A stretch of DNA of 64,000 nucleotides from Euprymna scolopes (lineage: Eukaryota), in NCBI GenBank assembly GCA_053919585.1, contig CM132787.1. One strand, given 5' to 3'. The notes beneath the pieces are model-generated. The model was not told the DNA's origin and did no database searches. It saw only the letters and a program-made list of their open reading frames with translations. Made by a program: the position numbers and the translations under genes. Shown here in pieces: positions 1 to 64,000 of the stretch; positions within the stretch are counted from its first letter, which is position 1, and the number at the start of each line of letters is the position of its first letter.

Positions 1-144
1 GTTTGTATTAAAAGCGATATAAAAATTCCGGAATTGGAATAACGGATTGAAGACGTTGCTATTTACGCATGCGCAACCGGATGTTGAAAACCGGAAATCT
101 GATTGCAAACATACAAGATCCATAGACTTTTAGTATTATATAGA
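1..144 (-). mobile_element. Probable 5' end of a non-autonomous Helitron running off the window start
   Basis: Minus strand reads A|TCTATATAATACTAAAAGTCTATGG, the A-TC(TATA..) start typical of Helitrons. The 3' end is not in the window. Confidence 0.4.
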
Positions 145-544
145 TTAGTCTTTAAATTACCAAAATTAAAGCTTCTTTGGTTGTCCGCTAAAATAGCCTT
201 ATAATGAAAATAATAATCGTTCCAATCGTAGGAGATTACTGGACCATATTTAAACCTGGCTATTTTTTCGATACAGATTGTAGTTACAATCCTTTGGACA
301 CTACGGGCCGATATATCGGCCCTGGAGACCTAGGGCAAAAAGGATACACGGATATTTCGTCCCTAATATAATCCTCTAATAGAATGGCTCTCATTAGGAA
401 CCAAAGGTTATTGTAAATTCACAACTACGAAGGTTTTACCATGTTTAATTTAATTTATATACAAAAGAAAACTCGTATGCAAATTTTTATTTTAACATAT
501 TTTCGGCACAACTTATTTCATAAATATTTTGCATATTCTTTTTT

Positions 545-677
545 TTAAGAGAATAGGCTTTTTGTTAATGGAATATTCTTTAAAAAAAAGAATATGCTTT
601 TTGTTAAAAGAATATTCTCTAACGAATTATATGCAAAGAATATTATTTTGTAAAAGAATATGCTTGTCACAGCCCTA
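545..677. repeat. Degenerate AAAAGAATAT(G/T)CTT tandem motifs ending in a hAT-like terminus
   Basis: About 6 copies of aagaatat..ct motifs, then gtcacagcccta (reverse complement TAGGGCTGTGAC, resembling a hAT TIR). The partner TIR was not found. Confidence 0.3.
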
Positions 678-1660
678 GTTATAATCTATTAGATTTAATT
701 ATATTATTGTAAATATGGCTCACATTATAACTGTTATATTATTCTAGATTGACAACAGTAAATGTAATAATTTAAGTGTTAATTGCCCTCATATAAATAT
801 ATACAAACATGAGTATAGATAATATATAAAGAGAGAGATAAATATATAAAAAAAACTTCTAAATGAGTCATTCTTTATAAGAAAACAGTGTTCAAGTAAT
901 TGTTTTAAAGTTGAATATATAAAGAGTGAAACCATTCAAAAAGTGTCTGATCGCGAACTTTAGAAGAATTCTGCATTGTTTCTTATGTACTTTTCTCGGA
1001 TCAAAGCTGAACACTTTTTAGCATTTCCATTTTATTTTGTTTCGTAAGTAGATAATCTCATTAGAATTGATAAAATGCTTATAATGTAAAAAAATAAAAA
1101 AAATAAAAACAGTAATTTTCCCGCCGCGGGATATTGAAAATGAAATGTCGCATTATCAAACACTATCTATTTTTCCGCAAAGTTTTAAGCCGTTAATGTT
1201 TCTTAAGCAGTACATGATCTGAGGTCTGAAAAAAATCTTAACGCAGTAGGAAGTCATGTAGGACATAAAAAGCCAAACCAATCGGAGGTGGCGGGTGATA
1301 ATTTTGAGAGGATGGGGGAAGGAATCCTCTTTGCTCTTTAAATGTGAATAAATTTGAGCGTTTACCAACACAGCTTACATAAATGTACTAAATTTAATGG
1401 AGCCGTATAATCTATGAGACCTCTCACACTGTTTATAGATAATACATGTGAAGAATTTATTAAACCTACTTACTACCAATACATCGGGCAAATAAATTAT
1501 TCTTCTTAGAAAGTAGAATTTATCATACAATATTGTCCGCAACTTCACAAGGACTGGCTATAATTTTTATATATTGATAGATTCTGGACAATTCTGGGAA
1601 TACGCATTTCAGTATAGATATGCATACTAAAACAATAAACACACGCACGCAAAAGTACAT

Positions 1661-1668
1661 ATGTATAT

Positions 1669-1734
<66 letters not shown>
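1661..1734. repeat. (TA)n(TG)n compound microsatellite
   Basis: Directly visible. Confidence 0.97.
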
Positions 1735-1736
<2 letters not shown>

Positions 1737-1784
1737 TTATTGTTTTAGTATCCAGATCTATACTAAAATTCGTAGCCCAGAATT

Positions 1785-1983
1785 NNNNNNNNNNNNNNNN
1801 NNNNNNNNNNNNNNNNNNNNNNNNNNNNNNNNNNNNNNNNNNNNNNNNNNNNNNNNNNNNNNNNNNNNNNNNNNNNNNNNNNNNNNNNNNNNNNNNNNNN
1901 NNNNNNNNNNNNNNNNNNNNNNNNNNNNNNNNNNNNNNNNNNNNNNNNNNNNNNNNNNNNNNNNNNNNNNNNNNNNNNNNNNN
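1785..1983. other. Assembly gap (other gaps: 2791-2932, 17549-17733, 31226-31368, 53961-54283)
   Basis: Runs of N. Confidence 1.
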
Positions 1984-1989
1984 GGACTG

Positions 1990-2226
1990 AAAATTGTTAA
2001 AAAAAATGTTTTTGCTATAGGCTTTGAAAGTAAAGGTACAAGATTCAATTTGAAATTTATTTCTCGTGAAAGTGCACTGTGTAACTTTTACAAAGTAAGG
2101 TATAAATATTGAATACCTTAATTTGTAAAGTGTATAAAAGTGCACTTTGAAGATCAATAAATTTCAAACTGAATCTTTTACCTTTATTTTTAAAGCATAT
2201 AGTAAAAAAATATTTTTTAAAAATTT
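1990..2226. repeat. ~235-bp imperfect palindrome (fold-back/MITE-like)
   Basis: Arms pair throughout: taaggtat/atacctta around the loop at 2104-2112, tttacaaa/tttgtaaa, aaagtgcac/gtgcacttt, tttgaaatttatt/aataaatttcaaa, aagattca/tgaatctt, taaaggta/taccttta, tttgctata/tatagtaaa. Confidence 0.9.
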
Positions 2227-5200
2227 GCATGTTCTTGGGTGAACTTCTTTTCTAACAAGTATCGTATCTTTTTTTAGATTATATTTTATTTAATTTATTA
2301 ATTTGGATTTAAAAACAAGTGGTTTTACATGTATTTATAAAAAAAAAACTCTCCTACTCTTTATATAAGTTTGTATTTCTTCTCACACAGCAACTCATTT
2401 TTGCAACCTCCTCTTTGTATTAATACAGATCTTAATATTCTCTCTATTTCAGTTTGTAGTTCTCCTCAACTCACAAGTCTTTTTTGCAACTCCCGCTTTG
2501 TCATACATGCCAGAATAATTAGAAAATCTGAGTTTTTTTAACCAAAAATTTAACATAATTTTTTAGATTACATTTTTTAAAACTCCTTTAATAATAGAAA
2601 CACTTTACACTTTAAAAAGGAAAATATTTCACATAGATGTCATTAAACATAATCAGTAGATAACGAGAAAAATAGAGATTAAAATTTCAAAAGGAATGTA
2701 TAGCTGGTTACGCTCAATAGTAGTTCTCGCCAGCGAAATTCTTTGTTATTGTTATTCTATTATTATTATTTAAAACATGTTGTGTCCTGCNNNNNNNNNN
2801 NNNNNNNNNNNNNNNNNNNNNNNNNNNNNNNNNNNNNNNNNNNNNNNNNNNNNNNNNNNNNNNNNNNNNNNNNNNNNNNNNNNNNNNNNNNNNNNNNNNN
2901 NNNNNNNNNNNNNNNNNNNNNNNNNNNNNNNNTATACATATACATGCTTGTATTCTTTTAAAACATGTTTATCGAATATATCATCATAATGTAAGAGATA
3001 AGGGACGTTCGTTAGTTACCGACTATCTTGCCCACATTCCTATGACTTACGATGAAATAAGATTCAGAGTGTAAAAAAAAAAGAAAAAACGACAATTATT
3101 TTTTTTTGGAATTAAAGGAAAATACCAAATATGCAATAATAAACAATACATAATTACATTGCTGACGTCAATGAATGACGTAACTTCCTAATATCGATAA
3201 ATATCAAAGATTTTTGGAGGTAAAAAAAAACGTTTCATTAGTTTTCACGACTAATCTATGGACAGTCTAAGTGCCGGTAAAAGAAATGTACCGATATTTA
3301 ATAATTAATTTTACATGATAATATGAGAATCAGGATTTGTAGAAGGTGTGCGCGAGAAACGGTTTCTTTAAGTCTGCCATATGAAGAGTCATACATTCTA
3401 AGATTTACATAGCGTTTTTCGACTTAAATACACATGCTCTCAGTCTGCAATTAAGCTGTTTTTTGTGCTTGTGATTCTGTCTTCATCGATATTGTACAGA
3501 TTCCTTACTCAAGACAAAGAAATATGTACGGCGAGATAGAAAAATGCGACTAAAAATTAGTAAAAAATTGTTAACAGCCCGTGTGAGTTACTTCTCTATG
3601 TGTTTAATTCACATTCATTTAACACCTAAACCTAAAACCAATCAAAAAACATTGCGCCCGTCCTACACATACGATACCTATGGTAAATACTGTATACATA
3701 CATTATAAGGCAACCCTAGATATTGTATTCAACTATAGATGAGCAAAATATCATCGGATAGGTTAGCATAAGAATTACCATCCTAACTTACTTGTCTGAT
3801 CCGAGAAACCAAATATAATTGCTAATGTTTCCTAAAATTGTAAACAACACTTTTATTATTTATGTAACGTTGTACACGTTTTCACATACCTTACCATATC
3901 GAAACCTAGACCCAACGCGCTTAAACAGAGTGTGTCGCAAATAACAAAAGGCAAGCAATAATTCACCTCATTATTGTAGCAAGTACATGTATTTCTCGAA
4001 GAAAAATTGATCGCACTATGTTTCTCGAACCACTCTACCCTCGATCGTTCTTTCGAATGCAGACTCAAATTTGAGCTCCTCGTAAGCTTCAACGTGATCT
4101 CTAATTTTCTTGTTTTTCTTTTGTCGCACTCTCACGTCATTCTGCACGATATATACACACTTTCATGTGATAAAAAATAACAAAATGTAAAACCTACTCC
4201 GAGGCATATAAAAAAGAAATAGAACACATCTCAAACATCTTCAGAAACACTAAAATACATATAAACTTTCCTAGGGCATAGTCTGTTCAACCCGTTTTAC
4301 TTTTATGTATTTTGAATCTATCAATATATGTAGTGATTAGTATATGAAAGAGTAAACACCTAACATCTAAATACTTTAAGACTGTTTCGATAACATTTAA
4401 CAGTAACAATATTCTGAATATATAAAATACAATAATATTTTTTAATATACAGCAATTGTTGATATTTCAGTATATGAACCCTTACATACCAATTCAATAT
4501 TATGCATTTGTGAAAATGAGAATAACTACATTAACAGTGCTAAAATAATGAATATTAAGCCCGGGAGATAATAAGACAAATCCTTTACAGAATACTTGCA
4601 CGCTAAAGAATACATCCGCCATTATATAAACAGCCATCTTCGGACTACTTAGAAAAATAAAGATCATGTTAATTAGTGTATTATCTTTTTTCCTGATTCA
4701 AAATAGGTGGGTCAATCTTCCCCCGTTCATATATGTTTCCTCTGTATGATTTATTTTTAACATTTTATAAATGTTTAGCTGTTTACACATGTATTAAATG
4801 TAAAATATCACTACGTATCATATATAAATGAACCAAAAACGTAGGTTAATTTATGAGTTTGATACATATGTCGTCAGTATACACGTATAGTTTTACAATA
4901 AGAATTGCATATATTTAATAATATTCAACTATGAATGAATTAAATATTTATCTTTGAATGCAGGTTTAGTTTTTTTGTTTAGAGAACATTGTAACGATGA
5001 ATAATATAACACGCATTCTAGTTGTTTGGATTTTGTAATTATAACTAATCTCATAAATCGAATATATAAATCACACTGCGAAAGGTAAGACATGTATAAA
5101 TATGTTACCGACATATTGGATCCAAATCTAAGCTTCAGTTGTGTTGATCATACTGCCATTCGTTATAAGGTGTCCGATGTATACATTAACAAGTTATCAG

Positions 5201-6875
5201 TAAAATAATCGGTTTATTGAAAAAAAAAATCCTGCCGACGTATGGTATATGCTATACAGAAAAGGTCAACATATCAATTATAGAGTCAACTGTTTGTTAT
5301 AATGCATTCTTTCAGTAAATTATCTGAAATGATTTATTTTGTGAGATTGATAGAGTCTCAAAGAGCGACTACTATATACTAAAAAAACATTCACTACATA
5401 TAAACTCATTAGCTTATTCCAAAAGTTGGTTTCATTAATGATTTTCCACAATGTTATATGAATTCTAAGCCTGAGAAAAGGATTTGTCATTGATTTATCT
5501 ACAAAGAATCAGTTCCATAGTGTCATGCGAATCTCGGGTGTTTACGATAGAGCTCAATCGAATACCGTTATTTTTCCATCTGAGAAATCCTGTGTAGCTC
5601 CGGCAACTCTCCGTAATGTTAAACAAGTGCCCTTATTTTATCAGGTATATAACGTATTCGTTAATACAAAGGATATATATTAACTCCCTCTTGGTTACGA
5701 AAGTTCAATGCGCTTTTAGATTAAACTATTCACCGAATCCTAATGTCTTTGCATTTTTTTCGCAATATTCCACTCTATCCGTTAACGTTGGAGGATAGTC
5801 TTTATTTACTTTAAGTACTAAAATATCACTATCACTGCAGAGTGACTTGAAAGCCGAGACTGCTGTTGGTGAAATAAAGAAAAAGAATAAAGCAGTTAAA
5901 TCCTCAGCTGTTTTATAACTTCCTACTTCAACTAATCTACTGGTACCTTGAGCTTGAATGCAGTTTTCTATATCTATTAGTATATAATATCTATATTTCA
6001 ACTGTTCTTAATAATTGTACGAAATCGAGACCTTTGTTTAACACTGATTCATTGAAAAGATACAATTTACGATGACTTTTTGGGGCAATTGATCTCATAC
6101 AATATTACGAACATAGACACTTATGAAATTAGTTGTAAAATTTCCTAATTGTTTTATTTAGCGTAATTTTAATTCTGTAAATGTTTGCTTACATATTCAC
6201 GTTTTCGGTATGGCGGTATTGTCAAAAATTCAGACATACTTGCAAGGAATATGGCGAATATTGTGTAATATCTGTACATGTCCGTTTATCTTTTATCCAG
6301 GATATATTATGTAACGTGAATAGGTCTTATTTTTTGCAAATTAAAGCAAATATTAATAAATTGTGTTTATATAATTAAAATCAATATCTATTGCAAAGAT
6401 ACTGATGTTGTCTTCGGTGTGTGTAGTCATATATATATAATTGCACCTACTAACACTTTATGATTTCAGGTACAAGTTCAATTTACGTTTTAATTTGATG
6501 CTAAGGTGCGGGTTGATTCATGTTCATGCTCCCGTTATAAATTCGATTCACGCGTTTTTATTTTCATTTTCTATCATATGTACATTTAATTCAATATAGT
6601 TTTTATTGTTTATAAAATTACGCTGAGTCCGAATCTTGTTGCTAAATGACACTGAGTGTTATTAACTACAAAGAGGTTGATTCAATTCCATACATCTTGA
6701 AGGATTATAATTTTGTAAAATGGAAGATACTATCATTTATTTATTCTTACTCGTAAAACTAATATTTCCTTACTCTATACTCATATTCAGAGTATTTAAA
6801 AATCCCCTTTCTTTCATTACTCAGTAATAAATATATGATTTTACATACTACTTATATGAATTTATGATCAATGTA

Positions 6876-7516
6876 TCTATACAAGTGAAATTGTGTGTAT
6901 GCCAGTCTGTATGTGTAGATTTTCCTTCCAAATTACTCTGTAAATTTTCAGTCTACTGACTGGAGATTTAACATAGCGCGTACTGACAGTTGGGGAACTC
7001 TTTTTAATTTGATTTCGGCTAGAAATTTGTCTATCAAGGGTTCAAAGTTCAACAATTTGACCTTTAGAAACTGTACCGAATGCCTCGGCCAACTTTGTGT
7101 CGCAACACTTAACATTATTGATGAAGGTCCTTTGGACACGGATAAAACTTTTTACCTTTATTTGAGCACAAAAAATAAATGTTAAGAGGTCAAAATTGAG
7201 ATTTAAGTAATAAAAATGCGATTTTTTAGCAAATTTTGCTCCAAAGATTTGAAAATCTGGGGACAAAGTTTAAAGGATTAGTCCTTTGTTGTCTTTAGCA
7301 AACTATTCACACAATTTTAGGGTAAATATTTGAAATTTTACATAAAGGTTATTCGGACAAGAAGAAAGCATTTTAATTAGATTTTTGGCGGACATTTTGC
7401 TGCAAAGAAGTAAAAGTTTAATGAGTTTAGCTTTACAGACTCTACCTTCTCCGCAAATTATGAGTCGAAACATTTACAACTTTAGATGTAGGTTACATGG
7501 ACACGAGTGAATCTTG

Positions 7517-7573
<57 letters not shown>

Positions 7574-7614
7574 CTAAGAATTAGGGCCCGTGTAGAACTG
7601 GGCTGAACTGATAG
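6876..7614 (+). mobile_element. Non-autonomous Helitron-like element
   Basis: Starts A|TCTATAC followed by a GT/GTCT-rich patch. Ends with hairpin gccc-gtgtagaact-gggc (7586-7603) and ATAG|T (degenerate CTAG). Its first ~350 bp align with the element at 34490+ (aattttcagtctactgact vs aattttaagtctacagact; atttgacctttaga vs atttgacctttga). Confidence 0.65.
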
Positions 7615-9124
7615 TAGATCATAAATCTGGACAATACGGATTTCCTCAAAACAGCAAACAGAACAAAGAAAAATAACATAGTTTTTTGGGGTTTTTTTTA
7701 CCGGTGAAGTGGAATGATGTAACTCGACTGAAACAAGAAAACAGTGAGGAGATATATAATTATATTAAACACGAATTGTTTTGGCTACGTATAAACAGTC
7801 GGTCTTATACGAGTGATGTTTTCGCATATTTCCTCGTAGCTATTACCTGCTACTCTATATCTGTTTCGTTATAAACGCAAGCTACAAAATATCAAATAAA
7901 CGCAATTTATTTTTATCAACATAGGAATAGTTTGTTTTTTTAAGAGAGTATAAACTCGCACGCACAACAAAAACAAGCAAGCCAATTGTATAATTATATT
8001 TCAAGACAGAACCCTTAATTATATAAAATCGGCGACATTGTTGAAATCGGAAATAGCCAATATAAAGTGAAGCAACGTATATTTATTGAAGACAGGTGAT
8101 ATTTAAAAAAAAACAATTCTACATGGACAAATCGGTATAAAATTGAAAAATAGTACTTGTGTTCCCTCACAGAGTTCACGCTGCTCATTTATTTACAAAA
8201 GCGTAGCGTGTCTAACAATGTTGTAATACTTTTCTTTACATAGTAAGGTAGAGATATAGCTGATACTATTCTGTTGCAGTTAATCGTGGCGGAACATGGA
8301 ATGATGGTGTTCAAGTGGTATAAATAATTGTAAAAGTGTATCGGAATAGTAACGGAAAAGCGCGACAGAGTACTACAGTAGCATCGATGTAAAAAAATTG
8401 AATACCAATTGTTACAAAATTAATTTTGTTATAACACGATGCAATAAATGAAAATGCAAATCATTTAAAACCAATTAGCAAATACGTCGTATGAACTAAA
8501 AAAATCACTGTTGAGCATTCTTTTTAAACAGAAATTTACGAGAACATGAATTTAAAAAAAAACCCTGCCTGGCTAATGATTTTTATCCTAACAATAGAAT
8601 AATGTACAAAATTCCAATATGTACTATTACAACATATACACAAATGTGCTAAAATAACATTGGCATCTAGATTGATTCTGTTATGAAGCAAGATCAAATG
8701 AACTTATATTTCATTCTAAACTATTTTACAAATCAATAACATAATCGTTTGTTTTTATTGTGCGTCTATGGAAATAATCTTCACGGTGATATTTTAATCT
8801 GTTTCTCGCCTTTCACTGAAAGGCGAAATACAGAAATGAACGTTTCATGAAAGTTGTTATTCCTTCCGGCTTTAACGTGACATTACATGACTGATATCCA
8901 TTTCACAAGACAAAAGAGAGCATAACTGATGTTTAAAAATGCCAAATTTAATTATCACGAATTACATTGAAGACAGAAATACCGGTTAAAACTTTAAAAG
9001 AATCAAGTTTTTATTTTATTTATACCTCATATCATTTTAATATAAAACTTTGCATTTATTATTAAAGATAGAAAAATCAACACACATACCACACACACTC
9101 TCACGCGCGCACACACACATACCC

Positions 9125-9126
<2 letters not shown>

Positions 9127-9190
<64 letters not shown>
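9127..9190. repeat. (TA)n microsatellite (similar tracts at ~7520, 10660, 13100, 14857, 20431, 23028, 23798, 30686, 33537, 35754, 36229, 44689, 48538, 53162, 57158, 59166)
   Basis: Directly visible. Confidence 0.97.
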
Positions 9191-9193
<3 letters not shown>

Positions 9194-9474
9194 TCGTTTA
9201 TGTAATATTAATTAATTGTTCATTAAGCATTCATGAGTTCCTTATCCCCATCATTTGCGTAGCGATTTTGTTGGTGGCGGTTTTGGTAATAGTGTAATTT
9301 GGAATTTGTTACTTTCTACTCACAGAAATTGCCTTCCTGCACCAGCAGAAAACATGTTTTTTTTAGGTTGTGGGTATAAGAGTATAATAATTATTAATAT
9401 GTACTTCAGAATAATGTAATGCAATAAATCTACTGCTATGTAAATCCAGTGACTCTCTGTCTTATAAAATATTA

Positions 9475-9775
9475 TTGACTGTAATATTTTATAAAGACGA
9501 TCCCAGCTAAATGAAAATTGACCAATACACCAGACGAGATAGAGCAAATAAATCATAATTTAGTAATTTAAATTTTATGATGTGAACTGGTTTAATTTAC
9601 ACTCTAGAATGTTTATTGTATGCAAGAAAAGGAATACATTTGAATAAGTATATGTTCTTAACCTATAGGTTTTCGATGTTTACCCATCTCCTCAATGAAA
9701 AAAATATCAGCAAATATTATAATGGTTTTTACCTAATTTGCTCAATCTAATAAACACAGGAAATCAAACATTAAA
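9475..9775 (-). mobile_element. Diverged single copy of the hammerhead-bearing repeat at 19025-19330
   Basis: Shares agatagagcaaataaat, cttaacctatagg.tttcgatgt and cct.atttgct with 19025-19330. The hammerhead core is degraded on the minus strand (TTGAGGA gatg-ggtaaa-catc GAAA acc-tata-ggt TA). Confidence 0.75.
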
Positions 9776-10656
9776 ATTTTTAAATCTTTTAAATAATAGA
9801 ATAAGAGAAATAAGATATTGGTTCACAACGAAAGGGATAATGAGCTTAATTATCAAAGTGTATGCTAAAGCCTGAAGTGAGAGGATTTGGAAGCAGGGAT
9901 GTTAACGTATCAACTGCGTATCGTTATTCTTCCGAGGCACAAGCAAACGATCCGAAGTAAGCATGAGTTCTTGGTTTCTCATTTGGTTAGATGAGATATC
10001 GGATACATATTTGAATATATCAGTTCAGTGAAGATGATTTTAATAAATATATAACGACCAAACAAATATTGCGATGACGCCATTGGTCCGTAGATATTGT
10101 TACAAAGAAAGAAAATATGTTAATACTGTATCAGGAAAGGCCACAAAGCGACGCATCGCAAAATAAACAAATACCACATGGTTTGACCGACCAGATTCGA
10201 CAGGAACTTCGAGAGTAGCCAGCGGAAATACGTCACTGCACACATCATTACTAGGATAGTGGAGTTATAGTAAAAATTTTGGTACAGACCTGTACATTAT
10301 ACAACCTAAAACATGAAATAGATTGAAAAAAATCTACCATCCCTAAGACAAATAAATCACTTCTAGCAGTCACTGGCGATAAATATTTTTTTAAGGGAAC
10401 TGAAACTCCCTGTGATGTTTATTAGCATTACCAAAAAAGTAAATGTTTGCGTGCATAAGACTTCTGAAAACTTATTCGAACGGATTAGATTGAACGATGT
10501 GAATTGTTGCACCAACCTCCGAAAAAAATCTGCTATAAGTTAGAAGAAGGGACACAACGACTGAAAGGAAAAATTTCCAGCAGTTTTCTCATCGGATCTA
10601 TAGCCAGAATCGAACTGATGTAAAACGCTCTACCCATTTTCAAAAGAAGACATACA

Positions 10657-10710
<54 letters not shown>

Positions 10711-13074
10711 AATCTTTTTACCCCAATACGATATCCAACATTTTAAAAATATACCTTTTGCTGTACAAATCTAATGGATACACATCTAAAAAAGTTGGTG
10801 GGGACAGGATATTTTTATGGAAAAAATTGCCAAATCATCAATGAATCATCTCTAATAGAAAAAAAATCCAGGAAATAAACGAAGGTTATAAAAATGAAAA
10901 CGTGAGTCTTTGAATTTTAAACAAATGTGTGCACTATATATATCCAAATATATATACAGATGTATAAACAATTTATTTGAAACGCATAAAAATTTACAGT
11001 GAAAAATATTCAAGAATAAAATAGAATTTCTCCGTTCACTTATATAACGGCTGTTTTATTTAGGTTGTTCTTCTAGATTTAGTTTAAATATCGGTGTAAT
11101 TATTTTCTTAAAATATTTAACAGTTGCATTGAGAGCGAATATTGCAATTATTTTTTTCATGATTATTTCTTGCAGAAAATATGTATTTGTCACTTATTTT
11201 TTTTAATTTCTGGTAGATAAAAGCGTAGGTAGGTCCTAAAGATAACAAAACTATTTTCTATATTTTCTCAGTAAAAAAAGATTTAGAATTAAGTTCGTCA
11301 ACGTATTTGCGGAGAAACAAAATGGCCACGTCACTGTCTATTTTTGTAAAAGTATTCATAATTCATTACTATTTCTATTTAAGGAGACAAAGCATTTCAG
11401 CGTAAAGCAGGTTTTTATTATGTGCATATAATAATAAATGTAAAGGATATTATCTCTTCCATAAGGTTATGTTTCATTCATAACTGTAAGACACTTAGGT
11501 GCTATTTACAATTCTATACAATGGCAAGTTTCTTTCTCACCATAATTTTTCTGCACGAAAAAAATAGCTAGCGTTGAACGCACCACTGTCCAAATTCAGA
11601 TGTTTCCTCTCTAATTCGTGATATCTGTAACCAATTGAGTGATTATCACATTTTAAATATAAATCTGTTTTAATAATTGTATTAAAGATTGGAGATCAGA
11701 AATGATTAATTCCTGATACACGAAACATATATTAATATAAAACTTAATATGTATGTATACGTTAGCATTGTGCACGTATAGTATATATACATGCATATAT
11801 GTATATTTACGTGGAAGTATATATGAAATTATATATATATATATACATATACTTGTTCACTATCTTTCAGTTTCTAAAGAAATATATTGAATTTGCAAAG
11901 GAAATTTTTTTAAATATAACAGGAAATACAGTGCATTAAAAGTCCTTTATATAATCCATGAATTTCCGATATAAGATCTGCTGAATAATGAATTTAACAA
12001 AGTATTTCTTAAGTATATTTATAATTTTGCTTTTTAGCATGTCAATTTAAAGTAATTTACAGTTAAAATATTTTTAGGAAACATACAAAACAGCATCAAG
12101 AAATTTAGATTTATCAATAAAAAAGCTAAACACTTAAATTCTACATACTCATATGCAGTATTTTGCAAAATGCACATCTGTGAGGATATTATCCTTACAT
12201 CAAACACCAATGTATTAATAAAAGAACGTTGAATGCCTTGAATTCTATGTTCAATATTACTTTTTTATTTGTTGTACATACGTTTTTTAGATGAGAATTT
12301 ATAATTATTTTTTGTAATATTTCGACTATTATTCCCATCTCCGTTGTTTTTCTTTGTTTTACAACAATTTTACCGATGGTTCTTTCAAATATCTTCAAGT
12401 GAATCTACACTGGATATTATTGGTGAATAGCGAAAATTGTTACATTTTTTTCTTTTCCCAATAGGGCTAAGTTTTTTAGAAAAAATAGTTATAAATCCTT
12501 ATATTAAAATATACATTAATCATATCAAAAAAGTGGAATGAACCAGAGTTAATAACATAATTTTACAAAGACTTGGCGCTATTTGCGGTTTAACTTTTTG
12601 ACGTTGTGAAGGTTATATCAGCCGAAACGTTAGGAAAAAAATAAAAAAGAACAGAACCAAGAATATTAATCCATATAATACAAAAACTATTTTTAAATCC
12701 CAATCTGAAAAACATACATTCATCGTTTCAAAAAATTGAAAGGTACCCGGGGTTAAAAAGACAGTATAAAAAGACGTATCGCTATTTGCGTTTTAAATTT
12801 CTTACAGCTGTGTTCGTTTGACAAGCCAATAAACAAAACGATTTTCACTATTCACCAATAACATACAGTGTGAATGCATTTGAAGATGGTTGAAACTAAC
12901 ATCAACCGACACTTTGTAAAACAACCACAAAAACAACCAAAATGAGAATAATATTCCAAATAATAAAACATGTAATATTTTTTGTATTGCAAATTCCATA
13001 TATAAGTTTCCAAAAATTTAAATATAAAACCTTAAATTATACATAGATAAATGTACATATATAAATATACATAA

Positions 13075-13132
<58 letters not shown>

Positions 13133-13219
13133 AAACATTCTTCATTTGTGTTTAGATAAGCAGTAATATGTTGCTACACAGTCATGAACATGTTCACGCC
13201 AGATGTATTCCAGTAACTA

Positions 13220-13290
13220 GAAAATCCTTTCGGGCGATTATGCCTATACAAACTTTGCTTTCGTATAGGCTGAATCACCCGAAGGTTTTC
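13220..13290. ncRNA. Isolated 71-nt imperfect hairpin, pre-miRNA-like or MITE remnant
   Basis: gaaaatcctttcgggcgattatgcctatac-[13 nt loop]-gtataggctgaatcacccgaaggttttc gives about 25 bp. It matches no miRNA I recognise. Confidence 0.3.
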
Positions 13291-14851
13291 ATTGTACAGT
13301 AAATTCCAAATATTCTAGCAAGTCGACAACAACATTTTCTTACTTGCTACAAATGGCAAATATTTGTATAAGTTACGCTAATCAGCCACTTTAAGTTATT
13401 TATTTTGCAAGCATTGGCGTCGAAATAATTTAGATACTACCTCACTGCATAACTTTACGTTTAATGTTTTATATGCCTAGCGTAAAACAACACGGAAAAA
13501 CGCATACACATATTCCGAGTCAATATACCACTCTAGAAAAATGTCACTTAGAAAAAGTAAAAAACCAAACGTTCAATCTTATCGACAAAATGTTATCTTT
13601 AATATAGTAACAAAAAAGGGATCAATTGTTTAGATGAGGGCTGATTGTATATATTACTTGTATTGATCAGATTACTGTTGTTATCAATATCTTATTGTGC
13701 AACGTTGGGGTCGAATTGGAATTTGCTTGAAATTGGTTTGTATTTAAAAAAAACATTGAAAAGTTACTGGACCCATAGCTATTTAAGTAGTCTGTGAATT
13801 GATCTCTATTTTATGGTTATAGTTTCAAATATGTGAGAAACTTAGTTGATAAAAGGGGAGGCAACTCTAATAAAGATCGAGATTGTAATATTTTTCGTCG
13901 AAATTTTAATTGTGTACAATGTTATTTTCTACAATTAGAGGCTCTGACTGGTATAAACATCAAGGCTTGATCTCTTATGTAGTATTTTACGCTGTGTGCT
14001 GCCTCCTTGATTTTCCTGACTCACCATCTTATCATTGCCCATTAGTTTTACCTCGTTCAACTAAGGTAATTACTTTCTCTTTCCATATGTGACAACTAGT
14101 CCCGATATTTCGACCTCTTCCAGTGTCACGCCTTAACGGAGTTCTTCTAGCCTTAACTTCTGGGTGACGATCGGGCTTCTATTTGTTATTTTTCCTTATT
14201 TGCAAGAATCCCATATGCACATTTTTTCTTGTTATAAGACCTTCGGTGAATTTAAAAGTGTTCGGTTAAATTTATGTAAGAAAATATTATGTGTTCAGCT
14301 TGTTTAAAATCATCAGTATCATAATGATAATATGTATGATAGACTAGTGGATTTAGCGGGACGTAATATGTAAACGTTAGTCTCCTTTTTTAACCAAATT
14401 CTTTTTATTTCACATTGATCCGTTCCAATAAATATCTAATTGCAATAAATGAATGTGACAATACAAATCAATGCATATAATTTTAGTGAACCTCTTGTGT
14501 TTTTGTATTAGTTTTATGTTTCATCACGTAATTAGAATAAATATTTCATGTCTAGTGTTGCAGAATATTTCACTATTTACGTTAAATTGTTTTCCAAACA
14601 CATATTTCTGTCTAAATCAAATACAAGAATTATATACAATGTTTTCCCAAGCGAATCTGTGTATCAAGGGCCTGCTTTCCAGATTACGACTATTTAGTTT
14701 TATTCAAGTCCATTGTAAATATTTCCTGTTGAATCAACTTTAACCCATCACTACTGATTACTGTTTTGTTGCCTCAACGACCACCGTACACATATTGATC
14801 ATAGCCTTGAGTGAGCTTAAGCTCTGATAAATGGTGACGCCCTTGAAAAAA

Positions 14852-14896
<45 letters not shown>

Positions 14897-15439
14897 CTCT
14901 ATTACAGAAGTTTTCAGTATATGTTTTCTATATACTTTTATAGATGTGTTCTAGAAAATCTATGTGTATTTTTGTTTGGATCTAATTGGGAATATGAGTT
15001 AGTGCTCTGTTTAGAGATAATCACTAATACAGAAATGTATAACGATAGTGAGTTCAAAACTTAGTATCGAAAAATATGATAAAATATCATTAACTGAGTG
15101 ACTTTGTATAAAAAAACGAGTACCGTAGATTTTTTGAAGAGTGCTGCGATATACCTTAGCTCGATCAATGTGTGATAATGACACTGGATACCTGCCTTCT
15201 TTGTATGGATCTACAGAATAGTTTTATCGACATGCACTTTACAAGCGCAAGTCAACATGGTGCCAATATCAATCAGGCATTGAGAGCCGACGTGTTTTTG
15301 TGTCTTCAACTTCGAGTGCAGATGTGCTCTTTTTGTCAAAGTGTGTGCCTCTCACATACAGATATTACCCATACTCGCATTGTCAAAAGTTTTCTAATGC
15401 CTCCAAGTTTAATGAAAATACTATAAAGGATGTCTTCCT

Positions 15440-15760
15440 GAAACAGATGACACAAATGCTGGCTAGGCCCGGAAGAAAGAAAATGATGCCTACAGACTAA
15501 TTGCATGGAGAGACATCAGCTAAAAGGCTGCATGACATCAAACATATGAAAAAGAGAAAGCAGCAAAAACATGGAAATCCTTGTCGAAGGGAAGGTCGAA
15601 GGACAAGAACAACGGCCCAGAATACCGGTTTGAAGATATCAAATATGCGTGTTGGAAAGACAAAATGATTATACCACAGAGCTACAAAGAAACGATTACT
15701 CAGACAACACTCTAGACCGCAAATACTTCCGTCAAACGCCAGAGAAACATAATTGAAAGT
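15440..15760 (+). mobile_element. 3' fragment of an RTE-like LINE, decayed
   Basis: Translates RLHDIKHMKRESSKNMEILVEGKVEGQEQRPRI, resembling the RTE C-terminal motif xL.WFGH..R....I.EGKVEG.R.RGRPR. Confidence 0.6.
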
Positions 15761-17829
15761 TTCTATCCTGCTATGAAGTGAGACGTGTGTAGTTCGTCTT
15801 TTGTTAGAGACAATGGAGAGTTGAACACACTCTATGCGCTTTTCTCTTTTTCAGGCATGCCTATGTCTGAACTATGCTTAGTGTACTGGTTGACCAGTTC
15901 ATTGTAACACATAAAACATGTAATTATCCCCTTCTCATATGGGCTCATTATTTTCCAAGTGAACCAATCTATTCTTCTGTTGGATTTTATTTGTTCCAGA
16001 GTTTTCGTGTCATAAATAACTGGCTGTAAAGTTTGTTTTTATCTATATCTTACGAGCATGTGTCTTACACAGGAATATATAAGCAAAACGCATGCAAATG
16101 ATTGTCTTAAAATTCTTGGAAAAGGCTCACTACTTTATTATTTTTTAATAATATTTAAGAAAACGATATGCAAATAGCTAATTATCGTCTTCGCAAGATA
16201 ATATTAAATATAGACCAAACTGTTTTTTTACACCTGTGTTTAGAATATCATCTAAACATCTGTGAGTGTTAAGTGTAAATTTTATCCACGAATTATAACA
16301 TTAGTTTACAGTCTGCAATTTCGTGTATATAGGCGGAGTAAGAAATGTTAAAAATCTTCACATATCTACGTGACAATCAATCTTAGTAACGCGCTATTTG
16401 CCTAGTTATATTAAAACTTGGGGACGTTTACAATTATTTAAACACCTATATTAAACATGGAACCGTCAGAAAAGCTATCAAAGAAATGGGGACCGAAAAT
16501 AGGAAGGATACAGGTGTAGTGATTGATCTAGTAATGGAGCTGTTATGCATGCGTTGTGAACTTAACATTTGGAATGAACATAATATTATCAGGAAGTTCA
16601 TATTATATAATTTCTGATTGCTATCATCCCATCTTATACTACAATGAAACCTACCATACACGCCAGCCAATAAATATCAGTAAATGATCTCCTTCATTTC
16701 AGAATATTTTCTTAGAATGACTTTCGAAAATACATAAGCTATTTTCTTGTTAAATGTTAATAGAAAAGCTAGACATACGTACATATGTACAAAAGCTGAA
16801 CAGAAATGATGATACAATTAAATAGATATACTTTATAAATATATACAACAGTAATCCATATTGTTTTTATTACATTGTAAAATGAATACCTCTGACAAAA
16901 ATCACCCGCCAACTAAAGCTAATAAATAATAAATATGTTACATATAGTTTTACTCAGTCTGAAATTCTCAGCATTTTGGTCTAAAATAATATATTAAAAT
17001 CTTTTTTCTATCGTATATGCATCTAGAAATTCTTATAATTTATTTTATTACACTTCCGAGCAACACATTTTAGTAGTGACAATTTATTATCGTTGTCAAT
17101 TTTATGTGTCTTCATACAGATTAATACTTGAAGCTTGGTTTAACTTCAAATAGTTTTAATTACACCTAATCAGTAATTTACTATTGGCACGTAAAATTTG
17201 GAATGCCAGTCAGTGCGCAATGATTAAAAAATAAATTGTATTTTTAAATTATGTAATTGTTTTTAAATGTGCATCGCCTAGTCACCTGGACTAATTGTGT
17301 AAATGTGGAGTTATTCCTGGATGGAAACTATACATAAATAAAAAAGAAATACATTTTTAAGAATTTGCATTAATTTGGTAGAAATGGCGACATTACATAG
17401 GAGGATTTGTATATGCATATTTTATTTACTCATTTTAAAATATAATGCATTTAACAATAAGTATATTACAATAGGGAAAGATTATTTAAGCATGCAACTT
17501 AGTGCAACAAAAATTCTGGTTGAAATATTTTATTTGTATTATATCTCTNNNNNNNNNNNNNNNNNNNNNNNNNNNNNNNNNNNNNNNNNNNNNNNNNNNN
17601 NNNNNNNNNNNNNNNNNNNNNNNNNNNNNNNNNNNNNNNNNNNNNNNNNNNNNNNNNNNNNNNNNNNNNNNNNNNNNNNNNNNNNNNNNNNNNNNNNNNN
17701 NNNNNNNNNNNNNNNNNNNNNNNNNNNNNNNNNAAATTCTGAAAAACACAACGTATACAGATATATTCGATTTAAGAATTTATTGTTTGAGAAAATGAAT
17801 ATTCAGAAGGGGGTATTTTTATTTCCTTA

Positions 17830-18450
17830 ATCCATGGATTTCCAACAAATGGCTTATATCATAAGAGGAAATGAAATGCAGTTAGCAAAATGCTCAGCTG
17901 CAAATGGACGCTAATTTTGCTTTTCAGCACAATTATTGAAAATAGGTTTTGAGTGCTTGTGGATAATTATATGAAAAAATATACGAAAAGAGAAATTGAT
18001 ACAACCTGAGTAATCGATTATCAGAACGTTTCCAATATTGTTCGGAGTTATAAACCCAGGTTGGCAGAAAATATGCCCAGGGGAGAAAGTAATCTTCTCA
18101 AATAGCGAAAGCGCATTGATCCTTACTTATTTTTCGAAAAGTATATGGGGCAGCCTTATTCGTTGTTGCTTGGGGTGTGTGTTGGTTGATGCAGTACCAA
18201 ATGCTTTCTTGGTGTTGACTAAGTGTATTCGATATTGGGTGGATATACCATTCCATTGTAATGATCCCCGTGAGTAATAGAATATGGGCATTGAGGTAAT
18301 ATGCAATGGACCTTGACATCAATAGTATAGGTAGCAAAATAGCAAAAAAATTCTGGAGATGATATTCAGAAGTGTGCGTTGGACGGCTTGCTTCTTGTGT
18401 AAATCCCGGTAAAAAGAAAGATAGTTCGCTTTCTTGTTGATAGTGGGCGA
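17830..18450 (-). mobile_element. Possible decayed LINE APE-endonuclease region
   Basis: The minus strand gives ILLLTG..EW (cf. ILxGDFN..W) and SDNRLL (cf. SDH.LV) in the expected order. Heavily frameshifted. Confidence 0.25.
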
Positions 18451-18921
18451 GGAAAGCCTTTTAGATGAGGGAAAGAGGAGATGGGGTAAGGTACAGAGGG
18501 TAAAGAAAGAGGTGGAGAGTTAATATTAGGCGAGCATGCAGGTTCTAATGGATTTTTTTCGGCGGAGGGGATTGTATTTTAGTATTCTTTAAAATGGTTG
18601 ACCTCTTGATTTTAAGTTCAAAAGGGAAATGGATATACTTGTGATTTTCAGTAGGAGGTGCGTGATAAGGTGAGGGTGTGATAAATAAAACTGGGTCACA
18701 CAACGACAACAAGCGTGATGAACTGACTTATCTGAACTTAGCAAGTCACCTTTTAGTATACAATCAAAATTAAAAGAACCAAAACTTAAACTCACTTAAA
18801 TAAGTCACCCTCGAGACATTCCATATTTTCAGACCATGACTTGTCTCTATCTCCCCCTCATGGGCTCTCCCATCCGCACGGCAACAACAGCACACCCATC
18901 ACTTATCACGCCCGCCCCCAT

Positions 18922-18962
<41 letters not shown>

Positions 18963-19224
18963 CTTCAGAATAGTTTTTATTTAACAATCAGTTGTTATGG
19001 AAACGTGAGATTGTAGGTTTACAAACTATTACTGGCAGTAATATTTTTAAGTTATCCCATCTAAACCAGAATTGCTCGATATGCAAGATAGAGCAAATAA
19101 ATTAAATTGTAATTCAATTAATTTCAAAAAAAACTCTAATCGAAATGAAATGAAGTGGATGAGTTTCATATCAATAATTTTTATTCTTCTAAGCAAGACA
19201 AAGAATGATTCAGAAAATGAATTT

Positions 19225-19266
19225 CCTTAACCTATAGGGTTTCGATGTCTACCATCTCATCAGAGG
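19225..19266 (-). ncRNA. Type I hammerhead ribozyme with one stem III mismatch
   Basis: cct CTGATGA gatg-gtaga-catc GAAA ccc-tata-ggt TA agg. The core is intact, with a C:U mismatch in stem III and a UUA triplet. Confidence 0.8.
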
Positions 19267-19421
19267 AGAGAAAATATTAGTATGCACCCTATTTGCTAAA
19301 GTCAGTGAGACATGGAAAGTCAAAGTGAAAATAACTTTCTCTTTCACTTTGACTTTCCATGTCTCACTGACTTTAGCAAATAGGGTGCATACCTCAATAA
19401 CTATTTGCTAATATTTTCTCC

Positions 19422-19463
19422 CCTCTGATGAGATGGTAAGCATCGAAACCCTATAGGGTAAGG
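19422..19463 (+). ncRNA. Type I hammerhead ribozyme, consensus-perfect
   Basis: cct CTGATGA gatg-gtaag-catc GAAA ccc-tata-ggg TA agg. All core residues and stems I, II and III are present. GUA triplet, predicted cleavage after 19460. Confidence 0.92.
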
Positions 19464-19585
19464 AAATTAATTTTCTGAATCATTCTTTGTCTTGCTTAGA
19501 ATAATAAAAAAATATTTTATATGAAACTCAACCACTTCATTTGATTTCAATGAGAGTTTTATGAAATTCATTGAATTACAATTAA

Positions 19586-19635
<50 letters not shown>

Positions 19636-20429
19636 GTGTAGATGCGTCCGTTCCGTCTCAAAAGACAAATGATACCCCTTAGGGTCAGTAGTCTTGGGTA
19701 TGTTGCCTGAATTCTTTGGGTACCGGTTTAGCAGTGTGTCTGGCTGCTGTGATTTGACTGAATGTTCAATGACTTTTATTCATTAGTAGCTTTTATAATA
19801 AATTATATAATAGCGGTGTGTTAAAACTCAAATATAACGCATAAACATTGACTCCTAGTTATCTTCAGTCATATTCCTCGAGGCTGCAATCATAGTCTCT
19901 GCTATATGTTTTGTATCATGCACATTAATTTTGTTAAGATGTTCACCTTTTAACTAAACACATTAAATAAAATGATGGCCTATTTAATAGATACAATCAA
20001 ACCAGACGCAGACGCCAACAAAATAAATTTGGCTCTTTCCTGGAATCTCGCATTCATAAATACTGTAGACAGAGCAATCACTTAGATGATGTATTGAAAT
20101 GAAATGTAATGAAAATTGTCGATGTATATTATCTCTTTTTTGGAAAAGTGTAAAAATAAAGCTAGTGACTTGTTTATCCAGCAGTTGAAGCACATGTCCC
20201 AACATTCCTTAGAAAACCCAAAGCTTTCTCAATAGTATTTTTCCTTTGTGCCGATTACATAGCTCACAGAAAGTATGTATTCCGCAGAATTATCCGACAT
20301 AATAACAGTAAATTAAATAAAATTACACAGAAGAAAGAAATAAAAATTAAGACGAAGTATAACATTAAAAAAATCCCTAATGAACGCATAAGTCGTAGGA
20401 AAAATGAAATGCTGATATCTGGAATATAA

Positions 20430-20498
<69 letters not shown>

Positions 20499-20559
20499 AT
20501 ATAAAAAAGTTAGCAATTTCCTCACCATTCATTAAATTGTGGGTTTATGCACGGCAACC

Positions 20560-21930
20560 ACAAACGCTAAATGTTTGCCAAACATTTAGCCTCCAACTCT
20601 ACTGTGGACCCAGATAACCTACTTCTCTTAGATGTTGATTTTTGCAGAAAGAAGCCCCACTCGAGCTTCTAAAAACTATCATATTTCTTCGTGATATCTT
20701 AAGAAAGTACATAATTCTGTGGCGAGTGAACCTGATAAACTCCCGTCTCTACTATCGAATTTATATTCGGCGAGGTTTTTTTGTTTTGTTTTTTCAAACC
20801 CTCTAAAACGTCGCTTACCTAATTTTGCCTACTAGCCTGCTAGGAAACTTCTCCAATTTTACCAATATACAAGAATTTTTGAAAAATAACTTGTTTTATT
20901 ATAGCTCCATCTCGCTGTCAAAATTATTTATCTGTTTATTAATGAAGTACTAGTGCGCTGGCTTATAGATACTGAACATTTTTGTGACGGACAATATTAA
21001 TTAGGGTGTTTTCTCCAAATAATCTAACGGCATTATTATAATGCCTATACCACACACTGCATAACGAAAGCGGCAAGGGTTATAGTCCTAGATATACCTA
21101 AAGAGTTTAAAAAGATTTGACACGATAGTCTGCTCATGAAAATTAATTACATGGCATTACTAGACGAATATTACTATAATAAAATCTTTCCAAAATAAGA
21201 TAGTTCCTCGGCATCGTACGTCAGAAGAATATGATGTAAATGCAGGTGTGCCTCAACTTTTCACCTTTATACCTTAATTACTTTCAATATTTATAAAGAG
21301 CTTCGTGATTGCCTACTAATGGGGTGTATTTGTTGACGCCACTCCGCAGCCAAGACACGAGAGAAAATAATAAGCACATACTAAAGGAAATCGCTTTAAC
21401 CTAAACCACAGTCTGCAGGAGTAAAAATGCACAGTAACATTCAATACTGCCAATAGCTTCTGTTCTTTAATAATTATACAAAATATTCTCAACCACGAAT
21501 GCATATGAATAATAACGAATTACCTAAAAGCTCTTACTTTATAAAAATTCGGCTTAATATTCATAGAGAACATGAACTGATACCAATACTTCGAGACCAT
21601 AAAACAGGTGTTGTGAAGATAGTGGTATCTCCTTAGCGTTCTGGAAATGTCCTCACCTGTAAGTCTATTCTATAGATATGAAACGTCACCATTCAAATAT
21701 ACGGTGTCTTGTGCTGCCAAACCGGGGTGCATTAACCGCCAGTCTTTCCCTTTTCAACAATGGTAAAACGCGTTATTAATTTCATAGTTCCGGAACTATC
21801 AAGTAGATTCATTCCTACTATGTGATCGCTGGAGTTTGACAGCCAGTACATCTTTTACAACTTATTATACAGAATGCTCTCCCTGGAAATCAGATTACTT
21901 GTACCTCCTCTATTTAAATAAAAAAAAATA
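20560..21930 (+). mobile_element. Decayed LINE reverse transcriptase (CR1/L2-like)
   Basis: Motif remnants occur in order: CLPNI/FAKHLASNSTVD, VLDIPKEFKKI*HDSLLMK (cf. LDISKAFDKVWH..LL.K), NAGVPQ, FVDAT (cf. FADD). The downstream part resembles the 39-kb copy. Confidence 0.8.
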
Positions 21931-23024
21931 ATCCCCCTAAAAACAACTTAATTCCACTGTTACACTATAGAACCTCAGTATTTTTATCATATATATTTAG
22001 AATATATTTTCAGATATTTTATTATCTGAATATATTGCATAAAGACGTTCAGATGTAAGATTTACAACCAACTCGTTGCTTAAACCCGATAGAAGTGCGA
22101 AATTAGTTCCTTATTATAACCGATCAGGTCAACGGGCACGGTCATTGTAAAAGGTTAGTAATCGTAACAATAATCCGGAAAATCCATCGGATGAATCCCC
22201 ACCTTTATACTACCAAAATGAAAAAAAACTTAATAGTTTAAAAAAAATTAAAAGCTAACTTAGCACACATACATCTTATTTATGTACATCCTGTACTTAT
22301 TCCTTAAATATACAGATATAAAAAAACGTACTTATTCATCAATAATTTTATAAGGTGGTAATTTGCTTCAAATATGAATATAGAACAGAACATGGTAAAA
22401 CAAGTTCGCCTGTGTTTCACATTGATAAATATGAAATCGGAAAACGTATAGGAAAAAGAAATACAATGTTTTTATTTATTATTTAGTATAAATTTTTACA
22501 TGGTTAAATATAATTAGAGATTTGTATATATCATATGAACGCAAATGTTGTGTTCTGCAGCGATTTAGCCTGTTTTACTATTTGTATTTTTGTTGAGAAT
22601 TCGTGGTAAATTTTGATGTGTAGTGTCATCACACCAAAAAACATAGATAGCTTACTAATCCTGTCTACGTTTTAGCATTTATTATGCAACATCAACACTC
22701 AAGTGATATCATTGCTTTTATTTTCTGAAAATCTTACTTGTTCTTACATATGCTGTTATAGGCGAACAGTGAAATTAAATGAATAATACGATGAATCGTA
22801 TCAATTTAACAGTGTAACCCGCTGTATATAACAATTTGTGCGAATCTATCAGTTCATAATAACTTATTAGTAGAATATATGCAAAATAAAATTACAATTC
22901 TGTTACAGATTTTGTTTTTTCACACATCATTATTATTTTTATTCGAAAGAGCATAAGACATTGTCGGCAAACAATCAGCCATTAAATGTATATCAAGTTT
23001 AGCAGGAGTACATATTATTTTATG

Positions 23025-23082
<58 letters not shown>

Positions 23083-23768
23083 TTAAAGTTGAAATATAAT
23101 TCATTAGAACATTTCTTCTTTAGAAAAATATCTTATGTTTCTTCCTAAGGTGTTATATAAGCGTAATTTTATCTGAAGAAAAGGACTGTTTTGCCCACTT
23201 AAATTGAATTAGTTTCCATAATAAGATGTATCTACAGCTGAGGTAGCAAATATAATTTTCGATTTTAGTTAGCCTTCAGCGGTCAAGGTATGTGAAATTA
23301 AGAGAAACAACAGGTGCTCACTTAAGTATCCGAGTATTTCGCGATTCAGCTATTATCATGTAATTGTTTAAAAAGTACAATAGTAAATAATCAGCATTTG
23401 ACAAGAAGCAGTAATGATACACATATCACTTATTAAATATTAGAAGGCACAAGCGAAATGTACGACACATAATTTACACATGTTAAATAATATATATTGA
23501 TAGTAACATTATATTGTAAATAGGTGGTTTATATGGAAAATTGTTATGGATAACGTTAAAAATTATCGTGACATGGTGCCGCTACTTTTAATGCACACAC
23601 AGTAAAGTTTTTTTCTGAAATAAAACAAAGATTAATGCATGATTGTGAAAATAAATAGCCTATTAATGTTGGACAAATATATATTCGTGTCAGCCAACGT
23701 AATTTGTAAATATTTGCCAAAGTAATTATGATTATTGTAAATTACGTGACTATTGTTTTTACAATACA

Positions 23769-23830
<62 letters not shown>

Positions 23831-24310
23831 GTCTGTGTATGTGTGTGTACGTGTGTGTACGTGTTTGGCTGTTTCTGTGTAGAAGGGGAATGTATGTAAT
23901 TATGTATATGTGATCTACATTTTATTAAGGTATACAGTGGCGAGTAAATTTTCTGAAATATAATAAAGAGTGTTTAATGTTCCTTCTAGAGTTTCGTTAA
24001 TTATTTTTAGACAGTTTATCAACTTATTATTTTGCGAAGCGAAATCATACTTATTCATCAACATATTTACATACTTATTTTCTTAAATACCAGCATAAGT
24101 AAAATAATAATAAATAAAGTAAGCTCATTTTAAAAACATCACTTATCCAATTTTTTATTATTATTATAACTTAATTTCATTATGAAAAAATCTATTTAGA
24201 ATGACATACCTATCAATATTTGGAAGTGAAGTTTATAATAGTTTAATTATTACTTATTACAGAAGCAGTCATGATCGATGGGTGAAATAATTGAGCTGTG
24301 TTTGAGTTGA

Positions 24311-24612
24311 TGTAACACTGATGAAGAAGGAAGGGAAAAAATATACAAAGGAAGAGAGGAGAGACATAGGTTACATGTGGCACTGAAACGCCAGGATAAG
24401 ACGTGCCCTAAACATTACTTGATACAACCAAGTGCCACATAATCGGCGTGGCAGAATCTTGTTTAGATTGTTGAAGAAAGACAACACTTTTGAACAAGAG
24501 ACAAGCCATTAATATTTAAGTGCCTGAAATTATATTTTATATTTTGTGTATGCCGACTGAGAACATTTAACTACTAGTTAACGGAAAAACATTTGGCGCA
24601 GTAGGACCGGGG
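24311..24612 (+). mobile_element. Candidate Gypsy-type 5' LTR plus primer-binding site
   Basis: TGTAAC at 24311 and ...AACA at 24591, followed by tt-TGGCGCAGTAGGA, a TGG-initiated PBS-like motif. No second LTR was found. Confidence 0.4.
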
Positions 24613-26431
24613 TTCTTCAAAAAAAAGTGTTCGGGGTGAGGAAAAAACTTTCATCCCGGAAGAATACAGTCGCAAAGTAAAAAGTTAAGAACGAATAAAT
24701 CTAAGAATTAAAAGAGAAATTGAAAATAAAATAATTTCACTGAGTTGTAAGAACCATTATTAATTTCTTGTTTATATATTTTTATTCAATAGTCTTGAAA
24801 TGTCTTGTTTTACTGTAACTAGTTTTACGACTCGGTTATATAATTTTATATGGAACAAAATTCAATTATATGTTTACGAAGCAAATTGCTTATTATAGTT
24901 GCAGAAAGAAGTGTGATGTAACTAATGAAAAAATTATATATTCATTTACTTGGAAATTGATATTCAAACTTGACAACTGATATTCAGTTCTCAGCTGAGG
25001 ACACCATGCGTGCTTACTTATTTTTAATTTTATGGTTACTTATATTTTGGAATAAAATAAGATATAGCGTATTCTTAGCATTGGTACTACTTAGTGTTCA
25101 TAATTTTTTTTTAATACTTTGGAGTTTTAAAACCGTATCCTTAAATCTAAAAACCCAAGACAGCACTATGTATATGCAAAGCTATATTTACGTTTTAAAC
25201 TAATGTAAAGCAGAATTCTTTGGCGATAAAGTAAGATACTTGAACTTAATAGGATATTATCCGTTGATACGTAAAGTTGAACTTTTTATGCTTAAATAGT
25301 GGTTGCATTTCCACTGTAGTAAAAAGATAAGTATCCAATAAGAAGTTAAGTCACTATCGAATACCAATACTTATGATTTGGATTACCACGAATTTGTTCG
25401 TAGACACTAAGAACGTTGCTGACAGAATTAGGACAACAAATTAAATTCCACGTATATAGAATAAACTTAGGTATTAGAAGATAGTGGCTGCACTTTTAAA
25501 AGTTCGTTTTTCTAGCAAAGTAAATTAGAAAATACAGAAAATTAGAGGAGTAAATGAATAACAACGGTGACCGAGTTAGATGGAAACACTACCGAATATA
25601 AATAACAAAGTTTAATCCCAGTTAGATTAAATACTATTACCAAAAATAACCTCGTTATATATAGCTGAGCAGTTATAAGGTAAATACATTGACATAACAA
25701 AGAGTTTACTTAACGATCTTGGTCAATACATGAGAGGGTAAAGTTTTAACTGAAGAAATAAGAAACCTATTTGTGAAGACGGCGTAGAAATCTCTCCTGT
25801 ACTAGGAGAGATATATAAAGTATATGACTGAAATGATTATTGTTAGAAGCGAAAAATTCTGAAGAAAATGGGAAAGCATGCATCAGAAAAATCGTGCACT
25901 ACTGAAAAAACGTAACAAAAGAGTCTGGGTATACAATTAATTGTATAGCATATTTCGTACGAAGACTATCAATGAACAATGAACTGATTTTATTACAAAA
26001 GTAATAATATCCAGTTCCAGTTAGGTAATATTAAAAACTTATCACTAACATATGAAAAACGTTTACACATGACGCTGGTTTGGTACTGGCTTTAGTTAAC
26101 TAGCTTTTTTTTACGTATTCTGAATATTTTGTTTTTGGTCAACAAATCTGTACTACTTTCGCACATATTCAATCATTTTTTTTCAAATCGCGCTGTTAAA
26201 AAATTACTACTTTACCCTTTCAACATATAAACACTTTATTTTTAATTTAGTATACACGTCAAATATTAATTAAATTTAAAAATGAAAGAAATAACAAAAG
26301 TGGATATGCTTGATGAAGAAAATACTAAATTTAAACGCTTATAAACAGACCTTTTTCGTAAAATTGTAAATAAATTAATAAATCTGGTTAACTGTGGAAC
26401 ATAGAAATACCATTTGCATGATTCCAAACGA

Positions 26432-26497
26432 TTTCATTTTGACTTTTTAAATATTTTCAATGGCTTTCATTTTGACTTTTTAAATATTTTCAATGGC
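26432..26497. repeat. Exact 33-bp tandem duplication
   Basis: tttcattttgactttttaaatattttcaatggc x2. Confidence 0.95.
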
Positions 26498-26739
26498 TTA
26501 AATTGCCGTCATTATAAAACTGAATTCATTGCATTTTCTTCAATTAATAATCAATCCAGGTGTATCATATGTATACATATTTCTGGTTATTTTAGTACAG
26601 TAAGTATTCTGGTAAAAAGACAAGGACATATTATTTAGCAGAAAGAAAATATATTAAAAATAACAACAAAACCAACAAAAATAATATTATTTGGATACGT
26701 CAGCCTGAGCACTACCAACGCAAAACTCGCGATTAACCC

Positions 26740-28110
26740 CCAAAAGTAATATTTTGCTTGCTTTTTATTGAGTGTAAGAATTTATTAACGATCCGGAATG
26801 TTGGACAACATAAGAACCTTTCCCAAACCTATATTCCGCAGTGATCTTAATATAGTTCTTTATTTGGGTTTATCAAGATAATGTACCGTAGCGTTCGTAT
26901 TCTCCTCAAGCCTTCTTGTTCTGACGTTGTTTGGTGAATCTCCAAATCAAATGTTTCGTAAATAAATTCACCTTCTTTGGGCGTTTTCACACCCGATTCT
27001 CATTTTCTCGCAGGAGCATCAGTTCAGCTGGATATAATAAACATGTTATGTTAGAGTGTGGTGTGATCCCCAACATCTGAAAAAAAAGCTGGGGAGCTTT
27101 CAACGTTGACGTTGTTTTGCAATTCTCAGAGCATCGACTACGTGTTCTGTGTCCTGGTTTAATCTTGAATACTACGGTCGTAATGTGTTTTTCGGTAACA
27201 TTAAACCGATAATTGAATTTGACTTGATTTGTGATATCTCGTATCAGATAATTCTCCAGCAAACAGGGTAAAAAAATTATGCACTGATTTTATCGTCACC
27301 TCTTATGGGATCCTTCACATCGAAATCCTTTTCCTATTATTACACTGTAATCGACAATACCCACATGTATGCTATAGCAAGGATCGTCCGGGCTAATTTA
27401 ATCAAATATTTTTTTATCAGACAAAAAATATGCTTTTCTCACAAAACCATTTTTTGCGCAGGTTCACTATATTCTCATTGCCCTGTTCCGTTTAAGCCCA
27501 GTAAATATTACTAAGCACACTGCATTAAATATTATTTATACCAACACGAAAATATTTCAGGATTACTTTCTCTAGAACTTTTTGAATAGTACCTTTTTAG
27601 AGACATGACTACCTCGTCATATAAGGATAAACTGTTTGAAGTCAATGTATCGACATCTGAGTTTTATTTTTATTTTCTCTTAGTTTATTAAACTGATTAT
27701 TTAGAGATGTTGATTATTTATTATGGTGCATATCACATATGCTGTACACTCGCATTTTCCCCTATCAATTTGTTGAGAATAATCTAAGGGTTCCCTATAT
27801 TTCGGAACCTGTTTGAATTAGCAGTCCGCATCATTAATTTATTTCATGTGAAATTATTCCATTTTTAAATAATAGTTTAGTAATCGTGCCCCTATTTCTG
27901 TATTTCATCTGTGTATATACTGGTGTTGTTATTTGTTAATTGAATAGAGTGAATAACGTTTCCTGGTTCGTTTGTAATGGGGAATTTCTTAGGTTATGAC
28001 GACTTGAAGTGCCACGTTTGGAATCTGGGAGCATTTCATTCTTTACAGAAAACGGTATCCTTCATTCGTGCATTTATGAGCTTATTAGATCAATCCAGGA
28101 GTTCTTTTTG
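26740..28110 (-). mobile_element. Decayed Gypsy-type pol (integrase region)
   Basis: ORF 26987-27262 ends APQLFFQMLGITPHSNITCLLYPAELMLLR, resembling the integrase C-terminal motif AL..FL..YR.TPH......SPAELM.GR. The flanks are frameshifted and their boundaries are uncertain. Confidence 0.5.
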
Positions 28111-28987
28111 ATGTTTACTCGCCTTTCATTTTGACTAGTATCGCCAGAGACTATTATTTCGACATCTATATGTATAAATCTCCAACGTCTATTAGTGTGT
28201 ATGTATGTTTGTGTGCCCGCGTAAAACTTTTGACAAACCCAACCAACATTGATAAATTTGATATCATATTAAAGCGCTTACGTACGGACGTTTTTCTGCA
28301 GGAAGCGGGGGAGCAAGAATGACATTTTGCCTATGTATTTAAGTGGTAATAACGTAATAATCTAATGATGTTTATATATAATTGAACATATCACGTGATG
28401 CGACGTCACCTCGCTTTAATGACGACTTTTAATACATACATTAACCGCCTACGAAGGGTAACTTGATACTATGAACCAAAGTTAAATATTAGTTTTAATG
28501 TCGAAAATTGGTAGAAACGTAATTAGCGCATTTCAAAACGTAGAATACCAAATTTACAGGAAAATCGAAGGAGGGAAATTAAAATTATGAGTGATTGAAT
28601 TTTTTTACCGAAGAGGAACGAGTCGCTAATCTTAAAATGTAAACATTGCATTTCTTAATCCAAAATATGACACATAGGCAAGTAGGGAGGGAAAGGGGGA
28701 AGAATGATATGAGTTAATCAGCGTTTGTTTCACAACAGACTTATACTTACACATTTTCATTTTATACGAAATTTGAGTTAATGGGTTTAGTGAAATCCCA
28801 GAGATAACCTCCCCCTTATTTTCGAGTAGATCGAAACATCCTATATTTGTAGCATTTTTACTATTATGGAATACGGGCCGTGTTAAAATAAAATAAAAAT
28901 TAAATGAATTAAACAGTATATAAGTTATTCAGCGTTAATCAGTGTTATAATTACAGATTTTAATATTTTGTGAGTGTTTAATAGAAC

Positions 28988-29735
28988 TCCCAGGCATAAC
29001 CTTCCTTATCCAAGGCATACTCTCCCCTTTTTTTCGGGTAACGTTTGTTTCTCTAAAGCTTAACATCCCCGGCATAACCTCCTCCTTATTTTCAAGTGAT
29101 GTTTTGTTTTCCACTAAATCTTGACATCGCAGGCATCACCTCCTCATTATTTTCGAGTGATGTTTGTTTCTCTAAGGATTGACATTCCAGGCATACCTTC
29201 CTCCGTATTTGGAGTAACGTTTGTTTTCTAAAGCTTAACATCTTAGGCATATCATCCTCCTTATTTTCCAGTTTCGTTTGTTTCTCTAAAGGTTGACATA
29301 TCAATCTTAACTTTCTCCTCCTTATTCTCCAGTGACGTTTTTTTTTCTCTAACGCTTGACGTTTCAGGCATAACCTCCTCCTCATTTTCGCGTGACATTT
29401 GTTTTTCTAAAGCTTGGCATCCCATGCATAAGATCCTCCTTATTTTCGAGTGGCGTTAGTTTCGCTAAAGCTTGGCATGCTAGGCATAACCTCCTCCTTA
29501 TTTTCGAATAACGTTTGTTTCTCTAGGCTGGACAACCAAGGCATCAGTCCCTCCTGATTTTTGAATGACGTTTGTTTCTCTAAAGCTTGACATCCCAGGC
29601 ATAACCTTATCCTGTATTTCGATTGACGTGTGTTTCTCTAAACCTTGCCATCCTAGGCACAACCTCATCCTTACTTTTGAGTGACATTTTTGTCTCTAAA
29701 GCTTCACATCCCAGGCCTAACCTTCTCCATATGTT
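28988..29735. repeat. ~58-bp minisatellite, ~13 diverged units
   Basis: Consensus cccaggcataacctcctccttattttcgagtgacgtttgtttctctaaagcttgacat. ggcata-like anchors at ~29071, 29132, 29190, 29246, 29367, 29483, 29540, 29598, 29656, 29714. Confidence 0.95.
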
Positions 29736-30682
29736 CTAGCAGATACCCGTTGTCATTGGATGAAATAGGTAGAAATGTGTACTACCTGAATACCCAGTGT
29801 CAGCCATGATTGAATAAAATAGGTGTATATATATATAATAGCAGAATACCCGGGGTCACCCAATATGGGATGACATAGGTTGAGATATATATTAGCAGAA
29901 TACCCATCGTTGTCTGGAATTGGGTGAGATAGGTGAAATATGTACTAGCAGAATACCGGGTGGCACCCTGGATCGGATAGATAGGTGGAAATATGTACTA
30001 GCAGAATATGCCGCATCACTCAGCATTGGATTACATAGGTGGATATAAGTACTAGCGGAGTACCTGGCCTCGTCTGGAATTGAAGGAGATAGGTTGATAT
30101 ATGTATTAGCAAAATACCTGGCATGGCGCGGGATTAGATGAATAAGGTGGCATGTTTCCTAGGAGAATACCCGGCATTGCACAGGATTGGATAGGATAGG
30201 TAAAATATATCCTAGCAGAATACCTGGCGTCAACTGTCATCGGATAATATGGGTGGATATATTAACTAACAGAATACCCAGCATTCTCCGGGATTGTATT
30301 GGATAGGGGGATATATGTTCTAGCAGAATATCCGGTGTCACCCAGGATTGTATGAGATAGGTGTATATATGTACTAACCATATTCCTTGCGTTGCCTAGG
30401 ATTGGATGAAATAGGTGGATATATGTACTAGCAGAATACACGACGTTGCCCGGAATTGGATGACATAGGTGGATATTTATAATAGCGGAATACCTGGCGT
30501 AGCTGGGATTGGATGAGATAAGTTGAAATATATTCTAGCAGAATACCAGGCGCCGCCCGGGATTAGATAAAATAGTTTGATACTTGTATGAGCAGAATAC
30601 ATGACGTTGCTCGGGATTGGCTGAGATAGGTCAATACGTGTCCTAGCAGAATACCTGGTGTTGAATGATTGAATGAGGTAGG

Positions 30683-30765
<83 letters not shown>

Positions 30766-32230
30766 ACTAGCAGAGTACCCGATGTTACCCAGGATTGAAT
30801 GACACAGGTGGATATATCTACGAGCAGAATAACCGGCGTTTCCCGAGTTTAGATGAAATAGGTGGAAATATGTGATATCAGATACCCAGCGTAACCTAGG
30901 AATGGATGAAATAGGTGGATATATGTACTTGCTGAATACCCGGAGTCGCCCGGAATTGGATGAGATATGTGGAAATATGTACAAGCAGAATACTTGGTGT
31001 CGCCTGCGTTTGGATAGGATAGGTGGAAATATATATTAACAGATTACCTGGCATTGCCCGGTATTGAATTATATAGGCGGAAATATATAAAAACAGAATA
31101 CCCGACGTCATCCTGGATTGAATGAGATAGGTGGAATTATATACTAACGGAATAACTTGCGTTGCCCAGGATTGGATAAGACAGTTGTTAATACGTACTA
31201 GCAGAATACACAGAATCGCCCTTAANNNNNNNNNNNNNNNNNNNNNNNNNNNNNNNNNNNNNNNNNNNNNNNNNNNNNNNNNNNNNNNNNNNNNNNNNNN
31301 NNNNNNNNNNNNNNNNNNNNNNNNNNNNNNNNNNNNNNNNNNNNNNNNNNNNNNNNNNNNNNNNNNNNTGCTGGAAATATATAGTAGCTTTGTACCCACC
31401 GTCGCCCGGCATTGAAAGCGCTGCTTGATATATTTACTAGCAGAATGTATCAAAGTTATAATTTTAATAAAGTGGGTCGATAATGTGGGTTTAGTAATTT
31501 TAAATGATTGTCGAATTAGTAACATATTTAGAAAATTGATGAAATGCGAGTTATTTTATTAGTGTGTTTGTTTTGAAATATCCAGTCTAGACCATGTATC
31601 AAAGTTATTATTTTAGTAAGAGGGCGAGATAATGTAAGTTTAATCGTGAAAAATATTTGTCGAAATTAGTAAAATGTCCAAGAATTATGAAATAACATGA
31701 CAGGGGAATTATTTAATTGGTGCTGTTTCAATGAAAAAAAAAAACCCAGCCCAGACAATATTTCGATCATGCGCTTTAAATCATGAAAAACGATTGTCTA
31801 ACTTAGTAACATATCTAACATACTAGTAGAATAGCTGTCGTTTCCTTGGATTTGATGAGACTGATTGAAATATATACTAACAGAATACCTAGCATCGCCC
31901 AGGATGTAATGATATTGATTGGGATATGTACTAGCCGAATACCCGGCATTTCCTGGGATTAAATGAGGTAGTCTTGAATATATACTAGCAAAATTCCCAG
32001 CATCGCTTGGGATTGAATGAGATAGGTTGGAATATATAGCAGCAGTATACCAGGCATGAATGAGATACGTGAGATAATTTACAAGCAATATCGTTGGCGT
32101 CGCCCGGAACTGAAAGACATTGATAGAAATATATATTAGAAAAATTCCTGGCGTTGCTCCGGATTGAATGAGATAGTGGAAAATATATACTAGCAGAAAA
32201 ATCAGCGTCGCTCTTTATTAAATGAGTGTG
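29736..32230 (-). repeat. ~54-bp minisatellite, 30+ diverged units, each containing a Helitron-type 3' terminus
   Basis: Plus consensus tactagcagaatacccggcgttgcccgggattggatgagataggtggaaatatg; the reverse complement contains cccgggcaacgccggg-tattctg-CTAG|T. Interrupted by (TA)n at 30686-30762, a gap, and 31445-31815. Confidence 0.93.
31443..31692. repeat. ~150-bp-period diverged duplication inside the satellite
   Basis: atgtatcaaagttat.attttA..aag...gataatgt...ttgtcgaa(a)ttagtaa occurs twice, with a partial third copy near 31793. Confidence 0.8.
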
Positions 32231-32555
32231 GCAGAATATAAAATCTATACCGTAAATTGCTAAAACAATTTTCTATCTAAAAATTACTTCCTTTTTTAAG
32301 TCGATTCCGGATATGGCTTAAACAGTTTAAGATCTCAAAATAAGACTAATACTTATATATTGTTGGTTTTCTATTAAAGTTTACTATGCCAGTTTCTTTG
32401 AGGGTGTAATCTATACCGTTTGGATTTTTTAATGATATTATCCTGGAATAATGTGATAGTTGTAGAAAGAAACAAGATTATGGCAATTTTAAACGTGCTC
32501 TTGAGTTTTCTTTTGGGGGTTTGGTTGGAAAAAGTAATGCCAGTTTTGAGGCATA

Positions 32556-32750
32556 GTACCTATGTAAAATTGTTTCATATATGTATTTAAATTACCCGTA
32601 TTGGGGTAAGTAAAATTATTTCAAGTATATGTTGTATATTACCCGTACTTGCAAAGGTAAATTTATGTCATATACATGCTGTAAATTACCTACCCTTAGT
32701 TACATACAATTGTTTCATACATGTATTACATATCCTAGGTAGGTAAAATA
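32556..32750. repeat. ~47-bp degenerate minisatellite, ~4 units
   Basis: gtaaaatt.tttca..tatg...taaattacc(cgta) recurs. Confidence 0.7.
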
Positions 32751-33532
32751 TACTTTGGCTCGAAACAGCAAATGATACATAGACATAAAAAAAAAATCTT
32801 CTCTCCTAAGAATAACAAATATATTCAAAATCAAATTCAATTTTCTCATTGTTAATACAGTCCCGCGCAACGCCGGGTAGCCCGGTTAATATAGTATATA
32901 TCTATATACGTTATAATTTATAATGCATGAGAAATATATCCAATGTAATATGTTTTAGAGTAATATGTTATGACTACTGGAATTTTGGTTTTTATTCAAG
33001 CGTCTTAATTTTAAAGTATTTTCTGTGAAACTTGTTAAGATATCTATCACTTAATCGAGAAAAGAACGACCACGTGACTGACGACCATGTTTGCCAATAA
33101 ATTCTGCCGGGCTTTGTTCTATTTCAGTTCTATTTCTATCTAAACAACGCGAATCGAATTCGCCTCTTAAAGACACCGTATATTTTAATGGAATCCACGA
33201 AGAAAGATCGATGCTTACTACCGAAACATCTGATCGTCTTCATGGTAACCATGTTACACTCCGTTCGAAAAGCGTTCTGATTAGTAACGAAAAGGATCTT
33301 CCATTAAGATTCGGCAACGTTCCTTCGCAGATTTACATTAGCTTTACTTTTCATTCCAGACGAAATTAATCTTGTCGGATAAACTGAAAACTATAGCATA
33401 TTTCTTCAGATATTTCAAAGAAAGATTCAATGCAATAATAATGAGTGCAAAGTTCGGCGATATAAGATAATATGTTAATGCATACACTTTTTCAAGTTAT
33501 GTAAATAATTTGTATTACGCGTCATAAACAAA

Positions 33533-33597
<65 letters not shown>

Positions 33598-33678
33598 TAA
33601 AACTGGTAATTAGTAAAAATCTGAACAGTGTGCAGAGCAAATATGTGTGTGTTTTTTTAATTACCGTTTTATCTGTTT

Positions 33679-33735
33679 GGTTACATATGTTCCAGATGTA
33701 GGACCATGTTTACGATCTAACAGCCTCGTCAGACC
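33679..33735 (-). ncRNA. Type I hammerhead with mutated core (GAAA to GGAA)
   Basis: ggt CTGACGA ggctgttagatc-gtaaacat-ggtcctacatct GGAA catatg TA acc. Confidence 0.7.
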
Positions 33736-34378
33736 TCAGAAAAGTTGTTGTTAGTATAATGAAGAAGTGTTTAAGAAGAAATGTGAAAAAAAGGGGCGTG
33801 GGGTGAGGTAGGAGATAATAAGGGTCAGGGAGACGGGTATTGCCAATATTGTTTTGAGTGTTAAGATACATTAGATTGTATTGTATGTGTTGGGGTAGCA
33901 GATTCAGGTAGGATTGGGTGGAGATATATGGATATAAACAGAGGGTAGACGCAGAAAGTATGGTAAAGAAAAGAAAAAGGAATGGGGTAAGAAAAGGAGG
34001 GTAGGGATTTTCAATTTTTAGGTTTTTAATTTTAACTACCATTTGCTTGTTCAGTAAGGTAAATTAAGTGGATGAGAGAGAGAGAGAGATAGGGAAGCGA
34101 GAGGGGAGAGAGGAAGTGCGAGAAAAAAAGAAAGGGAGAGGGAGAGGGGAAGGGTTAGTGTAGATGTGATGTCTTTTGACAGGTACAGGTTCATTAACAA
34201 AATTCGTTGTTGCTATACGTCGACTTGTCTATTTCAGTATACAGTGGGTTAACCCTAAAACGGAAATAGTGTCAATACCCGTCTCCCTACCCCCTTATTA
34301 CCTCCTACCTCAACCCCCACCTTTTTTTCGAATTTCTTCTGAAGAACTTTTTCCTAATACTAAAATCCACTGCTCTAA

Positions 34379-34435
34379 GGTCTGACGAGGCTGTTAGATC
34401 GTAAACATGGTCCAACATCTGAAACATATGTCACC
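34379..34435 (+). ncRNA. Type I hammerhead ribozyme with minimal palindromic stem III
   Basis: ggt CTGACGA ggctgttagatc-gtaaacat-ggtccaacatct GAAA catatg TC acc. GUC triplet, predicted cleavage after 34432. Stem I can extend through tcta/taga. Confidence 0.85.
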
Positions 34436-34464
34436 AAATAGATAAAACGGTATCAAAAAGTAAA

Positions 34465-34479
<15 letters not shown>

Positions 34480-34495
<16 letters not shown>

Positions 34496-35753
34496 GAAGT
34501 GTCTGTGTGTGTATCTGTCCGTCTGTCTGTTTGCATTTCCCTTGCTATAACTGTCAATTTTAAGTCTACAGACTCGAAATTAGATATACACGGTACGGAG
34601 ATTATGGAAAATCTTTCTCATCTGTTTTTGGCCAGAAATAAGCTGTTAAGGGGTCACATGTCAGCGATTTGACCTTTGAGAACTCTGCCAAAATCCTCCC
34701 CCAATTTTCGGTATGAACAATTGAAATTATAGATATATATTCCATGGACATGGATGTAACTGAATAACTTGATTGGAGCCCAAAACAATAAATCTTAAGG
34801 GTCATAAAGTGGTCAAAGTTAAAAAAGAAAACTTTGACCTCTATAGTCTCTACCAACTTACTCAGACAATTTCTGGTCTAAACATTTGAAATGTGACAGA
34901 AAGTGTATTCAGAAACAGGGCAAGCTTTCTGCATCGGTTGGGGTCGAAATTTTTAGTTATCAGTACATAAATGTATGTATGTATACATGTATGCATGTAT
35001 GTATGTTTGTGTGTATGTAGATATGTTTGCAAGTTTGCATAAATCTTTCAACAGAGGCGATGTATTTTCACGCTATCAGTATCGTTTTGTAGTGTGACCC
35101 CTCAGAAGACAAATACCGAAAAATTAGCTAAACACATTAATATGTTCATCTTCAACTGAGCGCTTTGCTACAGAGCGGTCGCTTTTTTCGCCGATATTTT
35201 CGAAAGCCATCCTCTCCTTTCGATTATCTATGTTTTTGATAGAAATGTATATAATACTACTTTGATAAGTATATTTTAATTTAAATAGGGATGGTATAAT
35301 AAACTTGTGGGGTCTGCGTTCGTGCCTGGCCTCCATAGGATGGAAATATGCACACACTTTAATAAATACTTTTCATACCTATCTGCGTAAGTATACTTTG
35401 ATAATAATGTTTCAGCTTGAAGAAATGTGGTATAATAAAATTATAGGGTGTTCGTTCGCGCCTGACCTCCATGGAATTGAAATATGTCACACAGTTTAAT
35501 AAGATTTGTTTAAAAATAGATCCACAGAGTATTGTGATAAGTTTTTCAGTGTGAACAGGTATGGGGTAATAAATTATGGGGTTTACCTATTTTATTTTTA
35601 CTTTCATCATATTTTGCTTTGGTTTTGATTCCACCAAATTCGAAGCTATCTCTTTACAACCCTTCATTTTCATAATCTATCATACTTTCATAAATTAGAG
35701 TCCATTTTGTTTAAGCTGTTTTGGAACCCAGTGAACGGCAGGGCCTTTTGCTA

Positions 35754-35754
<1 letters not shown>
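34480..35754 (+). mobile_element. Non-autonomous Helitron-like element with internal ~137-bp repeats
   Basis: The 5' part is homologous to 6876+ and has a GTCT microsatellite. The 3' part is homologous to 53248-53770. It ends with a degenerate hairpin plus CTAA|T and is flanked by (TA)n. Confidence 0.7.
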
Positions 35755-35813
<59 letters not shown>

Positions 35814-36226
35814 TAGCATTTAAGTCTGGAAGGGTAAAAAACAAGACTTTCTTTTCGAGGTAAACAGCCAACTAGCACCGCGTATATTTGTGTGTATCTG
35901 TATATGTGTGGGGTGGAGCGTACTCCCGTAAGCCGTGGTGAAGGCAACCTTTCTAGGAGAAGCAAATCTCTGATTTAAAAAAAAAAACACATCGGAGTCG
36001 GAGACCAGTACCCGCATTAAGATGGTCTGCAGTTTTATTTGTTGCTGGCTATGTTGCTATTTCTTGTTGCTGAATCTCAACATTTTGAACCGAGAAATAG
36101 ACTTTGCTCACGTACAAAGCTAGGACTCTGCAACATCATCTTTGTATAGATACCCCCTCAGGCATTTGCGCTTATGGACTTAAGTGTCTGAGGGCGTGGC
36201 ACTTGTCTGAAAAGACCTTTCAAATC

Positions 36227-36276
<50 letters not shown>

Positions 36277-37389
36277 TGATGGGAAGAGTCCGATAAAATC
36301 ACAACGTCTGTTCTACATTTCTGATTCTGTTATGGTTCTCGATTCCGATTTTCATAACACAAGCGCCTGAAAAATAATTGAAAAATAACTATGGCATACG
36401 AAAGTCTCGTCGCTACTATCGGATAAGTTCATGAAATAGCGTCGATTTAAGTCTGTTTAAGAAATGTTCCGATATTTGGAGCTTTACTTATCGCAAATAA
36501 TTTTAAGATATAAACTTATAACATTTATTATTTAAAAACAATTAAGAATGTGTTCACGTCAGGGTTTTTTTTTCCTTTGTATATTTTTATGAAACCAAAT
36601 ATATACATTGTGTTTTTATCTCATAGATAATTTATATGCAAAATACACATCGGGCACACCTTAAATAATAATAATAATAATACACTTTTCATGTGATACA
36701 AGCTAATTGATTATCACAATGTCATTAAGATACCGAAGAACTCTAATTAAAACCGTTAAAATTTTACTTAAACCCACCTGATTTTTTGTTGAAGTGGTGA
36801 AGAGATATTTTTGTATGAAGTTTAATTGATTTTATTTCTAACACCGAATACTTTTATTATTGGCAGACGATTTATTGATAGTTTTAGGCATATTAAGGAT
36901 TTTAAAAAAATAGAAACTTATTAATATATTTTTTTTTCAAATTAAACACGTATAAATATTTAATGACAAAATATATATTCACAACATTGACTTTATTTAA
37001 ATAGGAGAAAATCTGGTACTGTGGGGGAAGAAAGGATTCTAGCTAAGAATAATATAGTGTAAGATAGAGAATGACCAAATATCCTACCTTTCTCACACAT
37101 TTATGAACTTGTTCTTTGTTCTATTTTTTAGCAAATAAATCTATAATTCACTATAGCGTAATCGAAATATATAAAGATAACTGCAGCTTCTCTTGCCACT
37201 TTTGGATTTTAACCATGTCAATTCACAGTTAAATTCCGTTTGACGGATTGACCGTTTCTTTTTCTTGTGATGAGTTTAGGGCATAATAGATTCACTGATT
37301 TATATAAGAATAAAGTGATTAATTTTGCGCTACGGAACTGATACTGTCCCCTCGAAATGCAATTTTATAGGGGTCAACGCTTGATAGCA

Positions 37390-37960
37390 CACCTGAACGA
37401 GGTTTTTGTCAATGGTTATGGTCTTTGGTAAGGTTTCAAGTACGGACCACATCATACAACCTCACACCTTCAAAGTCGGCTTAAAAGTAATCTGTGACGT
37501 TTAGCTTTATATGCTGAAGTGTGTGATGATCTCCTGGTGCAACCGGTGTACGCTAGCAGACCCTGTGTATTTCAGCATAACTCGGCGCCGGTCTACAAGT
37601 TCAAATATACCCAGTTTTGTCTGAAGACATTGTACTCTTCTCTCGCCGGCAGGGCTTGACTACTTCGTTGAGATATACTTCGAGAATATCACCAACATTA
37701 CCTCTCACAAAACCAAAGCAAGCCTGATCGCAAACATGTACCGAGTATTTGTGGGGCTCCTGCCGGTGTTTGTGAAAAACGTATTCTCCCAGTTCCGGAC
37801 GCCTATCAGAGCGGTGATTAAGGCTGGAGGCCGTTACATTGAATAGATGTTAGCTATGCAGCATAATAAAGTTTGCTGTATTTATTTTTGTAATAAACGT
37901 TTTTTTTTAATGAATCTACAGTATTTTAATTAGGGCGACCAATTTATCCTGCCGCCCTGT
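37390..37960 (+). mobile_element. Tc1/mariner (maT/DD37D-like) transposase 3' remnant with right TIR
   Basis: VMVFGKVSSTDHIIQPHTFKVGLKV ... FQHNSAPVYK (cf. QQDSAPAH) ... LDYFV ... TSHKTKASLIA ... FRTPIRAVIKAGGRYIE*. Ends ccgccctgt (cf. CACCCTG-TA). Confidence 0.88.
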
Positions 37961-38659
37961 CGATGGTAATGCTGTGTATGAATTATGCCATATAGTAATA
38001 GTGGTAGTTATCTAAATAACTAAAATGCATGAATGCATGTAAAAAGAAAAAAAATTATAACCTGACGATATCAGCCTTTTTCTATAAGCCACATGAAAAT
38101 AATAATAAATAATATGTACACCATACATCCTGCGACATGGCTACGTGAGTATTGCACTGTTGTCTGCCGGGTGCTTGTCAAACTTCTGTGTATATTACGG
38201 TTAAGAACTTGCCAGGTGTGCAGACAAGTGATACTAATCGGTTGCTGTTTTTATTTCAGCTAGACATTTTGAACGAGTGAGGATTGTCGACTTATTTATT
38301 ACGAATTTAATTATTTTGGTAAAGTGTCATTCAGTCTACGAGGAGTAGATGACCTTTCACTGACCTCGATGCACTGGCTAGCCGTAAGAAATCGGGAGTA
38401 ATCATTGGGGCCTTATTAGTATACATAGAGGAATAATTAATAGAGACTAATCGAAAAGATTCAGGATATTACGTAACTAGGTTGGATTGGAATTGGAGTG
38501 GATGTTAAGTGTAGCAGATACAACCACAACCTACTTTTAAACGAATTGCAAGAACGGATTTTGGAAATTTAAAAGATATTTGGAGAAGTCTAACTAAATT
38601 GTACGTTTCCCTGGTAAAGTGCCAGTGTTGATATAAAAAGCGAAAAGCGGTGTTATTTC

Positions 38660-39700
38660 TTTCTTTTTTAATACATTTTTACCCCAGGCAAGGCACATTT
38701 CCACTCTGGTATAGGGGGATACGATCAAGGACATATGCTATATGAGTACTATGTAGGGGATTTGGTTACAAGATGACGATTCATGTTACACTTGAACTTC
38801 TGCATGTCAGTAGAGTTGCGGAAGCAGGGACCTGGAATTGAATTCCAAAGTTTAGCAGGTCTGTGGAAGAAACGACTGGTCTAGAAAGCTCTCTCACATC
38901 TAGGGATCTCTAGTGTGTAGCGTGGGATTTAGCTGCCCGTCGGCTTTGCCAAGCTTATTTACGTCGTGGGGGCACAACTGCTTGCAGTTCGTCAGAGCAT
39001 TCACCATTAAAATACTTGTAGAACAGGCTCAACATTTAATCGCTGGGAAAGAGGCTGCAGCTTAGATAACAGTTCAGAACCTATCAGGTTGGAGACACAC
39101 TTTTGGACCTTGCCTAGGAGCGAGACACTATTAGCAGACGCACCAGCCGAAATATAACAACAATACTCCATATATAGGCGAATGGTGATCTTATAGAGGT
39201 ACAGGATACTTTTGGGTGTTAGTAGCTTTCTAGATCGGGAGAGAGAGCCTACCTTCTTAGCAGTGGTCCTGGAAATCCTCTCGATGTAATTGCTCCAACT
39301 CATGTTTCCTGTGAATGTTAGGCCGAGGAGTGTAAAAGATGTACATTAAAATAAAGAATATTTGGCCGTTCTTATTGGTGGTAGAGACTATACTCGGAGG
39401 TCATCCTCTAGTGTTTCTGCCATTTCGTTAGATAGGTGTTCATTTGTTTTCCTGCCGTGCCTGTTATAGAGCGTGCTGTCATCAGCATAATACTCATCCC
39501 AGAGAAATTTTTTCGGAGAGGTCATTTATGAATACTAGAAATAATAAAGGGCCAAGGATACACTCCTGAGGCACTCCCGCCTTTATATCATATTGTTTAT
39601 ATATACGACCGTCGAGGACAACATAGATTTTTCTCTCATCGAAGAAGGATTTAATTATGTTATGTATTCGTGGAGGGATACCGTAAGACCTTATTTTCCT
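38660..39700 (-). mobile_element. 5'-truncated decayed LINE RT (CR1/L2-like)
   Basis: Minus strand reads AGVPQECILGP, YADDS, then WSNYIERISRTTAKKVGSLSRSRKLLTPKSILYLYKITIRLYMEYCC. Confidence 0.9.
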
Positions 39701-42700
39701 GAGAAGACTTTCATGCCTTACCCTGTGAAAAGTCTAAGAGATAGACACAGCTACCGCTTTTCCCTCCTCTGCTTTGCCCATGAATGGTATAGTCGTTCAG
39801 AGATTACAGGTAGTGCTGTAAAACGGGTTTGTCTTTATCCATATTTTTGGTCGGTCAACAAATGCTAACTCTTTTATTTTTTTTCTCTTTTTTTATTTAT
39901 ATATGTATGAATTGTGTTTATTTTTGGTTGTCTCGCGAACTTTTCCTTGCCTTCAGTTTAAATTTGGCACCCTCTCAAACGAGCAAAACGCCGTTCATTT
40001 CCTCTATTCAAGCAGACATGTTTAACTCCAATGATCTGAACAAAGAAAAACGAGTGATAAAATAGTTTAAGCAAGATAAATGCCCGAATTTAACACAAAC
40101 GGGGATTTATTTTTTCTTTGTTATAATTTAAAACTTAACTTAAAGCAAAAACAAAATTAAATATGTAAAAAATAGCAAAAAAATGACATATCATACACGC
40201 ATTGGGTGGAATATAAATGATAAATTCATCTTTAATGAATCATGACAAAAACACGTTGTATTGAATGTATCCGATGAATAGACTATCAGTCATGACAGAT
40301 CGTCCGGAGAAAAATGATAGACAATAGGAAAACAACTTGAGAGAAATTCCTGTTTAATACAAGTAAGTATGTAGAATATCTGGAGAAACGGACGATCATC
40401 GATAAAAAATGGTGTTATTGGCTTGAAACAACATCAATGTGTAAAACTTCAGATTAGTATACACTTTGAGTGACGGTGTCAATATATACGTATTGCAAAA
40501 AAAAAAAACGATGACAACGTGCATATTTAGAAAATATGTTCTAATAAAATCAGTGACTGAATATATTACATTATTTTTCTGTAAATATTTACTAAAATAA
40601 CGTATGTATATGAAATAATTAAAATACAAGAGAGTCAGTCTGAATAGTATCTATAAGAAAAGACACAAAATTTATTCTGTTTTAATGACGCTTATAATTA
40701 ACGATTATGGATTATTTGAATGAGTTCTGGAAGTATAACAGGAAAATTCCTAATTAATATCTACATAAAAAAAACATACATACCTTTTCATTCTTTTCAA
40801 ACTTTTCTTATGTTTCGCCATAAACTACTTCTATCGACACAATCAATATCAAGGTAATCAGAGTAATTTTATTCAGATGCTTAATATCTACTGGCACGTA
40901 GTTTTACATAGCGGTAACTGTCTTTTGGTTAATTTTATTTCATTCGTCTTTTAATTATTATATACTTAAAACGACATTACGATGTTCTTATGAATGCCTG
41001 TTTATTTTATTGGGCTTTTTAACTATCTATCAAAACTAGGTTCCACACATCCTTATTTGGGGAGATATTCAATTGAATATAAAACCAATAAGATGACATC
41101 ACAGGCGACAATAAACTAAAGGATATTATTACTTTTTACTTGAATATTGTAATTATGTAACTTACAAGGTAGGAAGTTTATCATTTTCTTGCATATGTCC
41201 TTTTCGATCGTACGGCTACTATCATGATCGTGGCATAGTATAGACGTTATTAACCTACAAATAGAATCCGTTGAACGTTTCAAAGTAACGGATGCCACTT
41301 TAATCTGACATGGACTGAGGGGGATACGTTCAAGGGCGGTCCGCCAAAGAGCGCAATGTTTATTATATCCTTGCACGGCTGCTGGTAGCTTATGAACAAA
41401 CATTGTAAGAGGTCGCTAAGTATTATAAGATATTGCTTGCACTCGTGTCGCAAAGTTCTTTCAACCGGTCATTCTAATAGTTAAACTTATCTTAACCGAT
41501 AAGATCGTCTGTTAACAAAACTCCAATATCCCTGGTCGTAACACCTCAACTCTGGACTGCGTCCCCGCCAAGGCTTGGCCATTTAGTCCAATACACCAGG
41601 AAAATACTTCGATTTACAACCACTGAATTCTAATAGTCAGATTACAAATCCGTAGCGTTTGCAATCGACTCAAGAAATATAAGATTGATATATGAGGTAT
41701 TTTCGTATTTAACTTTTAAATACAGATTAACATCTCGTAGCCACCATAAACTAACTAATATAAAAATCAACACACTTTTGTCAACACTAAACCACACTAT
41801 TTACCAGTAACGTAAAAAACCTGCATACTGGTAGCAATTAAGTCGTAGAAAGGCGCTTAGATTTTTTAAGCATTTCTTGGGCAGAAGGTGTCGAGAGGCT
41901 TGAAAAATCATAGTCAATGGGTTAGAGGTCTACAGAGTATAGCAGATAAGGTAGAGTTTTGAAGTCCAGTTCGTTCAACTTCTAGAGGGGTGATTTAACA
42001 ATCTGAGGGCTGGCCTTGTTGTGGAGAAGGAATGAGCTTTTTATCTGTTGACTAATACTGGGTGTTTCTAGTGCATTTCATATATTTGGTGAAAGTACCT
42101 CTCCGCCGTATTGTTTTACGCTGCATAAAAACAATGTAATGGATGAGACCGGTCGCAGAACACCAATCAGTCAGAATTATGTTGTTGTTTTTTTTTTAAC
42201 TCTGGTTTCACAGAGTATCGTGAGCCTCCTCGGCGTCTTATCATGGAGATGAGCATCGACAGTTCTAGTAAAGAACCCACATTTAATCCCAAGTCAGATC
42301 CCGGTCAGTCAACGGGTTATTGATTGTGTGTAAAACAAGGGAAGATGACAAAGTGTCTTGTGTTTTTCAGTCTATTCGGCAATCACCCAGTTAGTAAGAT
42401 TTATGTCTTTCGGATCTCTTTAGTGGTTGGGAATCGTCAAGTTCTGAAACATCTTTCTCTGGATTGCTTTCGACTAAGCTCTTAATTAATCATTGTCAAC
42501 ATTCGATGGCCGACCACTAAATTCATCATGTTCAAGACACTCGTCGCCGCCACAAAATGTTTAAGCATTCATTTGGATGTGTGTGCAGTAGTGGTTCCTG
42601 GGCATAACGCTTCATTGATTTCACATGGAATTTTAGAAGCTTTTCATCCGAGCTTGAATTGAAATTAAAATAAATTGTGCGAATTTGTAATTTTTCCATA

Positions 42701-43729
42701 TTGTATTCAGCGTAAGGAAATGATTGCAATTTAAACGATTACATAGAGCAAAACACGTTCCTTAAAATGATATATAAAGAAAACTTATTATAATCGGGAC
42801 CTAATTTTAAAATACATAATTTGAAATCCAAACTTTTAAAAATCTGCCAAATATTTCTTCTTAACCGAATAGAACTCATAAATTAAGAACTTTTAAATGA
42901 AACACCAAAGCTGGATGAATTCCAATATTTATTAGTTTTAGCGAAAAATGAAATAAATATGTAACATTTATGCAAAAATAAGATAATTTCAAAAAGAGTA
43001 AAAATAAGGAGGAAGAAGATATTTCTCAACTTTAAAAATTATTATGCCATTACAGTCTCTCATAGCCGTAATTCTATCTTTGATCCATAGAGTTAGCTTA
43101 CCCTCTCTCTCTCCTTCTTTCCGCCTTTGTATCAAGCGAGATACTCGGTATTATTCTATTTCTTCTTTTCCATTTCTCAATATTCTATTTGCTAGAAGCT
43201 ACTCGCTAACCACTGTTGGCAGTTATTTTATTAATTCTCTTAGATGATAGATCGCAATTAAACATAGGATGAGATCGTGCGACCGCTGTTTGTCGATTCG
43301 CTTTCATTAATCGAATGCTCCTATTGCTTACTGTAATTTATCCTCGGATCGTGAATAAATGTCCTTTAAGATTAATCATCCTGACTTATTCACAACTTTT
43401 GTGTTTGTAATAACTCCGTAGTAAAATGTGTTCTTCCAACAGTAGAATTGTGAAAGCGAAACTATTTGGGGGTGGAGTTTTCCCATACTTCCTGGAAATC
43501 CTGGCAAAAATTACTGCATATATTTCTGAAAATTATGATAAATGTTATAGGAAGAAGACGGAGGAAGAGAAGAAAACGTATAAACGTTCCCTTGATATTA
43601 AAGTATGAAGTTTAAAAAACATAAACTATTAGAATTTATATTCGCATCCGCGGTATTCTTTTTCTTGACACATGCTTATAACACATTTTCTAACCGTCAT
43701 AAACGTAATACTAATAACAAGAAGAATCA

Positions 43730-43772
43730 GAAACAGAAGAAGAAGAAGAAGAAGAAGAAGAAAGAGAAGAAG
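43730..43772. repeat. (AAG)n microsatellite
   Basis: Directly visible. Confidence 0.9.
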
Positions 43773-44685
43773 TTAAAGACGAATCAAACACTTTACAACC
43801 AGAATATGTAAAAAATAATAAATACAGTATGTGTAGACTCTGTTACCCATGAGACGCAACGGTAAACTACATAATAAACTCAATATATACTTTATTTTTT
43901 TACATTGAAATATTATATGAAAATAAATGAAACAATGTAAACAATTCTTATTTTTATTTCAGCCATCACCGTCTAGAATGCAAAACGAAATGCCTCGAGA
44001 AATATGCCGGAATAGCCAATCTGATGTACTCATATTATCTTCTTTTATCTCTAGTTATTTAATTGTGTATCTATTACATAATATTTCCTTTTGCGTCATA
44101 ACGGCCTCTACTTTTTATCCCTTTGTTGAGCCTTACAGGTAAATGTAAGAACTGCCGAAAACTGGAAAAAATCAAAGTTGTTTTATTGGCGAATTAAAAT
44201 GTTTAAAATCAATTATTCTAGAGCAACTTTTTTTCCAGAAAAAAAAAATGAATATTATCAAAGGAAAAATTGATTATTATGAAAAAAACTTCTACTATTT
44301 TTATAGGATGTATAATTTAAAAATTCCCCCCAAAACACAACTAATCGCGTTTTTTGTCCAGTGGAATGCCATACTTATGTCTTTTTGAATAAGGATGTGT
44401 ATCAATGTTTTTTGTCAAAAGAAGATTCAGGATTATGTGCTAAGAATATGCAAAAATATTATAACATTAATTCGTGAATTTCAACCTGTTTCTCTTTCAA
44501 GTGATTTAACGTTGTGAAATGTAAAAACAAACCAAAAATGTTTAAATAGTTTGGGAGAAAGTACGGTCCGCATTACAGGACTTAATAAAGTCCATTTAGT
44601 TTGGTTAATTCAGATGTATTTTGAACGTTTGTTTTGACGATGAGGTGAAGAATCAGTTTTTAAGTGTTTAATTCTTTATTCATAA

Positions 44686-44736
<51 letters not shown>

Positions 44737-47217
44737 CCCTAACCTTTACCCTAACCTTTACAACTATTTGTAAATACCAACATCTGTTAGTATTTTTTTT
44801 TTACAGAGGTAATATCACGTAACGACAAATTCCCGAAAGGAAATATCGTATTTTTACCAAAATGCCTAGTAGTTTATCAATATATTTAGCTTTCTATACT
44901 TCAAATTATTTCTATTTAATTGTATATTAGCAATTTTGTCCTTACAAAAACATTATTAATTATGTTGCAAAAAAGTAGTGGTTTTCGTAAAATGTAATGA
45001 AATTATATTATTATTGTTTGTTAATATTAATGAATAATCATTACAAACATATAACTAATTTCACACTTCAATAAACAACAGATGACAAATTAAACACATT
45101 CAATATTCGGAATTTCAAACTTAAATTCTGATAGCGCATAGTTGTTTGTTTATCATATCCACAATATTACCCACCCAACAATTCAATCTATATTTCATTT
45201 TCGGCTGATTATTTTATGCATATTTGTAACCACAAATAAGGAAGGGGGTTTTGCCAACAAAAAATCGATGATTATGGATTCTGAAAAAAATGGCGTTATC
45301 AAGTCCGACCTTCACTTAATAATTGTTGAAAATTTCGTCTTGATTGATTAATTACTTGGATTTTACATGATTTTGAAAATGATATATGGAGGAATTCAAT
45401 TTATTAATCGATTAAGCAACGATTAATTAGTATACTATTTAAGAGCAGCTATTTTTTATTTATTGGCTGATCTATATTGCATATTATTTATCATTACGAG
45501 ATTTGTAACCGATACAAAATATGAAAACAAGGTAAAGTACTACGATCTCTATTTAATATAAATATTTTTGATAACTAAATTAAGTATACGTTAAGCATAC
45601 GTTTTAATAATAAGTAACTTAATAAATAAAAATAACTTCTATTTCCATGTACGTGAAATTCGATTTAATACAAGCTTGTTTTTTTACTTCAGTTTTGCAT
45701 TGAATTCAATGAGTATATTCTTTTAAACTAAGGTTTTAATTTTTCTGACATTCTTTTTATTTCTTTATCCAATATCACACACGTCCAAGTTGTACAAAGC
45801 TTACAACTAGTTTTATGTCTTACTAACACTTGGTGTCTTGATGTTATTTGTTCCTCTCATTGAGAACTCTGAGTATTTTCATTCCCCACTCTCAACAAAA
45901 CAACGGCAACTAATTCTTATTACCCATATAGTATCCGTAGACATTTATCTCGGTCACTTATTTCTCCTTATCTTCGTCTGTCATCTCGGCTTTCAGGCCA
46001 ACATCTTTATACATCGATTCCCTGTTGTCGTTCTGCCAACCTGCGGCCACTCCACCTTCTTGTGTCACTTACTTTATCCTTTACCTTTCTTTAATTATGC
46101 GAACGCAAGCCGTTCCTCTGATTTATTAGCTTATCAGTGTGGTTCGCGAAGTTATCAAACACCAGCATTTATATTGTTCTTACGCTTCTCGCTATCTTAG
46201 CAAGAAATAAATAAAGCAAATCGATTAAAGTATGCTGTTTCAAATGTTACACATCACTAAAATATATGCGTATGATTAATTCCCTGAATATCTAACTAAA
46301 ATATGGGTCTGTTTCACATATCAACAATTGCACACATCTAAAGGCCTATTTATAACCATTCTTTTTCTTTACAGATTCAACATACACAACCAGGTAGACA
46401 GAGACAAAAGTCAGTTAGTACAAATTTCCGCCATGCTTTTTTTACAAATGCGTATTAACTGGCCTACTTTATATTTTGTAATTCACACGTCTTCAGTATT
46501 TTTTATATACAAATATTGTGCATCCATCTTTGGATTTATTTTCGGAACATTTTACCAATATTGATTTGCATATTAATAATGTCTAGGTACATTGAACAAT
46601 TGTGCTCATATTAAATTATTCTGCATTCAATAGCTCGGCATTATTATGGATAATGTTAATGACTAAAAAAGACTACAAAAATACATATGCTATGAATTGG
46701 GGTTTAAATAACAGGCATTACATGTGTAATATCTTTTTTTGTGGACAACAATGCGTGAGTAATTTACTGTTGTGTTGTTTTAAACATTCAGAAAAGATAA
46801 ATTCTATGAAATTAGTAATCGTCATACTTTCTCTTTCTAAAAATCTAATTGCATATGTTGCTTAATTTATCAAAGTAATACGTACACATACACTAGTAAA
46901 AAATAAAAATGTGAATTTACACGAAAGTATATAAAACTTTTCTCTTTAGCATAATTCTTAAACGTCCAATAGCATAATTTTAATATCTTTCGCGTCTGTT
47001 AAACGTTTTTGAAGTTACAAAATGTGTAAATTGTAAGTTTTTCTTGCGCTATTATATTTGTGTTTTTCATTGATACCTATTTATCTGTATTTCCTCGTTA
47101 AAACCAATGTGTGTGAATTAAATATACAATAAGAATGCTAACATCAGGAAATGATTTTTAATGCAATTAGAAATTAAAATCGTTTTCTAATATACAGGTG
47201 CGTCCAAAGTAACCGGA

Positions 47218-48535
47218 AATATATGCAGCCACATATAGCAAACGATGTATATGATATTAATAAACTCTAATGTATCATATTTCAATGCAAAACGATACAC
47301 GAAATTGAAGGTTCAGGGTCTTACAATTTACACAGAATAATCGCCACTAACAAATATTAAATCCGCATTCCATTGAAATTTGAAAATATGTCGAATTGTA
47401 GACGTAAAATACTATTATTTCGAATATATTACGATTCCATCTATGATGCATGTAATAAAATAACTTACGTTGATAAATCATGTAAAACTTAAAAATGAAT
47501 GAAGAAAACAATGATATTTTAAAATGTCCAAAGAAAGTATGTTAACAAATGGACTGGAAATAATATAGAGAGCCATAGCTAAAAGTGGAGACTGGAATAT
47601 AGACAAATCCCCACTGAAATAATGTTCAGACAGTGCGTGGTATACATTTTCTTTTATGTAAATAAGAATACGTGTACGTATAAATGATATAAAGCAATAC
47701 CCAGCTATTACTCTCAGAATAAATACAACCAACCCCAGTATGCGAAACTATAAATATAATCAAATAGTATATAACATTTATATTTGCATATCTTACTCTA
47801 ACTAGAGTATTATATATAAAATACATACTGCATTTGATGCCGATATGTAGCTTCTAGAAATAAAAGAAAATGAAAACGACTTTGCCAGGGAAATAGAACA
47901 AGAAAGGTCAAAGTAATCTAAAATATGTGCATCCACATATATCAAACGATGTATATGATATTAATAAACTTTAATGTATCACTGTTCAATGCAAAACGAT
48001 GCACGGAACTGAAGGCTCAAAATCTTACAATAAACACGGAATAATCGACACTAACAAATAGTTGATTAGCATTCCATTGAAATGTGAGAATGTGTGGAGT
48101 TGTAGACGTAAATAATATTATTTCGAACATAGTGCGATGGCATCTATGATGCATGTAATAAAATTCGACGTGATTTTTTTTTATTTGAGGTAAGTTAATT
48201 AACGCACCCTTCGGAGTAAAACAGTGATAATCATAATAACTAATATGCATTTGCTGTCACATTAATTTTATGTAGATGTACTAGCGATATTCGCAGTTAC
48301 CATGAATTCTGTTTATATATTTCATAAACATGATAGATAATTACATATAACTTTAATTACACCCAGGGTCATTATATCATGTGCTGTAATGTTTCGTAGC
48401 TGACTTTTTTTATGACAATATATTTGCTTCTTAATGATACTAGAAAGTCACCCGCTGTTGCCCGTTTATAAAATAGGCGTAAATATTATATTTTATCCAC
48501 ATAGCAAATAAATTATTTTCTAAAACCTACCTAGG

Positions 48536-48610
<75 letters not shown>

Positions 48611-48838
48611 TGTCATGCGAATAATTCTCTCATGTGCATTTATAAAACAGTTAGGAAACATAAAAGTCGGGAGGTTCAACACGCACGAATTTTTTTCTCA
48701 TTTAAATTTCGTCGCTACACTTTTCCCCTGGAAGAGAACCGAAAAAAATGTCAACATGTCTGCATTCACTGTATATCAAATTTAATATTTTGTACACTTA
48801 ATAGTTGGTGAATATATAGGCTGAGATTTGTCCTCACA

Positions 48839-48869
<31 letters not shown>

Positions 48870-50755
48870 TTACACATTCTAACTGGATGAATTTAATCAA
48901 AATATTTATGCGTATTTTCTGATCGGGAAACGCCGGCGGAGTGATAGTATAAGTATTACTATCGAATGCATATGAAATAGAATTTGCATTTTAGTGGATG
49001 ATTGTATTATCTTTAGTACGAGGAATGCGTAAGGTAAAACAATTCTGATCGCTTTAAATGCAGTTCCAGCTTCGATAGCAGGTGCACCTTACCAGAAGAC
49101 AGAATAATACACAAAATAATTATGAACGAAAAATATGAGAAAAGGCGTAGTTTTAATGCAAAACTATTTTACTAATTATGTACATGTGGTTTTGGTAAAA
49201 CGACTCTCGGCATTCGAAAAGGTTTTAATCTATCATAGTATTGGGAAAAGTAAATTAAATATATATATTTACGCAACACTTGCAAGTGGTTCATTATATA
49301 GTAAATAAGATACTATATGCAGTAACACGCATTGCATCTGAAAGAATCTCGAAAAGTTATGTTTAGAAATACAACAGCTGAATTATTCTCGTTTTTTTTC
49401 TGTTTAATAGTACTGCTTGTATCTTATTATATTATGAACCTACGCTCAATAATAATCACGTTTCTTATGATCAAAAGAAAAATAAAAACTAAACCGATTA
49501 TAGTAGGGTTTATTATTCCCAAATAAATTTGTCTACTACAATGGATTGATAGGACACTTAATAAAAATATGAACATCACGCGTATTCATATGATATTTCT
49601 ACACGCGTACTTGCAATACCATTCACGGAAAATTGTATCTCTCATGTATACACATTTTGTGAACGTGGAACCTAACAGTTTTCTCAAATTACGTGTGTTT
49701 TAACTAAAACAAACGCGGGAAAAGATAATCGACGATGGTAATGTTTTTGATATAAATTATTACATTGTCACCTAAAACAACTAAGATGCCACTCTGATGC
49801 AAGCGGCTACTATCAGGGGCAAAATCTACAGGGGTAGTATGTGGGGAGTTCGGCAGCAAGATTTAAGTGGATCTGTACATTAACTTAATCTATTTATAGA
49901 CTTAATCCTGATAAATGTATTTAATTCGGACTTAAAATATTTTTTTTCAATTTATGTGTGTTTTTGTTAATGCAGATATTAACTATGTAAGGTATTTCAA
50001 GTTTTCAATAGTCAGATGTAATAAACATTTTTTTTTTTAAATGTGCTTTTCCGTTAAGTTCGGTGTACAATTAGCATCTGTGTGCATGTATAATATGCCA
50101 TGGCAATACAACATCAATAATTTTCCGCTATTTACGGTATATTGTAAACTGTTTCCGCGGAACCCAATGCACTGCGTTACTACTCTTAATGGGCATAATT
50201 TTATATCATATAAACCCCAGCATACAATGTATCAAATGTTATATGTAATATAATTTCAAATATTCTCAGCAAGACTGATTGTATTTTAACACTTGATCCC
50301 GGAATATCTATCACAAATTAGTTATGCATAAATACGTTGATGGATCATGTAAAACTTTAAAATGAATGAGGAAAACGACGATATTTTAAAATGTCCAAAG
50401 CAAGTATGTTTGCAAATGCACTGGAAACAATATAGACAGACATATCTTGAAGTAGAGACTGACCTATTGACAAAAGTTCGACGCCTTGGAATATACTTGT
50501 ATTTATGTAAACAAAAATACACGTACGTATAAATGATATAAAACAATGGTCATATATTTCTCCCGGAATAAATACAGCCAGCCCCAGTATGCGTAACACG
50601 AAATATAATCAAATAATATATGCAATGTACGTTTTCATATCTTACTCTAACTAGAGTATGACATATATTTACATGCTGCATTTAATGCCGATATGTAGCT
50701 TCTAGAAATAAAATGAAACTAAAATGATATTGCCATGAAAATAGAACAGGAAATA
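47218..50755 (+). repeat. ~700-bp tandem duplication with the second copy split by a ~2.2-kb insertion
   Basis: 47218-47468 matches 47923-48170, and 47468-47905 matches 50333-50755. Confidence 0.9.
48600..48947 (+). mobile_element. Short Helitron-like element; an opposite-strand Helitron 3' end lies at 48440-48465
   Basis: Ends tcgggaaacgccggcggagtg-ATAG|T, similar to cccgggcaacgccggg..CTAG. At 48440 the minus strand reads acgggcaacagcgggtgacttt-CTAG|T. Confidence 0.45.
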
Positions 50756-52801
50756 CCATATTTATAATATACAAGCTTATGTAAATGATGTTTTTTTTTT
50801 CTGTACTTGGGACAAGTTGGAAATGCAAAATAATATCGATTCGCACTGTACGGACGTTTCTGTAAATGTCTTTTGAATATTAAAATAAAAAAAAAGTCTA
50901 TGAGATATCAAATATTTTTGTGTAAAGTGTAGTATTTACATATCATATTCCTTTGAAATAGCTACGAACATATCCACGTATTTATATCGGTTAAAACGAA
51001 AATGTATAATATTAATTATATACAGATTTTTTTTTATTTTCTGTTTAATAAATGTAGACGTTTCGAAAAAATAGTTTTTAAAAATCATCAAAGAAAGCGA
51101 AAATTCAATATTATGCATGAGCAAACCTAAGCGAATCTTTTAAACTAGTAATATTTTCGCTATATTAAGGTTCTTGTCAAAATCCTAATACAGAGGAGCA
51201 AAGCCATAAATGGTAGTCATAAAAGCCATAAAAGTAGTTTAGTTTGTATATGTGTGCGCATACATAACACGGATAAGTTAAACTTTTATCGGATATTTTG
51301 TTTGATTAATTGTCAATGTAACGGTATATTAACAATTTATTTTTAGAACAATCAAGATGATAGACAGTGATGCATTATACTGACAACGTAATTACATCTA
51401 AATCTAAACCTGTTTTTTTACTCAATTATCTATAATCATTTAAGAAACTAATAAATATATATTTTTTTTTTTGTAAGTTTGAAATCATTTCATATTTTCC
51501 AATATTGCAGTTACTTCTTTCTTTTCCCGTCACAATCCATAACTAATTTATCTAATAATAAGTAAATATTTTATCTTATTATTTGGAATTATCGAAGGAC
51601 AGTTCTTACCATGAGTGGCCTTTACACCAATTTGAGCCGACGTTACCTTCGGAAGTCTTCAGTTATATCAAGTCGAACTCTGCAGTGTCTCTATCGAACT
51701 CGAATATTGGACAAAATTTCGATTAGAACCCTTTATTTATTAAGGCGGTAACATGATCTTATTTCTGTCAGCCACGACTGGTAAAAACATTTGAAGTAAT
51801 TCGCAATCTTTTTTTTTCTATTGCCATCGCTGAGAATTGAATTTTCAACCTGCAAGGGAATATAACATTTACAATTGATTTCCTAAGTACTTTTATAACT
51901 GCGCTACTGGTCCTCAACAGAAACATTGGAAAAATATCACTCAAGATGAGAACGGTAGTCTAATTTATCTAAATAATATGACTAAAGTAATATTGTCAAA
52001 AATCAGCCACGCCATAATATATCATATTTTCTAGGTTGATTAAAGTTTGTAGCTTTCAAGACTCTCTTCATTGGACTATATATCTCATCATCTTTTACCT
52101 CATATGTTTTTTCGCCATGATAAATGGTGAACTATTACTAACGAAAGAACGAGTTATTAATTTGTATGTTTATTATAGTTATTACAATACAGTATATAAT
52201 TTATGCATAACAATTTGTAGACCCAGATTGATTAATTCCGGAGATGTTGTTCACTCCACTGTATCTACTTACAAATAACACTTTCAATATATCTGCAAGA
52301 CGATCGTACGGTAGCACTAGAAACAGTGTGTGTCTAGATCAGCTCGAATGATATAATAACGGAACCATAATGGTTTCTGCGACACAGTGAATAGAATTTA
52401 ATGGATTATGTTGAGAACAGAGGTTCGACAATATGTGGGGATATAATATATCCGTCTGGAAAAACCGAAGAATTCGGTCGAGTTCCGATTTCATTATTCA
52501 GAACCAGCTAAAGATGAAATGGAGATTTTATCGAGTATTATGTGCAATTAGCTTGATAACACTAACGTGATGTCAGCATCACTTAGTTTATGATTGTATA
52601 TTCTATTTTAATTCGCTGCAGTGTATATCCGCTTACAATACACAATAAAACGAGAAGCCTGTCTGCTACAGAAAATGATATTTTATCGACATATACACAA
52701 ACTTACCTGGCGAAGCATCTCTATCGAGTTATCTAATTATTCGTCGATTTACATGAAACATAAGGTTGAAATATTACTCTAATTCTGTGTCTGCTACACT
52801 G

Positions 52802-52933
52802 ATGTTATAGTAGTTTTTCAAGTAGTACAAACGTTATGTTATAGTAGTTTTTCAATTAGTGCAAACGTTGTTATAGTAGTTTTTCAATTAGTACAAACGT
52901 TATGTTATAGTAATTTTTCAATTAGTACAAACG
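52802..52933. repeat. ~34-bp minisatellite, 4 units
   Basis: (at)gttatagtagtttttcaattagtacaaacgtt x4. Confidence 0.95.
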
Positions 52934-53159
52934 TAGATAAACTTGTTGCATGTAACAAAGCCTTGTGTGACTTCGCTGAACACGTCACTCGCGTCCATTA
53001 TTTGTGGTCGTTTGAATTTTTGTCTCGATTTCTGTAAGCTTCAACGAATATCATTGTATTCTTTGACAAATTATCATGCCAGAGAAAGATTAAGGAAATA
53101 AATGCGCCTATCCTAGAGTGTATTTCCTCCTCAAATCGCCTCCTCCTGCAGCCTCTCTT

Positions 53160-53247
<88 letters not shown>

Positions 53248-53248
<1 letters not shown>

Positions 53249-53770
53249 TAGAAAAAGTACCCGTCGTTGACTGGTTCAAAAACAACCTACAAAAAAATGG
53301 ACTCTGATTTATTAAAGTATGATAGGTTATGAAAAGGAAGGGTTGTAAAGACATAGATTCGAATTTGGGGGTATCAAAACCAAAGTAAAATATGATGAAA
53401 GTAAAAATAAAATAGATACACCCCATAATTTATCATACCATAGCTGTTCACACTAAACAAAGTATCACAATAATCTGCGCATTTATATTAAAAAAAACCT
53501 TGTTAAACCTTGTGACATATTTCCATTCTATGGAGAGCAGGCGCGAACGAGCACCCCATAATTATATCATACTGTATTGCTTCAAACTCAAACATAGTTA
53601 TCAGAGTGTACTTACTCAGATAGATATGAAACGTCGTTATTAAAGGGTGTGCCTATTTCCATTCTATGGAAGCCAGGCGCGAACGAAGACCCCACAATTT
53701 TATTATAACATCCTTATTTCAGTTAAAACATATTTATAAAAGTATTCTCATGTACATCTATATAAAAAAC
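53248..53770 (-). mobile_element. Helitron 3' portion inserted in (TA)n
   Basis: The minus strand ends accagtc-aac-gacgggt-actttt-t-CTAG|T. It is the reverse-complement homolog of ~35230-35754. Confidence 0.8.
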
Positions 53771-54304
53771 CCTTGTACACGTTTTTTCTTAATTTTTAAT
53801 TTATTTATTCCCATACTTTGTGGACCAGGCGAAAATGCAGGCCCCACAATTTTAATGAACCACCGCTCTGGCAGATCAAACATACCCATTCCTGTGTCCC
53901 GATACATCTTTTATGATTATATGTACTCAGTTGTTTTTAAATAGTACACCATATAGGAGCNNNNNNNNNNNNNNNNNNNNNNNNNNNNNNNNNNNNNNNN
54001 NNNNNNNNNNNNNNNNNNNNNNNNNNNNNNNNNNNNNNNNNNNNNNNNNNNNNNNNNNNNNNNNNNNNNNNNNNNNNNNNNNNNNNNNNNNNNNNNNNNN
54101 NNNNNNNNNNNNNNNNNNNNNNNNNNNNNNNNNNNNNNNNNNNNNNNNNNNNNNNNNNNNNNNNNNNNNNNNNNNNNNNNNNNNNNNNNNNNNNNNNNNN
54201 NNNNNNNNNNNNNNNNNNNNNNNNNNNNNNNNNNNNNNNNNNNNNNNNNNNNNNNNNNNNNNNNNNNNNNNNNNNNNNNNNNNAATGGGCCTATGCCTTA
54301 TACA

Positions 54305-55600
54305 ATTTATATGGAAAACGGTGAAATACGAGGCGACATACTTGCATCCACATTATTTTCTACACATCACGATGTGATGTTGGTGCATGCGTTTTCCATT
54401 GCGAGATTTGGTGAAGTTTTGATTTCGCACATCATGTAAACTGTATAAAAAACCTTGTTCTTGAAGTGTTGTATTCAGATTATGCAGATTTTATTTCCCA
54501 TATAGAAGCAGACACACTGATTGCTATGAACAAGTTATCAGACGCATGTAAAGCTTACCAATATCTGAAACAGTGTATATTGTGTATTCATTTCCTGTAG
54601 GAATGGCATATGTTCTACCAAATATCTTGCTTGATTGTAAGAAGTTTAATATCACGTACGCTACTGTATGTCTGTGTAGTATGTTGAGTAAGTATTTTAC
54701 GTTTTATGCTTAGGTAAATAACCGAATAGCGAAAGCTAGTCCAGCTATTTGTAAATTGGAGGACCGTGTTTTTTTTTCAGATCAGGAACTCATATCAAAA
54801 ACATAGATAAGTGTTTACGAAACATGAATTAACACAACTCAGAGACTTCGACAATATATAGAAGGCATGCAAAGTTACATAACTGGTTTCATCAAATTTT
54901 TACTGGGATAATAATTAATTTTAACTAGAGTACTCTAACGCCTGACACTGTATTTACTTAATAATCCAATATTACTAGTATTAAAATGAAAATCATTCCA
55001 AATAAATGCGCTGGATTAGACACTCAGTAAGGGTGACTGACAAAATACTTTCTAATCAACTGTTTTATGGAGAAATGTGTAAAATGCCACAAAATAAACA
55101 ATGAAAAAATGTTTAAGGATTCTTGGAAAACAACTTGAAAATACTTGAGATGTATGGACATGACTGGAAAGCTACGACAAAAGATCGATGCTTGTGAAGA
55201 AAAACCATCGGAGAAAGTTGCAAGGTTTTCCAAAAAAATCGTGTCGACCTTGCTGTATAAAAACGGATAACAAGAAGAACATATAATGCCAGAGAAATTA
55301 CAAAACTAACGTTATGTGGCAAATGTTCTTATCAAAAGAAAATGTTTAAATCATCTTACATAACACAATCAAAAAGAGGATAGAGGGTCTTATCAGGAGG
55401 CTTTTACAGCATATACTGCAACTCTAATCTGCAATATTTGTGGTCAAATCTGCAAATCTACGAGTGCCCTTACAGGAAATTAAATGATTTACAATATTAT
55501 CATTACATCACCATAACGAGAAGAATATTTTATATCACATGAGTGAAATTTAATGCAGAACTAAAGCTGGATTAAAAAGTAATTTACGTGCACACATTAA
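54305..55600 (+). mobile_element. Decayed RTE-like LINE (RT to C-terminal C2H2-like fingers)
   Basis: NGEIRGDILASTLFST (cf. GVKQGD.LAPTLF); cttaggtaaataaccgaatagcgaaagctagt encodes NNRIAKAS; CNICGQICKSTSAL and CRTKAGLKSNLRAH. A TA/TG-rich tail follows at 55640-55745. Confidence 0.8.
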
Positions 55601-55749
55601 ATTGGAGGAATGGAACATGTATGTCGAGGAGTTGCAATAATCATATCTATGTATAAATATATGTATGTGTGTGTTTGTATCTATATTCAATATATATACA
55701 TATATATAGTTATATATGTAAATAATATAATATATATATATATAACTTC

Positions 55750-56755
55750 AAATACCCACCTGAAACTTACCACAAACATAAGCACACTTTATATTATATT
55801 GATTATAAATCATACCACCCAATGCCACTGAAAAAAACAATTATAGCGAGTATATATAGAAAACCATTTCCTAACTATCCAAAAATGAGGCTATTTTTAA
55901 TAACAAGAAAGACTATTACAAAGAAGTACTAGCCAGATCTGGATATAAAGGCGAAATTAAATATATTAACAATGTAAACTAAGCAGCAGGGAAAGGGAAA
56001 ATATCAGATCCTAAATCGTCAAATGTTATTTCACACAATATGACAATGTGAAAATCCAATCATACAAATAGTAGTAAAATATCAATGGTAATAAAAATAA
56101 TGTTATAAACAATATCAGTAAGTCCCAAATTATAAACACTTATCCAATTAAACAAACAAATAGACGTAAAATGTTTGTTTTTTTCACTTCTCCTTATAGT
56201 GCACGTATGAAAATATTTTATCAAAATAATTTATTTCCAATTATCAATAAAAATTTCCCTATTGGAAATAGCAAAAATAAAATTATAAACCCGAATAATG
56301 TTTCGACGTCGACTATTATCAGTTCTAACAATGGGGAAATTAACAAAGAGACACGTGTCAGAGGATTAAATAATCAAAACATTGTCTCATTTCGAATGTA
56401 GTTTATAAATATGCTGTAACAGATAATAACAGAATTAGAACATATATTAAGCCACAGTTGTAGCTTTAAAAAATATTCATTTATCAAATAGATTGCTACA
56501 AATTCTACAATAAGAGGAAAACAGCATCATTAACAAATCGGATTTGGGAATTAAGGAAAAAACAATTTAAATACAAATTGAAGTGATCGTTATTGTGCAG
56601 TGCCAGTAAATACTCACCAATCTAATTGGACCGCAACTTCACAACATATCATATAATAATACCTAAAGAAAAAATTCTTAATAAGCATCAGGAAGTAATT
56701 CAAAATTGTTTACATTAATCAAAATATGCGTTATCCCGATTAAAACCTGACTAGT
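55750..56755 (+). mobile_element. Decayed Penelope-like element (RT thumb/linker plus GIY-YIG endonuclease)
   Basis: YIDYKSYHPMPLKKTI, LARSGYKGEIKY, RRKMFVFFTSPYS (cf. RKIIWFNPPYS), NVVYK..RTYI, TASLTNRIWELRKKQFKYKLK*S, ILNKHQEVIQNCLH. Confidence 0.85.
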
Positions 56756-57153
56756 AAAATTATTAAATTGAAAGTATGTTAACGTATTTAGCAAAGCAAA
56801 GTATATTATTATTTTTGAGACTAAAATGTAAATAAATAAATTGAGAATAAAAATTAAAATAATAAATTAAAAGTAATAATAAAGGTTAGGTAAACAATTC
56901 AATCTAAATTTATTATAACAATGATTTTAAGAATAATTTAATCAGTAAATAAAAAGGGAAATGTATGAATGTTTGGGTTGAACGATTTAGTACGATTTCA
57001 AATTATCATGTTACGATATCATATAAATAGTACTGAATTCTATAATAGTCATTTATAAGGGGTTTAAATAGATGTAATAAGTAACCAATCGAATTAAATA
57101 ATATATCATTTGGAAAATAGATTAAATAAAAGGAAACGAGAGTACAACATATA

Positions 57154-57199
<46 letters not shown>

Positions 57200-58509
57200 C
57201 TACATTAATAGCATAATTTAAAGGGTTTTCTATAAGAATATAGGCCTAATGAATTAAGATAATGATAGCATAAAGTATGGCAAAATATATCTATATATAT
57301 AATACGAACAATGATATACGCATGCTAATATATTACACATACTATAATTATTTAAATGTGGAGTGATAAAAAGAGGATACAATTAGGTATGGAGGAAGAA
57401 GTAAATATAAAATTGGTATAGGGAATAGAAATGAATCATATTATTGCTTAGTTTAATAGTAATGTGTATAGATTGCAAAGTTGATTTTGTTAAGTAAGGT
57501 AATTTATGGATAAACAAAAAAGAGAAAAAGAATAAATGGCTATAATCAGAATATTAAAAATTTATCAGACTTCAATTATTGATCTAAAAATAAAATTTAT
57601 ATGATGCTACAAGTGATTGTTAATTTATGGATGAGTATTTTCGAGAGTATTAACCAAATGGTTAATTGTTAGAATAAATGTACAAACAAATGTTATAGTT
57701 ATAATATTGTAAATCTACTAAGATAAACTATATATTTTAATATATATTTACTCATTAAATTAACGTCTGTAAATTCATCTCGCAATTATTAGTTAAATTA
57801 AATTTAAAATCAAATAAATAGATATATAAACAAAAAAATAAATAAAAATAAGATTTAATTAAATTACATAGGGGAGGGGGTTAAAAGTATAAGGAAACCC
57901 TGGGTTGGATTTGGTCTATAAGTTTTAGATCAAAACAATATTGATCTATCTTACAAACTTGAATTATTCCTAGAATTAGTTTTAACTAAAATATATATTT
58001 ATTCAATTATAATAAAAATAATATTTTATCAGAGGAACAAACCATGAAACATACTTATTAGAGAATTAGGATATACACAATGATAACAAAAATTTTGCTT
58101 AAATAAGGAACAAGTTCGTATAAGGGTTATTAAAACAAGATTGCCGTATGTAGAATTGAGCACAGTTTAAGAAAGGTAAAAATTAAAGATATTAATTACA
58201 ATATAAATAATAATTATGGTGCTGATATTGATTATGATATAGTTACATATTTAAATAAAATGATTAAATATTTAAATAAATTAAATAAATATTTAAACAA
58301 ATACATAAAAAATCGAACTAAATTGACGTAACTAATTAATTTACAATTCAACGTTAGCAGATATTTAGTATAACTTTATAACCGATGATTATCGATTTAA
58401 ATAATCTGAAATACTTATATTTCACATTGGAGAAATAGTCGTTTAATTTATAATAAAAATCGATTTATTTTTTTAAAATAATATTGAGATAAAGACATTG
58501 AAACTTAAC

Positions 58510-59164
58510 ATTTATAAATCTACACATGTGTTCATTTTCTGTTGTTATCTTTTAAATTACACCTATGTACTACATTATCAATGAGACATTTACCTTCTAA
58601 TGTGCCTTGAATTCCAAAGTGAATTCACTTCAATGTTTTGATTATTTAATAATCCTTCTACATTTCTCTCTTTGCTAATTTTTCCAGTGTTAGAACTTAT
58701 AATAGTCGACATCGAAAAAAATAATTTACCATTATTCTGGTTTCAAATTTTACTTAGACTATTTCAAGTAGGGAAATGTTTATCGAAAATTTGAAACAAA
58801 CTCTTTTGGTAAATGAGTTTAATGTGTGCACTGTAAGGAGAATTGAACCAACATAATTTTTACGTCTAGTTTTATTTTTTAATTGCATAAGTGTTGATAA
58901 TTTGGGACTTACTGATATCGTCTATAACATTATTTTTATTACCATTAATATTTTTCCTACTATTTGTATAATCAGATTAACCCATTGCCATAATGTGTGA
59001 AATAACATGTGACGGTTTAGGGTATGATAATTTCCCTGTCTCTGCGGCTTGATTTATGCTTATATATTTAATTTCGCCTTTATATCCAGATCTGGCAAGT
59101 CCTTCGTTGAAATATTCTTTCTTGGTATTAAAAATATCATCATTTTTGGATAATTTGGAAATGG

Positions 59165-59216
<52 letters not shown>

Positions 59217-59290
59217 GAAATAATCGCTTTTTTTCATTGATATAATCAATATAATATAAAGTTTAATTAGGTTTATGGTAAGGTGCAGAT
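58510..59290 (-). mobile_element. Inverted copy of the Penelope-like remnant
   Basis: ISKLSKNDDIFNTKKEYFNEGLARSGYKGEIKY and LEGKCLIDNVV. Reverse-complement homolog of 55750-56460. Confidence 0.85.
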
Positions 59291-59449
59291 GTTTTGTTAA
59301 TTTTATAAATAATATATATTATTCATATATATATATATATGTATATATTGTATATAGATACAAACATATACACACATATATTTATACATACATATGATGA
59401 TTGCTACTCCTTGACAGATATTTTCTATTTCTTCAATTAAATGTTGCAC

Positions 59450-60700
59450 ATCTGTGTGCACGTAAATTACTTTTTAATCCAGGTTCTGTTCTGCATTAAA
59501 TTGCACTCATCTGACATAAAACTGTTCTTGACGTAAGGTTGATGCAATGATAATATTGTAAATCCTTGAATTTCCTGTCAAGGCTCGTTTAGATTTGCAG
59601 ATTTGACCACAAATATGGGAAGTTAGATTTGAAGTATATGCGGTAAAAATTTCCTTTTTAGACTTCTTTCCTGTCTTTGATTTTGTGATGTAAGATAATT
59701 TACAAAATAATCCTTTGCTATAAATATTTGCACCATATCGTTCTGGTTGTAATTTTTCTGACATTATATGGTCGTCTTGTTTTCTGGAATTCCCTTTTCA
59801 TACTGCAAGCTCTACGCAATTTCTTTTTTGAAACTCTTGCAACTTTCTCTTATGGTTTTTATTTATAGTCATCTATCGTTTGCTGTAGCTTTCATGTTAT
59901 GTACATACATCTCAAAGATTTTCAAGTTGTTTTTCAAGAACCGGTAAAAATTTTTTCATTGTTTATGTTGTGATATTTTTCCCATTTCTCCATAAAACAG
60001 TTGTTTATAAAGTATTTTGTCCTCCACCGTAACCGAGTGTCTAATCCATGTCTATATGTTGTCGAAGTCTCTGGATTGTGTTAATGCATGTTTCGTAAAC
60101 ACTTATCTATGTTTTTGCTATGAGTACCTGATCTGAAAAAAACAAGTTTCCCATGTTTACCAATAGCTGAACTAGCTTCGCTATTCGGTTATTTATCTAA
60201 GCATAAAACGCAAAGTCCTTACTCAACATACTACACAGACATACAGAAGCATCGGTGACATTAAACCTCTTACAATCAGCCAATATATTTCGTAGAACAT
60301 ATGCCATTCCTATAGGAAAGGAATACATAATATACATTGTTTCAAATATTGGCAAGCTTTACATGCGTCTGATAACTTGTTCATAGCACTCAGTGTGTCT
60401 GCTTCTGAATGGGACAAAATTTGCATAATCTGAATAGAACAATTGAAGAACATGGTTTTGAGACGTTTTTGACTTTGCGTTTTTTTACTTTTGCGTGTAG
60501 AAATCCAATGTTATACAGTTTACATGAGATGCGCAATAACACTTCACCAAATCTCGCAATAGCAATAGCATACACCAACATCACAGCGAGATGTGTAGAA
60601 AATAATGTGGATGCAAATATGTCACCTCGTATTTCACCTTTTTTATATAAATAAACGTAAAAAGCGTTCAAAGTGTGTAGCGTTAGAAATATGTGGTTTA
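59450..60700 (-). mobile_element. Inverted copy of the RTE-like remnant
   Basis: KGEIRGDIFASTLFSTHLAVML and HICGQICKSKRAL. Reverse-complement homolog of 54305-55600. Confidence 0.85.
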
Positions 60701-63340
60701 TGAACATTGGAAATATCGAACAAAAATTAATATACCATTGTAGTATTAATTCGTACGAGTTGCAGTTTACAATACAATAAACTTCTACAATATAGCATGA
60801 AAAAGGTATTACATATTATATACGCATTAGCAATCGCTTTATAAACGACAATACGGTTACTGTTTTTTTTTTATTTATGAGTGTGGTCTGAAATATTTTG
60901 TCCAAAAAATTCCACTTAATATATTTATGTCCTGTTTCTACATAAAACCCCTTTTTTATTTGTAATCACAAGGACATATTTTATTGTATTATGTCTATTG
61001 ACAAAAATATTGCGGGACATAAGGATACAGCATATTTTTTATTTAGTGTTGCATTTTAAAAATGTATATTTTGTTTGTATTTTCAGAAGAAAATGAAATC
61101 CAATATACATAATGGTAAACGTAACATAATTAATTTAGAGAGGAGAATTAAGGATAATACCCATTAGTATATGACATTTTAAGTATTATTTAGTAAAAAC
61201 GTAATCAAAGAATAATGACCTGTATAAAAACACACTTGAAAAAAGGTCTGTAACAACAAATTGAATGCTAGATTAAATAAACATTCACAATTATCAACAT
61301 GTCCTTTTATTTACTAAATACTATTTTTGTTCATTGAAATCGAAAGCGGATCGAATCATAAATTATAAATCAGTTGGCGTTCTCTGTGCATGTCAGCACG
61401 CGTCTGATACAATAACAAATAATATAAGGTGCAGAAAATATCGTTTAAAATTATATAGAGCCTGGATAATTGTCTTATTGTTTTACTTGTTACTAGCTGA
61501 AATACATGGCATTGTTAAGGTGTATTTGAGATATTTTAATATGCCGCCCTGATTCATAACTATCTGATTACTTGAACGAAACATTAATTCATAATTGAGT
61601 CTTTTTTCACATCACTTATGAGGCATAATCATTAGGTGCGCTTTTTCTTATAGAGGTCTCGCCATTAGCTTGAATCCATTTTCTTAACCTTTTATCTTTT
61701 AGTCTTTCTTTATTCGAAATACGATGTAAGAATTCCAATTATTATTTTATATCGTAGTTACAGTTTTGTCTTTTAGCTTTAATTATAGATATGGCACAAC
61801 TAATTTTGAATGAACATTATATTAGTTGTTCATTTGATAAGAAATAAGAGAAAAGAAAATTATCGAAATGGAATAGGGGCAATCATTTAATTTAAAAGAA
61901 ATAACATTGTTACAGTTACGTTAGCCTATCAATATTTTATTGTCTTTTGCCTCGGGAAATATTTACCTATTACATTTGAAATTAGAAAAAAATGAAACGC
62001 AAGAATATCACATTAGACCAAGCTAAGTCCTTTTATCAAAACTGTACTCAGAATGTGTCCTATGTTGTGGAGTATTTACTTAAGGAACGAATGATGTCTG
62101 CATTGACTTTTATTTTCGATCGTAAGGGATTTCCAGTAAAAATATAATAATTAAATAATATTTAATATTTTTAAAGACACTAAGAAATTAAAAAGAGATT
62201 TTTACTTTCGAAACTTTTAAATAATTATTTTGGTGTTGCTTTCTGTAAAATAGGTGTTTGTATGTTTTACACAATGCAGATATTCGCATATATTAATACA
62301 AAGTTTAAAAATGAATCGGTATCATCAGCTTGAATCGAAAACAAACTATTTAGCTTCACAGTCGTGTCTTTACCGAGGATTATATCGAGAGCAACATAAT
62401 ATTGTCCAAATATACAAAACAATTGAAGAAATGAATTGTTTGTCAACTTGGGCAAATAGAAAGAAAAAGAATGTCGGCCAGTAGAAAGGAAGAGTTCACA
62501 TCACAAGTTGCCAATCTATGCGTGTAGTCATTTTAGCTCAACCCAAACAAATATTTTACTCGTTATTTACTATGCTTGGCGTATAATTACGATTTGCTGT
62601 TAATTTCAGGGTTATGGGACCAGTAGTTTAGGAGTGTACTCGTGAAATATTTACATGCACTTTCATCTATTGTTTTATTTATCTAGATAAATAATATGGA
62701 CTCATAACCGTAACAAAACTTCTACAGAAGACTTACTATTTCACGCGTTATATTACAGGTAACTACATATTTATACATTTTAAAATATACGAAATGATGT
62801 AAATCCCATATTCATTTAGTATTTACGATGCTCACTTTTACCGTGGCCTTCGTTATAAAGATGGCCGGCCAGCTGAAAAAATGACGTCATCGCCGAGGTC
62901 CCAACAAGCAAGATATGTGGAACTCTTAGACTGTCAATAATGAACAGTAATTTTTACAGACAGCGTTACAAAACTTCAAAATTGGATTAAAATAAAGAAA
63001 TAAAGAAAGAACTAGATTTATACTGAAACTCATCTAATATTAATAATAAAAAAAATAATAAAAAAACACAAGTTATTTGTTTAAGTATATTATAAGCAAT
63101 TGCATATTTCGTTGTATTATAGATTTTAAAGATTAGAATGCGTTCTTTAATTACTTATAAATTACATTTTATAAAAGTGAAGGAACACGATTTGATTTGA
63201 AATAAACTTGAAGTTTATTTAATATAATTAAATAAAAATTATGCATGTAAGATTATGAATATTTGAAGCAGAACACAAGCAAAACATTTGATATGAGTTA
63301 AGACTCTAAACAAATATTAAAATTAAACTTTTTTTTAAAG

Positions 63341-63410
63341 CAAAATGAATATTCTTTTAAATCAAAATGAATATTTTTTAATCAAAATGAATATTTTTAA
63401 ATCAAAATGA
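63341..63410. repeat. ~21-bp minisatellite, ~3.5 units
   Basis: caaaatgaatatt(c)tttt(a)aat repeated. Confidence 0.9.
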
Positions 63411-64000
63411 ACCACAATATTTTTTTCAAAATCAAAAACAATATTTTTAATAAATTCATAAAATATTGCACAGTAAAAAAATTAACCTAAAGAAAAAATC
63501 ATGTTTCTTATTTAAGATTATTTCACCACATAACAAAAATAACATGCAAAATAATTTTTTTTTATATCCATATTTTCAGTTTGCTAAAATACGTGGGTTT
63601 GTATTACTGTACACATAGATTCGAAAAAGTTGTCAAAAAACAAATATATAACAAATAAATGTTATCAAAGGCAAGATAAGTTACTTTTCTACCAAACTGG
63701 ATATATTTTTCGTGATTTTTTTCAATGTAACATGTTTATTCAGCTCGAAAAACATAGTGTTTACCGATGTATTCGAAAATTCCAGATGGCGTCTGATTCT
63801 CTCTTTAGCACGGTAAGTTTGGGAAAAGGTGTTATAAATACAAAACCGGATAAAATACTGTTAAAAACTCGCTCAATATATGTTACCGTGACATAGGTTG
63901 ACATATATTCGGCGGGTTTTTAATAGTATGTTGTATAGTTTTTTATTCATAATACCTTATCCCAAACTTACAGTGTTAAAGAGATAATCAGACGCCATCT

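What the first reader, a model, noticed from the sequence alone, without database searches (positions are those of the whole stretch)
19100..19587. Palindrome carrying two divergent hammerhead ribozymes, each opposed by its own antisense
Seen: a ~490-bp fold-back with a consensus-perfect type I hammerhead on + (19422-19463) and a near-perfect one on - (19225-19266), both pointing away from an 11-nt loop. Established: type I hammerheads occur in Penelope-like element pseudo-LTRs and retrozymes, and PLE pseudo-LTRs can be inverted. Inference: an RNA crossing the locus in either direction transcribes the antisense arm first, so a ~230-bp duplex would compete with ribozyme folding. This could act as a start-site-dependent cleavage switch, or as a source of hairpin endo-siRNA and an ADAR substrate. 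Transcripts starting at the centre would self-cleave.
Basis: partly seen in the sequence, partly recalled or inferred. Interest (0 to 1): 0.85.

Follow-up and report, generated by a model that had tools for sequence, protein, structure and literature searches.

The report
Head-to-head Penelope retrotransposon ends with hammerheads
The palindrome is real, but it is the usual scar of one Penelope-like retrotransposon insertion into a (TA)n microsatellite: two truncated, hammerhead-carrying 3' ends joined head to head, a layout repeated at many other places in this genome, with no sign that this copy is transcribed or works as an RNA switch.

Summary
Observation confirmed. Arms 19101-19330 (-) and 19342-19587 (+) flank an 11-nt centre. 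Each carries a hammerhead (HHR) with a perfect catalytic core, and the two point apart. "Consensus-perfect" is overstated: two substitutions have cost the + copy two of the six helix I pairs of its family consensus, and Rfam scores are only 16-25 bits (cut-off 52).

The arms are the last 249 and 388 nt of a Penelope-like element (PLE). Longer copies run from an RT-like ORF with a C-terminal GIY-YIG-fold endonuclease, through about 2.1 kb of UTR, into the arm with its HHR. The exact 33-nt consensus HHR occurs 2,380 times in this 5.9-Gb mollusc genome.

Among the first 100 listed, 22 lie in 11 divergent pairs. All 26 head-to-head pairs examined have one arm with a 139-nt "tail" and one without, and the 12 pairs whose flanks were read are bordered by (TA)n. 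These are published PLE hallmarks.

RNA reads laid on the arms carry other copies' letters. The right flank has zero depth, and no read ends pile up at the cleavage site.

Verdict: an old, decaying PLE insertion scar. The PLE reading is supported; the switch, siRNA and ADAR ideas are not. The scan's first readers had already noted this kind of structure elsewhere in this genome.

The parts
18922..18962 (.). Left flank microsatellite: (AC)12.5 at 18922-18946, then (AT)8.5 at 18946-18962. The (AT)n part is the target-type repeat that borders every pair whose flanks were read.
   Evidence: Tandem Repeats Finder. (TA)n borders all 12 pairs whose flanks were read.
18963..19100 (-). Tail of the left copy: family positions 250-388 (TTATTTGCTCTATC...CTATTCTGAAGTA). 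It is present on this arm only.
   Evidence: One tailed arm and one untailed arm in 26 of 26 head-to-head pairs.
19101..19330 (-). Left arm: family positions 1-249 of the PLE 3' end, with a 16-nt deletion (family positions 51-66).
19222..19269 (-). Hammerhead of the left arm. Helix I 5' strand 19269-19264, CUGAUGA 19263-19257, GAAA 19243-19240. Predicted cut after A19228 on the minus strand. C/U mismatch at 15.2-16.2, as in the family consensus.
19331..19341 (.). Junction of the two copies. 19331-19334 (ATAA) continues the left copy by about 4 nt into the element's upstream sequence. 19335-19341 (CTTTCTC) is filler.
19342..19587 (+). Right arm: family positions 1-249, ending at ...CAATTAAAT with no tail. 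About 93% identical to the family reference.
19419..19466 (+). Hammerhead of the right arm. Helix I 5' strand 19419-19424, CUGAUGA 19425-19431, helix II 19432-19444, GAAA 19445-19448, helix III 19448-19459. Predicted cut between 19460 and 19461. Helix I 3' strand 19461-19466, with two pairs lost.
19588..19639 (.). Right flank microsatellite: a short (AT)n, then (TG)20 at 19599-19639, which mirrors the left (AC)n.
   Evidence: (I2).

Best explanation
The locus is the fossil of one integration event of a Penelope-like retrotransposon (PLE) into a (TA)n microsatellite.

The element has an RT-like ORF with a C-terminal GIY-YIG-fold endonuclease, a UTR of about 2.1 kb, and a terminal region that carries a type I hammerhead about 165 nt before its proximal 3' end.

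As is usual for PLEs, the event left two 5'-truncated copies of the 3' end joined head to head. One begins at the distal start of reverse transcription (family position 388, with the 139-nt tail). The other begins at the proximal start (position 249, without the tail). Both cDNAs stopped at almost the same template position, about 2.1 kb short of the ORF, and were joined with a 7-nt filler.

This is inferred to happen because the endonuclease opens both strands and both ends are extended, or because the cDNA primes on itself.

Since then the two arms have drifted apart (93% identity, one 16-nt deletion). The hammerheads are passengers of that event. Whatever they do, they do in the RNA of source elements, not at this locus.

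Shown: family membership, copy number, the pair architecture, the absence of locus-specific polyA RNA. Inferred: the integration mechanism and the role of the ribozyme.
For: - Copy number. The arm is multicopy: at least 1,397 candidates, with single arms 92-94% identical to the right arm. The exact 33-nt consensus HHR occurs 2,380 times, against 0 for the reversed control.
- Retroelement behaviour. Copies show graded 5' truncation.
- Link to a PLE. One copy (C19) runs without a break from an ORF with a YRDD motif, through its stop codon and about 2.07 kb of UTR, into the arm and its HHR. The RT-motif piece has 3,556 homologues. The 10 of 14 long ones (at least 560 aa) that carry the Cys-rich motif have it after the YxDD, and a Y[IV]G motif follows it in 7 of them. 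The window family's C-terminal ORF aligns to them at E = 4e-20. An AF2 model of that domain (pLDDT 83) matches I-TevI best, with probability 0.99 and TM 0.72. T4 EndoII follows closely, with UvrC and Hpy188I lower in the list; all are GIY-YIG folds.
- Pair architecture. Among the first 100 HHR matches there are 11 divergent pairs at most 1.3 kb apart, and none tandem or convergent within that distance. In 26 of 26 head-to-head pairs one arm ends at position 388 and the other at 249. All 12 pairs whose flanks were read are bordered by (TA)n.
- One event, not two. Arms of a pair share private substitutions. In the window these are A124, G136 and T139; G136 is seen in no other of 28 copies. The 5' ends of the two arms lie within 24 nt of each other in 7 of 11 unbiased pairs (re-pairing P = 4e-4).
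- Literature. PLEs often carry an inverted 5'-truncated copy, a tail at only one end, and (TA)n targets (PMC8557442). A tail on one of the inverted pLTRs, palindromic head-to-head junctions and self-priming were described in PMC3846280. A purified PLE protein cleaves and extends both strands, and the tail lies between two internal RT start sites (PMC11167929). Metazoan type I HHRs have a 6-bp helix I, a 4-bp helix II and a short palindromic helix III (PMC4209133).
Against: - The RT domain rests on motif reading and on homology to unannotated proteins. Pfam RVT_1 does not hit, and GIY-YIG is sub-threshold in sequence (E = 0.012 in one homologue). The fold match has a weak Foldseek E-value (0.05) despite a probability of 0.99.
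Direct pLTRs and the true 5' end were therefore not seen.
- The 139-nt tail is much longer than the published 30-40 bp.
- The mirrored (AC)n and (TG)n repeats outside the (TA)n are not explained by this model and are not seen in the other 11 pairs.
- Only polyA RNA from four runs, each sampled at about 12%, was examined. No small-RNA or total-RNA data were examined.
Confidence: 0.88

Rival explanations
1. The palindrome is a working RNA device. When it is transcribed through, the roughly 230-bp duplex masks both ribozymes and feeds Dicer or ADAR. When transcription starts at the centre, the ribozymes cleave.
For: An RNA covering the whole stretch would fold into a -303 kcal/mol hairpin, against about -11 kcal/mol for the isolated ribozyme region. 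Family transcripts of both polarities exist in polyA RNA.
Against: - Reads on the arms carry other copies' letters and run off at 19342 into the family's upstream sequence.
- The right flank has zero depth in four runs.
- No read ends pile up at 19460/61, and A>G is not in excess over other changes.
- The structure is a common by-product of integration.
- The arms and helix I of the + ribozyme are decaying.
- Copies show no extra constraint on the HHR after insertion: 1.7% divergence, against 1.9% and 3.2% in the flanks.
Confidence: 0.04
2. Two independent insertions of the same family landed in opposite orientation in one (TA)n microsatellite.
For: (TA)n tracts are preferred targets and the family has thousands of copies.
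Against: - The arms share private substitutions.
- No (TA)n lies between them; there is only a 7-nt filler.
- Independent hits would not give one tailed and one untailed arm in 26 of 26 pairs (about 1.5e-8 if the two forms assorted freely at equal frequency). Nor would they give coinciding 5' ends (P = 4e-4).
Confidence: 0.03
3. A later inverted duplication of a single copy (a replication template switch), or an assembly fold-back artefact.
For: The centre is a perfect 51-bp inverted repeat. The flanking (AC)n and (TG)n repeats also mirror each other.
Against: - An artefact or a recent duplication would give identical arms. These differ at 7% of sites, by a 16-nt deletion and by the 138-nt tail.
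- The same asymmetric layout recurs at 25 other loci on many chromosomes.
Confidence: 0.03

Closest known systems
Endonuclease-containing Penelope-like elements with inverted pseudo-LTRs and a one-sided tail (Evgen'ev & Arkhipova 2005; Arkhipova et al. 2013, PMC3846280; Craig et al. 2021, PMC8557442)
   Same: - Head-to-head inverted 5'-truncated copy.
- Tail at only one end.
- (TA)n target.
- Short filler or palindrome at the junction.
- Type I hammerhead in the terminal repeat.
[quoted passage not shown]
- An Asn-rich insert in the ORF, as in the rotifer elements.
   Different: - The tail is 139 nt, not 30-40 bp.
- The UTR between the stop codon and the hammerhead is about 2.1 kb.
- Pfam recognises neither the RT nor the endonuclease of this clade.
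- Direct pLTRs and the clade (Neptune-like?) were not established here.
Poseidon PLE of Anolis carolinensis studied in vitro (Frangieh et al. 2024, PMC11167929)
   Same: - Both DNA strands are cut and extended.
- There are two internal starts of reverse transcription, and the interval between them is the tail.
- The hammerhead lies shortly upstream of those starts.
- No RNA-seq read ends are found at the ribozyme site.
   Different: In vitro, both start sites were used on both strands. Here each genomic pair uses one of each (26 of 26), and the two arms often end at the same 5' position.
Metazoan non-LTR retrozymes and Sm-alpha-type hammerhead repeats (de la Pena and co-workers; Li et al. 2026 preprint, 10.64898/2026.07.22.740005)
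   Same: A type I hammerhead with a short palindromic helix III, and a link to PLE ends.
   Different: Retrozymes are head-to-tail tandem monomers that yield circular RNAs. This family is dispersed, 5'-truncated and paired head to head. No two HHR matches on the same strand lay within 1.3 kb of each other among the first 100 matches.
L1 twin-priming inversions (Ostertag & Kazazian 2001; from my own knowledge, not checked here)
   Same: Both ends of the cleaved target are thought to prime cDNA synthesis, which gives an inverted 5' segment.
   Different: In L1 the two segments come from different parts of the RNA. Here both arms copy the same part, which makes a true palindrome.

Membership tests
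Penelope-like element (EN+), terminal region | Reverse transcriptase ORF of PLE/telomerase type | tested here: inconclusive
   An ORF colinear with the arm carries ADK-like, FDxxxYY, YRDD, FLDV and KPN..Y..S.HP motifs by my reading. It has 3,556 homologues. Pfam RVT_1 gives no hit, and the RT fold was not modelled.
Penelope-like element (EN+), terminal region | GIY-YIG endonuclease fused to the RT (C-terminal in canonical clades) | tested here: met
   A C-terminal domain follows the YxDD motif. The AF2 model (pLDDT 83) matches I-TevI best (probability 0.99, TM 0.72). T4 EndoII follows closely, with UvrC and Hpy188I lower in the list. Pfam GIY-YIG is sub-threshold at E = 0.012 in one homologue. 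Atlas look-alikes are GIY-YIG clusters at 0.94-0.96. The window family's ORF aligns at E = 4e-20.
Penelope-like element (EN+), terminal region | Inverted 5'-truncated copy adjoining the 5' end (head to head) | tested here: met
   The window plus 25 other loci. There are 11 divergent pairs among the first 100 HHR matches.
Penelope-like element (EN+), terminal region | Optional tail extension at only one end of the insertion | tested here: met
   In 26 of 26 pairs one arm ends at position 388 and the other at 249. Both forms also occur among single copies. The tail is 139 nt, longer than published.
Penelope-like element (EN+), terminal region | Direct pseudo-LTRs from partial tandem insertion | not tested
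   No complete element could be fetched. No tandem HHR pairs occur among the first 100 matches.
Penelope-like element (EN+), terminal region | AT-rich or microsatellite target | tested here: met
   (TA)n lies on both sides of all 12 pairs whose flanks were read.
Type I hammerhead ribozyme | Conserved core CUGANGA ... GAAA ... UH, with closed helices II and III and an open helix I | tested here: met
   Both window copies and the family consensus have it. The consensus-like copy folds into the three-way junction as its minimum-energy structure.
Type I hammerhead ribozyme | Score at or above the Rfam gathering threshold (Hammerhead clan CL00010) | tested here: not met
   16.4, 22.8 and 25.1 bits against 52 for Hammerhead_HH9, the best model of the clan.
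Type I hammerhead ribozyme | Self-cleavage | not testable with these tools
   No pile-up of read ends at 19460/61 in polyA RNA-seq. That is weak evidence either way. PMC11167929 reports the same absence for a ribozyme that is active in vitro.
Naiad-type PLE (N-terminal endonuclease) | GIY-YIG domain N-terminal to the RT; no canonical hammerhead | tested here: not met
   The endonuclease-fold domain lies after the RT motifs, and a canonical HHR is present.
Non-LTR retrozyme | Head-to-tail tandem monomers, each with one hammerhead | tested here: not met
   Copies are dispersed or paired head to head.

The most novel reading that the evidence does not exclude
Head-to-head PLE ends like this one number in the hundreds in this probably cephalopod genome. 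That is my extrapolation from 11 pairs among the first 100 of 2,380 HHR matches. Those that lie inside transcription units could act as a class of long hairpin RNAs in which the duplex silences the ribozymes and feeds ADAR or small-RNA pathways, with cleavage allowed only for RNAs that start near the centre. Nothing here supports this for the window's copy. Only polyA RNA was examined, so the idea is not excluded for the class.
Probability: 0.06. Interest if true: 0.6.

Novelty: new member of a known kind. Interest (0 to 1): 0.2.

Why it matters
For the scan, this removes a high-scored candidate. Inverted hammerhead pairs beside (TA)n in this genome are PLE insertion scars, and there are many of them.

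For people who study PLEs, the family is a convenient natural data set:
- thousands of young copies;
- a strict rule of one tailed and one untailed arm (26 of 26 pairs), with an unusually long 139-nt tail;
- 5' ends of the two arms that coincide far more often than chance.

These are in vivo footprints that bear on the in vitro finding of dual-strand cleavage and two internal RT start sites, and on the older self-priming proposal.

The element's RT-endonuclease clade is also largely invisible to Pfam.

Tried and rejected
- Rfam at gathering thresholds over the whole window found nothing. Only sub-threshold HH9 hits appeared on short stretches. The many miRNA-model hits over 19277-19393 simply reflect the perfect hairpin.
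- The idea of a short SINE-like unit of about 245 nt was rejected. Copies extend upstream by graded amounts into a UTR and an ORF.
- A retrozyme reading was rejected because the copies are not tandem.
- Naiad-type PLE, the label in earlier first-reader notes, was rejected for this family because the endonuclease domain is C-terminal.
- A second, Pfam-visible PLE family (L068 type, RVT_1 + GIY-YIG) was tested as the partner. It shows no similarity to the arm, and no HHR lies within 1.4 kb of it.
- Pfam on the ORF pieces gave nothing.
- A shallow hhalign was uninformative.
- A profile search of PDB sequences was weak: I-TevI at E = 0.62.
- The search for homologous proteins gave a single unannotated hit.
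- A test for post-insertion constraint on the HHR found none.
I repeated it from 17734.

Full report

Yes. The repeat finder gives a perfectly complementary 51-nt core (19280-19330 / 19342-19392) around an 11-nt centre. Further out it gives collinear blocks of 94%, 87% and 85% complementarity, reaching 19097 and 19591.

The pattern CTGATGAG..CGAAAC occurs exactly twice in the 64-kb window, at 19425-19449 (+) and 19263-19239 (-), against 0.01 expected. The two motifs point away from the centre.

Reading the + copy by standard hammerhead numbering gives:
- CUGAUGA at 19425-19431;
- a 4-bp helix II;
- GAAA at 19445-19448;
- helix III as A-U plus CCC/GGG with a UAUA loop;

As one RNA, the whole stretch would fold into a -303 kcal/mol hairpin with z = -35.

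Rfam finds nothing at gathering thresholds. On short stretches the best model of the hammerhead clan, HH9, scores 16.4 bits (+) and 22.8 bits (-) against a cut-off of 52.

**2. The arms are copies of a very abundant repeat.**

A search of the window's own 5.9-Gb genome found at least 1,397 candidates. Most cover only the right arm, at 92-94% identity. Five further loci hold both arms.

The exact 33-nt consensus hammerhead occurs 2,380 times (1,184 + 1,196), and the reversed control occurs 0 times.

An alignment of 30 arms gives the family consensus: CUCUCCU-CUGAUGA-GAUG GUAGA CAUC-GAAA-CCC UAUA GGU-UA|AGGAGA.
- It has a 6-bp helix I, a 4-bp helix II and a short helix III with a palindromic loop. 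PMC4209133 describes this as the usual metazoan type I design.
- A consensus-like copy folds into the three-way junction as its minimum-energy structure. Neither window copy does.

Relative to the consensus, the + copy has three changes:
- it lost two helix I pairs (T>C at 19421 and G>A at 19465);
- it gained the C15.2-G16.2 pair (T>G at 19458).

So "consensus-perfect" holds for the core only.

In 41 copies not chosen by their hammerhead, the ribozyme region is no better kept than its flanks: 1.7% divergence, against 1.9% and 3.2%. Inserted copies therefore decay neutrally.

**3. What the repeat is.**

Copies extend upstream of the arm by graded amounts, the signature of 5' truncation.

One copy on C19 runs without interruption through:
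- an ORF piece with ...GLYRDDALF...FLDVSL...YHKPNLNLFYIHKQSNHP...;
- then ...KCNC..C..C..VVYACTV...TYIGASSS...;
- a stop codon;
- about 2.07 kb of non-coding sequence with internal microsatellites;
- the arm with its hammerhead.

A copy on C21 adds the N-terminal part, with an ADK-like motif, for an ORF of about 795 aa.

Support for the ORF's identity:
- The RT-motif piece has 3,556 homologues in the representative library.
- In the 10 of 14 long ones (at least 560 aa) that have the Cys-rich CxC..C..C motif, it comes after the YxDD, and a Y[IV]G motif follows it in 7 of them.
- The window family's C-terminal ORF aligns with one of them at E = 4e-20. Its only interruption is an Asn-rich insert of about 100 aa.
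- An AlphaFold model of this C-terminal domain (pLDDT 83) matches the I-TevI catalytic domain best (probability 0.99, TM 0.72). T4 EndoII follows closely, with UvrC and Hpy188I lower in the list; all are GIY-YIG folds.
- Pfam sees GIY-YIG only below threshold and does not see RVT_1.

An RT-like ORF with a C-terminal GIY-YIG domain and a hammerhead-bearing terminal region is the definition of an endonuclease-positive Penelope-like element. It is not the Naiad type, because the endonuclease is C-terminal.

**4. The palindrome is the normal product of this element's integration.**

The family has two 3' ends:
- a short one, ...CAATTTAAT, at family position 249;
- a long one with 139 more bases, at position 388.

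Both are followed by (TA)n.

In the window the left arm is the long form, running to about 18963. The right arm is the short form, ending at 19587.

Among the first 100 hammerhead matches listed genome-wide, 22 sit in 11 divergent (-,+) pairs 137-1,309 nt apart. None sit in tandem or convergent pairs within that distance. I fetched all 11. Together with the window, the five palindromes, and inverted partial copies found beside "single" copies, that makes 26 head-to-head pairs:
- In 26 of 26, one arm ends at 388 and the other at 249.
- All 12 pairs whose flanks I read are bordered by (TA)n.
- Junctions differ from pair to pair, with 0-45 nt of filler. The pairs also belong to different subfamilies, so they are separate events.
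- Within a pair the two arms share private substitutions. In the window these are A124, G136 and T139, and G136 is found in no other of 28 copies.
- In the 11 unbiased pairs, the two arms' 5' ends lie within 24 nt of each other in 7 cases. Random re-pairing gives a mean of 1.8, with P = 4e-4.

Each of these features is already in the literature on PLEs:
- PMC8557442 describes an inverted 5'-truncated copy next to the 5' end, a tail often present at only one end, and (TA)n targets.
- PMC3846280 describes a tail on one of the inverted pLTRs, palindromes at head-to-head junctions, and self-priming as the proposed cause.
- PMC11167929 shows a purified PLE protein that cleaves and extends both DNA strands and starts reverse transcription at two internal sites, with the tail as the interval between them.

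**5. How it most likely arose.**

This part is inference. The endonuclease cut a (TA)n tract. cDNA synthesis began once at the distal start and once at the proximal start, from the two sides of the break. Alternatively, the first cDNA turned back on itself. Both products ended at nearly the same template position, family positions -3 and +1, and were joined with the filler CTTTCTC.

Either arm, tailed or not, can be the longer one in other pairs. So a simple "trailing polymerase" model does not fit all cases.

The window's arms now differ at 7% of aligned sites, plus a 16-nt deletion. Most other pairs have nearly identical arms, so this is an older insertion.

**6. Is this copy doing anything?**

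Four polyA RNA-seq runs of the same species label were laid on 17734-21500 at 90% likeness:
- Nearly all reads on the arms show the family's letters, not the window's, at 19395/6, 19421, 19439/40, 19458, 19465 and 19477.
- 12 to 46 reads per run leave the locus at 19342 into CTGCTACAGGACTTCTGATAAATGTATTAT, the family's normal upstream sequence. They therefore come from other copies.
- Depth is zero over 19750-20505, and zero to 0.5 from there to 21500.
- No excess of read starts or ends is reported at 19460/61.
- A>G changes are not in excess.
- The "opposite strands" joints are what multicopy reads produce on a diverged palindrome.

So family RNA exists, in both polarities with a roughly two-fold sense bias. 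There is no evidence that this locus is transcribed, cleaved or edited. Small-RNA and total-RNA data were not examined.

**7. Comparison and novelty.**

This is a new member of a known kind.

What goes modestly beyond the literature:
- the strictness of the rule of one tailed and one untailed arm (26 of 26);
- the length of the tail (139 nt, against 30-40 bp);
- the statistical coupling of the two arms' 5' ends;
- the fact that Pfam is nearly blind to this element's protein clade.

The organism is a mollusc by a run label.

The scan's first readers had already noted inverted hammerhead pairs in (TA)n, and hammerhead-bearing PLE ends, elsewhere in this genome. One of those notes, a hammerhead about 1.85 kb after a stop codon, gave me the lead to look for the ORF upstream. 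Their "Naiad" label does not fit the family studied here.

**8. Verdict.**

Interest is low (0.2).

Noticed in passing
window 9440-9790 (-): An older copy, 69% identical, of a related PLE terminal region. Its hammerhead is decayed: CTGATGAG has become TTGAGGAG.
   Followed up: partly
window 17734-17985: Another multicopy repeat with RNA-seq depth of about 5-19. Essentially all reads carry letters different from the window's, so they come from other copies.
   Followed up: no
window 18922-18946 and 19599-19639: Outside the (TA)n tracts the palindrome is flanked by mirror microsatellites: (AC)12 on the left and (TG)20 on the right, with similar C-rich and G-rich imperfections. The 11 other pairs examined show only (TA)n. 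Unexplained.
   Followed up: partly
window 19280-19392: The central 51 bp of each arm are 100% complementary, while the rest of the arms are about 90% identical. This may be chance plus lower family-wide variability there, or local homogenisation at the palindrome tip.
   Followed up: partly
L072:758-1579 (G000 C42), and homologues P0044 and P0102: The ORF of this PLE family has an Asn-rich insert of about 100 aa between the GIY and YIG halves of its C-terminal endonuclease. Pfam finds neither RVT_1 nor GIY-YIG in 9 of 10 long homologues, although 3,556 representative proteins match the RT-motif piece.
   Followed up: partly
L068 (G000 C19:88032443-88035694) and the list: A second, Pfam-visible PLE family (RVT_1 + C-terminal GIY-YIG, open frames up to about 870 aa) has more than 15,000 GIY-YIG candidates genome-wide. 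Many lie in close divergent pairs. No similarity to the window's arms.
   Followed up: partly
G000 C12:53040573-53041109: A tandem array of units of about 103 bp, derived from arm positions 14-114, sits next to a normal copy. The unit does not hold a complete hammerhead.
   Followed up: no
window 19510 onward (loose ends): Many RNA reads leave the right arm at 19510 into TCTTTTGATTTGAAATTCAAACATTTCATG. The most expressed relatives therefore belong to a subfamily that differs from the window's copy downstream of the hammerhead.
   Followed up: no
L069 2397-2469 / 2462 onward (G000 C21): A near-full-length copy of the element starts with its ORF N-terminus directly abutting a short inverted, untailed arm fragment (positions 178-249). 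This shows the same head-to-head rule for long copies.
   Followed up: partly

What the first reader, a model, noticed from the sequence alone, without database searches (positions are those of the whole stretch)
29736..32230. Satellite built from 30+ tandem Helitron 3' termini
Seen: each ~54-bp unit read on the minus strand is ...atccaat cccgggcaacgccggg tattctg CTAG t, a GC hairpin followed 7 nt later by CTAG|T. The same hairpin recurs as an apparent real end at 32862 (+), 48924 (+) and 48451 (-). Established: Helitrons end in a short hairpin plus CTRR and can seed satellites, usually from internal segments. Inference: here the termination signal itself is the amplified unit. That could reflect rolling-circle concatemerisation of a ~54-nt minimal circle or repeated end acquisition, and the array could act as a terminator bank or Rep-protein decoy.
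Basis: partly seen in the sequence, partly recalled or inferred. Interest (0 to 1): 0.78.

Follow-up and report, generated by a model that had tools for sequence, protein, structure and literature searches.

The report
Helitron-borne array of backward terminator copies
The 54-base tandem repeat is real and each unit does contain a copy of the end signal of this genome's rolling-circle transposons (Helitrons), but it is old, decaying cargo carried backwards inside one such transposon family, not a free satellite or a working bank of terminators.

Summary
The array is real. It has 35 readable ~54-bp units about 70% alike, between 29755 and 32216. It is interrupted by an (AT)39 run, the N gap and a ~150-bp repeat block.

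Its consensus carries, on the minus strand, an 18/18 copy of CCCGGGCAACGCCGGGTA, followed 5 nt later by CTAG. That 18-mer occurs 15,149 times in this 5.9-Gb genome (earlier notes of this scan call it a mollusc). At 11,859 of those sites CTAGT follows within 4-9 nt, which marks real Helitron 3' ends.

However, the array is not a free-standing satellite. It is an internal block of a non-autonomous canonical Helitron, window 28165-32889, from a family with thousands of copies. In that family the array always lies antisense to the host's own 3' end.

- Units at matching positions in different copies are 85% alike, against 70-72% for any two units, so the array was inherited already old.
- Hairpin and CTAG decay no more slowly than other positions of the same base type.
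- Stem pairing equals the shuffle expectation.
- No array edge lies at CTAG (0 of 100 genome-wide sites, 0 of about 8 edges).

Nothing supports a terminator bank, a decoy or a 54-nt minicircle. This is a new variant of the known Helitron-borne tandem repeat. Earlier notes of this scan record other Helitron-borne arrays in this genome.

The parts
28165..32889 (+). One old copy of a non-autonomous canonical Helitron. It runs from the 5' end A|TCTATATG... to a 3' hairpin and a degenerate end (TTAA here; CTAG in the family consensus), followed by T.
   Evidence: Both flanks of the array are dispersed repeats (2515 and 640 first-look candidates). Homology of other copies stops at these two points.
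28165..29007 (+). 5' non-repeated region including the 5' terminus. This copy is more diverged, or partly deleted, around 28290-28361.
   Evidence: Alignment with 10 copies. BLAST of other copies' 5' regions against the window. Terminus located.
29008..29736 (+). Array of 58-bp units, 12.5 copies. It is a separate internal tandem repeat of the family and is unrelated to the 54-bp unit.
   Evidence: TRF. Present in other copies. Similarity to the 54-bp unit is not above shuffles (P = 0.21 and 0.96).
29755..31225 (-). Main 54-bp array: 26 readable units, each holding a terminus-like motif (GC palindrome, 7 nt, CTAG) on the minus strand.
30686..30763 (.). (AT)39 microsatellite lying inside the array.
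   Evidence: TRF. The Rfam mir-297 hit here is a low-complexity artefact.
31226..31368 (.). Assembly gap (N). The same unit family and strand lie on both sides. The two sides are out of phase at the nominal gap length.
31369..31464 (-). Two more 54-bp units; the one next to the gap is cut by it.
31465..31792 (+). Block of a ~150-bp repeat, about 2.3 copies. It is a conserved component of the family, not a private insertion.
   Evidence: It matches the same position in at least 12 other loci at 75-84% identity, where it is also repeated.
31793..32216 (-). Distal sub-array of 8 variant 54-bp units in the same orientation.
   Evidence: The same variant block (R54b) lies next to the 3' region in other copies.
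32231..32889 (+). 3' non-repeated region of the Helitron. It ends with the host's own terminus-like hairpin at 32862-32877 on the plus strand.
   Evidence: 40 scored genome matches at 82-85% identity, ending at query positions 629-697, most of them 653-678, i.e. window 32883-32908. Alignment of 15 ends.
48437..48495 (-). 3'-terminal remnant of another Helitron. It has a degenerate hairpin, then CTAG at 48440-48443, followed by T on the minus strand.
   Evidence: At least 25 dispersed matches end at query positions 102-104, i.e. window 48437-48439.

Best explanation
The 54-bp array is an internal minisatellite of a very abundant non-autonomous canonical Helitron family.

Origin (inferred). One half of its unit (27 nt: GC palindrome, 7-nt spacer, CTAG) is a copy of the 3' termination signal shared by this genome's Helitrons. 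It most likely came from the end of another Helitron that lay in inverted orientation inside an ancestor of the family. That piece, with about 27 nt of adjoining sequence, was then multiplied by ordinary tandem-repeat processes such as slippage or unequal exchange.

Spread (shown). All sampled copies have the same layout: 5' region, 58-bp array (missing in one subfamily), 54-bp array, ~150-bp repeats, variant 54-bp units, 3' region. The array was already long and internally diverged in their common ancestor. It has since been copied passively whenever the host element transposed, and it decays neutrally by G/C-to-A/T changes, fastest at CpG.

Why it is tolerated (inferred from the known strand-specific Helitron mechanism). 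On the transferred strand the units read backwards, with CTAG before the hairpin. They therefore do not truncate the element, whereas sense-oriented copies would. The window copy is a dead relic whose own CTAG has mutated.
For: - Both flanks of the array are dispersed repeats with shared end points.
- The 5' end starts TC after an A, and the 3' end is hairpin + CTAG + T in 13 of 15 copies.
- The array's orientation relative to the host flanks is the same in 8 of 8 informative loci and in the paired genome coordinates.
- Units are collinear between copies (Spearman rho 0.57-0.75, p <= 6e-4). Matching units are 85% identical, against 70-72% for any pair.
- The unit matches Helitron 3' ends with score 36-40, against shuffles at 14 +/- 2.7. 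It is 18/18 to the common hairpin and 17/18 to its own host's.
- The exact 18-mer has 15,149 dispersed sites with a control count of 0. Of these, 11,859 have CTAGT 4-9 nt downstream. The exact 27-mer of the array consensus has only 20 sites.
- Conservation tracks base type only. G/C positions score 0.79 inside the palindrome and 0.78 outside; A/T positions score 0.91. The lowest values are at the three CpGs. Stem pairing is 2523 cells against 2508 +/- 12 in shuffles, and 103 against 103.1 in the window.
- There are no RepHel-coding sequences in the window or in the array- and flank-bearing loci L001-L059, and no ORF over 209 aa in 27500-33500.
- Maize Helitrons with internal sense-oriented pseudo-termini have lost CTAG in 99% of cases (PMC3288121). 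Here 69% of antisense units keep it.
Against: - The source element of the unit was not found. The non-terminus half of the unit matches nothing I could test.
- No exact copy of the array-type terminus exists outside the array context.
- The fixed antisense orientation comes from one ancestral event, so the 'tolerated because antisense' argument has no statistical replication here.
- The amplification mechanism is inferred, not shown.
- The autonomous partner using this terminus was not identified. Five RepHel loci on contig 1 have no exact-motif site nearby.
- One locus (C46:90674207-90675820) holds 7 perfect units and could be a young, actively homogenised array. I could not fetch it.
Confidence: 0.75

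Rival explanations
1. The array is the integrated product of rolling-circle replication of a ~54-nt minimal Helitron circle (5' end plus 3' end), or of RepHel 'stuttering' at a terminus. In this reading the transposase itself made the tandem copies, once, in the family's ancestor.
For: - Every unit contains one complete terminus-like motif.
- Head-to-tail Helitron junctions, with CTAG directly followed by a TCTATATA... 5' end, are common in this genome. The first 9 nt after CTAG in the unit (TACATATAT) look superficially like that start.
- Rolling-circle amplification of truncated Helitrons has been proposed for plants (Xiong et al. 2016, as summarised in PMC12628747).
Against: - The non-terminus half of the unit is no more like Helitron 5' ends than shuffled sequence (P = 0.71 and 0.44).
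- It starts TA, not the TC that Helitron 5' ends carry (position 29 is A in 95% of 762 units).
- The array is antisense to its host, and it was inherited rather than regenerated.
- In the plant model it is 5' ends, not 3' ends, that multiply.
Confidence: 0.08
2. The unit is an inverted duplicate of the host family's own 3' end (a foldback or subterminal inverted repeat) that was later amplified. It would not come from a different Helitron.
For: The unit and the host's 3' end share 17 of 18 positions of hairpin+TA, plus CTAG. There is a weak extra likeness of the other half of the unit to the host's subterminal region (P = 0.06).
Against: The unit is closer to the general terminus (18/18, spacer related by C-to-T changes) than to its host's (17/18, spacer GCCCCG against TTCTG). 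The P = 0.06 likeness lies in AT-rich sequence.
Confidence: 0.08
3. The array is kept because it works, either as a bank of spare terminators or as a decoy that binds RepHel.
For: About 40 near-consensus termination motifs per element, in thousands of elements, would offer many binding sites. 69% of units keep CTAG.
Against: - No position-specific constraint: G/C positions decay equally inside and outside the palindrome, and there is no covariation.
- Only 17% of units keep a full 5-bp stem. In the window the hairpins are weak (-0.8 to -6 kcal/mol, not beyond shuffles).
- 0 of 100 listed genome sites, and 0 of about 8 independent array edges, end at CTAG next to foreign DNA.
- About 30% of units have G, not T, after CTAG.
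Confidence: 0.04
4. The direction of descent is the reverse: a pre-existing 54-bp satellite supplied the 3' end that Helitrons now use.
For: Helitrons are known to acquire new 3' ends by read-through (Grabundzija et al. 2016, cited in PMC12628747).
Against: - The motif sits at about 12,000 perfect dispersed ends of several families with different subterminal sequences.
- The array form is old and decayed, with only 20 perfect 27-mers.
- In all 8 sampled loci that also hold host flanks, the array lies inside the Helitron in the same orientation.
- Only the 27-nt terminus part is shared, never the rest of the unit.
Confidence: 0.03

Closest known systems
Non-autonomous Helitron/Helentron elements with central tandem repeats: DINE-1/HINE in insects and mites, Cg170-carrying elements in the Pacific oyster (PMC4067079, PMC7492417, PMC8268682; review PMC12628747)
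   Same: Conserved element ends enclose one or more internal arrays of satellite-like repeats. The arrays are dispersed genome-wide by the element. Array length varies between copies (2-6 kb here), and several array types occur in one element.
   Different: The host here is a canonical Helitron (TC...CTAG, hairpin, T after the end), not a Helentron with subterminal inverted repeats and a TT target. The repeated unit contains a copy of the element class's own termination signal, in antisense orientation. I did not find that described in the papers I could search.
Maize Helitrons with multiple (pseudo) 3' termini (PMC3288121)
   Same: Extra copies of the 3' terminal hairpin motif lie inside a Helitron, and they are explained there by nested Helitrons.
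   Different: In maize there are a few internal termini in the same orientation as the real end, and 99% have lost CTAG. Here there are about 40 tandem copies, all antisense, and 69% still have CTAG.
Palindrome minisatellites inside centromere-associated non-autonomous Helitrons of Meloidogyne (PMC13404089)
   Same: Short palindromes characteristic of Helitrons form tandem minisatellite-like loci inside non-autonomous elements.
   Different: Those tandem palindromes lie in the first (5') part of the elements, contain TC, and are read as 5'-end determinants. The elements are tied to centromeric clusters. Here the motif is the 3' terminator, and nothing links it to centromeres.
Rolling-circle amplified tandem arrays of truncated Helitrons in plants (Xiong, Dooner & Du 2016, as summarised in PMC12628747)
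   Same: Tandem repetition of Helitron-derived sequence containing a terminus.
   Different: The plant arrays repeat whole truncated elements, with many 5' ends and a single 3' end. Here a 54-bp piece with the 3' signal is repeated inside another element.

Membership tests
Canonical Helitron (non-autonomous) | 5' terminus begins with TC | tested here: met
   The window copy starts TCTATATG at 28165. Most of 10 other aligned copies start TCTATATATA(T)AAATC. The exact first base is blurred by TC/TA-rich flanks in some copies.
Canonical Helitron (non-autonomous) | 3' terminus CTRR (usually CTAG) | tested here: met
   13 of 15 aligned copies end in CTAG. The window copy itself reads TTAA at that place, so it is a mutated copy.
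Canonical Helitron (non-autonomous) | GC-rich hairpin about 10 nt upstream of the 3' end | tested here: met
   The consensus has a CCCG...CGGG palindrome 8 nt before CTAG. Folding of L044's end gives a 6-bp stem (-6.9 kcal/mol for the whole 51-nt fragment), and the window's own end gives -5.4 kcal/mol.
Canonical Helitron (non-autonomous) | Insertion between A and T without target-site duplication | tested here: inconclusive
   T follows CTAG in 13 of 15 copies and at 11,859 genome sites. A precedes TC in the window and in 2 other copies. No empty site was available, so absence of a duplication is not shown. Three junctions in L044, L051 and L059 fall at A|T of the family consensus, but their partner junctions were not found.
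Canonical Helitron (non-autonomous) | No terminal inverted repeats (separates it from Helentron/HINE) | tested here: met
   By inspection, the 5' start (TCTATATATATAAATC) and the reverse complement of the 3' end (CTAGCGGGGCTACCCGG) are unrelated.
Canonical Helitron (non-autonomous) | No RepHel gene of its own, with RepHel present elsewhere in the genome | tested here: met
   tblastn with a 1125-aa RepHel frame found nothing in the window or in loci L001-L059. The genome has 6421 and 11,406 first-look candidates for the Rep and PIF1 domains, with open frames up to 1603-1740 aa.
Canonical Helitron (non-autonomous) | Shares termini with an identified autonomous partner | tested here: inconclusive
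   Five RepHel loci on contig 1 have no exact-motif site nearby.
Helentron-associated interspersed element (HINE/DINE-1 type) | Subterminal inverted repeats and a TT target | tested here: not met
   The ends are TC...CTAG with an A|T-type context, and no subTIRs were seen. It works like a HINE with central repeats but is not one.
Classical satellite DNA | Long, homogenised stand-alone arrays | tested here: not met
   The internal repeat region (all arrays together) is 2-6 kb in the five copies measured, and all 8 loci that also hold host flanks show the same layout. Neighbouring units are only 71% alike, and orthologous units are more alike than paralogous ones.
Helitron with multiple pseudo-3' termini (maize type) | Internal termini in the same orientation as the real end, with CTAG lost | tested here: not met
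   All units are antisense to the host end. 69% keep CTAG.

The most novel reading that the evidence does not exclude
The tandem copies were made by the Helitron transposase itself. This could have happened by repeated cleavage and re-joining at a terminus, or by replication of a tiny circle. The product was then captured backwards in another Helitron. That would be a transposase-driven route from a termination signal to a satellite. It would also be a natural experiment showing that Helitron termination is strictly strand-specific.
Probability: 0.1. Interest if true: 0.65.

Novelty: new variant of a known kind. Interest (0 to 1): 0.38.

Why it matters
Helitrons that carry internal tandem repeats are well known, and so are Helitrons with a few disabled internal 3' ends. 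This case combines the two. About forty copies of the class's own termination signal are carried by a family with thousands of copies, always backwards.

If the inference is right, it is natural evidence that the hairpin-plus-CTAG signal acts only on the transferred strand. It also gives a ready-made substrate for testing that with the genome's own RepHel, using sense against antisense arrays. It adds a documented case of a transposon end, rather than an internal segment, seeding a minisatellite.

For annotation it is a practical warning. Terminus-based Helitron finders will call dozens of false 3' ends in each such element.

Tried and rejected
- Minimal-circle idea: I compared the unit's non-terminus half with two Helitron 5' ends. 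It was no better than shuffles.
- Common origin of the 58-bp and 54-bp units: not supported (P = 0.21 and 0.96).
- Selection on the hairpin: per-position conservation and pairing against shuffles, in the window and in 762 units, gave no signal.
- Use of units as real ends: eight array edges and 100 genome-wide unit sites all continue into the next unit or break elsewhere.
- A solo end with the array-type spacer outside array context: 0 exact matches. This test is strict, so it is only weak evidence.
- Nested-insertion proof from L044, L051 and L059: the partner junctions were not found, so I claim only that the junctions fall at A|T.
- Rfam and ORF scans of 27500-33500: only a low-complexity mir-297 hit below threshold and no meaningful ORFs.
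- Organism: I did not establish it. The contig sizes suggest about 46 chromosome-sized pieces, and earlier notes of this scan call it a large mollusc.
Full report
**What is in the window**

Tandem Repeats Finder reports a 54-bp period over 29755-30658, 30758-31209 and 31844-32051, at 68-71% matches. It also reports an adjacent 58-bp array at 29008-29736. Fitting the consensus unit along the minus strand resolves 35 units between 32216 and 29755. The 16-nt palindrome is found 9 times at up to 3 mismatches, against none in 100 shuffles.

The array is interrupted three times:
- by (AT)39 at 30686-30763;
- by the assembly gap at 31226-31368;
- by a non-54-bp stretch at 31465-31792.

Both sides of the gap hold the same unit on the same strand. 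The unit anchors at 31394 and 31209 are 185 nt apart, or 3.43 units, so at the nominal gap length the phases do not fit. The gap length is only an estimate, so continuity cannot be decided.

Among the 29 best units, 11 have exact CTAG, 7 have CTAGT and 5 keep all five stem pairs.

**The array is part of a transposon**

A four-unit query finds 2797 first-look candidates on many chromosome-sized contigs, at 76-86% identity. The 730 bases to the right of the array (2515 candidates) and the 611 bases to the left of the 58-bp array (640 candidates) are also dispersed repeats. They occur next to the arrays in the same order and orientation, for example on contigs 1, 4, 5 and 10.

Alignment of 15 copies shows that the right-hand homology ends at a hairpin followed by CTAG and then T. 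The consensus is CCCGAGCAACGCCGGGTAGCCCCG-CTAG|T. The window copy reads TTAA in place of CTAG. On the left, copies share sequence back to a start TCTATATATA(T)AAATC. In the window this start is at 28165, preceded by A.

No RepHel-coding sequence is in the window or in the array- and flank-bearing loci L001-L059. There is no ORF above 209 aa in 27500-33500.

The element at 28165-32889 is therefore an old copy of a non-autonomous canonical Helitron. Its layout is: 5' region, 58-bp array, 54-bp array, ~150-bp repeats, variant 54-bp units, 3' region. The stretch at 31465-31792 is a conserved repeat block of the family, found at the same place in at least 12 other loci. A subfamily lacks the 58-bp array and has a different junction.

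**Is the unit a Helitron terminus?**

Yes, in sequence. In the loci fetched, at least two Helitron families with different subterminal sequence end in CCCGGGCAACGCCGGGTA, then 6-8 mostly C-rich bases, then CTAG and T.

Genome-wide counts:

| Pattern | Sites | Control |
|---|---|---|
| Exact 18-mer | 15,149, dispersed | 0 |
| 18-mer with CTAGT 4-9 nt downstream | 11,859 | 0 |
| Exact 27-mer of the array consensus | 20 (7 in one array on contig 46) | 0 |

The unit consensus is the same in the window and in 762 units from 29 other loci. It matches the 18-mer 18/18 and has CTAG 5 nt later. The local alignment score against the two families' ends is 36 and 40, against 14 +/- 2.7 for dinucleotide shuffles. 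The unit is one step closer to the general terminus than to its own host's (17/18).

Perfect dispersed ends outnumber perfect array units by about 600 to 1, and only the terminus part is shared. Descent from terminus to array is therefore far more likely than the reverse.

**What the other half of the unit is**

It is unknown. It is no more like Helitron 5' ends than shuffled sequence (P = 0.71 and 0.44). It begins TA, not TC. Likeness to subterminal sequence is at best marginal (P = 0.06 and 0.47). The 58-bp unit is unrelated. The '54-nt minimal circle' idea therefore has no sequence support.

**Orientation and inheritance**

All window units carry the motif on the minus strand, while the host's own terminus is on the plus strand. 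The same relative orientation holds in 8 of 8 loci where array and flanks are both seen. It also holds in the coordinate pairs.

Units are collinear between the window and three other copies (Spearman rho 0.57-0.75, p <= 6e-4). Best-matching units are 85% identical, whereas arbitrary units, within or between copies, are 70-72% identical. The array was thus already long and diverged in the common ancestor, and it has been copied as cargo. It is not rebuilt at each transposition. The repeated appearance of one identical 35-mer unit variant at many dispersed loci fits this.

**Is it constrained or used?**

No sign of either.
- In 762 units, conservation follows base type. G/C-consensus positions score 0.79 inside the palindrome and 0.78 outside; A/T positions score 0.91. 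The three CpG steps are the most decayed.
- Stem pairing equals the shuffle expectation: 2523 against 2508 +/- 12, and 103 against 103.1 in the window.
- Only 17% of units keep a full stem. Window units fold weakly.
- If units served as terminators for the minus strand, some arrays should stop at CTAG next to unrelated DNA. Among about eight independent array edges none does. Among the first 100 of 879 genome sites matching a degenerate unit pattern, all continue into the next unit, as one of two unit subtypes.
- About 30% of units have G rather than T after CTAG.

**Mechanism proposed**

Shown:
- the unit contains the termination motif;
- the array is internal, antisense, inherited and decaying.

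Inferred:
- A Helitron end lying backwards inside an ancestor of the family was amplified by ordinary tandem-repeat processes.
- The result could persist because Helitron termination acts on the transferred strand. On that strand these units read CTAG-then-hairpin and so do not truncate the element.

The maize case gives indirect support. There, internal termini in sense orientation have lost CTAG in 99 of 100 sampled elements (PMC3288121). Here 69% of antisense units keep it. This argument rests on one ancestral event and on the published Helitron model (hairpin as termination site; PMC12628747). It is not an experiment.

**Comparison with what is known**

- Central tandem repeats in non-autonomous Helitrons and Helentrons are well documented (PMC4067079, PMC7492417, PMC12628747).
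- Tandem palindromes inside Meloidogyne Helitrons are reported near the 5' part (PMC13404089).
- Rolling-circle arrays in plants multiply 5' ends.
- In four full-text searches I found no description of a minisatellite whose unit is the 3' terminator in antisense orientation. That search is limited to the open library.

I therefore class this as a new variant of a known kind, of moderate interest.

**Other points of the finding**

- The end at 48451(-) is supported: dispersed matches stop within 3 nt of its CTAG.
- The end at 48924(+) is not supported: matches stop at a (CA)n run about 50 nt upstream.

**Limits**

I could not read autonomous elements' ends or the young array on contig 46.
- Five RepHel loci on contig 1 have no exact-motif site nearby, so the partner transposase is not identified.
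- Earlier notes of this scan describe other Helitron-borne arrays in the same genome and call it a large mollusc. I used them only as context.

Noticed in passing
L035:2713-2760, L035:3313-3360, L048:191-240, L052:210-260, L052:1182-1230, L059:5491-5540, L059:7471-7520: Head-to-tail strings of Helitrons. A 3' end ...CTAG is followed directly by another element's 5' start TCTATA(T/A)ATATAAAAGCG, with no base between. L059 holds four termini within 2.6 kb. This could be insertion exactly at a resident 5' junction, or integrated multimers.
   Followed up: partly
G000:C46:90674207-90675820: Seven exact copies of the 27-nt array consensus lie within 1.6 kb, mostly at 54-bp multiples. This is much more homogeneous than any array I could read, so it may be a young or recently homogenised copy. 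It could not be fetched.
   Followed up: no
window 29008-29736: A separate 58-bp tandem array (12.5 copies, 74% matches) directly abuts the 54-bp array. It belongs to the same Helitron family but is absent from one subfamily. Its origin is unknown.
   Followed up: partly
window 31465-31792 and the same block in L002, L004, L005, L012, L013, L018, L028, L056, L057: A ~150-bp repeat (2-5 copies per element) sits between the main and distal 54-bp sub-arrays in most copies. It is a third internal tandem repeat of the family.
   Followed up: partly
L004:270-384, L009:1240-1355, L020:160-276, L024:165-278, L030:2858-2970: A subfamily in which the 54-bp array is followed (minus-strand reading) by CTAGTACATATT-ACTTTAACATGAATT... 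instead of the 58-bp array. In both subfamilies the array stops about 7 nt after a CTAG.
   Followed up: no
unit positions 3-4, 10-11, 13-14 (762 units from L002-L030); window as a whole: The three CpG steps of the unit are its most decayed positions (0.60-0.76, mostly C-to-T and G-to-A). Yet the window as a whole has CpG observed/expected of 0.99 at 31% G+C. This may reflect repeat-targeted methylation and is unexplained.
   Followed up: no
G000, e.g. C1:76244699-76245241, C4:35966136-35966774, C5:86346236-86346874: Very many RepHel-coding loci (6421 Rep and 11,406 PIF1 first-look candidates). Dozens have uninterrupted frames of 1486-1740 aa, so Helitrons look recently active in this genome.
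   Followed up: partly
L033, L040, L042 (3' flanks); L049, L054, L057 (5' flanks): Several copies of the family sit in (TA)n microsatellites, as expected for an A|T target. This also blurs the exact 5' boundary.
   Followed up: no
window 30683-30753: The Rfam mir-297 match (28 bits against a gathering score of 90) falls on the (AT)39 run and is a low-complexity artefact.
   Followed up: yes

What the first reader, a model, noticed from the sequence alone, without database searches (positions are those of the whole stretch)
33596..34467. Second, unrelated inverted-repeat element with the same divergent twin-hammerhead architecture
Seen: ~220-bp inverted arms with a hammerhead on + (34379-34435; CUGACGA, 12-bp stem II, GAAA, palindromic CAUAUG stem III, GUC) and a GGAA-mutated twin on -. 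Both ends sit in (TA)n. Outside the core it shows no evident similarity to the 19-kb element. Established: minimal type I hammerheads with palindromic stem III are thought to cleave as dimers. Inference: two independent families with the same layout within 15 kb suggest a recurrent class of non-coding, TA-targeting, inverted-pLTR retrozyme-like elements in this genome.
Basis: partly seen in the sequence, partly recalled or inferred. Interest (0 to 1): 0.8.

Follow-up and report, generated by a model that had tools for sequence, protein, structure and literature searches.

The report
Truncated Penelope-like retrotransposon with inverted partner
The 872-bp "twin hammerhead" palindrome is an old, dead insertion of a Penelope-like retrotransposon into a (TA)n microsatellite, made of two 5'-truncated copies joined head to head. 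This layout is a known by-product of how these elements integrate, so it is not a new class of non-coding element.

Summary
Arms of about 218 bp (82-85% identical) lie inverted at 33643-33860 and 34253-34466. A complete minimal type I hammerhead core sits on + (34382-34432). Its twin on - is degenerate (GGAA). (TA)n flanks both ends.

The stretch belongs to a very abundant repeat family in this 5.9-Gb genome. Other copies share the same 3' end and are 5'-truncated at scattered points from about 670 to over 4,390 bp. The longest run into an ORF. An intact 733-aa ORF of a related subfamily (66-67% identical) folds as a telomerase-like reverse transcriptase plus a C-terminal GIY-YIG nuclease. It carries the motifs described for the Hydra clade of Penelope-like elements (RWK, CxCX5C, no CCHH, (TA)n targeting).

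The window element is therefore a 657-nt 3' fragment on - joined directly to a 218-nt 3' fragment on +. The first carries the optional roughly 50-nt "tail" and the second does not. In a genome-wide sample, close hammerhead pairs are all outward-facing, their junctions all differ, and partner arms share variants.

It is an ordinary Penelope-like insertion and not retrozyme-like. Self-cleavage and expression were not tested.

The parts
33535..33595 (.). (TA)30 microsatellite, left half of the insertion target
   Evidence: 22 of 29 other copies of the family also abut (TA)n at their 3' end
33596..33643 (-). 48-bp 'tail': an optional 3'-terminal extension of the long copy, absent from the right arm
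   Evidence: left arm extends 48 nt beyond the right arm; 20 of 29 other copies carry it and 9 stop 46-58 nt earlier; it matches the PLE tail of PMC8557442 Fig. 2 and the two RT start sites of PMC11167929
33596..34250 (-). Long 5'-truncated PLE copy: the last 657 nt of the family's 3' UTR/pLTR, about 11% diverged from a consensus of sampled copies
   Evidence: aligns to d3' 657..0 of a 4.4-kb copy at 79.5%; 24 differences in 215 positions from consensus
33672..33742 (-). Degenerate hammerhead: CTGACGA core present, GAAA changed to GGAA (33690-33693 on +), GUA triplet, extra stem II mismatch
34246..34255 (.). Head-to-head junction (GGGTTAACCC). The two 5'-truncated ends abut with about 2 nt of overlap and no (TA)n between them.
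34253..34466 (+). Short inverted 5'-truncated copy (family positions d3' about 273..55), without tail, about 12% from consensus
34371..34445 (+). Minimal type I hammerhead with intact core: CTGACGA 34382-34388, stem II 34389-34420, GAAA 34421-34424, palindromic CATATG 34425-34430, UC with predicted cleavage after 34432
   Evidence: 1 match, 0 expected; family alignment; the family consensus folds into helices I and II, and two copies pair through ACAUAUGU
34467..34491 (.). (TA)n, right half of the insertion target

Best explanation
The stretch is a relic of one integration of a Penelope-like retrotransposon with a C-terminal nuclease and Hydra-clade-type motifs into a (TA)n microsatellite. The element's GIY-YIG nuclease cut the TA repeat and its telomerase-like reverse transcriptase copied the 3' end of the element RNA from the DNA ends. 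Synthesis aborted early, which is 5' truncation. One cDNA of 657 nt started at the distal RT start site and so carries the tail. A second, inverted cDNA of about 218 nt started at the proximal site and so has no tail. The two were joined 5' end to 5' end. Each arm carries the family's pLTR hammerhead because that motif lies 35-90 nt from the element's 3' end. The divergent twin ribozymes are therefore a geometric consequence and not a functional unit. Shown here: family membership, 5' truncation, variable junctions, the link to the ORF, the RT and GIY-YIG folds, (TA)n flanks, and the two classes of 3' end. Inferred: a single event, priming on both strands or copy-back, and ribozyme activity in the master copies. 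The copy is old (11-12% from consensus), non-coding and most likely inert.
For: High copy number: 3,251 first-look candidates for the 872-bp query and 2,770 genome hits to a 31-mer of the hammerhead against 0 for the reversed control. Other copies match query 1-655 on one strand and continue beyond it, with 5' ends spread from 674 to over 2,160 nt in the sampled loci and to 3,454 and 4,395 nt in two extended copies. The 4.4-kb copy S26 (L033 plus L026) and L048 run from the shared 3' arm through about 3 kb of low-complexity UTR into an ORF with VVY...YIG motifs. That ORF has 58,847 first-look candidates in the genome. An intact 733-aa ORF of a related subfamily (66-67% identical, L047) was modelled at pLDDT 85. 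Its best PDB matches are telomerase TERT (3du5, E 1.9e-7), then retron and LINE-1 RTs. Its last 149 aa were modelled at pLDDT 88, with the GIY-YIG nucleases T4 EndoII and I-TevI on top (prob 0.96 and 0.93). Hydra-clade motifs are present (against PMC8557442 section 11). Other inverted partners have different junctions: 1064|224, 809|821, 923|772, about 4395|197, plus 15 more pairs. All 13 close pairs among the 200 listed hammerhead hits are outward-facing and none is convergent. Of the 15 fetched pairs, 13 of the 14 scored for tails carry the tail on exactly one arm. Partner arms share more derived variants than non-partners (1.2 against 0.42; 0 of 5,000 permutations reached the observed value). 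The window junction has no (TA)n between the copies. Literature: an inverted 5'-truncated copy and a tail at one end (PMC8557442); a PLE protein that cleaves and extends both strands and uses two internal RT start sites that define the tail (PMC11167929); min-hammerheads in pLTRs (PMC4209133).
Against: No full-length copy with an intact ORF was recovered for the window's own old subfamily. The longest open frame was 638 aa, and the intact ORFs belong to subfamilies 61-67% identical in protein. Pfam and PDB sequence searches do not recognise the ORF, so the RT and GIY-YIG assignment rests on motifs and predicted folds, and the nuclease fold match is weak by E-value (0.05-0.17). The two window arms share only 3 derived variants in 218 nt, no more than each shares with random copies, so a single event is not proven for this particular pair. 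Clade placement was not tested by phylogeny. No cleavage or RNA evidence was obtained.
Confidence: 0.85

Rival explanations
1. The palindrome is a member of an independent, non-autonomous, retrozyme-like family whose defining structure is two divergent hammerheads, mobilised in trans.
For: The layout recurs. About 10-16% of exact hammerhead hits in the listed samples sit in outward-facing pairs, and 8 of 15 fetched pairs have junctions within about 20 nt of each other, at d3' 150-170. A second, unrelated family shows the same layout 15 kb away.
Against: The junction sequence differs in every pair, including the short ones. No other copy has the window's 657|273 junction. Most family members are single arms with variable 5' truncation. 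The ribozymes are on opposite strands, so one transcript holds only one sense hammerhead, whereas known animal retrozymes are direct tandem repeats (10.64898/2026.07.22.740005). The arms are continuous with a coding element.
Confidence: 0.04
2. The structure comes from two separate PLE insertions into the same (TA)n microsatellite at different times, which happen to lie head to head.
For: (TA)n is a strongly preferred target. The two window arms share no more derived variants than random copies do. The arm lengths are unequal (657 and 218 nt).
Against: The 5'-truncated ends abut directly with no TA repeat between them. Both arms are equally diverged from consensus, 11% and 12%. Across the genome, close pairs are always outward-facing, never convergent and only once direct, and partner arms share variants. 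Independent hits would not produce any of these patterns.
Confidence: 0.08
3. A single truncated copy was inserted and part of it was later duplicated in inverted orientation by a host process, such as fold-back repair or replication error at the TA repeat.
For: Long (TA)n tracts are fragile and can form cruciforms. Palindromes can arise by fold-back repair.
Against: The right arm ends at the family's alternative 3' terminus (no tail, d3' about 55). That is the terminus used by 9 of 29 independent single copies and by the tail-less arm of the fetched pairs (at d3' 55-97). This points to RT initiation and not to random breakage. The pattern is specific to this element type and is reported for PLEs in general (PMC8557442).
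Confidence: 0.03

Closest known systems
Penelope-like elements of the Hydra clade (Craig et al. 2021, PMC8557442)
   Same: [quoted passage not shown] RWK motif near the N-terminus. CxCX5C linker. No Cys between the GIY and YIG motifs (no CCHH). CxxC and CxH around the conserved E and N. Canonical hammerhead motif in the terminal repeat. Insertion into (TA)n. Partial tandems, inverted 5'-truncated partners and a tail at one end.
   Different: Units here are 4.4-4.9 kb with a 2.6-3 kb microsatellite-rich 3' UTR, whereas Hydra elements are described as generally under 3 kb. The DKT motif reads DKS in this genome's copy. Copy number is far higher (tens of thousands of candidates) than the 'small number of families' reported outside cnidarians. 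Clade placement was not tested by phylogeny.
Minimal PLE hammerheads (Cervera and de la Pena 2014, PMC4209133)
   Same: Type I topology, a long helix II, a short helix I, no helix III hairpin but a palindromic 15.x/16.x stretch (ACAUAUGU) that can pair between two copies, and a location in the pLTR.
   Different: The paper notes a highly conserved G10.1-C11.1 pair, whereas here it is G-U, followed by a C-U mismatch. The tested PLE hammerheads cleaved poorly in vitro. Nothing was tested here. Rfam models do not detect it.
Animal non-LTR retrozymes (2026 bioRxiv preprint, 10.64898/2026.07.22.740005, which derives them from PLE pLTRs)
   Same: Short non-coding DNA carrying type I hammerheads derived from PLE pLTRs.
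   Different: Retrozymes are direct tandem repeats whose transcripts carry several sense ribozymes and can give circular RNA. Here the two motifs are inverted, one is mutated, and the unit is not itself repeated.
5' inversion of LINE-1 by twin priming
   Same: A head-to-head arrangement generated during target-primed reverse transcription using both DNA ends. Two copies of this family (L012, S16) show the classic contiguous-inversion form.
   Different: In the window both arms carry the same 3'-terminal sequence, a duplication and not an inversion of adjacent segments. That pattern is the PLE type and not the L1 type.

Membership tests
Penelope-like element (EN+) | Reverse transcriptase most similar to telomerase RT | tested here: met
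   The 733-aa ORF of a related subfamily (L047:5144-7342:-) was modelled at pLDDT 85. Foldseek against PDB gives TERT on top (3du5 E 1.9e-7; 7lma; Candida TERTs), then retron, DRT and LINE-1 RTs. Motifs IKDHK, FDIxxYYPSI and YRDDG are present. Pfam RVT_1 is seen only weakly, in one homolog.
Penelope-like element (EN+) | GIY-YIG endonuclease domain fused to the RT | tested here: met
   VVY...YIG...R..H...E...N are invariant in 19 sequences. The C-terminal 149 aa were modelled at pLDDT 88. The top PDB matches are T4 EndoII and I-TevI (prob 0.96 and 0.93, E 0.05-0.17), with Hpy188I and UvrC further down. The E-values are weak.
Penelope-like element (EN+) | Variable 5' truncation with a common 3' end | tested here: met
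   29 sampled copies have lengths from 674 to over 2,160 nt, extended copies reach 3,454 and 4,395 nt, and all share the same 3' terminus.
Penelope-like element (EN+) | Partial tandems (pLTRs) and inverted 5'-truncated partner copies | tested here: met
   Tandem ORF units occur 4.9 kb apart (L047) and 4.4 kb apart (L075). Twenty inverted pairs were found with differing junctions.
Penelope-like element (EN+) | Optional 30-40 bp tail, often at one end only | tested here: met
   There are two classes of 3' end, 46-58 nt apart (20 against 9 copies). Of the 15 fetched pairs, 13 of the 14 scored, and the window pair as well, carry the tail on exactly one arm. The tail is somewhat longer than the published 30-40 bp.
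Hydra clade of PLEs | CxCX5C linker, no CCHH in the nuclease, RWK motif, CxxC and CxH around E and N | tested here: met
   CNCLNKPQC is present, there is no Cys between VVY and YIG, and MRWK, CYLC..E and CKH are present. This was compared with the description in PMC8557442 section 11.
Hydra clade of PLEs | DKG motif changed to DKT | tested here: inconclusive
   The consensus of 18 homologs reads ADKT, while the copy from this genome reads ADKS.
Hydra clade of PLEs | Short elements (<3 kb) | tested here: not met
   Tandem units are 4.9 and 4.4 kb, and the old subfamily has a roughly 3-kb low-complexity 3' UTR. The paper says 'generally', so this is a soft criterion.
Hydra clade of PLEs | Groups with reference Hydra families in an RT/EN phylogeny | not tested
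Hydra clade of PLEs | Insertion into (TA)n | tested here: met
   22 of 29 copies have (TA)n directly at the 3' end, and several also have it at the 5' boundary. The window copy has it on both sides.
Hammerhead ribozyme, type I minimal (PLE type) | Conserved core CUGANGA ... GAAA ... UH | tested here: met
   The right arm is intact. The family consensus is intact with GUA. The left arm fails because it reads GGAA.
Hammerhead ribozyme, type I minimal (PLE type) | Helices I and II, and a palindromic helix III that forms between two copies | tested here: met
   The consensus RNA folds into helix I (3+5 bp) and helix II. The homodimer forms the 8-bp ACAUAUGU duplex, at -52.0 against 2 x -21.4 kcal/mol. 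The window's right arm does not adopt the hammerhead fold at minimum free energy (A-C mismatch in stem II).
Hammerhead ribozyme, type I minimal (PLE type) | Match to the curated Rfam hammerhead models | tested here: not met
   There is no hammerhead hit at gathering score or at E<=10. This is expected for motifs without a helix III hairpin.
Hammerhead ribozyme, type I minimal (PLE type) | Self-cleavage | not testable with these tools
   This needs in vitro transcription of monomer and dimer constructs.
Animal non-LTR retrozyme | Direct tandem repeats, each with a sense hammerhead, giving circular RNA | tested here: not met
   The two motifs are on opposite strands. Among the 200 listed genome hits, one close direct pair was seen against 13 divergent pairs. 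No RNA evidence could be obtained.

The most novel reading that the evidence does not exclude
The short, nearly symmetric twin-hammerhead palindromes of this genome have arms of about 150-270 nt, a tail on one arm only and a turn-around just 5' of helix I. They might be more than integration debris: a hairpin-shaped, PLE-dependent non-autonomous element or RNA source in its own right. A weaker but likelier version is that their regular geometry is an in vivo footprint showing that Hydra-type PLEs integrate by synchronous priming on both strands, or by copy-back, from an RNA whose 5' end lies about 160 nt from the pLTR end.
Probability: 0.05. Interest if true: 0.65.

Novelty: new member of a known kind. 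Interest (0 to 1): 0.22.

Why it matters
For the window itself it matters little, because this is a decayed retrotransposon fragment. It is useful for annotation. Divergent hammerhead pairs in (TA)n in this genome should be masked as Penelope-like insertions and not reported as ribozyme genes or retrozymes, and the same caution applies to the palindrome at 19.1-19.6 kb. Two by-products may interest transposon specialists. First, this large animal genome holds a very large expansion of PLEs with Hydra-clade motifs, including subfamilies with many copies that keep a 733- or 738-aa frame. Second, the inverted pairs are strikingly regular: always outward-facing, usually near-symmetric, and with a tail on one arm. 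That regularity fits the in vitro finding that a PLE protein extends both DNA strands from two RT start sites (PMC11167929) and could be mined as natural evidence for the integration mechanism.

Tried and rejected
- Rfam at gathering score over the whole window, and at E<=10 over 33400-34700, gave no hammerhead. The only hits were low-complexity TA matches to miRNA models.
- Pfam on the ORF pieces, the intact ORFs and 18 homologs gave nothing, apart from one weak RVT_1 hit in one homolog.
- PDB sequence searches with the single protein and with a profile gave nothing, so I used predicted folds instead.
- Read laying on four runs returned only assembled contigs. The 'RNA?' runs cover the unique flanks at low depth just as the DNA run does, so they say nothing about expression, strand or cleavage ends. 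They show only that the hammerhead segment is the most repeated part.
- The supplements of PMC8557442 are not held, so no reference Hydra sequences were available and no tree was built.
- I tested whether the 19.1-19.6 kb family is the 3' end of the 733-aa or 738-aa subfamilies. It is not: the 733-aa unit (L047) carries a different hammerhead motif and BLAST against the 738-aa unit (L075) found nothing.
- I considered and rejected reading the 390-bp interior as a private spacer or cargo. It is family 3' UTR.

Full report
**1. The observation**

The sequence is as described. The repeat finder reports inverted arms 33655-33794 and 34320-34459 at 85% complementarity, plus a second segment 33788-33824 and 34292-34328. 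A gapped alignment joins these into arms of about 218 bp, 33643-33860 against the reverse complement of 34250-34467.

The + strand carries CTGACGA, a 12-position stem II with 2 mismatches, an 8-nt loop, GAAA, CATATG and TC at 34382-34432. The pattern occurs once in the window and never in 100 shuffles. The twin on the - strand has GGAA in place of GAAA and one more stem II mismatch. (TA)n lies at 33535-33595 and 34467-34491. The element shows no real similarity to the palindrome at 19.1-19.6 kb.

- The left arm extends 48 nt further out (33596-33643) than the right arm.
- The interior is not private sequence (see section 2).
- Rfam finds no hammerhead, at gathering score or at E<=10.

**2. What it belongs to**

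The window lies in a 5.9-Gb genome of 925 contigs. The 872-bp query has 3,251 first-look candidates there. Every scored copy matches positions 1-655 of the query on one strand, that is, the left arm plus the interior. Each matches positions 654-872 only as the reverse complement of that same arm. So the left arm and the interior form one continuous family sequence, with its sense on the window's - strand, and the right arm is a second, shorter copy in the opposite orientation.

In the other copies homology continues past position 655. It ends at scattered distances from the common 3' end: 674, 692, 713, 749, 790 and so on up to 1,476, 2,087 and more than 2,160 nt. Two extended copies reach 3,454 and 4,395 nt. 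A fixed 3' end combined with variable 5' truncation is the signature of target-primed reverse transcription.

**3. The coding partner**

The 4.4-kb copy S26 (L033 joined to L026) runs from the shared 3' arm through about 3 kb of microsatellite-rich sequence into an open frame. That frame contains CNCNNKSQC, VVYKAT, YIG and a C-terminal CLLCLNEK. A second locus, L048, has the same order with a 440-aa frame.

This protein segment has 58,847 first-look candidates in the genome, in at least three subfamilies:
- The window's old subfamily, whose nuclease-region hits are 80-91% identical to the query and whose longest frame found is 638 aa.
- Two younger subfamilies with many copies that keep 733-aa and 738-aa frames.

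Pfam and PDB sequence searches do not recognise the protein, so I used structure prediction:
- The 733-aa ORF, modelled with 17 homologs, reaches pLDDT 85. Its best solved relatives are telomerase catalytic subunits (3du5, E 1.9e-7; 7lma; Candida TERTs), followed by retron, DRT and LINE-1 reverse transcriptases.
- The last 149 residues, modelled at pLDDT 88, match the GIY-YIG nucleases T4 EndoII and I-TevI best (prob 0.96 and 0.93, E 0.05-0.17), with Hpy188I and UvrC further down.

A telomerase-like RT fused to a C-terminal GIY-YIG nuclease defines an EN+ Penelope-like element. The finer motifs are MRWK, ADKS (ADKT in the homolog consensus), the CxCX5C linker, no cysteines between GIY and YIG, CxxC before the catalytic E, and CxH near the end. 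These are the ones Craig et al. list for their Hydra clade, which they also report as inserting into (TA)n and always carrying canonical hammerheads (PMC8557442 section 11). I could not run a phylogeny with reference sequences. The elements here are also longer than the 'generally <3 kb' given for Hydra. The clade assignment is therefore by motif only.

**4. The hammerhead**

In 33 aligned copies the consensus keeps the whole core. It reads CUGACGA, then GGCUGUU(A/G)GAUC, loop GUAAACAU, GGUCCAACAUCU, GAAA, CAUAUG, UA. The G variant repairs the A-C mismatch in stem II.

The consensus RNA folds into helices I and II. Two copies pair through the 8-nt palindrome ACAUAUGU, at -52.0 kcal/mol against 2 x -21.4. 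This is the minimal, dimer-dependent architecture described for PLE pLTRs, which cleaved only weakly in vitro (PMC4209133).

The window's right arm keeps the core but has the A-C mismatch and does not adopt the hammerhead fold at minimum free energy. The left arm is inactive by sequence. In the younger subfamilies a hammerhead-like motif lies about 95-140 nt upstream of each ORF in tandem units 4.9 and 4.4 kb apart. That is the pLTR position.

**5. Is the divergent pair a unit?**

It is not. Among the first 29 copies and the extended loci I found inverted partners with these junctions, given as distances from the 3' end:

| Locus | Junction |
|---|---|
| window | 657\|273 |
| L004 | 1064\|224 |
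| L007/L021 | 809\|821 |
| L025 | 923\|772 |
| S26 | about 4395\|197 |
| L048 | a further pair, junction not measured |

L012 and S16 show two contiguous inversions of the twin-priming type.

Genome-wide, a 31-mer of the ribozyme has 2,770 hits against 0 for the reversed control, and a second exact 31-mer has 867. Among the 200 places listed there are 13 pairs closer than 2.1 kb. All 13 are outward-facing, none is convergent, and one further pair is direct.

I fetched 15 pairs:
- Their junction sequences are all different.
- 13 are nearly symmetric, with arms differing by 33 nt or less. Examples are 153|170, 149|157, 162|161, 253|274 and 473|505.
- 8 turn around at 150-170 nt, just 5' of helix I.
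- 13 of the 14 scored carry the roughly 55-nt tail on exactly one arm.

Partner arms share more derived variants than non-partners (1.2 against 0.42; 0 of 5,000 permutations reached the observed value), so a pair comes from one template.

At the window junction the two truncated ends abut at GGGTT/AACCC with no TA repeat between them. Both arms are equally old, at 11% and 12% from consensus. They share only 3 derived variants, so the single event is well supported for the class of pairs and only plausible for this particular pair.

**6. Mechanism**

The published picture fits. PLE insertions are highly 5'-truncated, and an inverted 5'-truncated copy often lies immediately adjacent. A 30-40 bp tail is often present at one end only (PMC8557442, Fig. 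2 text). A purified PLE protein cleaves and extends both DNA strands and starts reverse transcription at two adjacent internal sites, and the interval between those sites is the tail (PMC11167929).

The two classes of 3' end seen here correspond to those two start sites. With tail there are 20 of 29 copies and without tail 9 of 29, and the ends lie 46-58 nt apart. The window element has one of each.

I therefore read it as one integration into (TA)n with cDNA made from both DNA ends. An alternative is copy-back, which would also explain the near-symmetry of most pairs. The cDNAs aborted at 657 and about 218 nt and were joined head to head.

The symmetric class turning around at about 160 nt suggests a common RNA 5' end there, for example a pLTR transcription start, with RT initiating in the upstream pLTR. 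That last step is inference.

**7. Why it is not retrozyme-like**

Animal retrozymes are direct tandem repeats whose transcripts carry several sense hammerheads, and a recent preprint derives them from PLE pLTRs (10.64898/2026.07.22.740005). Here a transcript in either direction holds one sense motif and one antisense motif, one of the two is mutated, and the palindrome as such is not repeated elsewhere. A read-through transcript would at most form a roughly 215-bp imperfect hairpin.

**8. The neighbouring family**

The arm of the 19.1-19.6 kb palindrome has 943 candidates at 92-94% identity. Other copies are mostly single arms of variable length, from 278 to about 700 nt. That palindrome is therefore also not a fixed unit. 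I did not find its coding partner. It is not the 3' end of the 733-aa or 738-aa subfamilies.

**9. Verdict**

It is wrong on the main inference of an independent, non-coding, retrozyme-like class.
- The kind of element and its architecture are known, and this family is a new member.
- The host species was not determined. Its size and its 46 or more chromosome-scale contigs would fit a decapodiform cephalopod, a group where Penelope elements are reported as abundant (PMC8967140), but that is only an inference.

Noticed in passing
L059-L073 (own genome, e.g. G000:C3:48292301-48293002, C4:68565863-68566613): Inverted hammerhead pairs of this family are strikingly regular. All are outward-facing, 13 of 15 are near-symmetric, 8 turn around 150-170 nt from the 3' end, and the tail sits on exactly one arm in 13 of 14. 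Partner arms share variants. This looks like a mechanistic footprint of priming on both strands or of copy-back, and I did not find the symmetry described in the papers I read.
   Followed up: partly
L047:5144-7342 (-) and L075:3034-5247 (-); many places listed: Two younger PLE subfamilies have many copies that keep a 733-aa or 738-aa frame and give identical match scores to one query. They often occur in tandem (units 4.9 and 4.4 kb) or as head-to-head pairs, which suggests recent or ongoing activity. The nuclease segment has 58,847 first-look candidates genome-wide.
   Followed up: partly
L012:1453-2535 and L031:8524-8706 joined to L031:8707 onward (S16): Two copies show the other kind of inversion. 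The inverted segment is the stretch directly upstream of the breakpoint, with 3-41 nt of overlap, as in LINE-1 twin priming.
   Followed up: no
window 34541-34942: The DNA just right of the (TA)n flank is another extremely abundant repeat. Summed contig word depth is 10^5 to 10^6 in every run laid, far above the unique flank at 33000-33520. It was not identified.
   Followed up: no
window 19098-19590: This palindrome carries a different minimal hammerhead (CTGATGAGATGG..CATCGAAACCCTATAGGGTA) on both strands. Its family has 943 candidates at 92-94% identity, mostly single arms of variable length, so it too looks like truncated 3' ends. No coding partner was found.
   Followed up: partly
S16 = L031:8707-10000 joined to L016:1-2160; S26 = L033:9450-10000 joined to L026:1-2158: The old subfamily has a roughly 3-kb 3' UTR made largely of degenerate TA/TG/CA microsatellite and internally repeated blocks of about 350-450 nt. 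That is unusually long for a PLE of this type.
   Followed up: no
window 33603-33736 and 34340-34473: In public runs of the same organism, the hammerhead segments have 10 to 100 times the summed depth of the rest of the element. The ribozyme-bearing end is therefore present in far more copies than any upstream part, as expected from heavy 5' truncation.
   Followed up: no
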